This document shows, piece by piece, positions 1-64,000 of a stretch of 64,000 nt of DNA. The position numbers and the translations under genes were made by a program. This stretch comes from a virus. Position 1 is the stretch's first letter, and each line of letters starts with the position of its first letter. The DNA is taken from IMG/VR virus record IMGVR_UViG_3300042731_007021, positions 1 to 64,000 of that record; one strand, written 5' to 3'. The notes beneath the pieces were generated by a model. The model worked only from the letters and a program-made list of their open reading frames with translations. It made no database searches and was not told the origin of the DNA.

Positions 1-66
<66 letters not shown>

Positions 67-271
67 ACCATAGAAAAATCGCAGTCAATCCTCCACCTAC
101 CATTAGGATTCTTAGCCATCCACTAGTATATTTATAATAAAATTCAGTGTCGTTAACGAATGGCGTTGATGCTATAAAAAAGGCTTTTAATATTCTGTAT
201 AAAGTTTTCACCACTATCTCCAATTACTCATCGCCGGATGGAAATGCAACTGTCAACTCGGACGGCAGGCG

Positions 272-490
272 TTATATTTCGCGCAAAAATGTGCGCCACC
301 ATGCAAGTTGTTGTGATCCAGGACGCGAGTCCCATTCATTCCGTTTGTTCACAAACAACTGGTCTGGCGGAGCGTATGGTTTCATTGCGTTGGCGTGTCG
401 CCACGCTCGTCTGATGCGCAACAACAATTTAATAATAATATCAACGCAAAGCACCAGCAATGCGAGATATAGCAAATCGGTTAAGTTCAC
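272..490 (-). CDS. small membrane-anchored hypothetical protein (cassette-like gene)
   Basis: 72-aa ORF with N-terminal hydrophobic helix and GGGAG RBS; stop TAA lies within GTTATAT core site at 271-277. Confidence 0.7.
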   Translation of the reverse strand: MNLTDLLYLALLVLCVDIIIKLLLRIRRAWRHANAMKPYAPPDQLFVNKRNEWDSRPGSQQLAWWRTFLREI

Positions 491-510
491 TTCCGTCTCC
501 CTTTTGCATC

Positions 511-564
511 AAATAACAATTGCTTCAAGCGACGACTCAGCTCGTCTTACGCTGAGCGTTATGC
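511..564 (+). mobile_element. attC-like recombination site B
   Basis: AAATAAC AATT GCTTCAAG CGACGA-ctcagc-TCGT CTTACGC TGAGC GTTATGC; same layout as classic short attC sites (TAAC AATT..TTCAAG...CTTA..AGC GTTA) with an extrahelical C. Confidence 0.8.
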
Positions 565-795
565 CGGGCCAATTAATTTAGTGTGGCGCGGCGGTTGTTC
601 GGCAGAGTATAAAAAACCGTCCTCGCCAAGCATCAACCCACCAGCCCCTCGCTTTGTAAATTCGCCGTGCCATTTTCCTATTTCCGGGTCACACTCAGAG
701 CAAAGCAACGGCTCGTCGTTACATTTTTTCCACCAGTACCCACACAAGGCTGTATTCTCAACATCCCCGCATTTTTCACATTTGAAAAGTGGCAT
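559..795 (-). CDS. small Cys-rich (CxxC...CxxC) hypothetical protein, cassette gene; start MPLFKCEKC
   Basis: ATG lies within the R'' box of site C and the stop within the R' box of site B; the ORF-track extension to 855 is translated attC sequence. Confidence 0.7.
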   Translation of the reverse strand: MPLFKCEKCGDVENTALCGYWWKKCNDEPLLCSECDPEIGKWHGEFTKRGAGGLMLGEDGFLYSAEQPPRHTKLIGPA

Positions 796-876
796 AACAA
801 CATGCTCCAGTTGCGACGGCCTTGCCCAGGCCTGTCGGGTTAAAATGTGCGCCACGCCTGAGCATGGCCGTTATAT
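792..876 (+). mobile_element. attC-like recombination site C
   Basis: GCATAAC AAC ATGCTCCAG ... CTGAGCAT GGCC GTTATAT; ATGCTC(C)AG pairs with CTGAGCAT leaving one extra C. Confidence 0.8.
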
Positions 877-1071
877 TTCCTTAATGCTGTCCACAGTTAT
901 AGCCCAAGGCCACCCGCGTCTACTGCCTGTTTCACCGAGCACCTTTTTAACCTTCGTTATAGCACCAGCTTTCGTTTCTGCTTTTATAGTCAGTTTTTCA
1001 GCTTCATCCCATCGCGGAAAGTAATATCCGGTGGGGTCTTTCTCTGTTGCTCTGATCGCAAATTCAAACAC
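871..1071 (-). CDS. hypothetical protein, cassette gene
   Basis: 66-aa ORF with GGAGGTG RBS; exactly fills the space between sites C and D. Confidence 0.75.
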   Translation of the reverse strand: MFEFAIRATEKDPTGYYFPRWDEAEKLTIKAETKAGAITKVKKVLGETGSRRGWPWAITVDSIKEI

Positions 1072-1087
1072 TCACCACCTCCCAAAA

Positions 1088-1145
1088 ATATAACAATGAA
1101 ATGCAATAGGTTCGCTGCGCTCCCGACTGATTTTTTCCGTTATAT
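1088..1145 (+). mobile_element. attC-like recombination site D
   Basis: ATATAAC AATG AAATGCA ...TTCGCTGCGCTC... CTGATTT TTTCC GTTATAT. Confidence 0.7.
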
Positions 1146-1382
1146 TTCAAAATCAGATTTTCGAAACCCGGCTTCTCGGAAGCCTGTAAACACACTGATG
1201 CATTGCGGGCAAGTAATTTTTTGCCCAGGAGGTGCTTTGACAGTTCCAAACGTACCGACATGAATGTACGGGTCATTTGCATCCAAACCGCACAGTGTGT
1301 CGTAATCAGTTGGGAAACAATTTATTGCATGCCAAATGACGCCATCTGATTCTCTGACTCCTATAACTCTGCTCATCCCCAC
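1140..1382 (-). CDS. small putative Zn-binding hypothetical protein (H..TLCG..ITCPQC)
   Basis: 80-aa ORF; stop within R' of site D. Confidence 0.7.
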   Translation of the reverse strand: MGMSRVIGVRESDGVIWHAINCFPTDYDTLCGLDANDPYIHVGTFGTVKAPPGQKITCPQCISVFTGFREAGFRKSDFEI

Positions 1383-1576
1383 AACTCCTTAGCTTTTTTA
1401 AGCGCTTTAATAAAGTTGTCGATGTCTTCTATGGTGCATATTGGGCAGTCTTCTCCCTCTACACCGACAATACCGACAGCCTTACCACGACGGACAATTA
1501 AATCACCTGAATCATCAAATCTGATGCCCTCAACCTCTTCGTTTACTTCTTCTCTGATGTCTATGATCATTTTCAT
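1373..1576 (-). CDS. hypothetical protein
   Basis: 67-aa ORF with GGAG RBS, coupled to the next gene. Confidence 0.7.
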   Translation of the reverse strand: MKMIIDIREEVNEEVEGIRFDDSGDLIVRRGKAVGIVGVEGEDCPICTIEDIDNFIKALKKAKELWG

Positions 1577-1598
1577 AATGCTCCGTCAACCTTAATCG

Positions 1599-1802
1599 TT
1601 ATGTGCTTTCCGCTTGAACTTCGGCGCGGGTTTTCACCAACCGGATAACATTCCTGTCCTCATCAAATTCGACCCTATCACCAAAGGCGTATTGATCACT
1701 CAGAAGGTGATTGTTTATTTCGGCCTGGTTTTCTGGCAAGTCTGGATACCGGTAGGCCCAGAATGATTCTCCGGGTATTTTTAAACGTATATTTGGGTCC
1801 AC
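1599..1802 (-). CDS. hypothetical protein, cassette-like gene
   Basis: AGGAG RBS; flanked by GTTATGT (1598) and GCCTAAC (1819). Confidence 0.7.
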   Translation of the reverse strand: MDPNIRLKIPGESFWAYRYPDLPENQAEINNHLLSDQYAFGDRVEFDEDRNVIRLVKTRAEVQAEST

Positions 1803-1818
1803 AGTATTAATCTCCTGC

Positions 1819-1924
1819 GCCTAACACGGCACACATTGACGCATTTTTACCTGGTATGTCATTCTATATCTCGCTAGTTGGCACGTTCCGCTGCGCTCTA
1901 CGCCGCACAGTTTTGATGTTCAGC
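1819..1924 (+). mobile_element. degenerate attC-like site F
   Basis: GCCTAAC ... CCGCTGCGCTC ... GTTCAGC; arms pair poorly. Confidence 0.4.
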
Positions 1925-2162
1925 GTCCACGCTTCGCTTGATATGCGTAGCATCCGAACGGTTCTCCGAGTGCCTCACTCATAGCCTTGCAGGTCGAACA
2001 CGGGCGAGTTGATACCGTGTGCATGTCTACCGATAAGACCTTTATGGCCTCAATAAGGGACGCTGAACCAGCCATTGAAGAGGAATTGCTCTCGTTGGCG
2101 TTTCGTTTAAAAGTGCAAATCGGGTCACATTCTTCACCACATTCAGGGCTACATTTACTCAT
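1920..2162 (-). CDS. Cys-rich hypothetical protein
   Basis: 80-aa ORF with GAGG RBS. Confidence 0.6.
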   Translation of the reverse strand: MSKCSPECGEECDPICTFKRNANESNSSSMAGSASLIEAIKVLSVDMHTVSTRPCSTCKAMSEALGEPFGCYAYQAKRGR

Positions 2163-2195
2163 TCCGCAATCCTCTTAATAGTGAACGTTATAGGG

Positions 2196-2495
2196 CTAAT
2201 CGGCGTATCTGGTAATCGCCCTATGTAATTCTTCCAGCCCAATGTCGGGGTTGTCATCAAGTAGTCGTTTTCGCATTTTCAGCGCATTCCGGTTAATCAA
2301 TCCATGCTCATAAGCGTCAATCGGCATCGCAATTCCGCGCTCTGTTCGTCCACTGCATACTGCCTGATCATAAGCCTCGGTTTCTTCATGGTACTGTTTA
2401 GCCAGTTCATATAATCGGCGGTCTTTTTCGGTAGGAGTGAAGTCTCCATATAACAAGGCGCTAAACTCGGACTCGTCTCTCTTCGCTGCGCTCAT
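2196..2495 (-). CDS. hypothetical protein; likely start MSAAKRDE inside attC site H
   Basis: GGAGAGGAACA-ATG at 2495, in frame with the track ORF. Confidence 0.65.
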   Translation of the reverse strand: MSAAKRDESEFSALLYGDFTPTEKDRRLYELAKQYHEETEAYDQAVCSGRTERGIAMPIDAYEHGLINRNALKMRKRLLDDNPDIGLEELHRAITRYAD

Positions 2496-2526
2496 TGTTC
2501 CTCTCCGGTTATGCCAAGCGTTATAT
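2448..2526 (+). mobile_element. attC-like recombination site H
   Basis: ATATAAC AAGG CGCTAAAC TCGGA...CTTCGCTGCGCTC...TCCG GTTATGC CAAGC GTTATAT. Confidence 0.75.
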
Positions 2527-2533
2527 TTAAAAA

Positions 2534-2815
2534 TCACACCCCTGTTCCTAACACAGCGTCAAAGCCTTCGGTCACGGCAGCTTTTACAAGGTCGTGCCCC
2601 TGCCCGTATTTGAAATAATCAGCCACCTGCTTGGTTAATTCCGTATGCACGATTTCAGTCACTTTCCCTTGCCAGTCATAGGACTCTATCACCTTCTCAA
2701 TCTCGACCTTCAGGACCTCCCCCATCTCGCTATTATGTGCACCAAGATGCGTCAAAATGGTGGACTTCATTTGTTCAACTTCTAGCCGTATGAGCGGCAT
2801 CGCTTCATGATTCAT
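2534..2815 (-). CDS. hypothetical protein
   Basis: 93-aa ORF with AGGAG RBS. Confidence 0.7.
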   Translation of the reverse strand: MNHEAMPLIRLEVEQMKSTILTHLGAHNSEMGEVLKVEIEKVIESYDWQGKVTEIVHTELTKQVADYFKYGQGHDLVKAAVTEGFDAVLGTGV

Positions 2816-2846
2816 TGTATTAATCTCCTGCGCGTTAACTCAAGCG

Positions 2847-3167
2847 CTAGTCAGCCCTCGGTCTCAGTTCGACTTCTTCAAACATCGACGTTCTGGCGAG
2901 TAACATAGCAGCAAGGTTCGCGACGTCCACCCAGTCCTCCGACTCTACGTTTTTAATGAGCCGGGTTTTTAAATCTGAATTCTCACATTGCGGAGTATTC
3001 CACCCGTTATACCCGTTTTCACGCTTCTCTTTTAATCGTTCTCGCATCTTATGTTCCGCAAAATCTACAAGTAGGCTATCTGCAACCTTGGGGTGGACGC
3101 TCGTTACAAAAGCTACCAGCAAAATATCGTCTGCTTTCTTTTTTGCTAACTCCAGCCTTTCAATCAT
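2847..3167 (-). CDS. conserved-type phage helical protein (GYNGW...C...DWVDVANLAAML), possibly MazG-like fold
   Basis: motif recognition only. Confidence 0.5.
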   Translation of the reverse strand: MIERLELAKKKADDILLVAFVTSVHPKVADSLLVDFAEHKMRERLKEKRENGYNGWNTPQCENSDLKTRLIKNVESEDWVDVANLAAMLLARTSMFEEVELRPRAD

Positions 3168-3203
3168 GTTCCTATCTCCTATTAAAATGGCTAATATACC
3201 TAT

Positions 3204-3455
3204 TCAATTGGCACCTTTCGGCCTGCCTGGTTCCAGAACCTCACATCGAATCAGCTTTTCAGCGTCCAGGGTACTTGGGTCGAACGCCACCTTGACCGAA
3301 GAGGTGGCCTTGGCCCCTGCCCTTGCGGCATAACTGTTAATGCCTTGCATGGCTATCCCTACTTCACCAGCTGGCACCGGGTAGTAAACCACAGTGCCAG
3401 CCGGCATGCGCAAAAAGTCGCCGACTGGGGGGTAGAATTGTGAAAATTTTGGCAT
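3204..3455 (-). CDS. hypothetical protein
   Basis: 83-aa ORF with AGGA RBS. Confidence 0.6.
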   Translation of the reverse strand: MPKFSQFYPPVGDFLRMPAGTVVYYPVPAGEVGIAMQGINSYAARAGAKATSSVKVAFDPSTLDAEKLIRCEVLEPGRPKGAN

Positions 3456-3490
3456 TGGATTTCCTGGTTAATTTAGGTTAATTGAAAAAT

Positions 3491-3892
3491 TCACCGCACC
3501 AACTTCACCGTCACCCGGCGAGAACCAAAAGTCGTCTTGAATATCTTCTTCAGATCGATCGGGGATAGGTATTTGCGCAGATCGGTGATACTGAACTTGG
3601 CCAGTTTATAGGCCAGGCCTTTTTCAACATCCTCCAGCATTTGGGCGGCAGTCGTAGTATTTTTTACTACGTTGGATTCAGCCTTCTTTCCGATGTTGAT
3701 CTCACATCCAGGAGCGCTCAGATTCGCCGATTCAAGCCTACCCAGTCCGCCTTTCTCAACATGTTCGACAATCAATTTGACGGCGGCGTTATAATCGGCG
3801 GTGATATGTTCAAGCTCAGTTGAAACTTTGTCTTTGGCGCTTTTCAATTCTGCAATTTCGTTCATTGCTGCGGTGTAACTCTTTACGGACAT
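3491..3892 (-). CDS. hypothetical protein with N-terminal coiled coil
   Basis: 133-aa ORF with GGAG RBS, directly downstream of a sigma70 promoter. Confidence 0.75.
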   Translation of the reverse strand: MSVKSYTAAMNEIAELKSAKDKVSTELEHITADYNAAVKLIVEHVEKGGLGRLESANLSAPGCEINIGKKAESNVVKNTTTAAQMLEDVEKGLAYKLAKFSITDLRKYLSPIDLKKIFKTTFGSRRVTVKLVR

Positions 3893-3925
3893 CTTTTTGT
3901 CTCCGGTTTGTTTATCTGAAATTGC

Positions 3926-3959
3926 AGTATAAAGATTGATGTATTATTTGTCAACAAGT
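3926..3959 (-). promoter_or_regulatory. sigma70-type promoter ACTTG-TTGACA-N17-TATACT
   Basis: near-consensus -35/-10 upstream of 3892. Confidence 0.75.
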
Positions 3960-4501
3960 TTATTCTTTCTGCTTCTTTTCGATACATGGTAGATTTTCTT
4001 CATCACTGCATCAGACATCTTAACGATATACACTTGCCACACGTGCGCCATTATCGGCAGGGAGTCTGCAGTCAGGCTTTTATTGGATCGGCGTGGCAAT
4101 ATTTTGTCAGCCTCGGCCAGGATAGGAAACTTTGCTTCATCAGGCTCAACATCTGGGGAGGCTCTCAGGTATGACTTTAATTGACTGTCGGGTATTGGAG
4201 TCTGGGGGAAGTTCCCTATAGCATCCGAGGCCTCCAATGCCATGACTGGCAACACCCGCACTACGAAATCTGACTTATGACGTATGCCGCGGCGCTTCAG
4301 AGGCTCTTGTAACTTGCTGGGCCGGGATTTACTAAACACCAGAAAAGCCATCACATCGTCACGATGCAGATTATTGTAGTCGTCTACTAAGGCATTCCAG
4401 TCGATGTCGGTGTTGACGTATTCACCAAAATCCTTAACCTTCAAGGCCTCCAGAATGTCTGTATAAAGTGGATGCTGTTTGGTTATGAATTTGAGGTTCA
4501 T
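3944..4501 (-). CDS. hypothetical protein
   Basis: 185-aa ORF overlapping its neighbour by ATGA. Confidence 0.75.
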   Translation of the reverse strand: MNLKFITKQHPLYTDILEALKVKDFGEYVNTDIDWNALVDDYNNLHRDDVMAFLVFSKSRPSKLQEPLKRRGIRHKSDFVVRVLPVMALEASDAIGNFPQTPIPDSQLKSYLRASPDVEPDEAKFPILAEADKILPRRSNKSLTADSLPIMAHVWQVYIVKMSDAVMKKIYHVSKRSRKNKLVDK

Positions 4502-4761
4502 TTAGCCTCCGAGTTGGATTCATTTTTAACCGCCCTCTCGTATTCCGACAACAAGTGTTCAAGTAACGTTTCTCCGCATCTTGGGGAGAAGAAAATCCTA
4601 TGGTCTTGCGGCATTCCACTGACGGTGAGGTCTCTTAATTTTTCAGGGCGATAGCTTTTCATTTCACCAGACTCTGACATTACTTGAAGTGGAAAATTAA
4701 ATCTGCTGTCTACCTCAACATACTCTCCGGCCAATGGCCCGCCAACGCATAAAACTTTCAT
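4498..4761 (-). CDS. hypothetical phage protein (VGGPLAG motif)
   Basis: 87-aa ORF, translationally coupled. Confidence 0.7.
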   Translation of the reverse strand: MKVLCVGGPLAGEYVEVDSRFNFPLQVMSESGEMKSYRPEKLRDLTVSGMPQDHRIFFSPRCGETLLEHLLSEYERAVKNESNSEAK

Positions 4762-5849
4762 CTCAAACTCAACTCCTCTTCAATAAATTCTTCATAAATA
4801 GTCTTGAAGTCTTCGTCCGTCGTAGCATCCGTGACCCTTGGGGACAAGTACAATATCTGCTCAGGAGTGAACCCTTTATACAACAGTTGGTCGGCGCGTT
4901 CAATTGGCATGATGGCCAGATTGTCTATCTCACACTCAAGATGCCACTGCTGCAAGGTTTTCATGACCACTGAGTTTTCAAATATATCGAATACTGGGAG
5001 GATCCACTCCGATATAAGTGATCCCCACTGGCGCAAAGACACCGACCGCATTTCCAACGGGGTGTTGGGCGCAAAGGGCGTACAGTCTTCTTCTGAATCT
5101 TCAGGTATGCTTTCAGACGACTTCTCTATGAACACCTTTTCTGAAAACCTTTGCAACTCCGGGATGGCGGCATCATTATATCCGTGCTTCAATAAATCGT
5201 TGGAGGTTATTTTCACTTTTTCAGACATAAAGGTGCCAGTCTGCTCTATTCTTACTATGCCCTCATCCTTGGGCTCTTCTCCCAGGTTTTTTCCGTTGTA
5301 TTCGGTGACGTTGTGATACCCAAAGTGGATAAATCTCCCCCTGACCGGTAGGTAAAGCAATTGAATTGTATCGGCATTGAACTGGAAGCTAGTCAGCATA
5401 CTAAGGCTTATCCGTTCTGAAACAAAGTCGACGCTATATTTCCTATGACCTATGTTATCAGTAGGAAGTGATTCCGCTATGGCGTCCTGACCAATGTCCA
5501 GATAATTGTGGTCATCACTAAAGTCCCTGTAATTAGGATCAACTTTAGACAACTTTGGCACAATAACATAATCCATTTTGTCCAGGTTCTGGTATTTCAT
5601 AGACAAAAACGGTGCCCCTGGACGAGGGGAGACCAGCCCCCTTGGCTGTTTGATATTATCATACAGGTCGGATGTGAATCTGCCATATCCAGGTTCCATA
5701 CCTTTAAGTTGCTGTCTCTCTATCATCTCGTACAAATCATCACCTATAACAACTATAGAAAGGTCTACCCAGTTTGGGTCGCATCGATGCGGATACTGCG
5801 TTATTAAGTTACGCCATTGCTTGTATAGAAGTTCAGAGTGTAGTTTCAT
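4758..5849 (-). CDS. hypothetical protein
   Basis: 363-aa ORF. Confidence 0.8.
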   Translation of the reverse strand: MKLHSELLYKQWRNLITQYPHRCDPNWVDLSIVVIGDDLYEMIERQQLKGMEPGYGRFTSDLYDNIKQPRGLVSPRPGAPFLSMKYQNLDKMDYVIVPKLSKVDPNYRDFSDDHNYLDIGQDAIAESLPTDNIGHRKYSVDFVSERISLSMLTSFQFNADTIQLLYLPVRGRFIHFGYHNVTEYNGKNLGEEPKDEGIVRIEQTGTFMSEKVKITSNDLLKHGYNDAAIPELQRFSEKVFIEKSSESIPEDSEEDCTPFAPNTPLEMRSVSLRQWGSLISEWILPVFDIFENSVVMKTLQQWHLECEIDNLAIMPIERADQLLYKGFTPEQILYLSPRVTDATTDEDFKTIYEEFIEEELSLR

Positions 5850-6558
5850 TTCCAGCTTTTCCCATAAACGGCAAATGCTTCAACACGTCATCAAATTTCA
5901 AAATCTTTTCAGCAGTAGCCGGGAAAAATTTTTCATCAACTTCTACTTTTTCTGTAATTCTGAAATCCCCCACCTTAATCGACACGCTTAATTCATATTT
6001 GTAAGGGGACATAGCCCTTTCTGTTCTGGTGCAGTAACATATTAATTCTGCATCATGAAGCAGGAATTCATATGCCACCCTGTTCTTTTCCCGGAGGTCC
6101 AACATAGCAGACATTATAAGATCCCTGGCGGGGCCGTTAAATAGTGGGCTTGAATACTCCAATGGCAGGCCGTATAACTGCGGTGAATTCCTAAGATGCC
6201 ATCGACAAAATGCATAGGCCGTTATCGGTTTAACGAAAAACGGAAACTTGCATTCAGGCTTCTCCCCTACTTCATTCATAATATAGTCTTGGTACTGAAT
6301 TTCATACAGGTCAGGGGCATCGTCTTCAGGATCCCTTGGCATAGAGCTGCGAAGATAACTCAACATGGATTTAAATTCATTCTTATATCCAGCCCCTTCA
6401 TGGACACGAATGAACGAGCATAAAGAACTCACATCAATCAATTTAAACTTTATGTCCACGTATATGGGGTTCAGCCCGGATGCTTCAAAGAAAGCCTCTG
6501 AGTCGTTTATACGGCTTCTTCTATTCGGATGGTCCCGGAGGTAATCTAGGGGGTTCAA
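5833..6558 (-). CDS. hypothetical protein
   Basis: 241-aa ORF in a tightly packed operon. Confidence 0.75.
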   Translation of the reverse strand: MNPLDYLRDHPNRRSRINDSEAFFEASGLNPIYVDIKFKLIDVSSLCSFIRVHEGAGYKNEFKSMLSYLRSSMPRDPEDDAPDLYEIQYQDYIMNEVGEKPECKFPFFVKPITAYAFCRWHLRNSPQLYGLPLEYSSPLFNGPARDLIMSAMLDLREKNRVAYEFLLHDAELICYCTRTERAMSPYKYELSVSIKVGDFRITEKVEVDEKFFPATAEKILKFDDVLKHLPFMGKAGNETTL

Positions 6559-6848
6559 TTTATCTTACCGCTCTCTGTTCCATGCAAAGCAGCCTGGCTA
6601 TCTCTCAGCCGCTTGCCCTGGATAGCGCCCGCCAACATTTCGATAAGGCCTCCGGTCACCATAGCAACATACCGGTTGCCGTCTTTATCTTTAAATTGGA
6701 TATCGACAGTTGGGTTGCCTTCCGCAGTACCCTTCCCGACGATACCAAATTCAGTAATTTCGGCGGCATTCCAACTCTCCAACTCATTGTAGTTTGGGGC
6801 TTCTTCCGGGCTGTCAAAAATCTTTATGTTTACTGCATTGGTGGACAT
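6555..6848 (-). CDS. hypothetical protein
   Basis: 97-aa ORF with GAGGA RBS. Confidence 0.7.
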   Translation of the reverse strand: MSTNAVNIKIFDSPEEAPNYNELESWNAAEITEFGIVGKGTAEGNPTVDIQFKDKDGNRYVAMVTGGLIEMLAGAIQGKRLRDSQAALHGTESGKIN

Positions 6849-6857
6849 CGTTTTTCC

Positions 6858-7250
6858 TCAAATTAAAATTAACTGGCGTGGCACGTCTCTATAATCCTCA
6901 AACATGTCACAGTTTTCAAACGGATGGTCTGGCCACCACGTATTGGACTTTTTCAAATTTTCCTCTTCAGTAATAACTTGCAGGTTCCACGGAACATGTA
7001 ATCCGCACACTATGTCGCTGCATATCGGAACAATGTGGTCCTGGTGAACCTGCTCACCGGCGTCTTTTCTACGCTTCCACTCATTACGAATCTCTTTGAA
7101 CCCTGGGTGTTCGGCGCACCAGTCAGGCCAGGCCGCATACAGTTTCTTATAATAGCGGATTGATCTCCTATAATGACTGTTGAGTGAGGAATCATTCTCA
7201 TCTTGTTTAGCCAGCCAGATAGGGTTCTGTTTCGATATTGGAGTCGCCAC
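6858..7250 (-). CDS. HNH-endonuclease-like protein
   Basis: HQDHIVPI...[23 protein letters not shown] motif. Confidence 0.8.
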
Positions 7251-7256
7251 AAGTAT

Positions 7257-7544
7257 TCATTTTTTCTCGAATTGTTTTCTGACTTCCTCTGCCTTGCCTT
7301 GGTTATCATTGGAATAGAATTCAGGCCTGAACTTTCTATACGGGTGATTTTTAGGTTTTCGTTTACCGGCTAAAGAGCCTGAGGGGGTGGCAGCCGCCAC
7401 CCTGGGAGAAACCCCTCGAACAATTCTCTGTCTGACCAATTCCGTCGACACCGTGCCGTGTCCTATACTGGCCAGTTCAACGTATGTCATGGCGTTCAGT
7501 TGCTCGTCAGTGTACTTGGATAGGCGTTTCTCAGCTGGGGTCAT
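7257..7544 (-). CDS. small basic, probably DNA-binding protein
   Basis: 95-aa ORF; RQRIVRGVSPRVAAATP resembles phage HTH-like motifs. Confidence 0.55.
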   Translation of the reverse strand: MTPAEKRLSKYTDEQLNAMTYVELASIGHGTVSTELVRQRIVRGVSPRVAAATPSGSLAGKRKPKNHPYRKFRPEFYSNDNQGKAEEVRKQFEKK

Positions 7545-7637
7545 TTTTCTTTGGCCTTAAAATTAAAAGGATGGCAATCCATTATTCTGTTCCTAGTTCC
7601 AGGCAGGGGAAATAGCCCCCTGCCATCGTCAACATAC

Positions 7638-8033
7638 TTACAAGCTGTTTCTCAGTTTCTTAAGGTCTTCCAACGACTTGCCTTTCAGGTCTTCGTCCTG
7701 TTTGTCCTGAATGATTTCGTCAATGCGGTTTTTAAACGCTTTGGTTTCAGCCGCCTTTTCTGCGCGTTCCTTGAACTCAAGACGCTTGGCTATAATGTAT
7801 TTAACCAAGTCCAATTTGTCTTTCAGTTCCTGGTCACCGTCGCTGGACGGCTCAACGAAGTCCTCTTCTCCGGCTTCCTTCAAGTTGGCACTGATTGTTT
7901 TAGCCACCGAATTAATAGAATACGCCCCCTTGAGCGGCATAGTCCACAAATCTTCGACGGACAGTGAGCCCTTGGAAGAAACGAAGCGAAACTTCTTCTT
8001 CGATGCGATTTCAAATAAATTGCGTTCTGACAT
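7638..8033 (-). CDS. conserved phage protein (NLFEIASKKKFRF..KG.LSVEDLW), partner of the 681-aa protein
   Basis: recognisable phage family; GGAG RBS. Confidence 0.75.
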   Translation of the reverse strand: MSERNLFEIASKKKFRFVSSKGSLSVEDLWTMPLKGAYSINSVAKTISANLKEAGEEDFVEPSSDGDQELKDKLDLVKYIIAKRLEFKERAEKAAETKAFKNRIDEIIQDKQDEDLKGKSLEDLKKLRNSL

Positions 8034-8049
8034 GGATTTTCTCCGTTGG

Positions 8050-10095
8050 TTAAAAGTTAATTTTCAAAGTCCGGTTAAAGCTCCCGCTTACCCGGCAGGT
8101 TACCGAATTGCGTTGGGTAGACGAAAACCCAATACCGCTCAGCTGATCGTCTGACATTTCAACGCGCATCTTGTTGCCAAGAATTTCAAACACCTTTCGA
8201 TGTTCATTGAGTTCAGGCTTCAGAAACTCATTGTAAAACCCTCTCGGCGCTTCCGGATTCCGGCAATTTTTCAACATGAAGAAATAGTGCTGGTTTCCGG
8301 TCTGCTTACCGCCCCAGAAATTGGGAGACAGTAACATCAACGACACCGGCTGGAAACGCTCCGTCTCAATACCCCAGACACTACGGGATGTTGAAGTGGA
8401 CGGCAGCGATTTAACAACCTCCATAGTTCCGTCAGCCTTCACTTCTAGTCCAATAACGTCTATAAATTCACCGTTCCTCACTGCCTTATCATAAGCAAAC
8501 TTCATAAGGTTGCCGTTAAATTCAAATTCCACTTCAAATCCTACATCTTTTGATTCCCGTTTCTGGTAGTTGTGGACCCCGATAGAGTAAATCCCAGCCG
8601 GAGGGCGGTTCTTCCATACAATGTTCTCCACTGCACGGTTACTGTAGTTAGTGAGGGTGTTGGCATTCATGTCCACATCCAGCCGCCCTCCAGAGAATCT
8701 CCCTGACTTGGTTGAATAGTAAATTTTTTCCTCTTTAGAGCCGGATCTATATACCGAATGCAGGTCCAGGTCATCATAGTTGAACCATGACAAAGACGCC
8801 CGCATATAGCCGTGAACGTCACCGCCTGCGGCTTTCACCCGCTCCCTGATACTGTCGGTCACATCGCCGTTATAGGCCCAGGAGAAGCCGTTATCCCATT
8901 GGAATAAGGAAGGTGCACCTGTCTCCGCGGGGGCTACCAGACTCATCAGGTTGCGCTCATGGCGGTTTTCTACCATAACTTCCATGGCAGTAACCTTAGG
9001 CAGTACGTTGGAAATGAAGTCTTCAATGCCAATCTCTTCCACTTTGTCCAGCTTCTGTGGCCGCTTCCCGGCTTCTTGCATCAACTCGTCAAAGCCGTCC
9101 ACTGCGATCGGCACATCCCGATCCACAAACAGCATATCGGTGGCGTCCAGGTCGGTGTAAGTTGCAAACCGGCGCGAGAGGGCCGACATAAGGCCCAAGG
9201 AAGCAACTTCCTGCTTGGCGTTTTCTATCATGCGCGGAGTGACCAAAGCACTGGGCCGTTTATAGTTGGCCGGGGCAGTCACTTTATCATAGCGCTTGAC
9301 AGCTTTCTCAAGGTCCATGCCTTCCGACAAATCTACCAACAAGGTGCCGATTGAAGAGTTGCGGATGTGGGAAACCGAAGAGTCTTCAATGCAATACTTC
9401 CATGCAAAGTTTTCCTGCTTCTTTTCATTGCTGTGAGAAGCGTTCCACAACAAATAGTAAGCGCTTTGCAGGCCCTTGAATGCAGCCAATTGTCTCTTGT
9501 ATTGATCTCCCCGATAAAGAGAATTTTGGCCAATCAAATCCAGCACGATATCAATGGCGTCACTTTCAATTTCCTCCAAAGCCCGTTTGAACACATTTTT
9601 TGCATTGAACGCTTTGGATTGCAGTGTCCCGATACGAGTGGCAGTCTTCACGAATCGTTCCGGAATATCCAGATGAAAGTGGCTCCACCGGATGTCCGAG
9701 TTGTGACTGTCAAAGTTATGATCGACGCCGACAGCTTTGAACTCACTCAATAAAATATTAGCGATAGGGAGCGCCTTGACATAGGCCGACAGACTGTCAG
9801 CAACGGCTTGATACGCAGGGTTGTTGATTCGAATATCCCAGATTGATACCAGGTTATAATCCTCGTCCAATGAAACGATGCCACCCGCCTGACGCACGAA
9901 TGCTTTACAGCAACTACAGTCGTGTTCCGTTCTCTCCCGAAAGATTTGGTTGGAGCCCTCAGGAAAGGCTCCCAGATACTTTTCATACCAGACTGTATCC
10001 CGGTCGGTATCGACAATAAACAACTGGTTTTCGTCCGATGCCATCTTCGAAAATTGCTGTTGCACTGCGGTTTTAAAGACTTCAAAAGTCATCAT
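8050..10095 (-). CDS. large conserved phage protein with N-terminal EHDCSCCK motif and YfaP/DUF2135-like C-terminal domain
   Basis: LSWFNYDDLDLH...GGRLDVDMN...VENIVW...YSIGVHNY. Confidence 0.75.
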   Translation of the reverse strand: MMTFEVFKTAVQQQFSKMASDENQLFIVDTDRDTVWYEKYLGAFPEGSNQIFRERTEHDCSCCKAFVRQAGGIVSLDEDYNLVSIWDIRINNPAYQAVADSLSAYVKALPIANILLSEFKAVGVDHNFDSHNSDIRWSHFHLDIPERFVKTATRIGTLQSKAFNAKNVFKRALEEIESDAIDIVLDLIGQNSLYRGDQYKRQLAAFKGLQSAYYLLWNASHSNEKKQENFAWKYCIEDSSVSHIRNSSIGTLLVDLSEGMDLEKAVKRYDKVTAPANYKRPSALVTPRMIENAKQEVASLGLMSALSRRFATYTDLDATDMLFVDRDVPIAVDGFDELMQEAGKRPQKLDKVEEIGIEDFISNVLPKVTAMEVMVENRHERNLMSLVAPAETGAPSLFQWDNGFSWAYNGDVTDSIRERVKAAGGDVHGYMRASLSWFNYDDLDLHSVYRSGSKEEKIYYSTKSGRFSGGRLDVDMNANTLTNYSNRAVENIVWKNRPPAGIYSIGVHNYQKRESKDVGFEVEFEFNGNLMKFAYDKAVRNGEFIDVIGLEVKADGTMEVVKSLPSTSTSRSVWGIETERFQPVSLMLLSPNFWGGKQTGNQHYFFMLKNCRNPEAPRGFYNEFLKPELNEHRKVFEILGNKMRVEMSDDQLSGIGFSSTQRNSVTCRVSGSFNRTLKINF

Positions 10096-10108
10096 ATTCT
10101 CCGGTCTT

Positions 10109-10262
10109 TCCAGTCTCTTGGACTGAAGGTTAAAAATTAGGTTTGGTATCCAGCCTCCACGCTGGCCGTCGCTTCAACGGTCTGGATACCCGAAGCCAGT
10201 TAAACTTGGCGCTGTTGCTAATCGTCTACCGATTGGCCGCTTCTAACGGCTGGATGTTACAT
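10109..10262 (-). ncRNA. candidate structured RNA / leader with several hairpins
   Basis: GGTATCCAG/CTGGATACC, GCTAATCG/CGATTGGC, ATCCAGCC/GGCTGGAT and smaller stems in an intergenic gap. Confidence 0.45.
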
Positions 10263-10300
10263 GGCTACCTCTTTTTATTGTGTGGTTATGCGGCTAGCGG

Positions 10301-10528
10301 TTATCCATTCATAGGAACAATATAGCTGAGGTTTCGACCCACCTTCTGTCGGACCCCAGGTTGTGCCACTGCCTTCTTTTCACCATGGATGGTCTGAGTG
10401 ACTATGTGGCCCATTGGAGAATACAAGGTTTTTCCTCTCAACATCACCTTCTCCGCGAATGCCTCACGAAGCAGATTGGCCCTGTACTTCTTGAATGATT
10501 CGTTGTGTTTTCTTGCTCTTGCTGCCAT
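10301..10528 (-). CDS. small basic hypothetical protein
   Basis: 75-aa ORF with AGGGG RBS right after the tRNA. Confidence 0.65.
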   Translation of the reverse strand: MAARARKHNESFKKYRANLLREAFAEKVMLRGKTLYSPMGHIVTQTIHGEKKAVAQPGVRQKVGRNLSYIVPMNG

Positions 10529-10549
10529 GGTTATACCCCTTGTTAAAGT

Positions 10550-10624
10550 TGGTAGCGAGAAAGGGAATCGAACCCCCGTCTTCCGGGCTATGGACCCGGT
10601 GCTCTACCACTAAGCTATCTCGCA
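10550..10624 (-). tRNA. tRNA-Met(CAT), initiator (fMet) type, CCA encoded
   Basis: TGCGAGA TA GCTT AGTGGTA GAGC A CCGGG TCCATAG CCCGG AAGAC GGGGG TTCGATT CCCTT TCTCGCT A CCA; 1:72 mismatch and three G-C pairs at the base of the anticodon stem. Confidence 0.93.
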
Positions 10625-10630
10625 TTAAAA

Positions 10631-10936
10631 TCAATCGTTAAGTTCCGGATGAGAGTCCTTCCACTCTTTAACCCCTCTACTCCAACGTTCAAGATGTTCG
10701 CTGAAGGTCTTTAAGGCTTCACTATCCGCCAAGGTATCCCCTGTAAAGATGGCGGCATCTACGGTGTCGCAGGCTTCGTCAAGCCAATCTGGCAATGACA
10801 TACTTACTTTACTCCTTTCAAAATTAATATAAGCTAAAACCCGCAGTTCAGCCTCTGCATAATCAATTTCTGGGAAGCTACACCTTCCCTCTACGACCAC
10901 TGTGGATTTTATTTTGTTTTCAGCTTCGTTTGCCAC
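10631..10936 (-). CDS. hypothetical protein with a PolA motif-A-like peptide (IDYAEAELRVLA)
   Basis: 101-aa ORF with AAGGA RBS. Confidence 0.6.
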   Translation of the reverse strand: MANEAENKIKSTVVVEGRCSFPEIDYAEAELRVLAYINFERSKVSMSLPDWLDEACDTVDAAIFTGDTLADSEALKTFSEHLERWSRGVKEWKDSHPELND

Positions 10937-10964
10937 TATTATTTCCTTTCAAATCTTAAAATGG

Positions 10965-10999
10965 ATATTACTGCATCAACTACCTTAATGTCAATAAGT
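10965..10999 (-). promoter_or_regulatory. sigma70-type promoter ACTTA-TTGACA-N18-TAATAT
   Basis: shares the phage promoter signature; upstream of the tRNA operon. Confidence 0.65.
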
Positions 11000-11014
11000 T
11001 ATTTTTAGGGGCGC

Positions 11015-11452
11015 TCAATTTCCCTTGTCACCTTCAAGCAAGCGTTGCCGTATGTCCATTAGCAACTTTCCTAACATATTTTTACCTTTCCCGTCACACA
11101 CGCCCCAGAAAGTATCCCCCCAGGTATTGCCTTCGATGAGTTCAACATCCCCTGTTCTCTTTAATTTTCTGGCTAAATAACTACCACAAGCAAATTTCTG
11201 CTCTAATAATTCTTGCATTACTGAAACTTTAATCTCGTCCCAATCTTCCCGGATACCTATTTCCCTGGAAAGTCTCTTTGATTGCCCAGGGGTGCAGCAT
11301 TGGAACTGAAACCTCAAGTTAGTGGGGACTTTAGCAGCCTGATAAGCGTTTTCCAGTGTGGGAAACAATTGGTCATGATAAACTATTTTTACTTTATAAA
11401 AGTTTGACAAAAACCTATTTTCTCCGCTGAATCTATCGATAGCTTTGGGCAT
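11015..11452 (-). CDS. NADAR (YbiA/DUF1768) family protein; likely start MPKAIDRF
   Basis: FLSNFY, ENAYQAAK, LEQKF, LIEGNTWGDTFWGV...GKNMLGKLLMDIR. Confidence 0.92.
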   Translation of the reverse strand: MPKAIDRFSGENRFLSNFYKVKIVYHDQLFPTLENAYQAAKVPTNLRFQFQCCTPGQSKRLSREIGIREDWDEIKVSVMQELLEQKFACGSYLARKLKRTGDVELIEGNTWGDTFWGVCDGKGKNMLGKLLMDIRQRLLEGDKGN

Positions 11453-11485
11453 CCAAATTTCTCCTATACACATATAATATTCAAC

Positions 11486-11836
11486 TTAAAACGGACACTC
11501 GTCTTCACCCCGCCTTGATTCCACCACCCCAATCTCATGGTGGAACTCAAACTCTTCCACCCTATCAGGGTCTGCGTGAATGCACGTATGATCAGCGTCC
11601 TCTATGGCCCCTTTATTGTGCGGCCAATCATTGCCCCGGCAAAAACACCCACGTCTACTGGACCGCTCTTTTTCCTTTTTGTTAACGCTTTTCAACGTGT
11701 CCCGACCACAGCCTGGGCATAGTGGCCTCTTGGCATAGTGGTCTATCGGCTGATTAAGGGCCAGCCTGGCCCCACAATTTCTTCTATCTGTGCAGCGGTA
11801 GTTAAGGGACATAAGCGCTGTACCCAGGTAATGCAA
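11486..11836 (-). CDS. Cys/His-rich putative Zn-binding protein
   Basis: C..C, CPGC, CFC...WPH motifs; start uncertain. Confidence 0.65.
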   Translation of the reverse strand: MHYLGTALMSLNYRCTDRRNCGARLALNQPIDHYAKRPLCPGCGRDTLKSVNKKEKERSSRRGCFCRGNDWPHNKGAIEDADHTCIHADPDRVEEFEFHHEIGVVESRRGEDECPF

Positions 11837-11885
11837 TGCTATGGATGTGTTTTTGCATATGAGCCGACTGGCGCATTAATGCCTG

Positions 11886-12221
11886 TTATCTAGCATTAAA
11901 GTCCGGTTTTTCCGGCCACACAAAAGGCATAATCCAATAATAATCTTGATCCGGCTCACCATCCATCCAAAACTCTATCACAGTGCCTTCCTCGCTGAAT
12001 AAAATATCGCCATCAAAATGTAAAATTTCAACTTCACTGGCTTTGGGGCTAGATATGTAATACATGCCGCCTTTAGTTAGGCTGTAATTTTTTGTCAACC
12101 TTGCCCATCCGCCATGCTGCGATAACAAGTCACTGTTGCAGGAACTCACTACGCTATCCATTAACCGCTCTATCTCGCCTTCGGCTATAGTTTCGTGGTC
12201 TTCCATTTTTACTTTAATCAT
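11886..12221 (-). CDS. hypothetical protein; stop within a GTTATCT core site
   Basis: 111-aa ORF with GAGGA RBS. Confidence 0.7.
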   Translation of the reverse strand: MIKVKMEDHETIAEGEIERLMDSVVSSCNSDLLSQHGGWARLTKNYSLTKGGMYYISSPKASEVEILHFDGDILFSEEGTVIEFWMDGEPDQDYYWIMPFVWPEKPDFNAR

Positions 12222-12388
12222 TCGCTAGTCCTCAAAGTTCAATCGTTGTATTGCTTAGCTGCTGCTGCTGGCAATAACGAGCCATCCATCTGAGGTCTTG
12301 CGACTCAGACGCTAGTAGTGGCCAGGTTGGCGTTCAAACCAAAACCCGAGGAATTTAATGCTTTGTTCTGCACCCATCAGTGCCTCCG

Positions 12389-12688
12389 TTATGCCGCAAG
12401 CCCGCGAGCGCGAAGCTCGAACCATATCGAGTGCATCGCCTGTACGGCTTCTGCGGATAGCTTGATCCTGGTCTCATGTCCGCTGTTCACAAAAATAAAG
12501 GCAAACGAATCGTCATCGGCGGGGAAAACCGAAATGCTGCGGCCTCCAGATAGTTCGCATTTAATGCCTTTGATTGGCTCATCAGGCATAGCAAGCGCAT
12601 CAACAGAGGAAGCGCTGTCGCTTTGCAATCCACAAGTACATTCAGTTTGAGTACATTGGGTTAAATCTCTTTGTTCACATTCTTTCAT
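12389..12688 (-). CDS. hypothetical protein; N-terminus overlaps a degenerate attC-like site
   Basis: stop within GTTATGC (12388); GGCATAGC AAGC GCATCAACAG at about 12585 is read as ...VDALAMP. Confidence 0.6.
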   Translation of the reverse strand: MKECEQRDLTQCTQTECTCGLQSDSASSVDALAMPDEPIKGIKCELSGGRSISVFPADDDSFAFIFVNSGHETRIKLSAEAVQAMHSIWFELRARGLAA

Positions 12689-12726
12689 TCCGCGCTCCTG
12701 TTGGACAACCTTTTAATATGACTGTT

Positions 12727-12756
12727 AGTCGCACACAGCCGAAACCGTGTGCGACT
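12727..12756 (-). terminator. hairpin downstream of the Gp49-family gene
   Basis: AGTCGCACAC / GTGTGCGACT 10-bp inverted repeat; no clear U-tract. Confidence 0.45.
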
Positions 12757-12761
12757 GTTGG

Positions 12762-13064
12762 TTACGCTGCTTCGTGCAGTTTCTGCTTCAGAGCGTAGCC
12801 CTCCAAGGCCCAGATTTTTTCTCTGGCATTGTTCCTGGCAATCTTGCGCCCCAGCTCGGCGTTGAAGTTCTCAGGGCTTGCGCAGGCGCTTTCTCCAGTC
12901 ACAGTGAAACCGTTCGCCAAGGTCAGGCAGCACACGGTAAGCTGACTGCCGGGGAATACGTGATAGTCCTCGCCAGCAATCACCTCATCCAGTCGCTCAG
13001 GAGTAACACGCGGCGCAGTCAGTCCTTTGTCCTGAATCTCTTTTTCAATTTCTTGCTCACTCAT
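12762..13064 (-). CDS. Gp49 family protein (N4 gp49 / Sf6 gp66), cassette gene
   Basis: APRVT...LTVCCLTLANGFTVTGESACASPENFNAELGRKIA...KIWALEGY. Confidence 0.9.
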   Translation of the reverse strand: MSEQEIEKEIQDKGLTAPRVTPERLDEVIAGEDYHVFPGSQLTVCCLTLANGFTVTGESACASPENFNAELGRKIARNNAREKIWALEGYALKQKLHEAA

Positions 13065-13080
13065 TTTTCAAAGTCTCAGC

Positions 13081-13167
13081 GGCTAACAGTAAATTCCACG
13101 GGACGTGGGATAGTCCGCGCTTCGCATCTGGCCGCATTCAGCGCGCCCGTGAATAAAAGTGTTAGTT
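13081..13167 (+). mobile_element. attC-like recombination site J
   Basis: GGCTAAC AGTA AATTC(C)ACGGG ... CCCGTGAAT AAAAGT GTTAGTT; extrahelical C. Confidence 0.82.
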
Positions 13168-13410
13168 TTCTTCAATCCATGCGGCACAAGTTTCTTCACC
13201 TTGCGGTACTTCTGTATACCCTAAATCCGCATGGCAGTAAGTTCCTTCACGCTGTATCAATTCTCTGAACTTCTTGTCACTCACCCCAAGCACAATAATT
13301 GTACATCTCGGGTCAGTAATACCAAGACCAATTACAGCATGAGCAATCTGTGCGGCCACTTTGCCCTCAGTCATTTTTAAGTTTTTTCTGTAAATCGCTT
13401 TTATTCTCAT
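13162..13410 (-). CDS. peptidyl-tRNA hydrolase PTH2-type protein (short), cassette gene
   Basis: LKMTEGKVAAQIAHA, IIVL, DLGYTEVPQGEETC motifs. Confidence 0.85.
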   Translation of the reverse strand: MRIKAIYRKNLKMTEGKVAAQIAHAVIGLGITDPRCTIIVLGVSDKKFRELIQREGTYCHADLGYTEVPQGEETCAAWIEEN

Positions 13411-13424
13411 AAATCACCATCAAA

Positions 13425-13484
13425 AATTAACAACGCCATTAAATCCGACTAGCTATCGCTCTCAGTTTATGGCGAGCGTTATAG
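13425..13484 (+). mobile_element. attC-like recombination site K
   Basis: AATTAAC AAC GCCAT(T)AAA ... TTTATGGC GAGC GTTATAG. Confidence 0.8.
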
Positions 13485-13688
13485 CGTATTCTGCTCTTTC
13501 AACTTTTGCAGATCAGCCATCAATTCCTCATTGTTCGCAATGCACTCAGCAGTGAAGCGGTAACGTGTCCAGTGCATAGGTGCATCGTCATCAATAATCT
13601 GGCACAGCACCCAGGCGATGCGGTCTGTCGTGTTCGCGGTTTCTTTGTTAAAAGGTTCAAACATTTCGATATCCTCAAAGTGCGCCAT
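13479..13688 (-). CDS. hypothetical protein, cassette gene; start MAHFEDIE
   Basis: ATG within R'' of site L, stop within R' of site K. Confidence 0.7.
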   Translation of the reverse strand: MAHFEDIEMFEPFNKETANTTDRIAWVLCQIIDDDAPMHWTRYRFTAECIANNEELMADLQKLKEQNTL

Positions 13689-13747
13689 AATACGGCGCTG
13701 TGGAGGGGAGCGCAAAAGACGCGCTCCCCTAAGCTAAAACGTTAATG
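13685..13747 (+). mobile_element. attC-like recombination site L (R'' reads TAAT instead of TAAC)
   Basis: CCATAAT ACGG CGCT GTGG AGGGGAGCGC aaaagac GCGCTCCCCT AAGC TAAAAC GTTAATG. Confidence 0.65.
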
Positions 13748-14083
13748 CCACCAGAGAAAAATCTCGGTATCTGGTGGCAACGCCTTCATGTATTCCATAA
13801 CGGCCCTGTTTTTCGGGCTGAGTTTATACTTAGCCATTGCATCAGCAATAAGTTTTGCGCGTGTCGAAGTAAGCCGGTCGCCATAATTATCTTTGTCGGT
13901 ATCTTCCAGCCCTTCATCGTCGTACCAATGCAGCTTACGGCCCTGTCTAAATTCAACGACACCGCAGTTTCTTATTGAATCCTGCATGTCATAGTCACGG
14001 TCTGTCAGCAGTCTCTCGTAAGCGAGTGGCAGGTTATCGTCTTTTACGAACGCATTAACCACTAAAGTTAAACTTACTCCCAT
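13742..14083 (-). CDS. hypothetical phage protein (D.YGD.LT...NRAVMEYMKALP...LWWH), cassette gene
   Basis: 113-aa ORF with GGAGGTG RBS; stop within R' of site L. Confidence 0.75.
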   Translation of the reverse strand: MGVSLTLVVNAFVKDDNLPLAYERLLTDRDYDMQDSIRNCGVVEFRQGRKLHWYDDEGLEDTDKDNYGDRLTSTRAKLIADAMAKYKLSPKNRAVMEYMKALPPDTEIFLWWH

Positions 14084-14164
14084 GTGTCACCTCCAAAGGT
14101 CACTATCAATTAATTCAAGAGGACGGCAAAACCGCCCTATGCAAAACACAGGTTGTTATACAAC

Positions 14165-14533
14165 TTATCCAATTTCAGCGAGAATGTCGGAGAAGATGAC
14201 GGCCTCGCTTTTGCTGTCCACGTTAAGAGGCTGGATTCCAGTAGGTTCGAAAGAAAGCCCTTTTCCCTCTCCGATTACCCAAATCATCTTACCTTTCATC
14301 TCAGAGAAATCATTAACGTTCAATGCCAGCAGTAAGCGGCGGATAACCTCGCAACCATACGCAGTTCCTACCCGACTTTGCTTCTCTTCGTCCCATTGAT
14401 CTAATGCAATACCCCCAACACCCTGTGAACCCCCATCTTCATAATCAACATGAATCCAGAAATTAAGAATCCCACGCTCTTGGATCTCCAGGGCAGCTTT
14501 TGAAATTTTAGCTAGTTGTTTCGTCATATTCAT
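14165..14533 (-). CDS. conserved-type phage hypothetical protein
   Basis: 122-aa ORF; GTTATAC core site 4 nt beyond the stop. Confidence 0.75.
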   Translation of the reverse strand: MNMTKQLAKISKAALEIQERGILNFWIHVDYEDGGSQGVGGIALDQWDEEKQSRVGTAYGCEVIRRLLLALNVNDFSEMKGKMIWVIGEGKGLSFEPTGIQPLNVDSKSEAVIFSDILAEIG

Positions 14534-14590
14534 TCTCCAATAAGTTGCTGTTATGCGCTATCTGTCTCACTATAAAAATATTCATCAAAT

Positions 14591-14646
14591 TAAAAAAGCC
14601 AAACCGGAAGGGCGGAGCAGGGTTGATGAACATACACCCTTCCGGC
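14591..14646 (-). terminator. possible intrinsic terminator
   Basis: CCGGAAGGG/CCCTTCCGG inverted repeat with a long loop, followed by a T6 run on the minus strand. Confidence 0.4.
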
Positions 14647-14679
14647 CTGACAAGAGGCTTGTGTAAAGCCCCGACACAA

Positions 14680-14919
14680 TTAATCAATTCCCAGCGCTTC
14701 CCTGATGCGCTTCTTGGTGTCTTTTACCCCTTCCTGGTAGACATCGTTAAGTAAGTTTTCCATCGCAACCTGTTGAACAGTTTGCTGCTCAAATTTGGGA
14801 ATGTACTCTGATATATAAGCCCTTAACACGCCATTTATATAAACAGCTTTAGGTGAACTTACGTCGCCTGTTTCACTATGCCTTATTACGACCATGTTAG
14901 TCTCCGTCTTTAGTTTCAT
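14680..14919 (-). CDS. hypothetical protein
   Basis: 79-aa ORF, ATGA coupling. Confidence 0.65.
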   Translation of the reverse strand: MKLKTETNMVVIRHSETGDVSSPKAVYINGVLRAYISEYIPKFEQQTVQQVAMENLLNDVYQEGVKDTKKRIREALGID

Positions 14920-15254
14920 TCATCAAATAAAGGGTCAAAGTCAGCCTCGGCTTCCAGTCGCTCCTGTTTTTCTTCGTAAGCCTCAAGCGCCGTCATATCC
15001 CTCTTATTGTTTTTCACCTTAGCATATCTTTTATCCCGCTGTTTAATGTTGTGAGCTTTCATGCACAAAATACAATTGCCGTGGGATTTGTAGCGCAGCA
15101 CTTTGTCGTCGAAATTGTGACCGTTGGGGCAAGCTTTTCCTATATACATGTGGCCGGGAGTCGGCTTACCCTGGTGGATGACCTCAACACACAACTTGAA
15201 TGCAGTGCTGGACATCTGGATGGATCTATTTTGTCTGTTTTCCTGTTCGTTCAT
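14916..15254 (-). CDS. protein with an HNH-associated Zn-finger-like motif (GKACPNGH...RY...CILC)
   Basis: motif recognition. Confidence 0.6.
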   Translation of the reverse strand: MNEQENRQNRSIQMSSTAFKLCVEVIHQGKPTPGHMYIGKACPNGHNFDDKVLRYKSHGNCILCMKAHNIKQRDKRYAKVKNNKRDMTALEAYEEKQERLEAEADFDPLFDE

Positions 15255-15475
15255 GGCTGTGCTCTCTTCTCAGCTATGGATTTAACGGCTTTTTCAATAG
15301 CCAGTTTATGGTATCCACTAAAATCCTTCCAATCATTAAATACGCTGTCCAATACCTCGATCAAGGTGTCTTTATCTCCATTGATAAGAATCTCTTCAAT
15401 CAACTCCTGTGGCCCTCCGGGCTCTTCCATAAGCTGATCTAATGCGGCGGCTACGTCTAAATGTTTATGCGGCAT
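15251..15475 (-). CDS. hypothetical protein
   Basis: 74-aa ORF with GGAGAG RBS. Confidence 0.65.
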   Translation of the reverse strand: MPHKHLDVAAALDQLMEEPGGPQELIEEILINGDKDTLIEVLDSVFNDWKDFSGYHKLAIEKAVKSIAEKRAQP

Positions 15476-15499
15476 GGTTTTTAGTCTCTCCTATATAAA

Positions 15500-16237
15500 T
15501 CAACTGCAAGCTTTTTCAGCTATGGCCTGGAGGTCTATATTCCGGCCGCTGTTTTTCGTTGCCCGTGCCGCTGCCGCTGCTGCCCATGCCGCTGCCTCTG
15601 CTGCCCATGCAGTTGCCGCTGCTGCCCGTGCCGCTGCCTCTGCTGCCTCTGCCCGTGCCTCTGCCGCTGCTGCCCGTGCCGCTGCCTCTGCTGCCCATGC
15701 AGTTGCCGCTGCTGCCCATGCAGTTGCCGCTGCTGCCCGTGCCGCTGCCTCTGCTGCCTCTGCCCGTGCCTCTGCCGCTGCTGCCCGTGCCGCTGCCTCT
15801 GCTGCCCGTGCCGCTGCCTCTGCTGCCTCTGCTGCCGCCACCGATCGATCTTCCCCTGACATCCATTTTTCAGCCCAGTTAGTAAATCCCTTATCCTTGT
15901 TAACTTCCAAGGCGCAAAGGATGGCATATTTAATCCTTTGTTCCAGGGTAATATTCGGAATCGACAATTCCATTATCAAGGTCAATTCAGTCACTCCGCA
16001 CTTCATTCCCATATCGTCTTTAAATTCCCCTCCCCCCTCGCATTCAAAAAGCCTTGGGGTTTCGATATTGGTATGGACAGGGTTGTGGAGAACGGCAATC
16101 AAAGGAGAGCTATATGCGTGAAGCCATCCGCCGCTGCAAAGGTCATCACTTCCTGACGTGGTTTCTGTTTTTCCTATCTCCCATTGAAATCCATTGTAGG
16201 TTTGGAGGGATTTATTTGTAAGTTTATAGAGTTTCAT
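15500..16237 (-). CDS. phage protein with globular N-terminus (YKLT...LCSGGWLHAY) and Ala-rich tandem repeats
   Basis: AAARAAEAAA / AWAAEAAA repeats; widespread phage architecture. Confidence 0.8.
   Translation of the reverse strand: MKLYKLTNKSLQTYNGFQWEIGKTETTSGSDDLCSGGWLHAYSSPLIAVLHNPVHTNIETPRLFECEGGGEFKDDMGMKCGVTELTLIMELSIPNITLEQRIKYAILCALEVNKDKGFTNWAEKWMSGEDRSVAAAEAAEAAARAAEAAARAAAAEARAEAAEAAARAAAATAWAAAATAWAAEAAARAAAAEARAEAAEAAARAAAATAWAAEAAAWAAAAAARATKNSGRNIDLQAIAEKACS
15559..15840. repeat. coding minisatellite of shuffled GCA/GCG-rich units
   Basis: repeated gcccgtgccgctgcctctgct and gcccatgcagttgccgctgct blocks. Confidence 0.9.
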
Positions 16238-16313
16238 AATTTAGTTTCCGGTGAAAATGGGTTGTACGGCAGCCTGGGGTCATTTCCTTTATAAGTTCCT
16301 GATACCACAATAA

Positions 16314-16709
16314 TCACTCTGATATTAAATCGTTTGCGCCGGGGGGAGTTAAAGGGCCAGCCCATAATGCCTCTCTGCTGACCATATCAACACCAACGCC
16401 TGGCCAGTGTTCACCAAACCGCAGCCCACTACAACTGACAGTATTCATATGCTCTTCGACTCTGTAGACTTGCACCACTTGCCAAAGACAGCCGCGCCCA
16501 CCTACATAAAGCCAGTAAAACCCCTCTTCGGTCGGCGTCTTCGAGGTGGGCATAATAGGGCGAGTCGCTGGAAGTATTCGCTTCAACAACTCTTCAAGAA
16601 TAGCGCGGTGGTTATCGTTAATCGTCTGGCGAATAATGTCCATTACCGGCTCGGTCAACTGTTCTGCTAATTCTGAAATCTTGGGGTCAGTCATAAGGTT
16701 ATCGCTCAT
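16314..16709 (-). CDS. hypothetical protein
   Basis: 131-aa ORF; PTEEGFYW...WAGPL.PP motif common in small phage proteins. Confidence 0.7.
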   Translation of the reverse strand: MSDNLMTDPKISELAEQLTEPVMDIIRQTINDNHRAILEELLKRILPATRPIMPTSKTPTEEGFYWLYVGGRGCLWQVVQVYRVEEHMNTVSCSGLRFGEHWPGVGVDMVSREALWAGPLTPPGANDLISE

Positions 16710-16923
16710 TCACCGGAACAATGTCAAGGTGAGTGATAATATATCTTTGAAAGTCGGCGGCTATCACCTTATTGATAATTATCTTAGAGGCCTCATCGGC
16801 AGCATCACGGCAGTCTCTTGCTGTCACCACTGTTTCAAGAGAAATAGTGGCCACCGCGGTATTGTTTTCGGCAATGTTAGTTTCAATCTGTGCTGTCAAA
16901 TTGACACTGTAGTCTTGATTCAT
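16699..16923 (-). CDS. hypothetical protein; likely start MNQDYSV
   Basis: GGAAGGA RBS before ATG at 16923. Confidence 0.55.
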   Translation of the reverse strand: MNQDYSVNLTAQIETNIAENNTAVATISLETVVTARDCRDAADEASKIIINKVIAADFQRYIITHLDIVPVNER

Positions 16924-16973
16924 GGCTTTTTCCTTCCGGTTAATTCGGTAATCTAAATCCCAATCCGGGCTGT

Positions 16974-17498
16974 TTAATTTATCAATCCCCGGAACACGTA
17001 GGGGATACCGTTCTCCACCTTTTCGATTTCCTTTTTTAATTCCTCGATTCGTTTCCTGGCTACCACAATCTGCTCCTCTGTGGTGTTGACGACGTGCTGC
17101 CAATATCCTGGCATACTGCGTTCTTTGAATTCATATTGGAAGGTGCCGTCTGAATATTTGGAACCCCACCGGGTGGCTACGCTGCCCAATATTTGACTTG
17201 ACTCGAAATAGGCCCAGCCTGACCCGTCTGCTAATTCCATCTTGACTGAGAATTTAATCCACACGAGGGCGGCGGGCTGTTCAACGCCGATATAGTGAAA
17301 GTCAGCGATTTGGTTTGCCTCCTCTTTGAATGCCTTAACAGCATCTCTGAAAGCTTTGCAAAATGGTTGGGTAGCGAGCGTTATCTTCTCGCTGTTGAAT
17401 TGTTTGAAATATTTATCAAACAGGGGTTCGATGGATATCAGGCTGGAATAGAGCTTCTGTTCGCCTTTGAGCTTGGTTTGCGTGTCGTATTGTGTCAT
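16974..17498 (-). CDS. hypothetical protein
   Basis: 174-aa ORF with GGAG RBS and its own promoter. Confidence 0.75.
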   Translation of the reverse strand: MTQYDTQTKLKGEQKLYSSLISIEPLFDKYFKQFNSEKITLATQPFCKAFRDAVKAFKEEANQIADFHYIGVEQPAALVWIKFSVKMELADGSGWAYFESSQILGSVATRWGSKYSDGTFQYEFKERSMPGYWQHVVNTTEEQIVVARKRIEELKKEIEKVENGIPYVFRGLIN

Positions 17499-17545
17499 GG
17501 TTGTGTTCTCCGTCTTTAAAGCGTCTTCTCGCTTAACATGTGCGT

Positions 17546-17580
17546 ATGATACAGCAGGATGGGTGCTGTTGTCAATAAGT
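17546..17580 (-). promoter_or_regulatory. sigma70-type promoter ACTTA-TTGACA-N18-TATCAT
   Basis: phage promoter signature. Confidence 0.65.
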
Positions 17581-17796
17581 GCGATTCTATTTGTCTGGCT
17601 TTCTCCTATACAACCTGGTTTGCCATCTCCAGCACTTTTCGTTTAATGGTCCTCAACTCATGCGGGGATATAACGCCCCGCTTACAAGCTGACTCCATGC
17701 GATTCATTTGGGATGCCAGGGCGGGACCGTTGTTTAATTTTATGAGGCGGCGGAAATTTTCAAGGATTTGATTCATGTCTTATTCACTCCTCCTTT

Positions 17797-17985
17797 TTAC
17801 ATTGCACCTAGCATCCGCCAGCAGCGGTTTGTTGCTATGCAATTATTCTTGTCATCGGTTACGTCGACAAAGGCAGCCTTCCCATGTACATAAATATGGC
17901 ATTGATTGTTCTCTCCGCGATAAAACCGTATCGGTGCCCCCAAAACAGGGCGGGGGGTGTGCTTTTTCTGTCGCAACAGTTTCAT
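17797..17985 (-). CDS. hypothetical protein
   Basis: 62-aa ORF with AGGAG RBS. Confidence 0.6.
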   Translation of the reverse strand: MKLLRQKKHTPRPVLGAPIRFYRGENNQCHIYVHGKAAFVDVTDDKNNCIATNRCWRMLGAM

Positions 17986-18014
17986 ATTTTATTATCTCCT
18001 ATATAGATAGAGTG

Positions 18015-18254
18015 TCAGTCAAAATAAAAGCCAATTAACGGATAATGGGCCGCCAGGCTGGACAATTCATAGTGATTCGTCATCTCCAGAATGCAGTGAT
18101 TTCGTATATCGTCCATGTGGTCAGCCAAGACTTCAGACTCAATAAATATTTTGTCTGGGCTCCCCTCACTGCTGTAATGTGGCAATGTTTTTAAGAACTG
18201 TAATTCATCGTGGCTGACCATTAAAGCCGCTATTTTTAAAGTTTCCAATGACAT
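18015..18254 (-). CDS. hypothetical protein
   Basis: 79-aa ORF with GGAG RBS. Confidence 0.6.
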   Translation of the reverse strand: MSLETLKIAALMVSHDELQFLKTLPHYSSEGSPDKIFIESEVLADHMDDIRNHCILEMTNHYELSSLAAHYPLIGFYFD

Positions 18255-18303
18255 ACTTTATTTACTCCGTTACCTGCCAATAATTAAATTTTGGAAGTAG
18301 AAG

Positions 18304-18735
18304 TCATTCGGCGCTATTCGATTCCACAACTTCCAGGTCACTATATCCCAGGCTTGCCAACTCAGTCAGAAGGGCGCTGTATTCGTCCTCAGTGGCTACC
18401 TGCAGGCCTTCTATCAACTCTGGGCTGGAGCCACCGTGTTGGCCTATATGTTGATAACTTGATATCAACTGATCCGACCATGGAACCTCAGGGAATAATG
18501 CTATAACGTCGCCTTCCTCGAATTTCCTAAATACCACTTTCGTAGTGGGCACATCACACCATGATATGTTGTTGGTTCCCCCTTCACAATCTATGCACCA
18601 GCTGTCCTGGTCGTAAACGACCAATGTTTCAAACCTCTGTTTTTCTATATTCCATTCCGATATAGAATCGAAACTTATATTGGATGACCCGCAATGGTTG
18701 CATACCGGTTGACGTTTTTTGGGTGTGCTGTTCAT
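18304..18735 (-). CDS. Zn-ribbon fused to a conserved phage domain (VIALFPE...SSYQHIGQHG...ATEDEY..LL.EL..LGY)
   Basis: CNHC/CIDC plus a recognisable C-terminal motif. Confidence 0.75.
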   Translation of the reverse strand: MNSTPKKRQPVCNHCGSSNISFDSISEWNIEKQRFETLVVYDQDSWCIDCEGGTNNISWCDVPTTKVVFRKFEEGDVIALFPEVPWSDQLISSYQHIGQHGGSSPELIEGLQVATEDEYSALLTELASLGYSDLEVVESNSAE

Positions 18736-18748
18736 TGTTAGATTGCTC

Positions 18749-19006
18749 CTATAAAGGCCGCATTAGTGCGGCTTCCAGGGTTTTAAATTTTTGGTGATGG
18801 TAGTAATGCCCATCAATCAAATCAGCCGTTTGCCATTCCCCGTCCCAAAGCGCCTTAATCGGCCAAACGTTACGCTTTCCTTTTGTGAGGACAACGCCCA
18901 CCATTGGGCTATCTGCTACAGTAAACCCAAGCGATTCGGCAAACCCCATTTGCGATTCGGTTAAATAAAGTGACAAACCCATTTCATTTTCTCCTATACA
19001 GGTCAA
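18749..19006 (-). CDS. hypothetical protein
   Basis: 85-aa ORF; start uncertain. Confidence 0.6.
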   Translation of the reverse strand: MTCIGENEMGLSLYLTESQMGFAESLGFTVADSPMVGVVLTKGKRNVWPIKALWDGEWQTADLIDGHYYHHQKFKTLEAALMRPL

Positions 19007-21273
19007 TGAATATTTAAGCTTGAGAAGGTGGCCAGCACTGTGCTGACTCCTGTCCCTGACTCTTTAAATGTGCCAGGGGGCAACTCTTCCCAGTGGTCTG
19101 CGATAGGTTGTAACTGTTCTACCTGCTTTGGACCTCCCGCGCAGATAGCCACCACCGTGCCCCCTGGCTTGACGAATTTTAGCGCGTGTTTGATGTGTGC
19201 TATATCCTGCCACTTTTCGAAAGGAGGGTTCATGATAACGGCATCATATAGGCCAAAAACATTCAATTTCAGGAAATCGTCGAATATAAGATTATGGCCT
19301 TTCAATTCCAGAATCTCGCGCAATGTGTGATTAATCTCACAACAGTCCACATCGGCCCCTTTTTCCCTCAGCTTGTCAGCAATTGCCGCACTGGCCGCTG
19401 ATGGTTCCAAAACCTTAGGCCTGTCATCAGGGTCACTGAAATCCAGACCGGAATAGTCAATCATTTTATCCACAATATGCGCCGGCGTCGGAAAATACCC
19501 AGGGATGTTAGAGAATTGCAGGCTGTTAATTTTCATGCGCAAGGCGTCGGCCTGCTCATCCTGTTCCGTCCTTTTCTCCTTTAAAAGGTTCCATAGAGCC
19601 ACCGTGGTTTTATCGTCACTCCGTGGCTTGCCAGTGCCTACCCGGTAAGAATGATAACCGTTCGGGATGTTTTCGCATTCCTCAGCCATGCAACCGTAAA
19701 CGGCTTTTTTAGTCTTGATGTGCTGCAATTCAGGCGGGACGGTGCCTCGTTCGTGAAGGTCCGCAAGGGCATACAAGGCTTTTTGCGTCCTCTGCAGGCG
19801 GTAACCCTCCAGGCGGGCGTGTTCGGCCTGTGCTAACCGTTTCGGCGTGTTCGTGAGTCGATCCGCTAACTTATCATTAACCTGGTTAGTCAACCTATCC
19901 GCCATGGCGCGAAGATTCGCGGCGGTAGCGGCGGTAGCGGTGCTTTTGCTCTCTGTGGCTGGCTTTTGGCTGTCAGGGGTGCGGACAGTAGTGCCCTTTC
20001 CCGGTCCGCTTCCGTCCGGGTCATCATCAGGCGAAACGGCCGTGTAACGTTCTGGCAGGCTGTCGGTCTTACCGTACCAGCACCCGTTGTATCGTGACCA
20101 GCGGAAGCCGTGAGCCTTCAATTCGTCGCGGGTGGCTTCGTCCGGCTTTGCATTGAATACAATCTCAGTGAACCCCGGCTTCGTGCCCGGCCGGGTGGTG
20201 AATTCCTGGGGGCCAGCTGTAGGGGCGTTGTCGGCGTTGGATTTCCGGCTGGACTTCACAATGCTTGAAGGAATGGCCCATGCTCCTACTGGTACGCTCT
20301 CAGGCTTGGCGGGAGCGTCTTTGTAACTTAGAGCCAGCTTTTTTATGGTCCAGCCGCTTGAGTTGGAGTGATTGCCGGGCTCTGTCAGGTAATAGCCGCT
20401 GCCCATGCTGTACTTTTCCCGGTGTTCCGTTTCTCTTTCACTGATGCGCCATCCGAAGCCAATGGATTTATCTTCAAAAGTGATTGAATGTAAGGGGTGG
20501 GCGTCCGCATAGGCTTGCGCTTCGGCTTCGCTGTTGAATAACGTGGCGGGCTTTACTTCATCATGCCAGTGTGATTGCTCTCCCTTGTAATGATAGGAAC
20601 CGTTACTATAGAACTCCTCCTCAATGGCCGGATAAGCCTCAAACCAGCGGAGGGCCATACCGCGGACGGCTTGCGGGAGTTCGGTCCCGTCTTCCATTTG
20701 AGCATTAGCGGCGGCTTTGCGCATCTCGCTAAAAATGTCGCGGGTGTGAGTTGACCAGGCTAGAATGATGAACTCTTCCCCGTGGCTGGCGAAGTAGTCT
20801 GTCATAATGTCGGAATCATTCACGCGGCGTTCAGCCACAATCACGGCCTTTGCATTGGCCGGCATGCGTTGGCGGACTTGTTCAGTGAACTTGTCGCGGC
20901 GTTTCTGCGCCTGTTCGCGTTCGATCTCCTGTTGACGTATGCGGGCCTCCTGGCGCTGTTGTGCCTGGGTTAACTTTTCGGCGGCTTTGGCTTCGCTGAT
21001 CGGCTGCACTTGATAGCGTTCGGCCTGTTGTGCGTAATCCTTTGCGCTGTATTCGTCCAGTTCGGAGGTCTCTCCGTCTTCCCATGCAATTAGAATCTCG
21101 CTGTTTACAGGCTTCAGGCCGTGTGATCCGAATATTGACATATTGCCGCCGGTGTCGCTGATCCGGCAAATATAGCCGGTTCGGCTGTTGGCTGCGTCGT
21201 AGTGAGCTACAGGCTGTCCAATGTAATAGGGCGCTGCCTGGGTGATGTCGGAGTTTTGTGCCGGGTTGTTCAT
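19003..21273 (-). CDS. multidomain (polyvalent-type) protein with C-terminal N6-adenine methyltransferase-like domain
   Basis: YFPTP, VLEPSA, IMNPPF, F..SGT.V motifs; DUF3560-like LKAHGFRWS...WY; N-terminal DSDIMTDYF...HREKYSMG.GYYL module. Confidence 0.85.
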   Translation of the reverse strand: MNNPAQNSDITQAAPYYIGQPVAHYDAANSRTGYICRISDTGGNMSIFGSHGLKPVNSEILIAWEDGETSELDEYSAKDYAQQAERYQVQPISEAKAAEKLTQAQQRQEARIRQQEIEREQAQKRRDKFTEQVRQRMPANAKAVIVAERRVNDSDIMTDYFASHGEEFIILAWSTHTRDIFSEMRKAAANAQMEDGTELPQAVRGMALRWFEAYPAIEEEFYSNGSYHYKGEQSHWHDEVKPATLFNSEAEAQAYADAHPLHSITFEDKSIGFGWRISERETEHREKYSMGSGYYLTEPGNHSNSSGWTIKKLALSYKDAPAKPESVPVGAWAIPSSIVKSSRKSNADNAPTAGPQEFTTRPGTKPGFTEIVFNAKPDEATRDELKAHGFRWSRYNGCWYGKTDSLPERYTAVSPDDDPDGSGPGKGTTVRTPDSQKPATESKSTATAATAANLRAMADRLTNQVNDKLADRLTNTPKRLAQAEHARLEGYRLQRTQKALYALADLHERGTVPPELQHIKTKKAVYGCMAEECENIPNGYHSYRVGTGKPRSDDKTTVALWNLLKEKRTEQDEQADALRMKINSLQFSNIPGYFPTPAHIVDKMIDYSGLDFSDPDDRPKVLEPSAASAAIADKLREKGADVDCCEINHTLREILELKGHNLIFDDFLKLNVFGLYDAVIMNPPFEKWQDIAHIKHALKFVKPGGTVVAICAGGPKQVEQLQPIADHWEELPPGTFKESGTGVSTVLATFSSLNIH

Positions 21274-21384
21274 TGTTGGATTGCTCCTATTGTGTCGTTA
21301 ATCTTTAAAGCGTCTTTCGCTTTGTCTGTGTTGCTTATATTACATTAACTATAATGATGTAGTCAATATTTATTTTCTTGTTTT

Positions 21385-21433
21385 TATGCTTTGCTTGCCG
21401 GGCAAAGCATAAGGATGCTGTTTTGTTTGTCAA
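21385..21433 (-). promoter_or_regulatory. promoter TTGACA-N16-TATGCT overlapped by a 27-bp palindrome (copy 1)
   Basis: TATGCTTTGC ttgccgg GCAAAGCATA at 21385-21411. Confidence 0.65.
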
Positions 21434-21526
21434 GTGCAATTTTTACAACTTTTGTAAAATCCTTGACCGGCGCGCCTGGGAAAGTTGCTGAAAACAGGTT
21501 GTTTAAATCTTGTTAAATCTTCGTTT

Positions 21527-21576
21527 TATGCTTTGCTTGCCGGGCAAAGCATATAGGTATAAATTTGATTTGTCAA
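21527..21576 (-). promoter_or_regulatory. promoter TTGACA-N17-TATGCT overlapped by the same palindrome (copy 2)
   Basis: identical 27-bp element at 21527-21553. Confidence 0.7.
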
Positions 21577-21599
21577 ACTTTATTTTTCTGGAGGTTTCC

Positions 21600-22380
21600 C
21601 CAGGAATGGCGCTGAATCGCTCCTATATAGATAGAAAAATTGGGTTTATGCAGGGTTTTTAGTTTGAATGTCTGATTAAGTGGCTTGGTTGGTTTGATGT
21701 TGAATGTGGGGGGATATGTAGCACGAAGCACGAAAATAAAAAAGTTGTGATTTCAGGTTTGCTGTGGATAAAATTTGGAGGTTCTAAAGCTGCCAGTTTT
21801 ATGTGGGGCTGTTTTGGTGTGGGTGAGCCTGGATGATCGACTTTTGATAAGCTGAATTTATATGATAATAAGTAGTGAGAAGAAATAGAGAACTGGTTAT
21901 TTTTTATACAATCTGTTTAAAATCAATGATTTAGTTATAGTGGGGTAGTACTCCGTTTTCAAACCGTGTTTACTACCCACCCAAAGTATTGGCAAAAAAC
22001 GAGAATCTATTTTTTGCCGAAAATTTTTGTTTTCGTTTTTTTCCATTTACTTTTTGATAATCTTGATCCCGCAAACGTTTTCGTTTTAGGGCGCTATTAC
22101 TACTCTATTCTTTTTTTATGTTTATTATTTTTATATAAATAATTAAATATTTAATGTTTATATATAAAAGTAAAAGGATTGTAAAAAATGGATAGAAACC
22201 TAAGTTTTTAGATTGGTAATTTATTGTAATGATTGTTGTTGTTGGCCGTGGCTGAAAATTTTGGGTTTTTCATGGATGCTTTGATGTTGTAGGTTTTTGG
22301 TAAATGCGAATGATTCTTGGTTGTATTCGAATTCTCATTTATGCTTTTCTTTGGGTTTATAGGTTTTGGATGGTATCCCA
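21600..22380. other. AT-rich non-coding region with a DnaA box, an IHF-like site and inverted repeats
   Basis: TGTGGATAA 21763-21771; AATCAATGATTTA 21921-21933; inverted repeats at 21943-21978, 21991-22018 and 22142-22155. Confidence 0.6.
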
Positions 22381-22384
22381 GGCG

Positions 22385-22420
22385 AAAAGAAACGCGATAG
22401 ATTCAAATCTATCGCGTTTC
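22385..22420 (-). terminator. strong hairpin terminator of the early operon
   Basis: GAAACGCGATAGATT-ca-AATCTATCGCGTTTC followed by TTTT on the minus strand. Confidence 0.65.
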
Positions 22421-22445
22421 AAGGCTTCAGGCTTAGTGAATAGGA

Positions 22446-22616
22446 TCAATGGTTGATCAATTCTAAGCGACTGTGACGCGTTCTAATCGATTTTTGATGG
22501 TAGGCTTTACCATTGTCGGCGATTAGATAAAGTTTGTTGTGGCGTAATTCAAAGCCGATTATTTGCCCAACTAATTGGCGCGCCCGGTTATATAGTTTCC
22601 GATTGATTGTGTTCAT
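22446..22616 (-). CDS. 56-aa hypothetical protein (not in ORF track)
   Basis: MNTINRKLYNRARQLVGQ...; AGGA upstream; read manually. Confidence 0.55.
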   Translation of the reverse strand: MNTINRKLYNRARQLVGQIIGFELRHNKLYLIADNGKAYHQKSIRTRHSRLELINH

Positions 22617-22620
22617 GGTT

Positions 22621-22816
22621 TTAATCCTGGGTTTCCTCGATCGTTAAATAAAAAGGATTCAGGTTATACTTGTCTATTAATATTCCTTTAGCGGATTCAA
22701 CTGAATCCGCTTCAATGGTGAATCCTTCATTTTTTGCGCCGAAAGTGCGGACATAATTACCGGACCATGTGATTGGTCGAAAAGATGCCATATTATGTTT
22801 AACGTTAAATTTCATG
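22621..22816 (-). CDS. hypothetical early protein; start MKFNVKH
   Basis: GGAG RBS before 22816. Confidence 0.65.
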
Positions 22817-22832
22817 ATTCTATTTCTCCAAG

Positions 22833-23045
22833 TTATGCCGCTTTTTTCTGAAATCCCCGATATTCGAATTCTAACGCCTTGATTTTTTCGAATTGGCATC
22901 TAGGCAAATTATTTTTTAGCTGAAGTTCATATCGCGCATATTCAAACCGGTCTTTTCTTTTTAGCGCGTTGAGATGTAATGCAGCCATTCTATTCAGTGA
23001 ATTTTCAGCGCGGGCAAATATTTGAGTTTGGTTGATTAGTGTCAT
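22833..23045 (-). CDS. hypothetical early protein
   Basis: ACGAGGAA leader. Confidence 0.7.
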   Translation of the reverse strand: MTLINQTQIFARAENSLNRMAALHLNALKRKDRFEYARYELQLKNNLPRCQFEKIKALEFEYRGFQKKAA

Positions 23046-23086
23046 GATAAGGTTCCTCGTTTGTGTCGTTTAGATATTTGCGTTCT

Positions 23087-23179
23087 CTATAGCGTTAATC
23101 CGGCATAAAACAAGCCGGCAAAAAACGCCAAGAAAAGAAACGCAAGCAATAAATCGTAAAAGAATGAAATGATTTTCAT
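23087..23179 (-). CDS. 30-aa single-TM peptide (not in ORF track)
   Basis: MKIISFFYDLLLAFLFLAFFAGLFYAGLTL; ATGA overlap with the upstream stop. Confidence 0.6.
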   Translation of the reverse strand: MKIISFFYDLLLAFLFLAFFAGLFYAGLTL

Positions 23180-23790
23180 ATCATAGATCCGTCCGAGTAA
23201 AACTCGTGCTCATTGATCAAAATTGACTCCTTTATAGCTTCATCGCTGTTTTGATACTCTATATCTTGCTCCCAATCAATCCTGAAGGATTCAATAGAAT
23301 CATTGATAATATCTTCGATATCTTGGCTGTCAGGCTTTTCGACAAAGTCCAGAATTGGATTTAACAACGAATAGTCGGCGCAAAATCCGGTAAGAGAATT
23401 ATATTCGAATTGGATGTTTGAATGCCTGAATTTGTAATTATAACGGCCGTTTATGTAGTCACCTTGTGTGCTGTAGTACTTGCCTTTTCTGAACAAAGGC
23501 AGCCAGTTATTAATAATCCAAGTTCTCAGGCGTAACCCTGTCAATTCAGTGTTTTCGATCTCTTCGAAATAATCAGGAATATCTATATTAATGTAACTAT
23601 TCCCCCAAAGGCATATATAATAATCCTTCACTCTGACCCCTATAAGATCACAGAATTTGTTAAGGCTGTCCCGGTATTCATCGCCTCCGGTATATTCGAA
23701 ACCTTGGGCTCTCCAGTTTTCAATGGCTTTTTGTTGAGCTTCTTCGCTTAACTCTTCAAATGAATAAATGGTTATTGTTTCTGTTCTCAT
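23176..23790 (-). CDS. acidic conserved phage early protein (YSFEELSEEAQQKAI...EFYSDG)
   Basis: recognisable phage family; strong leader motif. Confidence 0.8.
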   Translation of the reverse strand: MRTETITIYSFEELSEEAQQKAIENWRAQGFEYTGGDEYRDSLNKFCDLIGVRVKDYYICLWGNSYINIDIPDYFEEIENTELTGLRLRTWIINNWLPLFRKGKYYSTQGDYINGRYNYKFRHSNIQFEYNSLTGFCADYSLLNPILDFVEKPDSQDIEDIINDSIESFRIDWEQDIEYQNSDEAIKESILINEHEFYSDGSMI

Positions 23791-23823
23791 GATATTTTTC
23801 CTCGTGTCGTTAATTCCTGAAAA

Positions 23824-24162
23824 TTAATTAAATAGTCTGTCGCCGTAGTCGTAATCCGGATTACCTACACAAACGGTTCCCAGGCATCCGGGCGCGTCGT
23901 CGAATTCATCGCGCTGAATCATCCAGCATTCCCTGGTGAATGGTGTTGGGGATACCCGTTCGTTACGTGTCATGCTCCAATTAGAGGCGTAAGTGGTGAC
24001 CTCGGATTTTTTGATAGCTCGGCAATCCCATGTGTTACCTGACCAATGGTTATACCCATCGTTTTCCTCGACAAATTGGTCCCGCGAACTCTTGCTGCTA
24101 AACACGTACACGTCCCAGGTGTTGGAAAACCCTTGTTTATTTAATGCTGCATAATATTTCAT
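23824..24162 (-). CDS. hypothetical early protein
   Basis: CACGAGGAA leader. Confidence 0.75.
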   Translation of the reverse strand: MKYYAALNKQGFSNTWDVYVFSSKSSRDQFVEENDGYNHWSGNTWDCRAIKKSEVTTYASNWSMTRNERVSPTPFTRECWMIQRDEFDDAPGCLGTVCVGNPDYDYGDRLFN

Positions 24163-24195
24163 GATGTTAATTCCTCGTGCGTTAAATTTATTTAA

Positions 24196-24260
24196 TAGCC
24201 TATCTCTTCAGCGCTAGTCGGCCAATGCTAGCGGACCCGGCTTAAAATGCCGGGTTTCGA
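24196..24260 (-). ncRNA. hammerhead ribozyme, type II, with loop I / 3'-tail pseudoknot
   Basis: UC GAAA CCCGGC auuuuaa GCCGGG UC^CGCUAG cauuggccga CUAGCG CUGAAGA GA ua GGCUA: complete catalytic core, GUC triplet, two perfect 6-bp stems. Confidence 0.9.
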
Positions 24261-24267
24261 ATTTATG

Positions 24268-24501
24268 TCAAACATCCATTTTCCCAGCATTAGCCGCAAC
24301 CAATGCTGAACAATTGACCCGCTCGATTTTGTCCGCAAGATCGCCGAAGCCGTCCCGGCGCGCGGAATTCGCCTGCATGCTGCAATAGCGAGCAAATACA
24401 GCTGAATCGTGGTTAAAATTTCCCCCAGGGTTTGCGGGATCTAGCGAGCAAATGTAGTTTGTTTCGCCTTGCCAAAAAGTGCGAGATTGTGAGATTCTCA
24501 T
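24268..24501 (-). CDS. hypothetical early protein
   Basis: ACACGAGGAAATT leader. Confidence 0.7.
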   Translation of the reverse strand: MRISQSRTFWQGETNYICSLDPANPGGNFNHDSAVFARYCSMQANSARRDGFGDLADKIERVNCSALVAANAGKMDV

Positions 24502-24529
24502 TTTTTAATTTCCTCGTGTGTTGTTGGGA

Positions 24530-24901
24530 TCAGTATCCGCGGGCTGTACGGCGGTTATAATCTTCTACAGCCAGCTCAAGACCCTCTCCGAAATAGTGGC
24601 CATTGCTGCAGTGCCCATCAGCATCTAAAGCCCAGGTAACAAAATCAACCTCAGTTCGCGCCAGCACTATGACCCCATTAGTGCTTATAACTAGGGCCGT
24701 GTTAGGCAGCGTGTCCCCAGGTTTTAAGTCTGGGTTAGGTGTTTTGTCGGTCCAGCTGTATGATGTGCCGTAAGCCGATACAGTCTCTTTCAAGGTCCGG
24801 CCGGTCATGTTGCTATAGTCTGCTATTGCCTTGTCAATGTCTGTGTAGCCTTGATTTTTAGCACGAGAGAGAGCGCGTTCGATGTGAGAAGAGTATTTCA
24901 T
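24530..24901 (-). CDS. hypothetical early protein; start MKYSSH
   Basis: ACACAGAGGAAATTAAA-ATG; C-terminal FVTW...GHYF...A..DY..R motif. Confidence 0.75.
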   Translation of the reverse strand: MKYSSHIERALSRAKNQGYTDIDKAIADYSNMTGRTLKETVSAYGTSYSWTDKTPNPDLKPGDTLPNTALVISTNGVIVLARTEVDFVTWALDADGHCSNGHYFGEGLELAVEDYNRRTARGY

Positions 24902-24902
24902 T

Positions 24903-25097
24903 TTAATTTCCTCTGTGTGCAATACGCTCAATAGAACGCTCACATTGTTCTATTAGCTGCTGTTTATTACGCCTAGACATTTGCCGGACCTTAAACGAAT
25001 CCTTCCTTGCCGGGTGTGGCAGGTTTAAAAAGTCTTGCACAATTACCTGCGCTAATTCGGTTTTTGTCCAATTGTTTAAATCACCTAAATTTCTCAT
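24903..25097 (-). CDS. hypothetical early protein
   Basis: 64-aa ORF. Confidence 0.6.
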   Translation of the reverse strand: MRNLGDLNNWTKTELAQVIVQDFLNLPHPARKDSFKVRQMSRRNKQQLIEQCERSIERIAHRGN

Positions 25098-25108
25098 TTC
25101 ATTGACCC

Positions 25109-25312
25109 TTACTGTAAGTTCTCTTCCAATTCTTCCAGTTCGACGGAACCGGATAATGCGGCCAAAGCTTGATCTATTCCATGGGCGTATTCGTCACCAG
25201 TGGCATAATAACGATCAAATGCACATTCGTATATTTTCTCCAGTGCCTGCTTATCGTCATCTGTGAGGGTGTTTAGATGGTTAATGATTTTGTCTACTAT
25301 AGTGGTGGTCAT
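25109..25312 (-). CDS. small acidic early protein, first gene of the operon
   Basis: ACACGAGGAAATTAAA-ATG; promoter-like TTGACT-N16-TATAGT at 25362-25389. Confidence 0.7.
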   Translation of the reverse strand: MTTTIVDKIINHLNTLTDDDKQALEKIYECAFDRYYATGDEYAHGIDQALAALSGSVELEELEENLQ

Positions 25313-25447
25313 TTTAATTTCCTCGTGTTGTTGGTTAAAATTTCATCTTTCTGTACCCCTAACTATAGACGCTATTTTATAGCAGTCAAGTTGATGTAAT
25401 GAATAAAGTGTGACCTAGGTCAAGTTTTTGATTATTGGTACTTGGGG

Positions 25448-25513
25448 GAGGGAAAGGACAGCCGACCTGGGAGAGGGAAAGGACAGCCGACCTGGGAGAG
25501 GGAAAGGACAGCC
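25448..25513. repeat. 25-bp tandem direct repeat, about 2.6 copies
   Basis: GAGGGAAAGGACAGCCGACCTGGGA units starting at 25448, 25473 and 25498. Confidence 0.9.
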
Positions 25514-25746
25514 AGCTGCACAGTTAAGGGGCCAATGTGACGATAATGGGGACGGAGTAGCCAATTAACGGGTCATAGTGTCGTTACTCTGTCACTTTAT
25601 TTGATAATGGTACCAGAGTGATGAATTAAAGGGCCAGAGTGGTGCGAGTCTGGAACCTTTTTGACCCCGGCACCTTATTTTTAATGGTCGGGGCGGAGGA
25701 GCAGAGCCTATAGGCCCACCTCTGAAAATTCCACAAAACCAAAAAC

Positions 25747-25781
25747 ACTTATTGACACTCCCACAACAACTCCCTTATACT
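25747..25781 (+). promoter_or_regulatory. sigma70-type promoter ACTTA-TTGACA-N18-TATACT
   Basis: phage promoter signature. Confidence 0.7.
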
Positions 25782-25834
25782 CTCACAAACCAAACAAACC
25801 ATAGACCTAAGCCGAAACAGAGGTCAAATCCACC

Positions 25835-26017
25835 ATGCCAGACATTGAAATAGCAGTAAAAGTCATAGCCAGAACAAAGAAAGCCTTATTAATATACGAC
25901 GGTAATATAGAGTGTTGGATTCCCGAATCCCAAATCAGCGACTATTCAGGGGATGAAGCCTCTCCTGACACTATATTCGTTCCTGAATGGCTGGCTGAAG
26001 AGAAAGGGCTGATATAA
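25835..26017 (+). CDS. small conserved phage protein (T.KA.L...WIP.SQI...PEWLA.EKGL)
   Basis: recognisable motif; GAGG RBS. Confidence 0.8.
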   Translation: MPDIEIAVKVIARTKKALLIYDGNIECWIPESQISDYSGDEASPDTIFVPEWLAEEKGLI

Positions 26018-26062
26018 CCAGGCCAACGAAGTTAAACTAACCCCCACAGAGACCAAACCCAC

Positions 26063-26278
26063 ATGCCAGACAAAGCAATAGCCTCCCCCGACCCCGAGTT
26101 CTACGACCAGATCATCTACGCCCTGAGACGGCAACTCACCCGCCTGGATGAATTGGCCGATCAACTTCACGACGCCCGTGACTACGCAGCCGAATTCCCT
26201 TACGAAGACGCCAGGCGGATGGAGGAGGCTATCGGAATTGTGGAGTTGGTCAAGGGAACGGTTGTTGGCGGCAAATAA
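26063..26278 (+). CDS. hypothetical protein
   Basis: 71-aa ORF. Confidence 0.6.
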   Translation: MPDKAIASPDPEFYDQIIYALRRQLTRLDELADQLHDARDYAAEFPYEDARRMEEAIGIVELVKGTVVGGK

Positions 26279-26279
26279 G

Positions 26280-26759
26280 ATGTCATTAACTCTTACTCCC
26301 ATCACACTCAAACAGGCGAAAGAGTTTATACAGAAACTCCATCGGCACAATAAACCACCAACCGGTTGGAAGTTTGGAGTCGGGGTAACTGAGGACGGCG
26401 TACTCGTCGGAGTGGCCACAGCCGGCCGCCCGATTGCCCGCCATTCAGATGACGGGGTAACTTTGGAGATCAACAGAACCTGCACGGACGGCACCCAAAA
26501 TGCTAACAGCATGTTGTATGGAGCAATCTGGAGAGCGGCTAAAGCTTTAGGTTACCGGCGCTGTATAACCTATACCCAAGCTGATGAAACCGGGGCCAGT
26601 TTAAGGGCTGCGGGGTGGGTAAAAGTAAAGAGATTAGCCCCCAGGAAGTCATGGGCGGAGTCCAGTGGGAAATTAAAAGACAAGAGAGACCCAGTTGGCA
26701 ATGGAGGGGTGGAGAGAATTTTGTGGGAAATTAAAATTCAACAATCCACAAAAATTTAA
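26280..26759 (+). CDS. XF1762-family (Mom-like, GNAT-fold) protein; start MSLTLTP
   Basis: HRHNKP, VGVA..GRP.AR, LEINRTCTDG..NA.SMLYGA..RAAKALGY...TYT...E.GASLRAAGW. Confidence 0.85.
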   Translation: MSLTLTPITLKQAKEFIQKLHRHNKPPTGWKFGVGVTEDGVLVGVATAGRPIARHSDDGVTLEINRTCTDGTQNANSMLYGAIWRAAKALGYRRCITYTQADETGASLRAAGWVKVKRLAPRKSWAESSGKLKDKRDPVGNGGVERILWEIKIQQSTKI

Positions 26760-26792
26760 CTTATTGACAACACCACCAAATATCCTTATACT
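26759..26792 (+). promoter_or_regulatory. sigma70-type promoter ACTTA-TTGACA-N17-TATACT
   Basis: near-consensus. Confidence 0.8.
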
Positions 26793-26819
26793 TCCCAAAC
26801 TCAATTAAACGAGAAACTT

Positions 26820-27038
26820 ATGAACAATTTGGCAAAAACTTTAAAACAGACCAACCGCACCGTGCGCGACCAATCATCACTTGACAGTTTAAATGGGTAC
26901 GCACAGGCGACTTTTGACAACCTCGCCACTGAGGTCAGTCCGGAGTTTGACCTGCGCGTCGAGAAGATCAGGCGGTTTATCGACTTCCAGGTACAGGAGT
27001 TGAAAAAGCAACTTCAAGTAAAGTTGAGTGAGTTGTAA
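26820..27038 (+). CDS. hypothetical protein
   Basis: 72-aa ORF after a promoter. Confidence 0.65.
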   Translation: MNNLAKTLKQTNRTVRDQSSLDSLNGYAQATFDNLATEVSPEFDLRVEKIRRFIDFQVQELKKQLQVKLSEL

Positions 27039-27078
27039 TGCCTGACCTTGAATTACCAAATAACCCGGAGATTATCCT

Positions 27079-27423
27079 ATGATCGAATATTTACTCACCC
27101 ACCCCGTCCAGTTCTTTTTCATCTTATTGGCGCAGTACTGCCTGATAGCGCCATTCCAGCAGCAATTAAAAAGGTCTTCAATCGGTAAGCCGATATTTAT
27201 CTGGTTTATCTGGCAGGATTGGTTGATCAACGTGACATGGTTTACCGTGTGGTGCCTTGACCCCCCGCAGCGTTGGAACGAAGTCGTTACGAAGCGTATG
27301 CGGACATATAAGACAGAGTATGTTTTGCCGTCATGGCGCACAAAACGTATAGAGCAGTGGCGCTATTTTATAGCGGTCAATTTATGCAGGGTGCTGAGCG
27401 TATTCGATAAAGGACATTGTTGA
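27079..27423 (+). CDS. putative membrane protein (D.LIN...P...EVVT.R...C..L..FD.GHC)
   Basis: hydrophobic segments; recognisable phage motif. Confidence 0.7.
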   Translation: MIEYLLTHPVQFFFILLAQYCLIAPFQQQLKRSSIGKPIFIWFIWQDWLINVTWFTVWCLDPPQRWNEVVTKRMRTYKTEYVLPSWRTKRIEQWRYFIAVNLCRVLSVFDKGHC

Positions 27424-27453
27424 AGCAGTTTTAAATTATAGAGGAAAATTTAA

Positions 27454-28026
27454 ATGAGATTGACAAACGCTATTCGTGATGAGGTTTTAAGTAACGTCAT
27501 CAAAGAAAAGATTGACCCAAAGGTCGAAGCAATAAAAGACAGGGTAACACAAATCGCTATCAGGACGGTTAACAGCCAATACCCTGAATCAGTTAAAGAA
27601 TGGATCGCCAAAGCCCCTGAGGGAGGGCTGTCGACGCGATCTGCTATAACCTTGATAACTGCCGATGAAATTAAATTTAAGCATCAACTGCTGCTGGGTG
27701 ACTACCCAATCCAGCGTTTTACTAATACATATAGAATTTCAGTTCCGTCTCACAAAGTCCTGGCGCAAGATCAATATACAACACAACTGCAGGCGTCTAA
27801 AAGAGATTCAGCTAAGTTGAACAAAATGCTAAAGGATCTGGACGCGTTACAAAAAACCAGTGACGCTATAAAAACCACCGTATGTGCGGCATTGAGAGCG
27901 GTAACTACAGTGAAACAACTTAGCGACAACTATCCTGACCTGGTAAGGTATATGCCAAAGCCTGAGCCGGCAGCAAAACCCATCACTATCACTAACGACA
28001 GGGTAGCCGAAATACTTAAGTTATAA
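27454..28026 (+). CDS. Nmad5 (nucleotide-modification-associated domain 5) family protein
   Basis: MRLTNAIRDEV N-terminus; TTVKQL...YPDL..YMP C-terminus. Confidence 0.75.
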   Translation: MRLTNAIRDEVLSNVIKEKIDPKVEAIKDRVTQIAIRTVNSQYPESVKEWIAKAPEGGLSTRSAITLITADEIKFKHQLLLGDYPIQRFTNTYRISVPSHKVLAQDQYTTQLQASKRDSAKLNKMLKDLDALQKTSDAIKTTVCAALRAVTTVKQLSDNYPDLVRYMPKPEPAAKPITITNDRVAEILKL

Positions 28027-28073
28027 TAATTTTAGTAATCAATTTAATGTGCCATACAGGCATCGGAGATATC

Positions 28074-28535
28074 ATGATTAAATTAGGAAGTTTTGTAAAA
28101 GACCGGGTGACCGGATTGACTGGGGTAGCTGAAAACCGGGCTACATTTCTGTACGGGTGCGACCGGTATTTTGTGCAGCCACAAATTGATGCTGACGGCA
28201 AAGTTCCTGAAGGAAGGATGGTGGATGCCCCGCAACTCGAAGTTCTTGACAAGGCACCTGCGATGGAGCCGATGCCGGAACCTGTGCAAACAATACCGCT
28301 GGGAAAGATGGTTAACGATCCTGTGCGCGGGCAGAAAGGCACAGCCACTGGTAGGGCGGTTTACTTGAACGGTTGTTCACGAATTTATGTAGAGCCGAAG
28401 CAAGGCATGTTAAAGATCGACGAAACCAAGGCATGGTGGACGGATGAACCACAATTGGAGCTTATTGACAAAGTGGTATCGAAGCCTGGAAATGAAAAAA
28501 CAGGCGGGCCAGCAAGGAGTTGTTCTAAGTATTGA
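28074..28535 (+). CDS. protein made of two tandem copies of a small beta domain; start MIKLGSF
   Basis: LG..V.D.V.G..G.A..RA..L.GC.R..V.P occurs twice. Confidence 0.75.
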   Translation: MIKLGSFVKDRVTGLTGVAENRATFLYGCDRYFVQPQIDADGKVPEGRMVDAPQLEVLDKAPAMEPMPEPVQTIPLGKMVNDPVRGQKGTATGRAVYLNGCSRIYVEPKQGMLKIDETKAWWTDEPQLELIDKVVSKPGNEKTGGPARSCSKY

Positions 28536-28544
28536 GTATAACGG

Positions 28545-28699
28545 TTAACGTCATACAACCAATTCCGAGTCATAGTTTCTAGCCGTTTCTATGACTATGT
28601 GAGCCGCCCACCAGATGCGGTGAATCCGGTTGAATCGGAATGGGGTTAGCGCCCTTGCCTTCATCAGAGCAACCGGCGTCATACCGCCTCAGACGTTAA
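28545..28699 (+). ncRNA. candidate multi-stem ncRNA (strand uncertain)
   Basis: closing stem TTAACGTC/GACGTTAA with nested ATTCCGA/TCGGAAT, GTCATAG/CTATGAC, CCGC/GCGG, GCGCC/GGCGT and TTGC/GCAA. Confidence 0.55.
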
Positions 28700-28732
28700 A
28701 AGGGGCTTTAAGTTTAACTTTGCAGGAGAGTC

Positions 28733-29056
28733 ATGAAGTATTCAAACCTTATTGAGGCCTCTAAAAATATCAGGCAGGCTATTATTTATCTTAGCGCAGC
28801 TGCAGACAACAGCAACGATCAGGACGTCAATAAGCTGATAGACCAACTGGAGAGAGACGACGACCACATTGCCGATTTGCTGGCACGGAAGCCACCGGTT
28901 ATCGACATGTGGCCGAATGTGCCGTCTGAGAGGGTTGAGGATTCAATCGAAGAAGAGGCGGCTGACCTCAGGCTTGGCATCGTCATCATCATTGCAGCTT
29001 TTTTAATTTTTGCAGGCCTGGTGACTGGGCTCATAAAACTTGTCTTTTTAGGATAA
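28733..29056 (+). CDS. protein with a C-terminal TM helix
   Basis: AGGAG RBS; hydrophobic tail. Confidence 0.7.
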   Translation: MKYSNLIEASKNIRQAIIYLSAAADNSNDQDVNKLIDQLERDDDHIADLLARKPPVIDMWPNVPSERVEDSIEEEAADLRLGIVIIIAAFLIFAGLVTGLIKLVFLG

Positions 29057-29059
29057 ACA

Positions 29060-29302
29060 ATGACTGATAAGAAAACACCTGATACAACCACCTCCCCTGG
29101 CCTGACATCGATAGTCAATAGACTAAACGTAGAAGACAAGGACTTAGTTGCTTCCACTGAAACCATGAAGCGACAACTCCCTATCATGAATGAAGCGTAT
29201 ATAACGATAGCGAAAATGAAGAAAAACTATTACGACGCTTTGATAGCAGAGGGGTTTAGCAGGGAAGAGGCATTGGAATTGTGTAAGCAAATGGAGTTAT
29301 GA
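29060..29302 (+). CDS. hypothetical protein (YYDALIAEGFS.EEAL.L motif)
   Basis: common small phage protein motif. Confidence 0.7.
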   Translation: MTDKKTPDTTTSPGLTSIVNRLNVEDKDLVASTETMKRQLPIMNEAYITIAKMKKNYYDALIAEGFSREEALELCKQMEL

Positions 29303-29374
29303 AATAACCGGTAAGCCGAATCATTATGTTTGCAAAAACTGTTACGAATCTTTCCCTTTGGACGATACTGAAAA

Positions 29375-30439
29375 ATGAACCCAAAACAAATCTACGAAAA
29401 CTTACTTAAAAACCAGCAAATCATGAAACCTGTCAACCCAGATGATAAAAAGTTATTTGGCTCTGACACGGATATCAACCAGCTTGCCCCGTTTAAATAC
29501 CCGGCAGCTTACGAATTTTTCAAAAATGGGGTCAGTAACAACTGGACCCCTGAGGAAGTTCCAATGGGTCCTGATCTATACGATTACAGACACAAGCTGA
29601 ACGACGCCGAAAAGCATGTATACGAAAATGTGCTGTCCTATCTCACTACTTCGGATATTATGGTTGGGCGCAACATCGCTACGGCCCTTTTTGATAAATT
29701 ACCGGTACCTGAGATTCAGCTTTACCTTGGCAGACAGGTTTTCGAAGAAGGGCTACACAGCCACTCTTATCAATTTTGCATTGAAGGCTTAGGGCTGGAT
29801 CAGGGGGAAATATATAATCGCTATCGGACGGTTCCGGAGATTTATCAAAAGCTGATACTGGCCCAACAATATACAGACTCGTTGACAGCTGATGATTTCG
29901 ACATGCAGGATCCAGAATATCAGAGGAGGTTCGTCAAGGCTTTGGTATTCTACGGTATCGGATTCGAAGGTGTCTGGTTTTATAACGGGTTCACCCCAGT
30001 GTTTTCCCTACAACGGCGCGGGCTTATGAAGGCGACCGGGGAGCAGTTTCAATACATCCTGCGGGATGAAGCAAACCACGCCACTTTTTATCAGTGGCTG
30101 ATTCAGATGATCCGGAAGGAGTACCCGCATATCTGGATTCCAGGATTCGATGAGGAGTTGCGCGTCGTCCTTCGTCAAGTCGTAGAGGCTGAAAAGCTGT
30201 ATATAGGATACATACTGAAGAGTCCGATATTGGCGTATTCCCCTCGGCAGCATATCGACCAGGCAAAGTTTATGGTTAACTTACGGGCTCAGCGGATTGG
30301 GCTCGGCATCGTATACCCTGAAATTACCAGACCGGCGACACCGTGGCTTGATGAGCAAGCGTTTATCAAAAAGGAGAAGAACTTTTTTGAATCAAGGGTG
30401 AATGAATACCAGAACGCTGGAAGGTTAAATTGGGATTGA
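29375..30439 (+). CDS. nrdB: ribonucleotide reductase class Ia beta subunit
   Basis: W.PEEV, D ligand (LTTSD), EEGLHSHSY with radical Tyr, EGVWFYNGF, RDEANH, NFFE.RV.EY. Confidence 0.95.
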   Translation: MNPKQIYENLLKNQQIMKPVNPDDKKLFGSDTDINQLAPFKYPAAYEFFKNGVSNNWTPEEVPMGPDLYDYRHKLNDAEKHVYENVLSYLTTSDIMVGRNIATALFDKLPVPEIQLYLGRQVFEEGLHSHSYQFCIEGLGLDQGEIYNRYRTVPEIYQKLILAQQYTDSLTADDFDMQDPEYQRRFVKALVFYGIGFEGVWFYNGFTPVFSLQRRGLMKATGEQFQYILRDEANHATFYQWLIQMIRKEYPHIWIPGFDEELRVVLRQVVEAEKLYIGYILKSPILAYSPRQHIDQAKFMVNLRAQRIGLGIVYPEITRPATPWLDEQAFIKKEKNFFESRVNEYQNAGRLNWD

Positions 30440-30463
30440 CAATATCTAACTGAGGATACAACT

Positions 30464-30808
30464 TTGCGGACAATCATAGCCGGGAGTATGGACTGCACCA
30501 ATTACGATGATTTGCTAAGGGCGATCGAAGTTATTGGATGGAAACCTTCAGTAGTTTTAAGCGGGGCAGCCAGGGGGGTGGACAGGATGGGAGAACGGTG
30601 GGCAAGAGAAAATGGCCCCCCTGTAGATAAATACCCGGCAGATTGGAACAAGTATGGCAGATCGGCTGGGTACAAACGTAATAATGAGATGGCAAAAAAT
30701 GCTGACGCTTTACTGGCGCTTTGGGACTTTAAAAGCAAGGGCACCAGGCACATGATTAACCTGGCTAAAAAAGCTGGGCTGACCATATACGTATATAAAG
30801 TAAGTTAG
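30464..30808 (+). CDS. DUF2493 / YspA-like SLOG family protein
   Basis: IIAGS, SGAARGVD..GE.WA, ADW..YGRSAG..RN.EMA, WD.KSKGT.HMI. Confidence 0.9.
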   Translation: MRTIIAGSMDCTNYDDLLRAIEVIGWKPSVVLSGAARGVDRMGERWARENGPPVDKYPADWNKYGRSAGYKRNNEMAKNADALLALWDFKSKGTRHMINLAKKAGLTIYVYKVS

Positions 30809-30817
30809 CAATATATA

Positions 30818-30851
30818 ACTTATTGACATTGCTTTAAGTTTTTAGTATATT
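30818..30851 (+). promoter_or_regulatory. sigma70-type promoter ACTTA-TTGACA-N17-TATATT
   Basis: phage promoter signature. Confidence 0.75.
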
Positions 30852-30920
30852 TCGCCATTACTGGCTGCTGGCCAGAATTTAAAAAACAACCTACTTTACC
30901 AACCTGCCTATGGAGGCACT

Positions 30921-31226
30921 ATGACAACTGCAAACGATATACAACTCTGCGCCAGACAAAAGAAAGAGTTGTCCGACAAACTTTACCAGAAAATGGCGGC
31001 GGCCATTGATGGTATCAGCATCTCAACCTTGCGTAACGCTATGACGACGGAAGCCGTAAAGGCAGTTAAGAAAGTCGGCCCCCAACTGTCTGTCAGTATC
31101 GACACCGAAGGCTTGAACACCGCACTGGCAAAAGTGCTTGCAAAGGCGTCCCCGGCAGCAGTTAAAGTCGGCCCCAAAGCCAAAACGGTTGCAAAAAAGA
31201 AAACCGCAGCCAAGAAGGCTGCTTAG
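30921..31226 (+). CDS. basic Lys/Ala-rich protein with a histone-like tail
   Basis: GGAGG RBS; AKKKTAAKKAA C-terminus. Confidence 0.75.
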   Translation: MTTANDIQLCARQKKELSDKLYQKMAAAIDGISISTLRNAMTTEAVKAVKKVGPQLSVSIDTEGLNTALAKVLAKASPAAVKVGPKAKTVAKKKTAAKKAA

Positions 31227-31294
31227 CCGAAGAGGTAAGTTACCTATGAGAGCGTGGGTAACTCCTCGCTCTCATTCAATATCAGGGGAATTAG

Positions 31295-31897
31295 GTGGAA
31301 GACAAAAACTATTATGAAACCCTCGGGGTAAATAAAGACGCTTCTCAATCAGACATTAAAAAAGCGTGGAGGAAAAAAGCATCAGCGGCTCACCCTGACA
31401 AAGGTGCAGATGGCTCTGAGTTCAAAGCTTTGGCTATTGCCTATAAAATTTTGTCCGACCCAGATAAGCGGGAACGCTACGATAAAGGCAAGGCCACTGA
31501 TCGACCGACCGAGATTCAAGAGTTGATGCAACTGTTTTCCGTCGTGCTGCATAAAAACGTTGATAACATAGAAACCGTCGACCTTGTAGACACTGTTAGG
31601 CAACAAATAAAGTCGGCTATCTCAGAACACACAAAAAATATGGCCAAACAAGAGCGGGAAGTGGCTAAATTGAGAAAGGCTGTTGGCCGCACCAAATCGA
31701 AAGATAATTTGCTGGAATCAGTCATTGAAGCAGAGATACGCTGGGGAGAACAAACTATCTCTGCAATTAAAGAAAAACTGGACGGTGCAAATAAAATGTT
31801 GGTAATTATGGAAGATTGGAGTTATAGAGTGGATGAGATAAACCAACTTTTTTCTTTTAGCCAAATCGGATCCACGTCTACGTCAACCTTTTATTGA
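31295..31897 (+). CDS. DnaJ-domain (J-domain) protein
   Basis: NYYETLGV..DAS..DIKKAWR.....HPDK...AY.ILSDP.KR.RYD. Confidence 0.9.
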   Translation: MEDKNYYETLGVNKDASQSDIKKAWRKKASAAHPDKGADGSEFKALAIAYKILSDPDKRERYDKGKATDRPTEIQELMQLFSVVLHKNVDNIETVDLVDTVRQQIKSAISEHTKNMAKQEREVAKLRKAVGRTKSKDNLLESVIEAEIRWGEQTISAIKEKLDGANKMLVIMEDWSYRVDEINQLFSFSQIGSTSTSTFY

Positions 31898-31924
31898 TCC
31901 CCTGGGTAAGTCATCTTACCCGTT

Positions 31925-31955
31925 TGCCGGAAAGTGACCCTTTCCGGCACTTTTT
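31925..31955 (+). terminator. intrinsic terminator
   Basis: TGCCGGAAAG tgacc CTTTCCGGCA c TTTTT. Confidence 0.8.
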
Positions 31956-31982
31956 GACACAACTGCTACCACCCCTTATACT
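31954..31982 (+). promoter_or_regulatory. sigma70-type promoter TTGACA-N17-TATACT for the packaging operon
   Basis: -35 box overlaps the terminator T-tract. Confidence 0.7.
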
Positions 31983-32012
31983 TCCCTTTTTGATTAATCA
32001 TACAGCAAACTT

Positions 32013-32429
32013 ATGTCCAGACAGTTCGAGGACGATTTAAACGACGTGCCAGACGATCCTTATAGCGGCCCTCCAGAAGAAGATTATTCTGACGAACTGG
32101 CTTACGATCCGGAAGGCATGGACATAGATATCCGCAAAGAAATTATGGCCACTATGTCGGTCTTAAGGAATCAGCGTAAACACTTATTCAATGCCCAGGG
32201 CCTGCCGAAGAAAGGGGTAGATTTCCGCGATATAAAAAGTTATATGGCGTCTACAACCCAGGTGTTGACCATGTTGCAAAAATTTGAAGAGGCGTTGAAG
32301 ACCGATGCGGATTTGAGGAAAATAGAAACCGCCATTTCTATGGCCCTGGAAGATTCCCCATGTCCCGAGTTTGCAGAACATCTGAAGAGGTATTTGAGCG
32401 ATGAGCCGGCCGAAGCTTTACAAGATTAG
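32013..32429 (+). CDS. putative terminase small subunit
   Basis: helical 138-aa ORF; position upstream of the large subunit. Confidence 0.5.
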   Translation: MSRQFEDDLNDVPDDPYSGPPEEDYSDELAYDPEGMDIDIRKEIMATMSVLRNQRKHLFNAQGLPKKGVDFRDIKSYMASTTQVLTMLQKFEEALKTDADLRKIETAISMALEDSPCPEFAEHLKRYLSDEPAEALQD

Positions 32430-32655
32430 CGGTAAGGAGTACTCACTGTCAGATTTGGCGGTCATCAATGGTGTCAGTCGACAGGCGATGTCAGCCCGCG
32501 TGTTAAAGATAACTAAAACGGTAAAGGACAATCTTGCTAAAGAAGGGCTATCAGAAGACAGCGAAGAGGGAAAGCTGCGTTTGCTCAGAGCGATTAAAGG
32601 CATGCTTCTCAGCAAGTCTATGCAGGGGAAGCGCACTGACCTTACCTATCGATGA
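32401..32655 (+). CDS. HTH DNA-binding protein
   Basis: SLSDLA...GVSRQAMSARV; QGKRTDL. Confidence 0.6.
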   Translation: MSRPKLYKISGKEYSLSDLAVINGVSRQAMSARVLKITKTVKDNLAKEGLSEDSEEGKLRLLRAIKGMLLSKSMQGKRTDLTYR

Positions 32656-34385
32656 AAGGGTCCAGGTTACAGGGGTTTCTTGATCGGGTGACCACCATGG
32701 CTGACCGAGCGTCAGCCATGCGGCAGTTATCAGGGTGGATGACTCGTAACTTGAAACTTAATGGCCGCCCATACTCCTTCAAGAACCATGAGATGCAGAA
32801 GGCTATTGCATCTGACCTGCACCCCCGCAAATACGTTAAAAAATGTTCGCAGGTGGGGATAACAGAACTGGCGTTCAGGATAACAGCATCTATAGCGGCA
32901 GTGGCCAGGGCCAGAATAATTTATATATTTCCTTCGGCTAAATTTTCCCTGAAGATGTCCAATGATCGGTTTTGGCCGATCATTAATGAGTCGCCAATTT
33001 TGTACGGGATGCAGCATTCAGACTCAAAATCAGCTGAGATGCGTAAGTTGGGGAACTCAACCGTGTATTTCAGTGGGGCGTCTGGTACCACCCAGGCTAT
33101 CTCTATACCGGCTACCCACTTAATTACTGACGAAAAAGATTTCTGTGATCCCACGATATTGGGGCAATATAATTCTCGTCTCAGGCATCAGGAAGAGGAT
33201 CCTGTTACCGGGCACAAAGGAAGTAGGTTGGACTTCTCCACCCCCACTTTGCCGAATTATGGCATTTCCAGGGACTATGAAGAATCTGACCAGAAGCGGT
33301 ATACCGTCAAATGTTCAAAGTGTAATACCACCCAGGCCCCTGATTACTACAATGACTTCATTGTTCCTGGGTATGACCATGAGATTGCCTTATTTGGAGT
33401 CGAACACCTTTCAAATCCAAAATACCGGATAGCGGATGCCTATGTAAAATGCCGCAAATGCGGGCATGACCTTTGGCAGGATTTACTAAACCCTGCCCAG
33501 CGTGAGTGGGTAGCCAGATACCCAGATAGGCTCATGATGTCTGGGTACGCCATTTCTCCTATCGACGTGCCTCGGTATAACTCAGTATCGTCTATATTCA
33601 GGCAATTGGCGGAATACACGGTACAAGATCACCGCAATTTCGTCCTCGGGTTGGAGTACGAGGACAAGAATAACTCATTTTTAATGTCGATATTCGACAA
33701 TTATTCAGATGCAAAGTGGGTAGAATTGGCGGAGGCTAAAACGCTTACCTTGTCAGGAATCCGGATAGGAGTGGACATTGGTAAGACCTCGCATCTGGTG
33801 GTTTTTAAGCGGGTTAGCTCAAAAACCATCCACTTAATCCATGCCGCCAGACTTCATAAAGACGAAGGATTCATTTACACTCAAATTCAAGAATATATAG
33901 ACGCATTCAATCCGGAAATAACAGTTATCGACGCTCAGCCTGATTTTTCCACGGCACAAGCAATTGTAAATGACAACTCCATTGGAAAGGCGTTTGGGTG
34001 CGAATACCATCGCGGGGTTAAAGGGGCCTATACTTACCTCGACCCTAATCCTGACACTGGAGTGGTAAAGGCTGATCGATCGGGGACCCTGTCTGAATTG
34101 ATGAAACTGCATAACTCCGGGGGCATCCACTATCCTGTTGGCATCCACGAGGTAAACGAAGAAGTCAGGCCTCATTTAAAGGCCATAAAGAAAGTCATGA
34201 AGCCTACAGAATTCGGCGACGCCGTGTCATTTCCTAAGACCGGGGAACCTGATCACTACGGGCATGCCATGAACTATGCTTATATGGCAGACGTAATGGC
34301 ATCTGATGACGGGCTGTTTCCGACTTTGATCCGGATGTCTCCTTCCGTGTCAGTAGTAAGGATAGGGCAAAACGTAAACAGTTGA
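32652..34385 (+). CDS. terminase large subunit (GpA-like)
   Basis: KCSQVGITE Walker A variant, ITDEKD Walker B, FSTPT, CxxC pairs, GVDIG nuclease motif, DHYGHA. Confidence 0.9.
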   Translation: MKGSRLQGFLDRVTTMADRASAMRQLSGWMTRNLKLNGRPYSFKNHEMQKAIASDLHPRKYVKKCSQVGITELAFRITASIAAVARARIIYIFPSAKFSLKMSNDRFWPIINESPILYGMQHSDSKSAEMRKLGNSTVYFSGASGTTQAISIPATHLITDEKDFCDPTILGQYNSRLRHQEEDPVTGHKGSRLDFSTPTLPNYGISRDYEESDQKRYTVKCSKCNTTQAPDYYNDFIVPGYDHEIALFGVEHLSNPKYRIADAYVKCRKCGHDLWQDLLNPAQREWVARYPDRLMMSGYAISPIDVPRYNSVSSIFRQLAEYTVQDHRNFVLGLEYEDKNNSFLMSIFDNYSDAKWVELAEAKTLTLSGIRIGVDIGKTSHLVVFKRVSSKTIHLIHAARLHKDEGFIYTQIQEYIDAFNPEITVIDAQPDFSTAQAIVNDNSIGKAFGCEYHRGVKGAYTYLDPNPDTGVVKADRSGTLSELMKLHNSGGIHYPVGIHEVNEEVRPHLKAIKKVMKPTEFGDAVSFPKTGEPDHYGHAMNYAYMADVMASDDGLFPTLIRMSPSVSVVRIGQNVNS

Positions 34386-34447
34386 CTTAACACAGCAGTT
34401 GAACAACAATCTTATAAATTTTCAGGAATTTATCCGACACCGACTCC

Positions 34448-35887
34448 GTGGCTTCCTCACCAGAACAATCCAAAACCATATCTCTGCCGCGTAACGTCAC
34501 GTCAGTGGTGAAGTCAAGAACCGCTGAGTCCAAAGTTGAGCGTGGGCAAACTATCCTCAATGAAGACCGGACTTGGCGTGTAAGAGACCCGAGGACTTTG
34601 CGGACCCAGGGCAGGGTTATTGAGGCCTTACGGATCCTTGCCAAAGAAAACGGCAATCTCTCAACCGCTCTCTTTGATATGGTTCAGATCGCCAATTCCG
34701 GATGGAAAGTGGCCGCGTTTAAACCTGGCACTACCGAATTTTCAGAAGAGGGTACCATACTGGCTAACAACATCATGGCAAGTATGGACACTTTATATGA
34801 CTACACCAAAGGGTTTGGAAAGAAGCGCCCAATAGCTCAGATTGTGGAAACATTGCTCAGGGAGACAGCCATTACCGGAGGCGCTTCTATGGAATTGGCA
34901 CTTGATGTTGGCCGGTATCCTGACCGGTTCCAGGTGGTAGACTATTCCACGCTGGATTGGGTATCGGACGGTAAAGGCGGAAAATATCCACAACAAGTTG
35001 GCTTTGGTGACCCCATCCCTCTTAATATTCCAACCTTCTATGCTGAATCCCTGCACCAGGAAGCGAATACGGCATATGCAACCTCTCTGTTCCGGGCATC
35101 TTTGGAAGGAGTATTTTCTTCCATGGACTTTATAGCGGACATGAAGCGGGTGCTATTCAAGGCCGGGCACTCCCGCCTAGTGGTCACCTTGGATGCAGAA
35201 TCTATCGCGGCTTCAGCCCCTGAGGACATCCGAAAGGACGATAAAAAGCTGAAGGAATATTTGACTTCTGTAAAGACGGAAGTTGAAGACGCACTAAAAG
35301 ACATCTCCCCTGAGGACGCTGTCGTTTCATTTGATTCAGTGAAGTTTGACACTCATGATATTGGTGGAACCAAGTCAGATTACACCCCATTGCTTACCTC
35401 TTACTCCAATATCGAGGCTACCGGGCTCAAAACACCGCCCTCTATTCTTGGCATGCGAGCAGAAGGTTCCCAGAGTCTGTCCAATTCTGAAACCTTAATA
35501 TTTTTGAAGACGGCGGCATCCTTGCAAGGGCCTGTGGCCGCAGTTATGAGCCGAGCCTTGACTACTGCATGTCGGCTGTATGGCAGCGATGTTTACGTTA
35601 AATTAAAGTTCAAAGAAATAGACTTGCGGCCCCCTGCTGAATTGGAAGCATTTTATACGATGAGGGAACAGCGGATCATGCAGCGTCTGAGTTATGGTAT
35701 TATTACCGATGCTGAGATGCGCTATGAACTGGATATACCTTATCGCCCCGGTGCGCCAAAACTTTCAGGCACCCGGTTTTATGATCAGCCTGTTAAACAG
35801 GACACCTCAACGACAACCGGTGGGCAGGAAAATACGCTTCAGCCTGATTCAAGTACTCCGCGTAAGGGCGGCGGCAAGAGTCAATGA
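34448..35887 (+). CDS. portal protein
   Basis: 479 aa, between terminase and protease. Confidence 0.8.
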   Translation: MASSPEQSKTISLPRNVTSVVKSRTAESKVERGQTILNEDRTWRVRDPRTLRTQGRVIEALRILAKENGNLSTALFDMVQIANSGWKVAAFKPGTTEFSEEGTILANNIMASMDTLYDYTKGFGKKRPIAQIVETLLRETAITGGASMELALDVGRYPDRFQVVDYSTLDWVSDGKGGKYPQQVGFGDPIPLNIPTFYAESLHQEANTAYATSLFRASLEGVFSSMDFIADMKRVLFKAGHSRLVVTLDAESIAASAPEDIRKDDKKLKEYLTSVKTEVEDALKDISPEDAVVSFDSVKFDTHDIGGTKSDYTPLLTSYSNIEATGLKTPPSILGMRAEGSQSLSNSETLIFLKTAASLQGPVAAVMSRALTTACRLYGSDVYVKLKFKEIDLRPPAELEAFYTMREQRIMQRLSYGIITDAEMRYELDIPYRPGAPKLSGTRFYDQPVKQDTSTTTGGQENTLQPDSSTPRKGGGKSQ

Positions 35888-35923
35888 GTTTGCACCGGTT
35901 TAATTTTATGGTAATTTCCGCGC

Positions 35924-37396
35924 ATGCATAAATTCCTATCTCAAAAAGACATCTCATTATGGTTAGGAAGCGAGGCCAGTTATAACCATGTAGCAGACTG
36001 TTATGCCAAAGCCATGGCTATGATAACTGCTGGGACTGGCAATGGAATGGATGAAGATGAAGACGGCCCTGAATCCCCTATTCTGACTATCTCTGACGGA
36101 ATTGGGATTATTGATATCCACGGCTCGCTGATCGCCAAATCATCCTGGTGGTCCAGGATATTCGAAATCACTTCGTATGACGACATCCGCAATGCAATAG
36201 TGGAGGCTGTCGAAAGCCCAGACGTGAGGAGAATCATGCTTGACGTTGATTCATCCGGGGGCGAAGCGAAAGGAACCGGCGAACTAGCCGATTTCATTCG
36301 GGAAGCTTCCAAATATAAAAAGATTACCACTTATGTTTCTGGTACAGCCTTCTCTGCTGCATACTGGATCCCTTCTGCCTCAAATAAAATAGTGGGGCAT
36401 AAAATGGCGGAGGCTGGCTCTATCGGGGTCATCGCCGTTTTGGCCGAATATACCGAGATGTACAAGGAGGCTGGCATCAAGGTACATGTATTTCGTGGCG
36501 GAAAATACAAGGCTTTGGGCAACCCTTATGAGAAATTGTCAAAGGACGGGGAACGCATTATTCAGGAAAAAATAGACACCATGGAAGAGTTTTTTCTTGA
36601 CGCCGTTGCCGATTTTCGAAGGCTTGACCGAGACACTGCGAAAGAGTCAGTGGGGGAAGGCCGAACATTTTTTGCACAAGAGGCTGTTGACAACGGTTTG
36701 ATGGACGGCATAATCTCGTATGACAAGCTTTATACGGCTATGGTTAAATCGATCTCAGCAGACTCTGACACCAATAGAACTCTATTAGAGGAACTTGACA
36801 TGAAGAAAAAAGTGTTGACTGAACAAGCTATCGCGGCGAAGGCTGCAGGAGCCTCAAAAGAGGAAATTGAGGCTTTGATGGCTGAAGAAGAAGTCGACGA
36901 AGGTGGAGAAGCTTCGGATGAATCTGGAACTGAACCAGAATCTCAAGCCGAAGAGCCAGCGTCTGAAGAAGAAGTCGACGAAGGCGAAGAGTCTGAAGGC
37001 GGAGAGTCTGAAGGCGGAGAGTCTGATACTTCAGCCACAGATGCAGGCCTCATTTCTTACCTAAAGGACGAAAACAAGGAACTTCGCGCCCAGGTTGACG
37101 AGTTGAAAGGCGCGGCGGCCGCTGGAGCAGACGCCCAGGCCAACGAATCAGAACTGAAAAAAGTGGTCAGTGAATACATTGGCCAGATGTGTATTGCTTT
37201 GGGGATCTCTCCGATGAATATGTCCAGCATGTCTTCCAATATGTTGTTGACCCAATATGCAGACATCCGGAGGCAGTACACTTCAGAATTTACTGTTGGG
37301 AGTTCGGCCAACGTCCAGGACAAGGACGATACCGATTCCAAGGGTGAGGGCGTTTCGCATATTCAACGGGCAGCCGCGAAAGCGAACGAAATTTAA
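35924..37396 (+). CDS. prohead protease (S49 family) fused to an acidic scaffold
   Basis: DVDSSGGE, AFSAAYWI, GSIGV, GKYKA.GNP; Glu-rich C-terminal half. Confidence 0.9.
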   Translation: MHKFLSQKDISLWLGSEASYNHVADCYAKAMAMITAGTGNGMDEDEDGPESPILTISDGIGIIDIHGSLIAKSSWWSRIFEITSYDDIRNAIVEAVESPDVRRIMLDVDSSGGEAKGTGELADFIREASKYKKITTYVSGTAFSAAYWIPSASNKIVGHKMAEAGSIGVIAVLAEYTEMYKEAGIKVHVFRGGKYKALGNPYEKLSKDGERIIQEKIDTMEEFFLDAVADFRRLDRDTAKESVGEGRTFFAQEAVDNGLMDGIISYDKLYTAMVKSISADSDTNRTLLEELDMKKKVLTEQAIAAKAAGASKEEIEALMAEEEVDEGGEASDESGTEPESQAEEPASEEEVDEGEESEGGESEGGESDTSATDAGLISYLKDENKELRAQVDELKGAAAAGADAQANESELKKVVSEYIGQMCIALGISPMNMSSMSSNMLLTQYADIRRQYTSEFTVGSSANVQDKDDTDSKGEGVSHIQRAAAKANEI

Positions 37397-37418
37397 CTTT
37401 TAATCAAGAGGTAAAATC

Positions 37419-37889
37419 ATGGGTAGCACTACTCTGACGCGCTCACTGCTTGTAGATACTTCCTTAATGGGAATTATCACCGACGCATTGGGTGATAACA
37501 CCGACGAATATTCTTCCGATTATGACATCGGTAAAGGCGTCGTTCTTGCGGCAGGCTCATACGATGCAGCAGCCAAAGACGATGAGATCGAAGGAATCAT
37601 CACTTCTATCGAACCAGGCACTCGCAACTCCGGCTACAGTTGGGGAGGCGTACAGACCAAAGGCAGGGCACTGGCCGTTCTCGGGGCTTCCCAGGACACT
37701 ACTGCTGCAGTTGGCGACCTAGTTGTGAACGATACCCCTATTGCGGTGGGCACTGCCGGCATTATCAGGGTTTACGGTGAGGGCTCTACCGGTTTTCCGT
37801 CCGGGCCTTTTAAATTTAACTGGCGGATCATTCGTATCGTCTCCGGCACTGGTGTTGCTGGCGATACTGTACTGATCGAGCGCGTATAA
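37419..37889 (+). CDS. head decoration protein
   Basis: position before the capsid gene; ends G..GDTVLIERV. Confidence 0.7.
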   Translation: MGSTTLTRSLLVDTSLMGIITDALGDNTDEYSSDYDIGKGVVLAAGSYDAAAKDDEIEGIITSIEPGTRNSGYSWGGVQTKGRALAVLGASQDTTAAVGDLVVNDTPIAVGTAGIIRVYGEGSTGFPSGPFKFNWRIIRIVSGTGVAGDTVLIERV

Positions 37890-37903
37890 CTGGAGGTTCA
37901 GAC

Positions 37904-39106
37904 ATGGCGCAATTAACTGCAAAATTCAAGTTCACCGATCTGGACGGAAAGCTCCAAGAAGGGGAAATCAGCGAAGAAACCTACAAGGAGGCTTCTGACG
38001 TTAGTCTGAGCGTTTCCCAACTGTTGGCCCGCAAATACCCTACTGACGCGACCAAATACGGCAGCATCCTGTCCCAGGCATTGTCATCCAAAGGCCTCGT
38101 TTTGAAGCCGAATGCTGAACTGGGGCTGTACCCCACCAGAATGAGCGAAGTCTTTAATGGGGTTAAAACCTTCGCTGGGGCTATTACTTCGCCGGACGGG
38201 GATGGCAACACTACTCCTGCGGGTCGACTGTTTTTTCCCGAGGTTATTCTGCAAACCATCGCATCTGCCCTCCGGGAAAATAAAGGCGACTTTTTTGCCG
38301 GATACGAAAGCCTGTTGAGTGGCACTGATGCGGTCAACGCTCCGGAATTCAAACGTGCAATCATTGATGAGACAGCACCTGAGGATTCGGAATCGATGTC
38401 AACGGCACAGTTGGCTGAGCCTCCGGCAATGGTCAGCATCACCGCGGCGAATCGGACTACCCCGATTCCTAGCAAAGCCATTGGACTGGTTATTTCTGAT
38501 CAGGCCATCCAGACTGCTGCGTTTGATCTGGTCAATCTGGTTATGAGCCGCCAGGCTTACGGCGAGCGTGTTCGCATGGTGAACAATAACCTGTCTGACG
38601 TTCTGAACGGGAATTCGGACCTTGGCATGTCAGCTTTGAGTGTGGCGTATGTAGACACCCTGGACGCTGCTATCGTTACAGACGGGGCCATTACCCAGAA
38701 AGCGTGGGTGCATTACTTGCGTGACAATTATGAAAAGATGACGATTACCAATATCATCTGCACGATTGACACGGCACTGGCCATCGAAAACCGTACCAAC
38801 AAGCCGATCTACTCTGGCGACGATCCTCGCAGCCCGCGTATCGACACTTTGTTCAGTATCGATAATTTGGGGCTGACTCCTCCTCGCGTCTTTCTGGTCG
38901 ACTCAAGCGTGGTTCCTGACGATCGTATCGTTGGCCTGGATAATAACTGGGCACTGCGGCGCGTGGTTAATGTCTCAGCTTCCTACGAAGCAATCGAGTC
39001 ATTCTTAATGCGTCGTGCCAAGGCTTTTCGGGTGGATCACGGGGAATCCCTGTACCGTCTGTATGACGATGCGTTCTCGTTGATCGACTTGGCAACTACT
39101 CCGTAA
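37904..39106 (+). CDS. major capsid protein
   Basis: 400 aa with GGAGG RBS, followed by a terminator; synteny. Confidence 0.85.
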   Translation: MAQLTAKFKFTDLDGKLQEGEISEETYKEASDVSLSVSQLLARKYPTDATKYGSILSQALSSKGLVLKPNAELGLYPTRMSEVFNGVKTFAGAITSPDGDGNTTPAGRLFFPEVILQTIASALRENKGDFFAGYESLLSGTDAVNAPEFKRAIIDETAPEDSESMSTAQLAEPPAMVSITAANRTTPIPSKAIGLVISDQAIQTAAFDLVNLVMSRQAYGERVRMVNNNLSDVLNGNSDLGMSALSVAYVDTLDAAIVTDGAITQKAWVHYLRDNYEKMTITNIICTIDTALAIENRTNKPIYSGDDPRSPRIDTLFSIDNLGLTPPRVFLVDSSVVPDDRIVGLDNNWALRRVVNVSASYEAIESFLMRRAKAFRVDHGESLYRLYDDAFSLIDLATTP

Positions 39107-39130
39107 GAGCACAGGTTTGGGAAGCCGTTG

Positions 39131-39160
39131 AAAAAGCCGGGGATTCGTCCCCGGCTTTTT
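39131..39160 (+). terminator. intrinsic (bidirectional) terminator
   Basis: AAAAAGCCGGGGA ttcg TCCCCGGCTTTTT. Confidence 0.9.
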
Positions 39161-39229
39161 CATTTGTCAATTTGTTGGTTATTGAGTACTATTTGTTGAC
39201 CTTAACAACTCATTTAACTGGAGAACAGT

Positions 39230-39583
39230 ATGGCCCTTTCAAAAGCAAGCAAGCAGAAGGCAGAAACCGCCGTCGACCTTGACGACATCGCTGAAGAAGT
39301 CGAAGTGAATGAACCAGAAGCTCAAGAGGCTACTGAAGAAGTCAAAGTCGCGCCAGTCGAAGAGCCGAAGAAAGAGGCTGCTGAGACGGTGGAGACTGTC
39401 GCTAAAGAGCCAGAAGGCACTCCTCACTTGGTACTGCTGAAAGGCACCAGCCAGATTAATGATCCAGGCACCGGGGTTACTTTGATTAAAGGGCAGTGGG
39501 TAACCGTCCCTTATCTGTCTAAATGGGTTAAACGCCAGGGTGACGTTTATAACTATTTGGACTACAAGCCGATTAAAGATTGA
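39230..39583 (+). CDS. hypothetical head-associated protein
   Basis: acidic N-terminus; synteny. Confidence 0.65.
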   Translation: MALSKASKQKAETAVDLDDIAEEVEVNEPEAQEATEEVKVAPVEEPKKEAAETVETVAKEPEGTPHLVLLKGTSQINDPGTGVTLIKGQWVTVPYLSKWVKRQGDVYNYLDYKPIKD

Positions 39584-40062
39584 TGACTGTCGACTTTCTA
39601 GGCCTTACAGATACCGATGAAGTCAGGGCCTCTCTGGGCGTTGACGATACAGATATTCCGGATACGCTGATCACCAACCGGCGTCCGGAAGAAGATCTGG
39701 ACATCGACCTGTTAACCTGGCTCCCTACCTATGCGACTATAATATCGGAAGGCAATGGCGCTTCACCGACAGATGCGCAGACGTTGAAGTATAAATTACT
39801 TAAACTGTATGCCAAATACTTCATCTCTGCCCTGATCGCCTCAACCGCCATTACTGCTATTCTGCAAAAAGAGTCGGATGGGTCCAACGAGGGGGCCAGG
39901 TTTAACGATGCAAAAGCCTTGCGTGAGTTGAAGACAAGTGCCGAAGGATATGCCGCAAACGCCAAATCAAAGCTTGAACAACTGGTGAGTCCAGCGGAAT
40001 CCACCACCTATTCTCAGTTTGGCACTGTCTCCCCATCCTATGACCCGGTAACAAATGAATAA
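39580..40062 (+). CDS. putative head-tail adaptor
   Basis: synteny; ends YDPVT. Confidence 0.6.
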   Translation: MMTVDFLGLTDTDEVRASLGVDDTDIPDTLITNRRPEEDLDIDLLTWLPTYATIISEGNGASPTDAQTLKYKLLKLYAKYFISALIASTAITAILQKESDGSNEGARFNDAKALRELKTSAEGYAANAKSKLEQLVSPAESTTYSQFGTVSPSYDPVTNE

Positions 40063-40952
40063 TGGACCTTCGCCGGGTAGCTGCAAAATTTGAGCATACT
40101 GAGTTTGAGGGGTACGACGAAGATACTCAAACTTGGGATACAGAAGCGCTCACCGGTAAAGTTTTCCCAGTAGATAGGTTTCTATCCAACTTCCATAGGC
40201 CGACTCGCCGCCGCATGCTGGGCTTGGCTCCTGGGACTGTCTTGCCTGACTCCAGCACTATAAAAGTGCCTGAGACTGGAGAGATATTTATGATAGGGGA
40301 GGTCAGGCAGGATGCCAGAAATGGGGCTGCCTATGACTCTGTGGGTATCCTCCATCGCGCTGAAACCACTTGTACTGTCAATCGAAAAGCGCCGGCAGGC
40401 CCCACTGATAACCCAGGCCACCTGGTAAACTCAGAAATTGGCCATCATTACGTTGACATTGAATTACGTGCTCTCCAGGAACAAGAGGAGGCAGAAGAGG
40501 AATTTGAAGGGCATTATTTTATCGTACTGCCTCCGCATGCCGACATAGAAGAATGGGACCAGATCACTATAAGTTCTGATAATTACTTTATAAAGTCTTC
40601 TTATATAGATAGCGGTTTCAAATTCGCTCGTGCGGATAAACGGGAAGACCCAAGAGTAGACTTCACATACCATCGCCGGGAAGATACGTCTGCATACAAC
40701 GCTTCTACGGGAGTAGTTACTGACGGCCTGGTAGGTTATGATGTCACCGGGTTCTCCATGCGGGAGGGGATTTTGAAGACTGACTTCTCCCTACCTAAAC
40801 AGGCTGATATTACAATTATAGTAAGACAGGACCATATTGGATTTGCTCCGGTTTCAGAGGATGAGTTTACTTGGAAGTCGGTGAAATACCGGGTAAGCAG
40901 GGTAGAGTTGGATTTTCTGCAACAGCAGTATAAAATTCATGGCACCTTATGA
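40062..40952 (+). CDS. putative head closure protein
   Basis: synteny; beta-rich. Confidence 0.55.
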   Translation: MDLRRVAAKFEHTEFEGYDEDTQTWDTEALTGKVFPVDRFLSNFHRPTRRRMLGLAPGTVLPDSSTIKVPETGEIFMIGEVRQDARNGAAYDSVGILHRAETTCTVNRKAPAGPTDNPGHLVNSEIGHHYVDIELRALQEQEEAEEEFEGHYFIVLPPHADIEEWDQITISSDNYFIKSSYIDSGFKFARADKREDPRVDFTYHRREDTSAYNASTGVVTDGLVGYDVTGFSMREGILKTDFSLPKQADITIIVRQDHIGFAPVSEDEFTWKSVKYRVSRVELDFLQQQYKIHGTL

Positions 40953-41410
40953 GCAAGAATTCAAATTACGCCAAGAAGTTAACCAACATGTTGGGAAAGC
41001 TTCCATCAGAGGCCGTTAAAGCAACAGGCCGGGGCGTGTATCTGTCTGTCCTGCAGAACACCAGGCAGGACTCAGGGCAGGCGGCGTATAACTGGAAAAC
41101 CAGCCTCAATACTACACAGCAGCGTCGGTATAGTCACATTTATGGCCAAGGGCCGGTAGGGTATAAAGGCGAAAAGCGCAGTTCAAGAGGGATGACAGAT
41201 ATCGTCATCGACGATCGGTATAAAACGTTTGATGATAAACTGCACTTCAATAAAAATGTCAGATTCGTCTTAATTTACAATCCTTTGGAAGACCCCGACC
41301 ATGCAAGCAATGCTGAGTTGGAGTTGGCCATTGGGCTATCTACCGGGCAGGATTGGATGGACTCTTTAGCGGAGAGGGCGGCAAATGCCAACTTACGACT
41401 CAGCCGCTAG
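40949..41410 (+). CDS. neck / tail completion protein
   Basis: T.QDSG.A..NW motif resembling HK97 gp10-like proteins. Confidence 0.6.
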   Translation: MSKNSNYAKKLTNMLGKLPSEAVKATGRGVYLSVLQNTRQDSGQAAYNWKTSLNTTQQRRYSHIYGQGPVGYKGEKRSSRGMTDIVIDDRYKTFDDKLHFNKNVRFVLIYNPLEDPDHASNAELELAIGLSTGQDWMDSLAERAANANLRLSR

Positions 41411-41804
41411 GATCATAGAGGATTTCTTGGATTCAAATTGGACGTTCTCTAAAGTCGCGTTTGAGAACGTGGCCGCTATAGATTATTCAGATGCTGACCG
41501 AAAAGCTTTGTCGCAGGGGGAAGATCCGTTTATTGCTGTTAAAATAATCTACGGCCCTTCCGCCGCCGCCGAAACCGGGCAGAATGCAATTAAGCGTACC
41601 TGGGGCAATCTAGCCGTCGATTTCTACACCAAAGAGAACAAAGGAACCAGCATTAATCAGACCAACATTGACAACCTATCGAATCTGTTTGAATATAAGA
41701 CGATCAGTGATATCGTGTTCAGGGACATAACAGTTATGAGATCGGTGCCCATGGAAGGCTGGTTTATCACTCCAATTTTAGTAAGGTTTTATTTTAACCG
41801 ATAG
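41385..41804 (+). CDS. tail terminator-like protein
   Basis: VAFEN, G.L.VDFYT....G; precedes the tail tube gene. Confidence 0.65.
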   Translation: MPTYDSAARIIEDFLDSNWTFSKVAFENVAAIDYSDADRKALSQGEDPFIAVKIIYGPSAAAETGQNAIKRTWGNLAVDFYTKENKGTSINQTNIDNLSNLFEYKTISDIVFRDITVMRSVPMEGWFITPILVRFYFNR

Positions 41805-41816
41805 AGGAATGAACTA

Positions 41817-43004
41817 ATGGCCTTCGCAGATACCGCCAATTACTCACTTGCTTATGCACCTGAAACTACTTTTGATACCCCTCCGACCACCGGATATCGC
41901 CTTCTGAGAAATACTGGCGAAGGGTTAAATGTAAACATCGAATCCGCCCAATCCGACGAAATCGACTCCGACGCCCAGTATACCGGTACCGTACAAGTGT
42001 CCGGCAGCTCTGCCGGGCCGGTCAATTTCCAACTCTCTTATGCTGAATATGACGACTTCCTGGAGGCCGTGCTACGGTCGGCCGATTGGGATGCTGGGTA
42101 CAGCGATTCCGCTACTGACGTAGCCTCTCGGGTATTCACCGGACTGACAGACACAACAGGCTTGCTGCCGGGAATGATTGTTAAGGTCACTGGACTGACC
42201 GCATCCGCTGAAGACGGCGTTTTTACCATTGAAACCGTTAACTCCGGCACATCCTTTACCGTGGTAGAATCATTGACTGATGAAGCGAGTGGCACCATTA
42301 CCGTCACAAACTCAGGCTACATCATGAACGGCACTACTCAACGGTCGTTTAGTTTCGAGAAAAATTTCATCGTAGATGGGAGTGACAACTTCTTTCTGAT
42401 GTCAGGTATGAGGGCGGCCTCCATGTCCATGGCTATGTCCACCGGATCCATTGTCAGTGGCTCATTTAATTTTCAAGGAGCCACAGGACAAGCGTCAGCC
42501 TCTTCCCAAGAAGCCAGCTCATACTCGGCGGCCAACACCAACGAGTTGATGAACGCAGTATCTAACATCAATGGAATGTCCATGTACGCCGTTGATGTGA
42601 GTGGAAACTATACGGCCATTTCAGCCACCTTCCAGGAATTGTCTTTGTCTATAGACAACTCTATGCGTGATCAATCTGGTATCGGCAACTTGTTCCCGGC
42701 TGGTATCGGTGCTGGGCGTATAAAGGTAGAAGCAAACGCCACTTTATACTTTGCTGACCGTGACCTATTTGACCAATTTATTGTCAACGGCTCAGTGCAG
42801 ATTCGCTTCCAAATAACCGACGCCGAAGACAACTACGGAAACCGGTATGGATTCGTATTCCCTGAGATGAAGATAGCAAGCCATGAAGTTGTGGCATCCG
42901 GACCTGATTCTGATGTAATGGCATCGGTTCAATTTACGGCGCAAAAGGATGTTCGTTCTGGTACCAGTAAATCTATTATCGTGTCAAAGATAGACGCGGT
43001 ATAA
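41817..43004 (+). CDS. major tail tube protein with an inserted beta domain
   Basis: ETTF..P, LRNTGE.L, SDEI, RSFSFEK, LSIDN, ATLYF.D motifs. Confidence 0.85.
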   Translation: MAFADTANYSLAYAPETTFDTPPTTGYRLLRNTGEGLNVNIESAQSDEIDSDAQYTGTVQVSGSSAGPVNFQLSYAEYDDFLEAVLRSADWDAGYSDSATDVASRVFTGLTDTTGLLPGMIVKVTGLTASAEDGVFTIETVNSGTSFTVVESLTDEASGTITVTNSGYIMNGTTQRSFSFEKNFIVDGSDNFFLMSGMRAASMSMAMSTGSIVSGSFNFQGATGQASASSQEASSYSAANTNELMNAVSNINGMSMYAVDVSGNYTAISATFQELSLSIDNSMRDQSGIGNLFPAGIGAGRIKVEANATLYFADRDLFDQFIVNGSVQIRFQITDAEDNYGNRYGFVFPEMKIASHEVVASGPDSDVMASVQFTAQKDVRSGTSKSIIVSKIDAV

Positions 43005-43032
43005 TAAACTTTCTCGTGGGTTGAAGTAGGCT

Positions 43033-43072
43033 AACCCCGGATAACTTCTTGCAGTTATCCGGGGTTTCTTTT
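43033..43072 (+). terminator. intrinsic terminator
   Basis: AACCCCGGATAACT tcttgc AGTTATCCGGGGTT TCTTTT. Confidence 0.85.
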
Positions 43073-43111
43073 ATATTTTACTTCTTTACACAATCATTTG
43101 GAGAAACCACA

Positions 43112-43528
43112 ATGGCATTTGACGTTTCCAAAGGCAAGCGAGATCGCTCAAAAGAAGTTGAGGGCGCATGGTTGCACCTAGACAAAGAAACAAAATTCCT
43201 GGTGGCCAGAGCAAACAACCCTGAATATAAGGCGTTCATTGCCAAGAATTACCGGGAAAATGAGTCATTAATTAATAGCCCGGTGCATACAGATGAGGCC
43301 GACAAAGTGGCTGATTCTGCTATGTTAGAGGCTACTGCCACTTTCATCCTAAAGGGGTGGGAAGGAGTTACCGACGCGGGCAAGGCAGTAAAATACACCC
43401 CCGCCTTGGCGATAAAAATGCTGGAAGAGCATGATGATATTCGCCAGCTTATAGAGGATTTCTCAAAGAACCGCTCCAACTACATCGACAAGCAGGATAA
43501 GAAGGACGCTGAAAAGTTGGGGGAATAG
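43112..43528 (+). CDS. tail assembly chaperone (gpG-like); start MAFDVSK
   Basis: E.EG.W...FLVARANNPEY...ILKGWEGV...YTP; GGAG RBS. Confidence 0.8.
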   Translation: MAFDVSKGKRDRSKEVEGAWLHLDKETKFLVARANNPEYKAFIAKNYRENESLINSPVHTDEADKVADSAMLEATATFILKGWEGVTDAGKAVKYTPALAIKMLEEHDDIRQLIEDFSKNRSNYIDKQDKKDAEKLGE

Positions 43529-43908
43529 TAAGCTGGAACATTCAGTGGGGTGGAGAGAAGGAATTCAAAACCCTGCTGACGCACTATAAAAATACGGGCC
43601 AACTTCCTCCAGCCCTACAATACCGGCCACTTCCTACCCCTTCGCTGGAAATATATCTGGACGCTTTCTATGCGCTGTCAGCAGGAAGGCAGAATACCGA
43701 CCACGTTATAAACCCGATCACGTTTTCCGACACAATGGCTTATTGCGATTGTGTAGGTGAGTTCAATAGATATGAACGATTACGATACTGGAAGCTTATC
43801 AATGCCTGTGACATGAAGTTTATTGAAGCGATGATTGACAAACGTAGCATAGAGGCAGCCAGAGCAGCAGCTAAAGCAAAGGCCAAGCAGAAGCTAAAAC
43901 CTAGATAA
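43519..43908 (+). CDS. tail assembly chaperone extension (gpT-like) reached by -1 frameshift
   Basis: GGGGGAA just before TAG; the -1 frame is open to TAA at 43908: GIVSWNIQWG...PPALQYRP...YLDAFYALSAGRQ...PITFSD. Confidence 0.8.
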   Translation, partial: GGIVSWNIQWGGEKEFKTLLTHYKNTGQLPPALQYRPLPTPSLEIYLDAFYALSAGRQNTDHVINPITFSDTMAYCDCVGEFNRYERLRYWKLINACDMKFIEAMIDKRSIEAARAAAKAKAKQKLKPR

Positions 43909-43963
43909 TCCAGTAACAATCATTTACACTCAATCTTATTTGACTTAGAGGTCAGACCCCGCC

Positions 43964-46900
43964 GTGTCCTTCGAAATAGGCCTTTCAACTGCCCAGGCCA
44001 GGGCTGAAGTAGACTCTCTTAATGCCAAGATTATAGGATTGGGCCGCACGGCAGATGGGGCGTCTGCAAAATTGAGGGGGTCTATTGGTTCTATGGGGGG
44101 GGCCAATGAGCTTCGAAACATTCAAGCTGCCATAACTGGCTTGAATGCTAATCTGACCAACATGAATTCCCAGTGGACGGACACGTACACCGCTGCGAGC
44201 AAAAATACCAAAAATCTAAGTGCGGCCGTACAAAATAAGACCAGAGTAATAAATACCGGCAGAAAAGCCAATGATGCTTATGGCGACTCGCTTCTTACTG
44301 TTTCCCAGAAAGCAGCTGTACTTCGTTCAAGTATGTTGGCGATGGGTACCCACGTCGGCATCTTTACTGCCAGAACCCTGTTAGCGGCTACGGCTGCCTA
44401 CGGCTTTACAAAAGCTGTCAAAGGGGTAATTACCGTAGGGGCGTCATATACTCAGTCTTTGGCTGAAACCTCGGCCATCATAGGGGTCAATCGATCAGAA
44501 TTAGAAGGCCTGTCAAACAGCATGCTGGAATTGGCAGAAATTACCAAATTCACAACTACTGAGGTCTCCCAGGCCGCTACAGTGTTGTCTAAAACTGGCT
44601 TGAAGACTGAAGCCGTTGCCGCAGCCCTACCTCCAGTATTGAATCTCGCGGCTATTGGAAGCATGGATATGGCTCAAGCCGCAGACATAGCCGCCAATTC
44701 AATGTTCGGGTTCAGGCTGCAAGCCACTGACCTTGAACAAGTTGTAGATGAGCTGGCATTTGTTGCCACCAACAGTAACACCTCAGTTAGGCAGTTGGGT
44801 ATGGCTATGTCGTATGCTGCCCCGGTTGCTGCTGCCGCTAATGCCGAATTCGCGGATGTCGTCGCTATGATGGGGGTTATGGCTGACTCAGGTATCAAAG
44901 CCAGCAGGGCTGGAACAACGCTTCGTCGGGCCTATGTGAATCTTCTCGACCCTACTCCTAAAGTGGCAGAGGTTTTAAAAGACCTCGGCGTTCAAGTTCG
45001 GGACTCTGCCGGCGAGATGCGCGGCATGGTAGACATCATGGCTGACTTTGCAAAAGCCGGAGGTAGTGCCCAGGACTTGACCAGGATATTCGGAGTCCGG
45101 GCGGCCCCAGGTATGATAGCAATATGGAAAGACGTAGCAGCCGGCATTGCGGGGGCGGATTCTAAATTGAAAGATTTGATAGACCGCATGGGAACTGAAG
45201 GCGTGGGGGCTTCAGAGCGGATGCGTAATGCCATGGAGAAAAACTTGATCGACGTTTGGAAAAAGTTTGAATCCGCTGTTTCCGTTCAGGCTACCCGTGC
45301 ATTCTTTATGATAGAGGAAGGCCTTATTTCAGATATTGAGGCTATGACAGAGTTTGTCAGAACTGCCGGAGACGTTGAAATCGCTGTGGCGCAATTAAAG
45401 GCAGAGGCTGAAAGTTATTCCAGTATTGCTGATTCTATATCATCGGCAGTCGTATCAATGGAAGCCGCCGCAAATTCAGGGGAACATTTGTCAGAGTTAT
45501 TGACGATGATAGGAACCGGGCTGGGATCCTTAGGGGCATATCTGCGCGATCTTGGCATTAACATGGAATACATAATGAAAGCCGCAGGCGCTAGAACAGC
45601 AGCCAACATAGACATCATGAAATTGGAGTTTAAGTCAGCGGTTATATCTATGAAGATTTGGTGGGAGGAGTTTACTGCTTTCCTGGCTGTAAATATGGCC
45701 ACTGCGTTGGATACTATTAATAACGCTTATCGTAGTCTTATATTGAGCCTGGCTGATATGACTAGGTCAGCCGCTGGCATGTCCAGGGATATTGGTGCTG
45801 ATAGTCTAGGCGATCAGTTGGATTTTATTTCCAACAGGCTTACCAGGATTGCTGGAGAGGTATCTAATCAAGCCGGGTCAGTAGAGCAGGCATCCGCCAG
45901 AAAGATAAAAGCCATGGAATTGGAGCGGGCTGAACTACGCTCTCAAATGGCAGATCATAAGCTTGCTTCTGAAGAGTTAGTAAACCAGTACGAAAAAGAA
46001 GCTGTGGCTAAACTCAACGCCAGGGACGCCGCAGTTAAAGCCGCTAAGGATGAGATACTGTGGAACCGGGAAGCAGAGAGAATATTTGCTGAGATGGATA
46101 GGTTCAACGCACCTGAAGCTTCTGATGCCACTACTAAATCTCGTGGAGTAATGCCTGAGGGATATGGAAAGGACTTTGTAAAATCTTCAAAAGACAGCTT
46201 GAAGCAGTTGGTAAAAGAGCAGAAAAATTCCATCAAGGCTTCAGTAGATCAAATTAAACACCTGGAAAAACTTGGGCATATTGACCCATTTTCTGCCCTG
46301 GAAGCCGGGATAGAAAAAGTCCGGCAGGCCCTCCAATTAACAGATACTGAATTTAAGAAGCAGTATTCCAGTTTAAAAGATGCGTCTGATCTAATGGAGC
46401 AGGCTGGATATCACACCAGGGCTAAGGAAATAAAAGATGCGGCGATTGATTTAGCTCAGTCATACGGACTGCAAACAGAGGAATTCAGGAAATCCATCAG
46501 GGAACAGGAGCAAGCGCTTGACGAATTAGCTCTAAAATACAAACAAGTGTATTCCGGATTTGGCAAGCATGTTGAAAAAGTCCCATCTATTACCGGGTTT
46601 AAAGAAGGAGAATCGTTTGCCTCCAATCTGAGAAGTGAACAGCGAAGCCCAAGCGAGGCTTTTGAAAAAGAGCAAACTGAAAAGTTAAGGTTATTGGATG
46701 AAGCCTTTCAGGCTCAATTCAACATGCAACTGGACGCCCAAGACAGGATGTACATGTCAGCGGCAGAGTACGAAGCCAGACGCACTCAATTAAAGGAAGA
46801 CGCAGAACGCGAACGGCTGTCTCGGTCTGCAGACTTCTATAGACAAGAAGTAATGATGGAGGAAAATCTCCACATCGCTAAAGCCAGAGCCTTGGCCTCC

Positions 46901-47416
46901 GGGGTTGCGGCGTATACCGCTGAAGGGGCAAAATCCAGCAGAAAGCTGTTTGAGTTAAATAAGGCTGCCAGAATGGCTCAGATCATAATTGACACCCCGG
47001 CAGCAATATCTGGGGCATACACCCATGGGGCGGCCCTTGGCGGCCCCATATTGGGGGGAACATTTGCTCTGCTGGCAGCCGCCAATCAGGCTCAACTACT
47101 ACAGCAAGCAAGATCAGCCACATTCGACGGAGGGGGAACCACTGCGTCTACTCCGGTTACGGCCGCCGTCCCCCAGGCGGCTTTGGATATCCCTCCGCAA
47201 TCTGACGCCCTATTTAATCAAACTAATACCGGGGGGCAACAAAATACGGTGGACAGTTCCAATACGGCTAACAGGGAGGTTAATTTCAACATTAGTGTGT
47301 CAGCGATCGATGCTGAAGGGGCCTACAATTTCATAGATAGGTACAAGAGTAAATTCGTCACCCAAGTGCAACAGGAATACGATGACAGGGGTCGAAGGGG
47401 AGGTCCATTGAGATGA
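43964..47416 (+). CDS. tail tape measure protein (TP901-type core)
   Basis: TKFTTTEV, LP.VLNLAA, L...GIKASRAGT.LR, IFG.RA; 1150 aa helical. Confidence 0.92.
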   Translation: MSFEIGLSTAQARAEVDSLNAKIIGLGRTADGASAKLRGSIGSMGGANELRNIQAAITGLNANLTNMNSQWTDTYTAASKNTKNLSAAVQNKTRVINTGRKANDAYGDSLLTVSQKAAVLRSSMLAMGTHVGIFTARTLLAATAAYGFTKAVKGVITVGASYTQSLAETSAIIGVNRSELEGLSNSMLELAEITKFTTTEVSQAATVLSKTGLKTEAVAAALPPVLNLAAIGSMDMAQAADIAANSMFGFRLQATDLEQVVDELAFVATNSNTSVRQLGMAMSYAAPVAAAANAEFADVVAMMGVMADSGIKASRAGTTLRRAYVNLLDPTPKVAEVLKDLGVQVRDSAGEMRGMVDIMADFAKAGGSAQDLTRIFGVRAAPGMIAIWKDVAAGIAGADSKLKDLIDRMGTEGVGASERMRNAMEKNLIDVWKKFESAVSVQATRAFFMIEEGLISDIEAMTEFVRTAGDVEIAVAQLKAEAESYSSIADSISSAVVSMEAAANSGEHLSELLTMIGTGLGSLGAYLRDLGINMEYIMKAAGARTAANIDIMKLEFKSAVISMKIWWEEFTAFLAVNMATALDTINNAYRSLILSLADMTRSAAGMSRDIGADSLGDQLDFISNRLTRIAGEVSNQAGSVEQASARKIKAMELERAELRSQMADHKLASEELVNQYEKEAVAKLNARDAAVKAAKDEILWNREAERIFAEMDRFNAPEASDATTKSRGVMPEGYGKDFVKSSKDSLKQLVKEQKNSIKASVDQIKHLEKLGHIDPFSALEAGIEKVRQALQLTDTEFKKQYSSLKDASDLMEQAGYHTRAKEIKDAAIDLAQSYGLQTEEFRKSIREQEQALDELALKYKQVYSGFGKHVEKVPSITGFKEGESFASNLRSEQRSPSEAFEKEQTEKLRLLDEAFQAQFNMQLDAQDRMYMSAAEYEARRTQLKEDAERERLSRSADFYRQEVMMEENLHIAKARALASGVAAYTAEGAKSSRKLFELNKAARMAQIIIDTPAAISGAYTHGAALGGPILGGTFALLAAANQAQLLQQARSATFDGGGTTASTPVTAAVPQAALDIPPQSDALFNQTNTGGQQNTVDSSNTANREVNFNISVSAIDAEGAYNFIDRYKSKFVTQVQQEYDDRGRRGGPLR

Positions 47417-48015
47417 GCGGTTCGTTCCCAACTTCGCCTCTGCCGTCATCCGTCACCATGCGCTCGACAAACACCAATGTAAACAGAAGTTACTCTCAGT
47501 CTGGGAAGCGTAATGTCAGGATAATTTCAGCGCAAAAATGGGCCTTGCAGGCCACGTTTCCTGACACACTGTCAAAAGACCAACTGATGCCGATATTCTC
47601 TTTTCTGGCATACCAGCAAGGTGGCTTTGACACGTTTACTATCACGTCTCCTGATTTATCAACTCCAAGAGGAACTCCGACCGGCACACCGGTAGTCAAC
47701 GGAGCTGATCAAGAGGGAAGGACTATAAACACGTCAGGGTGGACGGCCAATACAGAAATATTCAAAGACGGTGACATACTAAAGTTTGCCGGCCATACTA
47801 AAGTCTATATGATCTATGGAGATGTCAATTCTGACGGATCCGGAGATGCTACCCTGGTCCTCACTAACCCGTTGTTGGAATCACCAGCCGATTCTGAATC
47901 TATCACTGTCAATGATGTTCCATTCACTGTTGAGTTGGTATCGGATATTTCAGAATATTTGGTAAGAGGCCCTCTCCTGTATAACGTTTCAATAGACTTA
48001 TTAGAAGCCTACTGA
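47413..48015 (+). CDS. distal tail protein (Dit-like)
   Basis: S.SGKR..R...QKW, GD.LKF.GH.KVYM; synteny. Confidence 0.7.
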   Translation: MSGSFPTSPLPSSVTMRSTNTNVNRSYSQSGKRNVRIISAQKWALQATFPDTLSKDQLMPIFSFLAYQQGGFDTFTITSPDLSTPRGTPTGTPVVNGADQEGRTINTSGWTANTEIFKDGDILKFAGHTKVYMIYGDVNSDGSGDATLVLTNPLLESPADSESITVNDVPFTVELVSDISEYLVRGPLLYNVSIDLLEAY

Positions 48016-48818
48016 TGCGCCAGCTAAATTCTAATGTCTTGGCGGAAATCGCCAAATCAAAAACTTACCCAATCGTACTGGTTGACGTTAATCTTGATTC
48101 TGGAACCCAGCGGTATACCAACGCGCATGCTAACGTTTCGTGGAATTCAAATACTTATGTTTCAGATAGAAGACTCAGGGACTTTGGCGATATAGGAGAA
48201 GATCTGGAATTGAAGGTTGGCTCAGTGGCTTTCAGATTTAATGCTGAAGACCAAACTTTGCTGGCAACTATACTGTCAGAAAACCCAGTCAATCGGATTA
48301 TAGAATTGCGCAGAGGGTTATTAAATACCAGCACTTATCAATTAATCCTTGACCCTATACTGATCTATGCAGGAAGAATAAAGTCATTTGAAATGGAGGA
48401 GGTCCCAGGGGGACAGTCAGTTATATCTTATGATACTGGGTCCATATTGGCCGACTTTGATAGAACCGGAGGGCGCAGGACAAATCAACAGGATCAGGAA
48501 CTTTACCTGGCTATAAAAAACTCAGGATATGGGACCGCTACATCGGCTAATGCCGGAGGAACCATATTGTCTGACTCTTCGGCTAATTTTATGGTTGAAG
48601 GAGTTGGAATAGGGGGAACCATCACCAATGTAACTGATGGTTCTTCAGGCACAGTTACACTTATATCGTCCAATAACCAAATAGTCCATACTGCACTTTC
48701 AGGAGGGTCCGACAATCAATGGGAGGTTGGCGATGTGTGGCAGGCCTCGGCCCCGGTTGATAAAGGATTTGAATTCGCGCACATGAACTTCTTTGATGTC
48801 AAGTGGGGGAGGGGGTAG
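48015..48818 (+). CDS. baseplate hub-like tail protein with an internal insertion
   Basis: GRRTN...Q and DKGFEF...VKWG motifs. Confidence 0.7.
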   Translation: MRQLNSNVLAEIAKSKTYPIVLVDVNLDSGTQRYTNAHANVSWNSNTYVSDRRLRDFGDIGEDLELKVGSVAFRFNAEDQTLLATILSENPVNRIIELRRGLLNTSTYQLILDPILIYAGRIKSFEMEEVPGGQSVISYDTGSILADFDRTGGRRTNQQDQELYLAIKNSGYGTATSANAGGTILSDSSANFMVEGVGIGGTITNVTDGSSGTVTLISSNNQIVHTALSGGSDNQWEVGDVWQASAPVDKGFEFAHMNFFDVKWGRG

Positions 48819-48821
48819 CGA

Positions 48822-51800
48822 ATGGGAAATATAATAACAGATTTTGTTGATGACGTATCTGATGCCTGGAACGACTTTACTGAGGATCTTAGAAACTTCG
48901 TACAGGAAGGCATTGCAGGGCTATTCGGGTATGAAGAGCCTGAAACGCCTGACGGCACCTTAGTTACAAAGCAAGGCACTGTTCAGCCATTGCCGGTCAT
49001 TTATGGGAAAAGGGCTGTAGGAGGTACGATAATCTATGAAGAAGCCACAGGAACTCAAGATCAAAATTTTTGGGCAGTCTACGCTATCTGCGATGCTGAT
49101 TACCCGATAGAAGGAATATCTGAAATATATTTTGATGATGTGTTAGTGGTGTCAGAAGGAGTAACAGTGCCTGGGACCAAGTATGAAGGGCACTTCCTAT
49201 GCGAAATAACTAACGGGACACACTCAGGACAACCATTTACAGTTTTGGAGGCGTCCAGTGACGGAAAATGGACAAGTGATCATAAGTTGTTAAATACTGC
49301 AGCAGTGGCAATTCGTTTCACGTGGAACGAAAATGTTTATTCAGGGCTACCAAAAGTTCTATTCACTGTAAAAGGGATGAAGACCATTCTAGTAAATTCA
49401 TTGCCTACAGTAGGCAGAGCCTATAATGATGACCCGGCAAACATTGTATTTGATTATCTTACTAACCCCATTTATGGAAAGGGGCTAAGCATAGTAGACG
49501 GGGAAGATCTCAACATATCTACATTTCAAGACACTTTAGACTATGGGGACGATCTGATTACCTCCTATTCCGGGGGTCCGTCACATAAACGATTCTCCTG
49601 CAATATGGCGGTTTCAACCGACAACAGCATCATGAGCAATATACCTAGAATATTGCAAACATGCAGGGCTTCCCTCCCTTACTCAGATGGAAAGTTCAGC
49701 TTGATGGTTGAACGGCATTACACGGTAGCTGAATACCAGACTATTGACCCAACCCTAACGGATTACTTCGACTTTAATATTGACAACATTATAGGTGGTT
49801 GGAAGTTCAAACAAGGAGACGTGTCGTCCAGGTATAATAGGGTCAAAGCCATATTTGCCGATGAAGACATAGGGTATAAAAGCAATTTCGTTGCCGTAGA
49901 ATCTTCAGCATTCAGGATAGAGGATGGCAGGCTTCTTGAGAAAACTATAAACCTGGCGGGAACTACTAACAGGTACAGGGCTCTTGACACGGCATCCGTA
50001 GTATTGCGCAGATCCAGGCAGCAGATAACGGCGGCCTTTGTAGCTACTCAAGAAGCCTTGCAAGTGAGAGCGGGCACTATAGTTACCATTACCCACCCTA
50101 CCCCAGGGTGGACGGCCAAGCAATTCAGGGTAGCCAGTATGTCGTTACTGGCCAGTGGCAATGTATCTGTATCAGTGGTGGAACACGAATCTACTGTATA
50201 TGATTTATCTCTGCCGAATGAATATGCCACTCCGGCAGACACCAACCTGCCTGACCCAACTGTAGTGCCTGACCTCACAGGGTTGACGCTGGTTTCCAAC
50301 GAAACAGTTCTTATTATTGGCAATGACGGAACCTTGGTTCCAAGAATAAAAGTCTCGTGGACAGCCTTAACAAACCCATACATTCTCGGATACGAAGTAG
50401 AGTATAAAAAATCTGCTGATAGCATCTATTTACCCGCCGGGACGGTCACCTCTGCAACTGGGACAGAGTTGTATATTGATAACGTAACGGAGTCGGTTGA
50501 TTATAATGTCAGGGCAAGAGGGTACAATTCTGCGGGGTTTTCAGGAGCGTGGGTTTATGAGTTGAGCCATACAGTTGTTGGCAAAACTTCTAACCCTTCG
50601 GACGCCTCCTCGATCTCATTTCAAACCATTGCTGGGGGCATGCGGCGGATCTCGGCAGAGGCCACTCGCCCGGCGGACTTCAAAGGATTCTTGATCCGCG
50701 CCAGGGCTGGTTCCAGCTATACAACTTGGGGCGAACTCTCTGTTGCCAACGGCGGGTATGCACTGCACGACGAAAACGACCCGGTAACCACCCTGCCATT
50801 CGAGACCGCGCTCATCAATGAAGGGTCGGTGACCATCGGCATCAAGTTGGTAGACACCTCCGGCAACGAGTCAGTCAACGCAACTCTGGCAACCTTCAGC
50901 GCCACTGCAAGTCCTGGCGATTGGGAGACGATAACGGGTGCCGGAAAGCCAGATGATTTCGCCAACTCAATAACCGACCCTAATTTCCTGCGCATAGTAC
51001 AGGGGAATCCATCATTGTGGGAAGACGCGACCGCCGCCAACAATGCGACCTATGGCTACATCGGGGAAAACAACTCGGCCGGCTGTCGCATAGACGCGGA
51101 CGGGACGATAAACGACGTGATTTATGAGGGGTATTATCCGGCTAACCAAGGAGACGTTATTTATGTGTCGGCGCGGGTGTATGTGTCGGCGGATTTCAAC
51201 GGCAGCTACGGTATCGCCTCAGGTACATTCGACAACTCATTGACAGAACTGCCATCATGGCCGGGCTATACTACAACTGCAGGAACCACTGGGGTATGGA
51301 AAACTATTACAGGGTCGTTTCCGGTTTCGCATGCATCTGCTGAATATACCCGTCCCCGGTTAACGGTTAGGCCAGACGCTACTACAGGTTATGTGAAATT
51401 CAGCAGCGTTTATTTGTCGCGCTCGGAACTCGGCGCAGACGTCACCGACTACGATGCAGCTGCAGCAGATGCCCAGGCCCGTGCCGATGCCGCGCTGGTA
51501 CTGGCTCAGTCTTTCACCGAAAGCTGGAGTGATGAAGGCGCGACAGTCGGCGCGGATTGGGATTTCAATGTCGCTAACCGGCCCGCCGATGCCGATATTT
51601 TGAACAGCGAACTGTTCCAGACTACCGATATCACCGTGACTGTCGGCACCGGCGGCGATTATGCAACCATAAATGCGGCCATTACAGGATTGACGCAGCT
51701 CATTGCGACCAGCCAGGAAGATGGCTTAACCGCTACCATTAACCTGCTGGCCGGGTTTCAAATAGATGAACAGATTACGGTCAATGGACTCAACCTGAGC

Positions 51801-52583
51801 TGGATCATTATTACCGGAGTCGATGCTTCGACCGATTTGCTCATGTCAGCAATGACTACGGACAACGATCCCACCTCGACTTATCCCTGGGCGTTCAGTG
51901 CGCTTAACGGAGGCCGGCTACCTGTCATCGCACAGAATTTGAATATTATTTACTCTGCCGGCGTGTCTGCAGGACTGATCTCTGTAGATGGTGCCGGGTC
52001 TCTCGGTTATTTCGTCGATGGTTTCGAAACTCCGAATACCACTATTATGACCTATGGGTTAAGGGCAAATCATGGGGGCGTGATCATTGCCGAAAACTGC
52101 GATCTTGGGGCTCATCGGTTAAATGCCTATTATGGCGGAAAAATATATGCTGACGGCAGCACAGCCAGGGGGTTGACAGCAAGCCAGGATGGACTGATAT
52201 CCCTGCAAAATGGTGTTTTAAACACTGGGAATTATACAGGGAACGCCTTTTCAGCGGCCTCTTATGGGTCAAAGCTATTACTCGACCAGGTAACAATCAA
52301 CATTGGCCGGACCTCATACAGTGCAACTTCCGGTCTAATATTGATCATCAACAGCAGCATTCTCGATATGGACAACGCAACGGTGACGGGTGATGAGTAC
52401 CTGGGATATGGTATTGCCGCGAAGAACAGCAGTCAGGCATCTGTGAATAGTCTCGATTTAGGCGGTATCGGCGTCGAAGCATTCTCCGTCGAAAAGGGTT
52501 CCATGATGAATGCCAACGGCACCACCGGAACCCTCAATCAGAGCCCTAACGTCATCACGTCTGACGGCCTGATCTTCCGCTAA
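48822..52583 (+). CDS. tail tip / central fibre protein (hub + FN3 + carbohydrate-binding-like + beta-helix C-terminus)
   Basis: LPVIYG.R.VGG, D.PA....DYLTN.IYGKGL, YNRVKA.F, YNVRARGYN; TVG.GGDYATI.AA then glycine-rich repeats. Confidence 0.85.
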   Translation: MGNIITDFVDDVSDAWNDFTEDLRNFVQEGIAGLFGYEEPETPDGTLVTKQGTVQPLPVIYGKRAVGGTIIYEEATGTQDQNFWAVYAICDADYPIEGISEIYFDDVLVVSEGVTVPGTKYEGHFLCEITNGTHSGQPFTVLEASSDGKWTSDHKLLNTAAVAIRFTWNENVYSGLPKVLFTVKGMKTILVNSLPTVGRAYNDDPANIVFDYLTNPIYGKGLSIVDGEDLNISTFQDTLDYGDDLITSYSGGPSHKRFSCNMAVSTDNSIMSNIPRILQTCRASLPYSDGKFSLMVERHYTVAEYQTIDPTLTDYFDFNIDNIIGGWKFKQGDVSSRYNRVKAIFADEDIGYKSNFVAVESSAFRIEDGRLLEKTINLAGTTNRYRALDTASVVLRRSRQQITAAFVATQEALQVRAGTIVTITHPTPGWTAKQFRVASMSLLASGNVSVSVVEHESTVYDLSLPNEYATPADTNLPDPTVVPDLTGLTLVSNETVLIIGNDGTLVPRIKVSWTALTNPYILGYEVEYKKSADSIYLPAGTVTSATGTELYIDNVTESVDYNVRARGYNSAGFSGAWVYELSHTVVGKTSNPSDASSISFQTIAGGMRRISAEATRPADFKGFLIRARAGSSYTTWGELSVANGGYALHDENDPVTTLPFETALINEGSVTIGIKLVDTSGNESVNATLATFSATASPGDWETITGAGKPDDFANSITDPNFLRIVQGNPSLWEDATAANNATYGYIGENNSAGCRIDADGTINDVIYEGYYPANQGDVIYVSARVYVSADFNGSYGIASGTFDNSLTELPSWPGYTTTAGTTGVWKTITGSFPVSHASAEYTRPRLTVRPDATTGYVKFSSVYLSRSELGADVTDYDAAAADAQARADAALVLAQSFTESWSDEGATVGADWDFNVANRPADADILNSELFQTTDITVTVGTGGDYATINAAITGLTQLIATSQEDGLTATINLLAGFQIDEQITVNGLNLSWIIITGVDASTDLLMSAMTTDNDPTSTYPWAFSALNGGRLPVIAQNLNIIYSAGVSAGLISVDGAGSLGYFVDGFETPNTTIMTYGLRANHGGVIIAENCDLGAHRLNAYYGGKIYADGSTARGLTASQDGLISLQNGVLNTGNYTGNAFSAASYGSKLLLDQVTINIGRTSYSATSGLILIINSSILDMDNATVTGDEYLGYGIAAKNSSQASVNSLDLGGIGVEAFSVEKGSMMNANGTTGTLNQSPNVITSDGLIFR

Positions 52584-52813
52584 AGAAACCGGCACACGCC
52601 GCCCGTATCCGGGTTATCCGGGTCAACGGCATCCACTCGCTTGAGCGGATCCGCATACTGATCGCGCGGACTTTTATAATCGTTCGGCTGCTCGATCGGC
52701 ACCGGGTCCGACCACTGTCGGCCTAGGTTGTTTAGTTCCTGTTGCCAAACCGGCGGAGGACCGCTTTGGCAAGCTGTGATTAATAGTAAAGTGATGAATG
52801 ATAACTTTTTCAT
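52580..52813 (-). CDS. small lipoprotein, candidate superinfection-exclusion protein; start MKKLSF
   Basis: MKK + hydrophobic stretch + ITAC lipobox; GGAG RBS; antisense to late genes with its own promoter. Confidence 0.7.
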   Translation of the reverse strand: MKKLSFITLLLITACQSGPPPVWQQELNNLGRQWSDPVPIEQPNDYKSPRDQYADPLKRVDAVDPDNPDTGGVCRFL

Positions 52814-52852
52814 GACATGCTCCATTGATAGTTAAGCTCGCCTATATTTGAT

Positions 52853-52886
52853 ATCATAAGCTTTCTGCGTGTTTATGTCAATAAGT
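52853..52886 (-). promoter_or_regulatory. sigma70-type promoter ACTTA-TTGACA-N17-TATGAT
   Basis: phage promoter signature upstream of the lipoprotein gene. Confidence 0.75.
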
Positions 52887-52969
52887 TGGAGGCAACATCC
52901 ATCGGGTCGTTGATAAGAGATCGCAGTTGCGCTACACTTCGGGCAATCAAACCGTCGGAAAAATTCCCC

Positions 52970-53518
52970 ATGTCCATGGTATGTATCTCCGCAGGGCACA
53001 ACCCGGACAAGAAGGGTGCCAGCTTTAACGGGTTTTATGAGCACGACGAAGCCTGGGAGTGGGCCATGGAATTGGTCACCCTGGTCAGCGAAAAGTACAC
53101 GGTTGACCTAGTGCCAACCGGGGCGTTAAAAGCCAAGGTAGATTTTATAAATACGGCCAAACCAGACTTGGCTATGGAGATCCACTTCAACTCTGCCGTC
53201 AATTCAGAGGGTGAACACACAGGATCAGGGTCAGAGACGCTTTATTACCCAGGCAGCAACCGCGGCATGCGGGCAGCAAAGATAGTGCAAAGTCATTTGT
53301 CACCCATATTCAGCCCTGATCGCGGTGTAAAAGAAGGGTATTACCAATTAAACCCGTCCAAACCGCCCGACTACTTTCTCCGTAAAACCAACTGTCTGTC
53401 TCTTATCGTAGAACCTGAGTTCATCCACAAAAAAGTATTGATACAGGAACACCGAGAAGCTGGCTGCAAGGCCTTAAACGCAGCTATTTCAGAAATCCTG
53501 GAGCTTATTTCACGATGA
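52970..53518 (+). CDS. endolysin, N-acetylmuramoyl-L-alanine amidase (Amidase_3)
   Basis: ISAGH, E, EIHFNS, GSETLY, FLRKT...LIVEPEFI. Confidence 0.9.
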   Translation: MSMVCISAGHNPDKKGASFNGFYEHDEAWEWAMELVTLVSEKYTVDLVPTGALKAKVDFINTAKPDLAMEIHFNSAVNSEGEHTGSGSETLYYPGSNRGMRAAKIVQSHLSPIFSPDRGVKEGYYQLNPSKPPDYFLRKTNCLSLIVEPEFIHKKVLIQEHREAGCKALNAAISEILELISR

Positions 53519-53928
53519 TTAAGGCTATCATTGCAATCGTTATTCTGGCAGTATTTTCTGGCGTTTCGGCTTTTGCTGTAAAACTGTATACCGAAAGAGA
53601 CCAGTTTCAGAAAGATTTAGCTGTAGCCGAAAGCGCAAATGCAACTCTGAATTCAGAAATGGACAGGTTGAACAGTCTGGTGGCTGAGAAGGAAGCGCAG
53701 ATTATCCGCCGCGACAAGTTTATCAAATCCCAAAAAGCTCAGACGCAGGAGAATGAACGTGAACTTGAACAGGCTCAGAAAGAGCTTACCGACAAAGAGC
53801 TTGAATGCCTTAATTCCAGCGTTCCTGCTCCTATCATTGACTTCATGCGTATCAAGCCATTGTCCAACAGTAGTGGAGCCAAAGATCATCAAGTTGTGTC
53901 CAAGCCCTCTTCTGTACTCGGAGGTTGA
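53515..53928 (+). CDS. i-spanin (Rz-like)
   Basis: N-terminal TM helix, coiled coil, C...VP motif. Confidence 0.75.
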   Translation: MIKAIIAIVILAVFSGVSAFAVKLYTERDQFQKDLAVAESANATLNSEMDRLNSLVAEKEAQIIRRDKFIKSQKAQTQENERELEQAQKELTDKELECLNSSVPAPIIDFMRIKPLSNSSGAKDHQVVSKPSSVLGG

Positions 53929-54052
53929 GATTACAGGATTTTTCGGGGGTTCGTGGGGGGATTTGGCGAAATATGCTAAAGGACTTCAGTCAGATGCCCA
54001 ATTAATGGCGTTCGATCGTAGGGAGATAGCGGGGTTCTGCGAAGGTGAATAG
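53753..54052 (+). CDS. o-spanin (Rz1-like lipoprotein), overlapping; true start possibly TTG at 53801
   Basis: LLLSLTSC lipobox, P.PLL, WGDL motifs; overlapping frame. Confidence 0.75.
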   Translation: MNVNLNRLRKSLPTKSLNALIPAFLLLSLTSCVSSHCPTVVEPKIIKLCPSPLLYSEVEITGFFGGSWGDLAKYAKGLQSDAQLMAFDRREIAGFCEGE

Positions 54053-54533
54053 TCAGGAAATTCATAGAGAGGACCACGATTTATTGGCCAGTATGGATAC
54101 CCGCCTGGTCTTGGTTGAAAAGGAGTTGGAACGCATGGCCGGCATGAGAAAGTTGTTGTGGTCTACCCTGGTTTTGGTACTCATTCAAGGGGCTGTAGCA
54201 GTTTATGGATTCGGCCGAGCCATACAAAAGTTAGAATCCATTGATCCGTCAGTAATAAAAACTGACATTTCAACTATATATGACAAACAACTATCTGCTA
54301 TCCGGGATGAGCAGAGCCGACTCACTTCTTCAAGCGACAGGCTATGGGAGGCCTATAACGGGTTGAGGGACGTGATGGCTGTAAAAGACAGAGACACTTG
54401 CACCCGAGAAGAAGCGCGACAGATTCGTTCTGAAATTAACTCCACTGTAGAACAACTGCAAAACAGAGTTTTACGTCTTGAAGACGGAGCCCTTAACAAT
54501 GGCAATAGAAAGTACAGCAACGGTCACTACTAA
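54045..54533 (+). CDS. single-TM coiled-coil protein in the lysis cassette
   Basis: LLWSTLVLVLIQGAVAVYGF. Confidence 0.65.
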   Translation: MNSQEIHREDHDLLASMDTRLVLVEKELERMAGMRKLLWSTLVLVLIQGAVAVYGFGRAIQKLESIDPSVIKTDISTIYDKQLSAIRDEQSRLTSSSDRLWEAYNGLRDVMAVKDRDTCTREEARQIRSEINSTVEQLQNRVLRLEDGALNNGNRKYSNGHY

Positions 54534-54972
54534 CGTCAATGTTGATGCAAACGTAGACCTTACTTCTCAGATAATGGGGATCCTAGGTGACGTAGTGCAG
54601 TCCACCGGCATCTGGCTCCCCATGGCGCTTCTGGTATCCATTGTGCTGGTTCAGGGGATCAAAATGCTGCTGAAGTCCTTGATACCACTGGAATGGAAGC
54701 AGTATAGAAAATTTGCTACCTTTATAATTGCCTATGTCTTAGGGTTTATAGTTGGCGTTTATTTTATTCCAGGTGACGATTCTACCAAATACGCAGCTTT
54801 TGTGGGGGCTGTAAACCCCTCTGTATATTTTATTCTGGTTCAATATGCTGTAGCACGTAATAGGATCGTTCTGCTTTCCTGGCTGAAGATGCGTCCTTTA
54901 AAACGAAGCATTGAAGGCGAATTGTCTTTGGAGGATACTCAAACCTTTATTGTAAAACAGCCGAAAAAGTAA
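54499..54972 (+). CDS. putative holin (about 3 TM helices); start MAIEST
   Basis: three hydrophobic segments; GGAG RBS. Confidence 0.55.
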   Translation: MAIESTATVTTNVNVDANVDLTSQIMGILGDVVQSTGIWLPMALLVSIVLVQGIKMLLKSLIPLEWKQYRKFATFIIAYVLGFIVGVYFIPGDDSTKYAAFVGAVNPSVYFILVQYAVARNRIVLLSWLKMRPLKRSIEGELSLEDTQTFIVKQPKK

Positions 54973-55109
54973 TACTGTTACTTTGCTGTGTGTTGAAACT
55001 GTATTAAATTGTTCATCTATTACTGGAAGATATAAAATGAAATTTACTATTTTCGCTGCAGCGTTGTTGCAGCAGGTCTGCATCAACGAAAAAGAGAGGT
55101 ATTTTTGCT

Positions 55110-55598
55110 ATGAATAAGTCCGCCGAGGATTTTAACGGCACCCATATCCACGAAGTGTGGGATTCCAGGCTATCAAAAGCTGCTCCGACTATATATAACC
55201 CGGAGGGCGGGACGTGGTTTTGTCGCATCCATGCACATGATGGCAGCGGGGTGCTGGCCGAATACGATACCGGTATCAAGGTCGTGCCTGGCGACGACGA
55301 TGACCGATCGGCATTTAAAGAAATTTACGCTTGGTTGCACTCAGTGCGGGACGAATTCTCGCGGGACGACATTGATGAGCAAAAAGAGATATTATCTCTG
55401 CGACGAGCCTGTGATGAAGAGTTACACTCCCTCAACAAGCAACTAGCTGATGAGTGGAATGCAAACGGGGGCAAAAAAACCTCCAAATATTACGAACTCA
55501 AAGGTCGCTATAATGAGCAACTGATGAAAAACAAGGAACTGATCCAGCAAGCGAAAGCGTTAGCGGCTGAAAAATTTGAACAGCGGATGGAGGGTTAG
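55110..55598 (+). CDS. hypothetical protein
   Basis: 162-aa ORF with GAGG RBS. Confidence 0.7.
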   Translation: MNKSAEDFNGTHIHEVWDSRLSKAAPTIYNPEGGTWFCRIHAHDGSGVLAEYDTGIKVVPGDDDDRSAFKEIYAWLHSVRDEFSRDDIDEQKEILSLRRACDEELHSLNKQLADEWNANGGKKTSKYYELKGRYNEQLMKNKELIQQAKALAAEKFEQRMEG

Positions 55599-55601
55599 GA
55601 T

Positions 55602-56000
55602 ATGAGTATTTTTAGGTCAGACGCGTATCGTACGGCCCGCGGGAATGTCCACAATACCCAACGCGGCACCAGCGCCCTACTTAGGGTACGCACTGGTGCA
55701 GCTAATGGCGTAGGCGGGGCGGGAACGCTGCTTGGAGAATTAACTGGCAACGCCGCTGGATGGGGGTCCACGGTGGCCGGCGTTAATACGGCGAACGCCA
55801 TCACAGCCGACTCCAGCGCAGACGCTACCGGGACTGCAGGCCATATAGAGATATTGACATCCGCAGCATTGTGGCTGGAATCTCGTGACTTGAATACCGG
55901 TGACGGGGCAACCATCGATAATGCGTCAATTGTTGCGGGCCAGCCAATTCAATTATCTGGGGATTTCACCATCACCGAGCCGCATGACGACGGCGTATAA
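55602..56000 (+). CDS. small virion structural protein (fibre-module type)
   Basis: A.ATGTAGH...IDN.SIVAGQ.I....FTITEP. Confidence 0.65.
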   Translation: MSIFRSDAYRTARGNVHNTQRGTSALLRVRTGAANGVGGAGTLLGELTGNAAGWGSTVAGVNTANAITADSSADATGTAGHIEILTSAALWLESRDLNTGDGATIDNASIVAGQPIQLSGDFTITEPHDDGV

Positions 56001-56023
56001 ACTGATTTAAGTGAGGAAATAAC

Positions 56024-56413
56024 ATGAAAAAATTATTTTATGCAGCGGCATTTATTGCTGGATTGGCGCTGCTCCAAGGGTGTAGTGATACTGTTGCACA
56101 ATCACCGACTCCGCATCATTTCACCGTAGTTCCTGCGGATGAAATGGCGCTGGAGTTTACAATCTATTGTGGGCAGGCATCGGGGGCCTATACCCAGAAT
56201 GTAAACATCCCATCTGACAGCACCAACCGGGCTAACCCGGTATCCATCGATGTGATAGATGTACATTTACCAGACGGCGGTAATTATTGTGCAGCAACAG
56301 CGCGTAACTTTAGGGGAGAGTCTGGCTACACACCAGAGATATTTGTAACAATACAGGATGGGGATCTTTTGACCGGCCCACCATCAACACCCTCACAACT
56401 AACAGTCGATTAG
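56024..56413 (+). CDS. lipoprotein with an FN3-like domain
   Basis: LLQGC lipobox; IYCG..SG.Y...YCAATA.N..GESGY..E. Confidence 0.7.
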   Translation: MKKLFYAAAFIAGLALLQGCSDTVAQSPTPHHFTVVPADEMALEFTIYCGQASGAYTQNVNIPSDSTNRANPVSIDVIDVHLPDGGNYCAATARNFRGESGYTPEIFVTIQDGDLLTGPPSTPSQLTVD

Positions 56414-56422
56414 GAGTAAACC

Positions 56423-56941
56423 ATGGCGATAAAAGAAAACTGGCTGAACGAAAACCTGTGCAGCTTTGATGAAAAGGTACGGGTTGAGTTAGGTCCACAA
56501 ATCATTGAAATGGAATGCAATGATGACAACCTGAGCGACGCGGTAACCGAGTCTTATTACCAGACAGGCGGTAGGGATGCGTATGGACGTGTCATTCGCA
56601 AATCGGTGGTAGAACAGGAATTGGACAAACATCTGTCTGATAAATCGCTTAACCCGGCGCAAGTAGCGGTGGCGCGCAAACTTAAACAGGATCTTGCGAA
56701 AGATACTTTCGGTGCGGTCGAGAATGGCGAGATGATGGCGGTTGTTGACCGGCAAGCCAAATTAGCGCCAATGCTGTGGAAGATCTATCAAAACCAGGAC
56801 ACAGGACGTGTGTACGAAAAAGATCAGCGCGACGGTATCAATAAAGTGGGCGAGCCTATTATGCGGTTTGTCAAGGTCGACGAGCGCGAAGACAGGGATG
56901 AGGCTCTGGCTATTGCCAAAAACCTTGCAGAGGGGATGTAA
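56423..56941 (+). CDS. hypothetical protein
   Basis: 172-aa ORF with AGGAG RBS. Confidence 0.7.
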   Translation: MAIKENWLNENLCSFDEKVRVELGPQIIEMECNDDNLSDAVTESYYQTGGRDAYGRVIRKSVVEQELDKHLSDKSLNPAQVAVARKLKQDLAKDTFGAVENGEMMAVVDRQAKLAPMLWKIYQNQDTGRVYEKDQRDGINKVGEPIMRFVKVDEREDRDEALAIAKNLAEGM

Positions 56942-56943
56942 TC

Positions 56944-57324
56944 ATGCCGTATATCAATACCAATATTTTTGACAATGGGTTGACCACGATTGCTAGCGCA
57001 ACCGGGCAACGGGTTGATATCAACTACACGCAGGAACCTACAACATATACTGAGGCTACCAGCACGTATAGTTGCGGAAACGAAACGGCGTTGACTTTGA
57101 CTGCCATCACAAATCATCCGACCAGCGGACGAGAAGTGAAAACTCCTGCAATTACCGATGGGGATACAACAGCTAATCAGACGGCGGGCTGGTGGTCTCT
57201 GACCAATGCATCGGATACGCTCCATGCCGCAGGCGCGTTATCAGCAGCTCAGGCTGTGACATCAGGGAACAAGTTTACACTGGGCGCAATCTCCGTAGCA
57301 ATTCGTGGCGCTACTGCGGCGTAA
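56944..57324 (+). CDS. small virion structural protein
   Basis: FDNGL, EPTTY.EA, SGR.V..PAITDG, L.A.Q.VTSGN.FTL. Confidence 0.7.
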   Translation: MPYINTNIFDNGLTTIASATGQRVDINYTQEPTTYTEATSTYSCGNETALTLTAITNHPTSGREVKTPAITDGDTTANQTAGWWSLTNASDTLHAAGALSAAQAVTSGNKFTLGAISVAIRGATAA

Positions 57325-57330
57325 GCACTC

Positions 57331-57367
57331 ACCGGCCCGGAGCCTGACTGGAGCCGGGCCGGTTTTT
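57331..57367 (+). terminator. intrinsic terminator
   Basis: ACCGGCCCGG...CCGGGCCGGT TTTT. Confidence 0.75.
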
Positions 57368-57390
57368 ACAAAATAAACGCGGGGTGTTAA

Positions 57391-58770
57391 ATGACGTTAA
57401 ACGCCGCAAATCACACGATGATGCTGGAGGGTAGCGGTGATGTTACACACATCGGTAATCCTGATTTCATTCTGCATGTAAAAAATTCACACCGGATTAT
57501 CACCGCCAGTAATGAGTCGTGGCAACCGCTTGGAGTGCACTCCAGCTCCATTGCCGCCCAAATCACAGTGGCTACCGCCAAATCATATCTGGACGATCTG
57601 GTTGCTAACGGGATTAATGCTATATCCTGTATGGTGCCTCAGAGTCTTTTTACGGATAATACTCCGACATGGAACAATGAGGACGGCAATCCGCCATTTG
57701 ACTCAGTAGTACCGTCAACCTCGTCGCTGGATTTTACCGATCCGAATTCTGCCTATTGGGCCAATGTGGACGAGATCATCAACTACGCGGCCACGAAGGG
57801 TATTATGTGTGGTTTAGCCTGCTGTTTCCTCGGTAATAGTTTCGGGTCAGAGGGGTGGGCAACGCACATATCAGATAATGGCACAACACGAATGCAAGCT
57901 TACGGCGAGTGGTTGGGTAATCGTTATAAGGATTACCCAAATATATTTTGGATAATCGGCGGAGATGAGCATCCTGATTACGGCCCTGATCTGACCTCTC
58001 ATATGGACTCTGTCGCGAATGGAATAAAAACCTACGATAAGCGGCATTTAATGACCGCACACGGCAAGGATAACAATTCATCCTTAGATGACTATCCCGG
58101 TAAATCATGGCTCGACATTAACCTGAATTATTCTCTCCCATGGTCAAGTATATGCGCTCAAATAAGGGGCGATTATCAGGAAACATCACCTTTGCCTGTT
58201 GTTCAGGGTGAGACGACATTCGGCAATCAGGATGGGCAAACTGATCTAGGCGTAATGAGATCGGTCTATCAAGGTATATTACACGGTGGTTTTGGTCATT
58301 TTGCAGGTATGGCTCCGCTTTGGGGATTCGGCTGTTCTGCTATGGATGTGGTTAAAAATGATGGTACCTATACATGGCAGCAGACCGTTAATCCAGGGCA
58401 TTACGGATTTCAATACTTACAATATGCGAGACGATTGCAGGTAGCACGTGATTTACCCGAGCTAACACCTGACTACGCTGGAACTTTCGTAACAGCGGGA
58501 AAAGGAACGGAAGGTTCGTCTTATTCCCCGGTCGTCGCGGATTCGACTCAATTAGTGGCGTTTTGCAATCAAGGCGCGGATTTAACGGTCGACCTGTCTC
58601 AATTTGACGGGAGTTTAACAGCTCGCTGGTTTGACCCAACGGATGGCAGTGTGACTACTGACGGAGGCAGCCCATACACAAACTCAGGGTCAAACCAATT
58701 CACAACACCAGATAGTGGGGACTGGGTATTGTTGCTGGATCTCGTATCTTTAGGGTTGGGTGATCCGTGA
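57391..58770 (+). CDS. DUF4038 (apiosidase/GH140-like TIM barrel) plus collagen-binding-like C-terminal domain
   Basis: PN.AYW..VD, LG.RYKD.PNI.WIIGGD, HLMTAH, WLD.N..YS, PVV.GE, VDLS.F....ARWFDP.DG...DWVLLL. Confidence 0.8.
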   Translation: MTLNAANHTMMLEGSGDVTHIGNPDFILHVKNSHRIITASNESWQPLGVHSSSIAAQITVATAKSYLDDLVANGINAISCMVPQSLFTDNTPTWNNEDGNPPFDSVVPSTSSLDFTDPNSAYWANVDEIINYAATKGIMCGLACCFLGNSFGSEGWATHISDNGTTRMQAYGEWLGNRYKDYPNIFWIIGGDEHPDYGPDLTSHMDSVANGIKTYDKRHLMTAHGKDNNSSLDDYPGKSWLDINLNYSLPWSSICAQIRGDYQETSPLPVVQGETTFGNQDGQTDLGVMRSVYQGILHGGFGHFAGMAPLWGFGCSAMDVVKNDGTYTWQQTVNPGHYGFQYLQYARRLQVARDLPELTPDYAGTFVTAGKGTEGSSYSPVVADSTQLVAFCNQGADLTVDLSQFDGSLTARWFDPTDGSVTTDGGSPYTNSGSNQFTTPDSGDWVLLLDLVSLGLGDP

Positions 58771-61277
58771 CAGTCGTTGTCGGCAATAATGGCTCAGCTT
58801 TCGATACCGGGGCTGTCGCCAGTCTGGAAACCGCGTCGTTTTCGGTATCAGGTACAAATCGTCTATTAGTTGCGTTTGCCGGTAACGGCAGCGGCACGAC
58901 CAATGTCAACTCGTTGAATTGGGGCGGCTCAGGCGGCGACGCGATCAATGATTACGCTGGCAATCTAGTATCAATGGATTTGCGCGCTCAGATCGCGCCA
59001 ACAGTACAAACATCCACAGCCTATGCATCATGGGCATCCGCGCAGCCAGAACCAGGGTTACTTGCGGTCAATCTGACTGGCGTTGATCAAACGACCTCAG
59101 TACGCGATCAAAGCGGCAGCGATATCGCGTCAAACAGCGGAACCGGAACCACTGCATCCTTAACAATTAACACATCCACGGCAGGCGATGGCGATCTCGT
59201 TGTCGCTGTCTGTGCTGGCGTCTGGTCGAATTCAGGCGCACACACATTAACATTTGAAGACGCCAACGAGATAGATCAGGTCCAAACTGGCGAGGTCTAT
59301 TATTCAATGGCCTACAAACAGGCCACGGGCAGCACAACCACGCTACAGTGGACATTATCAGGCAGCCAGTTATCCGGTTGGTATGTTGTCGGATTTGCCG
59401 TCATACCTGCGGCGGCGGGGTATGATTTAACACCTGTCAGCGCAGAGTCAGCTAGTGAGGTTAGTTCACCGACCCTTGGCGTGATCTATGGTCTAGCAGC
59501 AACCAGCGTAGAATCAGCCAGTGAAGTCAGCTCTCCTACCCTTGGTGTGCAGGGGACGTATGATTTAACAGCAACCAGTGTTGAATCGGTTTCTGAAGTC
59601 ACCAGCCCAGATATTGGGCTGGTATATCAATTAACAGCCACTAGCGTTGAATCTGCATCAGAAGTTTCTAGCCCTACCGTCAGTGTGCAGGGGACATATG
59701 ATTTAACATCTGTCAACGTTGAATCTGCAAGCGAAGTAAGTTCTCCGGAATTACACCCATTCACCGGATATAACCTGACATTCTTCACGGTTGATTATGC
59801 TGATTTCGACCCGGAATCTCCGTTTTTTGGCGATGCCACCTATCAGAACATAGTGTCTGGAGACGCCTGTCACTACGAGCATACAACACCGGAGGATGGT
59901 CTTTCAGTAAGTATGTCCGGTACGGGTAAGTTCACGTGGTCTGGAACCCAAACACAGCAGAATACTATAGATTTTGAGATATTCGACGCCAGCGATTTCA
60001 CCTACGGCACAGCCGGGACGATTTATCTTGCGGTATCATGGGGGGAGCAAGGTGTCGAGTCTGCTGCTGAGGTATCAAGCCCGGCTCTTGGTATCATATA
60101 TCAACTGGATGCGGTCAGTGTAGAATCGGATTCAGAGGTATCAAGCCCCACTGTTGGACTCATATATAACCTCACAGCGACCAGCGTCGAGTCTACCACT
60201 GAGGTATCAAGTCCCACTATTGGGCTCATATATGACCTCACAGCAACCAGTGTAGAATCGGATTCAGAGGTATCAAGCCAGGCTCTTGGACTCATATACA
60301 ATCTGACGGCTGTCAGTGCTGAAGCTGTAAGCGAAGTGTCATCCCCTGTTTTAGGGATAATTGGAATCTATGACCTGAATCCAGTCAGTGTCGAGTCTGA
60401 TTCAAAGGTTTCCAGCCCTACGCTAACGCAAAACCATCAATTAACCGCGATCAGTGTCGAGTCTGCGTCAGAGGTTTCCAGCCCGGCACTTGGAAATATT
60501 TATAGCATCACAGCAACCTGTGTTGAGGATGGTGAAGCGCAAAGCGCAAATATTCAGACGCTGGTGCAGATAACTGCAGACCAGTATGAAACTGACGATA
60601 CTCAGAATAGCAGTGTCCAGGTGGTTGCCAGCGTCTCTGCAAGCCAAACGGAAGCGGATGAAACTCAAAATGCCAACCTTAATGCAACCAATGCCATCAA
60701 CCTGGCATTTACCCAGGTTGAGGAAGAGGAAACAACCAACCTCAACCTCAGCTCTACTGTATCTCTCAGCATGCCGCAAATTGAAAATGGTGAGGCGCAA
60801 AACTCTGATTTCAGCGTATCGGCGTCGCTCGGTGCGGCTCAGACCGAAGAAGTTGATACCCAGTCAGTTAATTTACAGGTCCAAACGTCAATGACGTTCA
60901 GCCAGATGGAGGGGGATGATTCCCAGTCAGTAGGTTTTGACGTATTGGTTGGCCTGTCGATGACACAAACAGAGGTTGTGGAAGCTCAGACATTGAGCCT
61001 CAACGCCACTGACACTCGCAGCCTGTCGTTTGGCATCATAGAGGGCGGAGAAACCCAGGTATTCAATCTCAGTGTTCCGGTTAACGTATCGATGGCTCAG
61101 ACTGAAGCTTTTGAAGACCAGACAGCAAACTTAGCTACCACCCTATCGTTGGCTTTCAATTTGACAGAAAGTGCGGATGTACAATCTGCTCACTTTCTAG
61201 CAGGCGTCTACGATCTAAACTCCATAACACAGACTGTCCGCATCCCAAGGACTAAGACCTTAAGGATCCCTTCTTGA
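58767..61277 (+). CDS. repeat-rich fibre-like virion protein
   Basis: many about-22-aa YDLTATSVESASEVSSPTLG repeats, then Q.E..E.Q..NL repeats. Confidence 0.75.
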   Translation: MTVVVGNNGSAFDTGAVASLETASFSVSGTNRLLVAFAGNGSGTTNVNSLNWGGSGGDAINDYAGNLVSMDLRAQIAPTVQTSTAYASWASAQPEPGLLAVNLTGVDQTTSVRDQSGSDIASNSGTGTTASLTINTSTAGDGDLVVAVCAGVWSNSGAHTLTFEDANEIDQVQTGEVYYSMAYKQATGSTTTLQWTLSGSQLSGWYVVGFAVIPAAAGYDLTPVSAESASEVSSPTLGVIYGLAATSVESASEVSSPTLGVQGTYDLTATSVESVSEVTSPDIGLVYQLTATSVESASEVSSPTVSVQGTYDLTSVNVESASEVSSPELHPFTGYNLTFFTVDYADFDPESPFFGDATYQNIVSGDACHYEHTTPEDGLSVSMSGTGKFTWSGTQTQQNTIDFEIFDASDFTYGTAGTIYLAVSWGEQGVESAAEVSSPALGIIYQLDAVSVESDSEVSSPTVGLIYNLTATSVESTTEVSSPTIGLIYDLTATSVESDSEVSSQALGLIYNLTAVSAEAVSEVSSPVLGIIGIYDLNPVSVESDSKVSSPTLTQNHQLTAISVESASEVSSPALGNIYSITATCVEDGEAQSANIQTLVQITADQYETDDTQNSSVQVVASVSASQTEADETQNANLNATNAINLAFTQVEEEETTNLNLSSTVSLSMPQIENGEAQNSDFSVSASLGAAQTEEVDTQSVNLQVQTSMTFSQMEGDDSQSVGFDVLVGLSMTQTEVVEAQTLSLNATDTRSLSFGIIEGGETQVFNLSVPVNVSMAQTEAFEDQTANLATTLSLAFNLTESADVQSAHFLAGVYDLNSITQTVRIPRTKTLRIPS

Positions 61278-61343
61278 CCAGTTGAATAAAGCCATCCCTT
61301 GGCTTATCATGCCTGTAAACTTAAAATCTGAAGGTATTGTAGT

Positions 61344-61637
61344 GTGAGCAGAACCGTCACATGGAAAAAAAATCTTAAGTTGGATCCTAAAGATGTCAGT
61401 GACGACTACTTATTGGCGATTGATTGGTCTGACAAACTTGGTACTGACACAATAGTAAGCGCCGACGTCTCTTCAGATTCTGGAATTACTACTACGGTGT
61501 ATAGCAGTACTGACACCACCTCTATTATATTGATAAGCGGGGGTGAGGATGGCAAATCTTACACAGTTACTGCTAAAGTATACACTGCAGTGCAGCATTT
61601 TGAGCGATCGGTAATTGTACCGGTCGAGGAACTGTAA
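61344..61637 (+). CDS. fibre-tail adaptor-like protein
   Basis: DP....DY..DWSD.L..DTI.S...ISGG..G.SY.VT..V.T....ERS....V. Confidence 0.7.
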   Translation: MSRTVTWKKNLKLDPKDVSDDYLLAIDWSDKLGTDTIVSADVSSDSGITTTVYSSTDTTSIILISGGEDGKSYTVTAKVYTAVQHFERSVIVPVEEL

Positions 61638-61656
61638 ACAAACCTTCGAGGTAAGC

Positions 61657-61851
61657 ATGTTAGACGATATCATTGAAGCTGTAGAGAGTTTTGAAAAACT
61701 GAACCAGTCAGAACTCAGCCAACGTAATGTCTCCGGACTGTTCAAGATCAAGGCTGAGTTGGAGTTATTGAAGTCAGCATTTCCTGAAAAGAAGAAATCG
61801 GCCAAGAAGACTCTGAAAGTGGGGGTTGAAGAAGGTGAAGGCGGGGATTAA
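61657..61851 (+). CDS. hypothetical protein; start MLDDII
   Basis: GAGGT RBS. Confidence 0.55.
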   Translation: MLDDIIEAVESFEKLNQSELSQRNVSGLFKIKAELELLKSAFPEKKKSAKKTLKVGVEEGEGGD

Positions 61852-62102
61852 AAGTGCTCTTCACTTGAATCTCCTTCCAACTGCTCCGTATACCGCAGAA
61901 GAGCCTGCTCATTAAGACGACGCTGTATCTCTTCAACACTGTCCCTGAGAAAATCTATATTGCAAGTGTGGTCCTGCAATTCTCCGTCGTCATAATAAGT
62001 CTGACAAGAGGCTGAGTGGCATAAAAACAGGATTCTCCTTAATTCCAACTCTGTTTCAGGGATGTCAGGAAACTTTCCCCCCATCAGCTTAAACATAGTC
62101 AC
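61848..62102 (-). CDS. hypothetical protein (YYDDGELQD...IDFLRDS motif)
   Basis: coupled to the SbcC-like gene. Confidence 0.7.
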   Translation of the reverse strand: MTMFKLMGGKFPDIPETELELRRILFLCHSASCQTYYDDGELQDHTCNIDFLRDSVEEIQRRLNEQALLRYTEQLEGDSSEEHF

Positions 62103-64000
62103 ATCTCAATAACATTTGCAGCCACGCCCCTGTCCGATTCCCGGTGTGTGACCATCAACACTTGGCCATGCCCCAGAAGAGCCCCAGACAGCCGCATAGC
62201 ATTTTCTTCCCGCATTGACTCGGTAGGCTCGTCTAACACAACAAGCGGCATTGACGCCCTCAGGGACGACGACAGGGCCAACCTTACCGCAACCCCTATG
62301 AATCCTTTCTGAGCCCCTGAGGCAGCCGCTACTGGTGCGTAGGTGCCATCTTCGCAGAACATGAAGCCCCGCTTTTCGTCTTTAGATAAGGCAGTTATCT
62401 TGCCACTGGTGGCTTGATTCAAAAAATCTGAAGCAGTCGATAATATGTTAACCCACACAGATGATAAAAATTTGACTCTGGATTCCTTCAAATATTTGAC
62501 AAATGACTTCAAGGTTTTTACTTCTTTCAATGAGGCCTCAAACTTCTTCTCATCTTCAAGAACCGTCTTCCAGTTTTGAACACTGGCTTCTGCCTTGGCC
62601 AGGTCGGTGGACAATTTAACCAACTTCGGGTTCAATGAGTCTATTGCCTGGTCGGCCAATTCCAGGTCGGTCAACACAGTATTGAGGTCAGATTCAGAGA
62701 CAGATATTTTTCTCAAAGCCTCGACAATTTCAGACATTTTTGTTGAATTGCTGTCGACCCTTATCTTCAACTTGTCCATTTCCTGCTTCACAATATTGAT
62801 ATTGGACACCAATCCTCTCCTTTCTGCCAATTGGGTCCTCAAGGTTTCCAGGTCCACCTCTTCCCTTTCAATGGAACTTGGGTCGGATAGGGTTGTGGAG
62901 GCCAATTCGTCGGCAAGTTCTGCGGCTTCTTCACTCCATTGTTTAGCTTTCACCGCCCAGTTTTTGTATCCAGAGGTGCGGGCTGATATGGCCGCATCAG
63001 ATTCCGCCTTGAGCCTTAAAACCTCAGCTTCAAGCACACTGTATTGGGCTTGAATTTCTTCCATATCTGATTCCAGCGAACTCAGACTAGCGCGATGCTT
63101 TTCCAACGTATCCTGGGATGCTATATCCTGACCACAACATTTACAGATTCCTGACTCAATGGCTTTCTTCAGGTCGGCAGCTTGAGATTCAAGGCCGCTA
63201 TACAAGTGTTCCAGTTTTTCAAGTTCTTGATTTTTTGAATCGAAAGCATGGACGGCTTTCTCTTCAGCGTCTATAAGCTTTTTGTCAGATTTGATATGTG
63301 GTTTAGCATCTTCTGCATTGATAAGTAGCGTCTGCATCCTCTCATTTTTTTCTCCGGCTACTTGTATTTCTTGCTTGGCTTTTTCCAACGCATCCTTACG
63401 CTCGCGGTAATCGGATTCAGAGATTTCCCTGATTTCAGTTAACTGGCTCTCCAGTCGTATAAGGTTGACTTTATTGTCGTCATAACTCACTGAAGCAGCA
63501 TCCAGTCGCTCCTGAATAACTGCCTTCTCTGAGCGCAATTCCTCAGCTTCCGTCAACTGTTTACGGATAGCGGCTTCACGCACTTTGCTGGCTGCCTTCG
63601 ACGTTTGATGATGGGCCAAAGTCGTCTCGCACTCTTCTTTGTCCAATTTCAGCGTAGCGCTATCCTTTTCAGCCTGCTTCAATAATTTACTGACAGTCTT
63701 CACACCTCCTTGCGATTCAAACAACTCGACCTCCCGTTCCAGGCCGATTATGTCTTGAGAGGCCAACTTGATCACCGAATCAATAAATTCCACCCCGGAA
63801 AACTTTTCAACATCCCGCTGAAGCTGGGTAGCCCCGATAGTCAAAAGCCCAGCGGTTTCCCCCTGCTCAGACCAATTCAACATCTTGAAGCCATTCAGGT
63901 CTACGTTGGCCAATTCTTTGACAATGTAGTCATTCGACGGTGTGTTGCCGGATGCAACCAGTTCTCCGCCTTTTTTGACTGAGCAATTATTGATCGTTCT
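62099..64000 (-). CDS. SbcC/Rad50-like SMC ATPase (recombination nuclease subunit), 5' end outside the window
   Basis: long coiled coil, CKCCG zinc hook, ASGAQK signature, VVLDEPT Walker B, VTHR; frame open to the window edge. Confidence 0.9.
   Translation of the reverse strand, partial: RTINNCSVKKGGELVASGNTPSNDYIVKELANVDLNGFKMLNWSEQGETAGLLTIGATQLQRDVEKFSGVEFIDSVIKLASQDIIGLEREVELFESQGGVKTVSKLLKQAEKDSATLKLDKEECETTLAHHQTSKAASKVREAAIRKQLTEAEELRSEKAVIQERLDAASVSYDDNKVNLIRLESQLTEIREISESDYRERKDALEKAKQEIQVAGEKNERMQTLLINAEDAKPHIKSDKKLIDAEEKAVHAFDSKNQELEKLEHLYSGLESQAADLKKAIESGICKCCGQDIASQDTLEKHRASLSSLESDMEEIQAQYSVLEAEVLRLKAESDAAISARTSGYKNWAVKAKQWSEEAAELADELASTTLSDPSSIEREEVDLETLRTQLAERRGLVSNINIVKQEMDKLKIRVDSNSTKMSEIVEALRKISVSESDLNTVLTDLELADQAIDSLNPKLVKLSTDLAKAEASVQNWKTVLEDEKKFEASLKEVKTLKSFVKYLKESRVKFLSSVWVNILSTASDFLNQATSGKITALSKDEKRGFMFCEDGTYAPVAAASGAQKGFIGVAVRLALSSSLRASMPLVVLDEPTESMREENAMRLSGALLGHGQVLMVTHRESDRGVAANVIEM

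Follow-up and report, generated by a model that had tools for sequence, protein, structure and literature searches.

Two attC-type recombination sites of full anatomy lie between small genes of a phage genome, beside genes for an Acb4-family protein and for a shortened PTH2-like protein, and members of both gene families stand between attC sites in other arrays as well. We consider it probable that this region is a row of integron-type cassettes, eroded in part and likely delivered by a host integrase, that carries an Acb4-family sponge and a minimal PTH2 and serves counter-defence. The row would lie on the leftward (minus-strand) early-gene arm of the phage, each unit consisting of one small gene followed by a folded attC-type recombination site on the plus strand, and the cargo, antisense to attC, would be read by phage transcription.

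The phage originates from a wetland, and the analysed stretch of DNA (called the window) comprises 64 kb of its genome of about 81 kb. All cargo open reading frames were found on the minus strand at the positions given in a first-pass annotation (12762-13064, 13162-13410, 13479-13688 or 13715, and 13742-14083). Among the open reading frames at the low-coordinate end of the block are a 111-aa gene (11886-12221, minus strand), whose stop codon lies inside TGTTAT, and a 99-aa gene (12389-12688, minus strand); the functions of both are unassigned and neither product matched a Pfam, PHROG or NCBIfam family or a PDB structure. These are followed on the same strand by the 100-aa Acb4-family gene (12762-13064; PF13876, N4 gp49/Sf6 gp66), the 82-aa PTH2-like gene (13162-13410; phrog_31188) and a functionally unassigned 69-aa gene (13479-13688; 78 aa if translation starts at the TTG at 13715), whose product matched nothing across Pfam, PHROGs, NCBIfam, PDB and Atlas. 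The 113-aa gene (13742-14083, minus strand) belongs to a viral family without assigned function, its Atlas matches being viral hypothetical clusters only. The 122-aa gene (14165-14533, minus strand; phrog_30930, E 3.2e-13), also without assigned function, is part of a widespread and highly conserved family (437 of 452 candidate proteins at E <= 0.001), and none among the 120 matches listed carries an informative name. On the side from which transcription enters the block, an intrinsic-terminator-like hairpin is present at 14587-14651 (minus strand; fold of 14534-14679), its 17-bp stem leading into a T run. The window also encodes a tRNA-Met, and a NADAR gene is located 1.3 kb from the block. 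Orphan antitoxin-like enzymes of phages neutralise DarTG1, according to the accessible part of a paper with 83 mentions of NADAR.

Sites were identified with a strict attC grammar (TAAC, a spacer of 2-6 nt, a stem with a bulged base in the 5' arm, a spacer of 2-7 nt, GTTA), for whose calibration the integron carried by Vibrio phage Va_90-11-286_p16 served. In that phage the array strand gave 14-15 matches and the opposite strand 0, and the remaining 27 kb gave 0-1 matches on the array strand and 0-2 on the other strand with the mirrored grammar. The window yielded three matches, all on the plus strand. Site J (13084-13164, plus strand, 10 paired bases), which belongs to the Acb4 cassette, consists of TAAC, a 5-nt spacer, ATTC[C]ACGGG, in which one C is bulged, pairing with CCCGTGAAT, a 6-nt spacer and GTTA. 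Site K (13428-13481, plus strand, 10 paired bases), which belongs to the PTH2-like cassette, consists of TAAC, a 2-nt spacer, CGCCAT[T]AAA pairing with TTTATGGCG, a 3-nt spacer and GTTA. J and K each contain the R''/L''/L'/R' boxes, spacers that stay unpaired and, in one of the arms, an extrahelical base. In 150 dinucleotide shuffles of the window, matches with 10 paired bases averaged 0.093 and none of the shuffles contained two or more. The stop codon of the next gene falls inside the GTTA of J and likewise of K, so that the PTH2-like gene fills the interval J-K exactly, as had been claimed before. End footprints (R'' flank against the remainder of R') agree at 8 of 9 bases between position 12724 and J and at 8 of 10 between J and K; in real arrays they are perfect over 8-10 bases. 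L104, a clean metagenomic array, contains another site of the J type, with 63 of 81 positions identical and a score of 32 against a shuffle maximum of 16.

Only two of the four to five boundaries in the block (J and K) are well formed. GTTAGTC at 12724-12730 (plus strand), an R'-like half-site without an upstream attC, is the possible left junction of the Acb4 cassette. In a MAFFT alignment it shares columns with the GTTAGC R' boxes of attC sites in L003, L015 and L011, and its reverse complement agrees at 8 of 9 bases with those preceding the AAC of J. The motif was counted four times in the window with 4.61 expected, a chance frequency that lends no support to its earlier assignment as a cassette boundary. 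The hairpin that had been ascribed to the Acb4-family gene itself was recovered as a stem of 10-13 bp just past the stop codon (12727-12756; ssDNA fold z -2.65 on the plus and -3.71 on the minus strand), and 0 of 200 shuffles were equally stable. Site L (13685-13747, plus strand) is an eroded attC-like site with a very stable hairpin at 13704-13730 (z -4.82/-5.80) and GTTA at 13741-13744, in which ATAATAC takes the place of the TAAC box, and it fails the attC grammar. An eroded boundary at 14084-14164 (plus strand; fold z -3.02), with a small hairpin and GTTAT at 14155-14159, has neither a TAAC box nor a grammar match. The two genes described as filling K-L and L to about 14155 are correctly placed, but L and the boundary near 14155 are not well-formed sites.

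The hairpins between the genes might instead belong to a compact early operon as ordinary RNA or transcription elements of the phage, namely terminators or stem-loops for processing or stabilising mRNA; any resemblance to attC would then be coincidental, and the genes would be 'morons' moved by illegitimate or homologous recombination. Site L, the 12727-12756 hairpin and the terminator at 14598-14651 are simple G+C-rich stem-loops in keeping with this explanation, GTTAGTC stands at chance level, and the folding energies of J and K as ssDNA are unremarkable (z -1.54 for J and -1.08 for K, plus strand). A plain scan for TAAC...GTTA combined with folding energy is unspecific and matches coding DNA throughout the window. 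Two further points in its favor, the missing integrase and the limits of DNA homology at Acb4 loci, are given below. We nevertheless judge this explanation improbable, as the strand-specific anatomy of J and K (5'-arm bulge, spacers, TAAC and GTTA boxes) did not arise twice in any shuffle, the grammar matches are confined to one strand, which is also the pattern of a real integron, a site of the J type occurs again in a clean array whose end footprints span 8-10 bases, and the same gene families are found between textbook attC sites elsewhere.

Among 80 viral loci with Acb4-family genes, an antisense attC site was detected within 250 nt in four and a sense attC in none, and 76 had no detectable adjacent attC site. 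The attC-bounded loci are L003, L006, L011 and L015 (viral) together with L116, a P22-like prophage in a Methylobacter MAG in which the Acb4 gene is flanked by attC on both sides. The sites bounding these genes are of the textbook size of 50-60 bp, and the end footprints at the viral Acb4 cassettes are perfect over 9-10 bases. A homologue of the 113-aa gene with 65% identity lies between two attC sites in L104 with an 8-base end footprint, and a PTH2-like gene is a cassette in L092. Acb4-family, 113-aa and PTH2-like genes therefore occur as attC-bounded units in unrelated arrays, and the Acb4 gene as an integron-type cassette appears to be new. None of the other window genes is common to the compared cassette loci, DNA homology among Acb4 loci is limited to the coding region, and two DNA runs revealed no excision or insertion variants. 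The claim that the block is a cassette array stands for J and K, by virtue of the calibrated grammar, and for the families that are attC-bounded elsewhere; GTTAGTC, L and the boundary near 14155 lack the full attC anatomy.

Since the attC sites are canonical on the plus strand and all genes are on the minus strand, the genes run opposite to those of canonical cassettes. The same reversal relative to attC was seen in L003, L006, L015, L104 and L116. No integron integrase was detected in the 64-kb window of the roughly 81-kb genome (tblastn with Vibrio IntIA, best E 0.086), nor in five of five related viral records. Two of three MAGs of the kind that contains L116 carry integron integrases above cut-off on other contigs. 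Judged on 64 of about 81 kb, an array without IntI or attI in cis would classify as a CALIN. Because the window has no integrase, a host integron integrase is the most likely agent to have delivered and shuffled the cassettes, the older sites presumably having decayed later.

The product of 12762-13064 is a member of the Acb4 family by sequence and fold. It matched PF13876 over profile positions 1-82 of 82 (112.7 bits, cut-off 27, E 1.2e-32) and phrog_322 (E 1.4e-55), and its sole PDB sequence match in phmmer was 9E4W, the structure of the anti-CBASS 4 protein Acb4 from Bacillus phage SPO1 (E 1.1e-4; 28% identity). The AF2 model (pLDDT 86.6; H3-12, H22-27, E29-36, E42-49, E54-60, H69-99) contains the fold of the Acb4 protomer, with N-terminal helices, three antiparallel strands and long C-terminal helices. 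In Foldseek searches of the PDB 13 matches had E <= 0.001, and the ten listed first were all chains of 9E4W (TMq 0.61-0.63, rmsd down to 1.4 A). The earlier suggestion that the N4 gp49/Sf6 gp66 family includes Acb4, for which comparison of HMMs and structures had been proposed, is confirmed by the accessible part of the Acb4 paper, which assigns SPO1 Acb4 to PF13876. A tetramer was predicted with a score of 0.95 (best of three controls 0.00), a mark that was reached in calibration by 20 of 30 one-chain-pair proteins and by 1 of 23 single-chain proteins, the present job differing from the calibration set-up in its four copies and custom alignment; as the like complex 9E4W is solved, the score may also reflect recall. 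Contacts agreed to at least 97% between runs, partner pLDDT was at least 93, and the predicted interfaces (strands 33-62; C-terminal helix 83-98 against 49-53) agree with the published description of Acb4. On these models, the protein is most likely a tetrameric cyclic-dinucleotide sponge. It shares with SPO1 Acb4 and N4 gp49 the Pfam family, a length of about 100 aa, the succession of helix, three strands and long helix, the tetramer as predicted here and the adenine-pocket residues.

In the alignment, F48, F62, N63 and I66 of SPO1 Acb4, the last three of which form the adenine pocket, correspond to F53, F67, N68 and L71. Across 25 relatives F67 is invariant, position 68 is N or D, and position 71 is L or I. 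The guanine-specific and phosphate contacts K36, E49, Y57 and T70 of SPO1 Acb4 are replaced by Q41, T54, A62 and I75, so that the ligand may differ. According to the accessible part of the Acb4 paper, 3'3'-cGAMP was bound by eight of eight diverse PF13876 homologues, those from Gram-negative phages bound c-di-AMP too, and the Acb4 fold resembles dsRNA-binding domains. A 2026 preprint reports a c-di-AMP affinity of 111 nM for Acb4 of phage N4.

The product of 13162-13410 was recognized by Pfam PF01981 (30.3 bits, cut-off 23) with residues 6-28 only, and scored 29.1 and 26.2 bits against two NCBIfam equivalogs with cut-offs of 126 and 82 bits. It has 19 viral relatives of 80-82 aa. Across 13 sequences G16, K17, Q21, H24, A25, D62, G64 and T66 do not vary, and the corresponding GK..AQ..HA and D.G.T motifs align with archaeal Pth2. 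The AF2 model (pLDDT 92.7) retrieved exclusively Pth2 enzymes or Pth2-family structures among its best ten Foldseek matches in the PDB (E 3.7e-5 to 1.4e-3, TMq 0.67-0.80). It comprises two helices and four strands, compared with four helices and four strands in the canonical Pth2 domain of 116-120 aa, and is about 35 residues shorter, two helices being missing. As modeled, the protein is a conserved 82-residue minimal PTH2 fold that retains the PTH2 motif residues. Fold and motif residues are shared with PTH2 of jumbo phages (Iyer et al., 2021, PMC7824862) and with archaeal and eukaryotic Pth2 (2ZV3, 3ERJ, 1XTY, 1Q7S), but the window form has 82 instead of 116-120 aa, two helices fewer and, as in L092, the setting of an attC cassette. 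PTH2 accompanies translation and tRNA genes in many jumbo phages, where it was proposed to rescue ribosomes after host tRNA cleavage (Iyer et al., 2021); the window protein may have a counter-defence role.

The attC sites could be genuine and the cargo not counter-defence: the Acb4 homologue would then bind a housekeeping nucleotide or RNA of the host, the mini-PTH2 would aid phage translation (e.g. by clearing peptidyl-tRNA after drop-off) and the other genes would serve host takeover. The replaced pocket contacts and the dsRBD-like fold are compatible with this, as are the company of translation and tRNA genes kept by PTH2 in jumbo phages (the window has its tRNA-Met) and the finding that 0 of 30 further cassette proteins, from related arrays and from array 1 of the window, had a Pfam family above cut-off. 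The unannotated genes of array 2 have no Pfam family either. Cyclic-dinucleotide binding by all published PF13876 proteins examined, including N4 Acb4, the adenine-pocket residues aligning with F67, N68 and L71, with F67 invariant in the subfamily, and the NADAR gene close by argue against such a housekeeping role, which we regard as unlikely.

In the counter-defence reading that we favor, the cassette at 12725-13160 would supply an Acb4-family protein, most likely a tetramer, which sequesters 3'3'-cGAMP and probably c-di-AMP-like signals from CBASS-type host defences; with the alarm signal sequestered, the defence effector would never be triggered. The cassette at 13161-13477 would supply a minimal PTH2-fold esterase that probably frees tRNA from peptidyl- or N-acyl-aminoacyl-tRNA, so that translation could continue under attack on host tRNA or ribosomes. 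Three unannotated genes of the block may contribute, and the unannotated cassette genes in general are candidates for anti-defence functions.

Clusters of attC sites without integrase (CALINs) were described in phage genomes, and cassettes with methyltransferases were suggested to counter host restriction (Qi et al., 2023, Front Microbiol, PMC9892861, as far as the accessible text goes). The notion that the block is a mirror image of defence-stocking integrons is therefore in part already in print. As in these CALINs, attC-type sites lie between small genes in the window with no integrase nearby; in contrast to the sense-oriented best examples in that text, all cargo of the window is antisense and includes a member of a characterised sponge family and a mini-PTH2, and several sites are eroded. 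Cassettes for defence against phages are stored in sedentary chromosomal integrons (Darracq et al., 2024, preprint, 10.1101/2024.07.02.601686, accessible part). These integrons resemble the window in having single-gene attC cassettes that serve the conflict between phage and host, but the window represents the opposite side: it is carried by a phage, neither IntI nor attI was seen in it, its genes are reversed and its cassettes are far fewer. Compared with published Acb4, the gene is attC-bounded here and at five or more other loci, a setting not found in the accessible text of the Acb4 paper.

The Acb4-family gene anchors the cassette idea in an experimentally characterised family, and its position between integron-type sites suggests an exchange of counter-defence genes among phages in the form of ready-made cassettes. 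We tentatively raise the possibility of a common pool of reversed attC cassettes among phages of environmental Proteobacteria, serving as a counter-defence arsenal. Host integron integrases, induced by infection, would shuffle anti-defence genes singly from one phage genome to another, among them Acb4 sponges, mini-PTH2, methyltransferases and many unknowns; the reversal would keep the genes silent in a bacterial integron and have them expressed from phage promoters. If so, unnamed small cassettes in reversed arrays would be an enriched source of new anti-defence proteins, and looking in phage DNA for small genes flanked by reversed attC sites would provide a simple genomic handle on them. How a phage that lacks an integrase recruits that of its host becomes a testable question. 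If phages do keep their counter-measures as cassettes, both sides of the arms race would exchange parts via one recombination system.

The block of small genes at 11885-14556 (array 2) comprises seven genes, all on the minus strand. The first-pass annotation had taken a GTTAGTC motif (12724) as one boundary of the Gp49-family gene. Bare GTTAGTC occurs 4 times in the window against 4.61 expected, which is chance frequency. A loose scan for TAAC...GTTA combined with folding energy was dropped as non-discriminating (46 matches on one strand and 43 on the other, most of them within coding DNA), and a repeat search of the window left the sites undetected. In view of the chance-level motif and the uninformative hairpin scan, a strict attC grammar was built from the sites of MK672802, a published Vibrio integron that is carried by a phage and mentioned by Qi et al. 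2023 (PMC9892861): TAAC, a spacer of 2-6 nt, a stem with an obligatory bulged base in the 5' arm, a spacer of 2-7 nt and GTTA, with a total length of 45-140 nt. On the MK672802 integron the grammar gave 14-15 matches on the strand of the array and no match on the opposite strand; the remaining 27 kb of this sequence gave 0-1 matches on the same strand and, with a mirrored grammar, 0-2 on the other.

Three matches were obtained in the window, all on the plus strand and all intergenic: 795-873, 13084-13164 (site J) and 13428-13481 (site K). With the stem pairing of J and K (10 paired bases) as threshold, dinucleotide shuffles (n=150) contained 0.093 matches on average, and two matches were reached in 0 of 150. 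The stability of J and K as single-stranded DNA is not unusual. The stop codon of the following minus-strand gene sits inside the GTTA of J and likewise of K, so the Pth2-like gene (13162-13410, minus strand) exactly occupies the interval J-K, as had been proposed. The proposed set of array-2 sites was upheld in part: J and K pass the strict grammar, whereas site L (13685-13747, plus strand), despite its strong hairpin and GTTA, lacks a TAAC box, and only a half-site is present at each of the boundaries 12724 and 14155. From the position of the bulge, the attC 'top' strand is the plus strand, and all cargo is therefore antisense to the canonical arrangement. Near the start of the window, array 1 (270-3800) forms a second row of small minus-strand genes with sites of the form ATAACAA...CGTTATA, among them the strict-grammar match at 795-873; 8 of the 12 CGTTATA motifs on the plus strand of the whole window lie in the first 3.8 kb. 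Site 511-564 ends in GTTATGCC, which is perfectly complementary to GGCATAAC, the start of site 792-876. Positions 1-63 are 63 consecutive A residues, probably a contig-end or assembly artefact.

The gene at 12762-13064 (minus strand, 100 aa) belongs by its match to the Pfam family PF13876, 'N4 Gp49/Sf6 gene 66'; the match spans the complete profile, with 112.7 bits and E 1.2e-32. According to the accessible text of the Acb4 paper, SPO1 Acb4 is a PF13876 member with 1,331 reported homologues, 3'3'-cGAMP was bound by all eight of the eight homologues tested, and homologues from phages of Gram-negative hosts additionally bound c-di-AMP; the available part of a 2026 preprint gives 111 nM for the binding of c-di-AMP by N4 Acb4. 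A PDB sequence search with the window protein returned the SPO1 Acb4 structure 9E4W as its only match (E 1.1e-4), and in a Foldseek search of the PDB with an AlphaFold2 model built from 25 relatives (pLDDT 86.6) the first ten matches listed were all chains of 9E4W. The proposed link between the Gp49 family and Acb4 is thus right on family membership, sequence and fold. Assembly prediction with four copies scored 0.95 against 0.00 for the best control, with at least 97% of contacts agreeing across runs and pLDDT of at least 93. In calibration, 20 of the 30 proteins with a solved structure that pairs copies of one chain came up to this mark, as did 1 of the 23 with a single-chain structure; the tetramer prediction differed from this calibration in its four copies and custom alignment and 9E4W was already solved, so that the result is read as likeness, not proof. 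The adenine-pocket residues of Acb4 align with F67, N68 and L71 of the window protein; the SPO1 Acb4 residues that make the guanine-specific and phosphate contacts have been replaced in it. For this reason we regard 12762-13064, from its sequence and predicted fold, as certainly a member of the Acb4 family, its exact ligand being less than certain.

The Pth2-like protein (82 aa) matches the PTH2 profile over residues 6-28 only (30.3 bits) and lies far under the NCBIfam equivalog cut-offs. Equally short relatives, with 48-72% identity, are encoded on 19 viral contigs, many of jumbo-phage size. The motifs GK..AQ..HA and D.G.T are invariant across 13 aligned sequences and align with the same motifs in archaeal Pth2. 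The ten best PDB matches of the predicted model (pLDDT 92.7) are all Pth2 enzymes or Pth2-family structures; the model consists of four strands and two helices, against four of each in the 116-120 residues of canonical Pth2. Given the invariant motifs, the matching fold, the missing helices and the low equivalog scores, 13162-13410 is best described as a minimal PTH2-fold protein that has probably kept the esterase chemistry. PTH2 in jumbo phages has been proposed to rescue ribosomes after tRNA cleavage (Iyer et al. 2021, PMC7824862); in the published text available to us, this proposal was the only support found for a counter-defence role of PTH2.

Loci from other contigs were compared with the window using the same grammar, which is strict enough to recover only 2 of about 10 sites seen by eye in the metagenome contig L104, so that counts of flanked loci are lower bounds. 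Over 1.08 Mb of fetched loci, 36 matches were obtained, where the shuffle rate predicts about 4.3. In the best 80 viral Acb4-family loci, drawn from at least 597 matching stretches, a site lay within 250 nt of the gene in antisense orientation in 4 and in sense orientation in none (5 and 1, respectively, at a looser grammar level). Three loci (L003, L006 and L015) have the Acb4-family gene between textbook 50-60-bp sites on both sides. In L006, the GTTA flank of each site is a perfect complement, over 9-10 bases, of the TAAC flank of the next, a footprint also present in the real Vibrio integron MK672802. Among the best 80 bacterial-genome Acb4 loci, such sites occur in 3, and two of these three MAGs also encode, on other contigs, integron integrases that score above the curated cut-off. 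In a Methylobacter MAG (L116) the Acb4 gene is flanked on both sides; a P22-like portal gene about 2.8 kb away places it in a prophage or phage contig. In a Methylotenera MAG (L114:391-1713), an Acb4-family gene lies beside a D12-class adenine methyltransferase (PF02086, E 5.3e-34), and this gene pair is on the strand opposite to an adjoining homogeneous, sense-oriented attC array.

A metagenome scan with the 113-aa gene at 13742-14083 found a single locus, a 65%-identical homologue in the 2.9-kb contig L104. On this contig 9 TAACAAG-type sites form a clean antisense array, and the footprints between adjacent ends reach as many as 10 bases (8-10 bases in 5 of 8 adjacent pairs). One L104 site is identical to J at 63 of 81 positions; a J-type pattern search of the genome contigs gave no match. 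A Pth2-like gene is a cassette in the jumbo-phage-type contig L092, in sense orientation. Besides Acb4, Pth2 and one weak array-1 match (37%, E 2.2e-5), no further window gene was found in these loci, and these genes therefore move alone. A MAFFT alignment of six Acb4 loci confined homology to the coding region and so did not fix the cassette boundaries. The contigs L088 (8239-8365) and L092 (2699-2823), both jumbo-phage-type, share an element of ~125 nt that lies in the vicinity of Pth2-like genes or directly beside them. It ends in TAAC/GTTAT, has a long outer stem and may be a distinct long attC type.

The window is phage DNA. Among 50,697 phage records it has no close relative, as megablast with 11500-15000 as query gave no match, and a search with a neighbouring 681-aa protein yielded only 3 loci at 39-47% identity, so a synteny comparison was impossible. 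The plus strand carries a structural module including the large terminase, whose closest counterparts are those of ~84-kb Vibrio phages (37% identical); the minus strand carries a long block of small genes and one tRNA-Met. One protein of this block recurs without any change on a contig of 81,161 bases. Five of the seven block genes have no Pfam, PHROG-function, NCBIfam or PDB match, and the Atlas was also uninformative. The 122-aa protein at 14165-14533 (minus strand) belongs to a very conserved family (437 proteins at E <= 0.001); the 120 matches listed are 67-100% identical, and their source names, where present, read only 'hypothetical protein'. Between this gene and that at 14680-14919 lies a strong 17-bp intrinsic-terminator-like hairpin with a T run (14587-14651, minus strand); the cassette block may be a separate transcription unit that starts here. 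Scans for sigma-70 promoters and terminators were at chance level (11 vs 8.7 and 8 vs 6.6). Further along, the gene at 15500-16237 (minus strand) contains 13 copies of an alanine-rich 21-nt tandem repeat, and its product of 245 aa carries DUF7666 as its N-terminal domain.

The stretch was recovered in contigs of two wetland-metagenome DNA runs without a single difference; no joints, indels or variants were seen in these runs, one of which may be the source of the window. In one sample, parts of the block are also represented in contigs from RNA libraries, with pieces spanning J (13044-13205) and K (13368-13602); these are not counted as expression because DNA carry-over is possible and a contig shows no transcript.

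No integrase was detectable within the 64-kb window, out of a genome of ~81 kb, or in five related viral records. In the available text of a preprint, integron integrases are reported to use short GWT sites outside att sites for cassette insertion, and replication slippage is suggested to delete folded attC sites easily. Such insertion, together with slippage loss, would account for the half-site at 12724 and the eroded boundaries at L and 14155. Qi et al. 2023 (PMC9892861), in the part accessible to us, describe 17 attC clusters without integrase in phages, report IntI1 recombination by 5 of 6 sites tested, and suggest that methyltransferase cassettes counter restriction; defence cassettes are stored in chromosomal integrons (Darracq et al. 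2024, 10.1101/2024.07.02.601686, accessible text). In the titles, abstract openings and text passages that our literature search covered, neither an Acb4-family gene nor any other sponge gene is described as a cassette.

None of 30 cassette proteins from L006, L104, L116 and array 1 (0 of 10 in the last) had a Pfam family above cut-off. A NADAR-domain gene (PF08719, E 1.8e-21) lies 1.3 kb from the Acb4 homologue at 11015-11473 (minus strand), where attC-like sites do not bound it; orphan antitoxin-like enzymes of phages neutralise DarTG1 according to the accessible text of a paper that mentions NADAR 83 times, and this gene is possibly a third candidate for counter-defence. The Pth2 and unannotated cargo are counter-defence candidates only. 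The finding is real and the link to Acb4 at its centre is right, and the Acb4-family cassette is its solid part.
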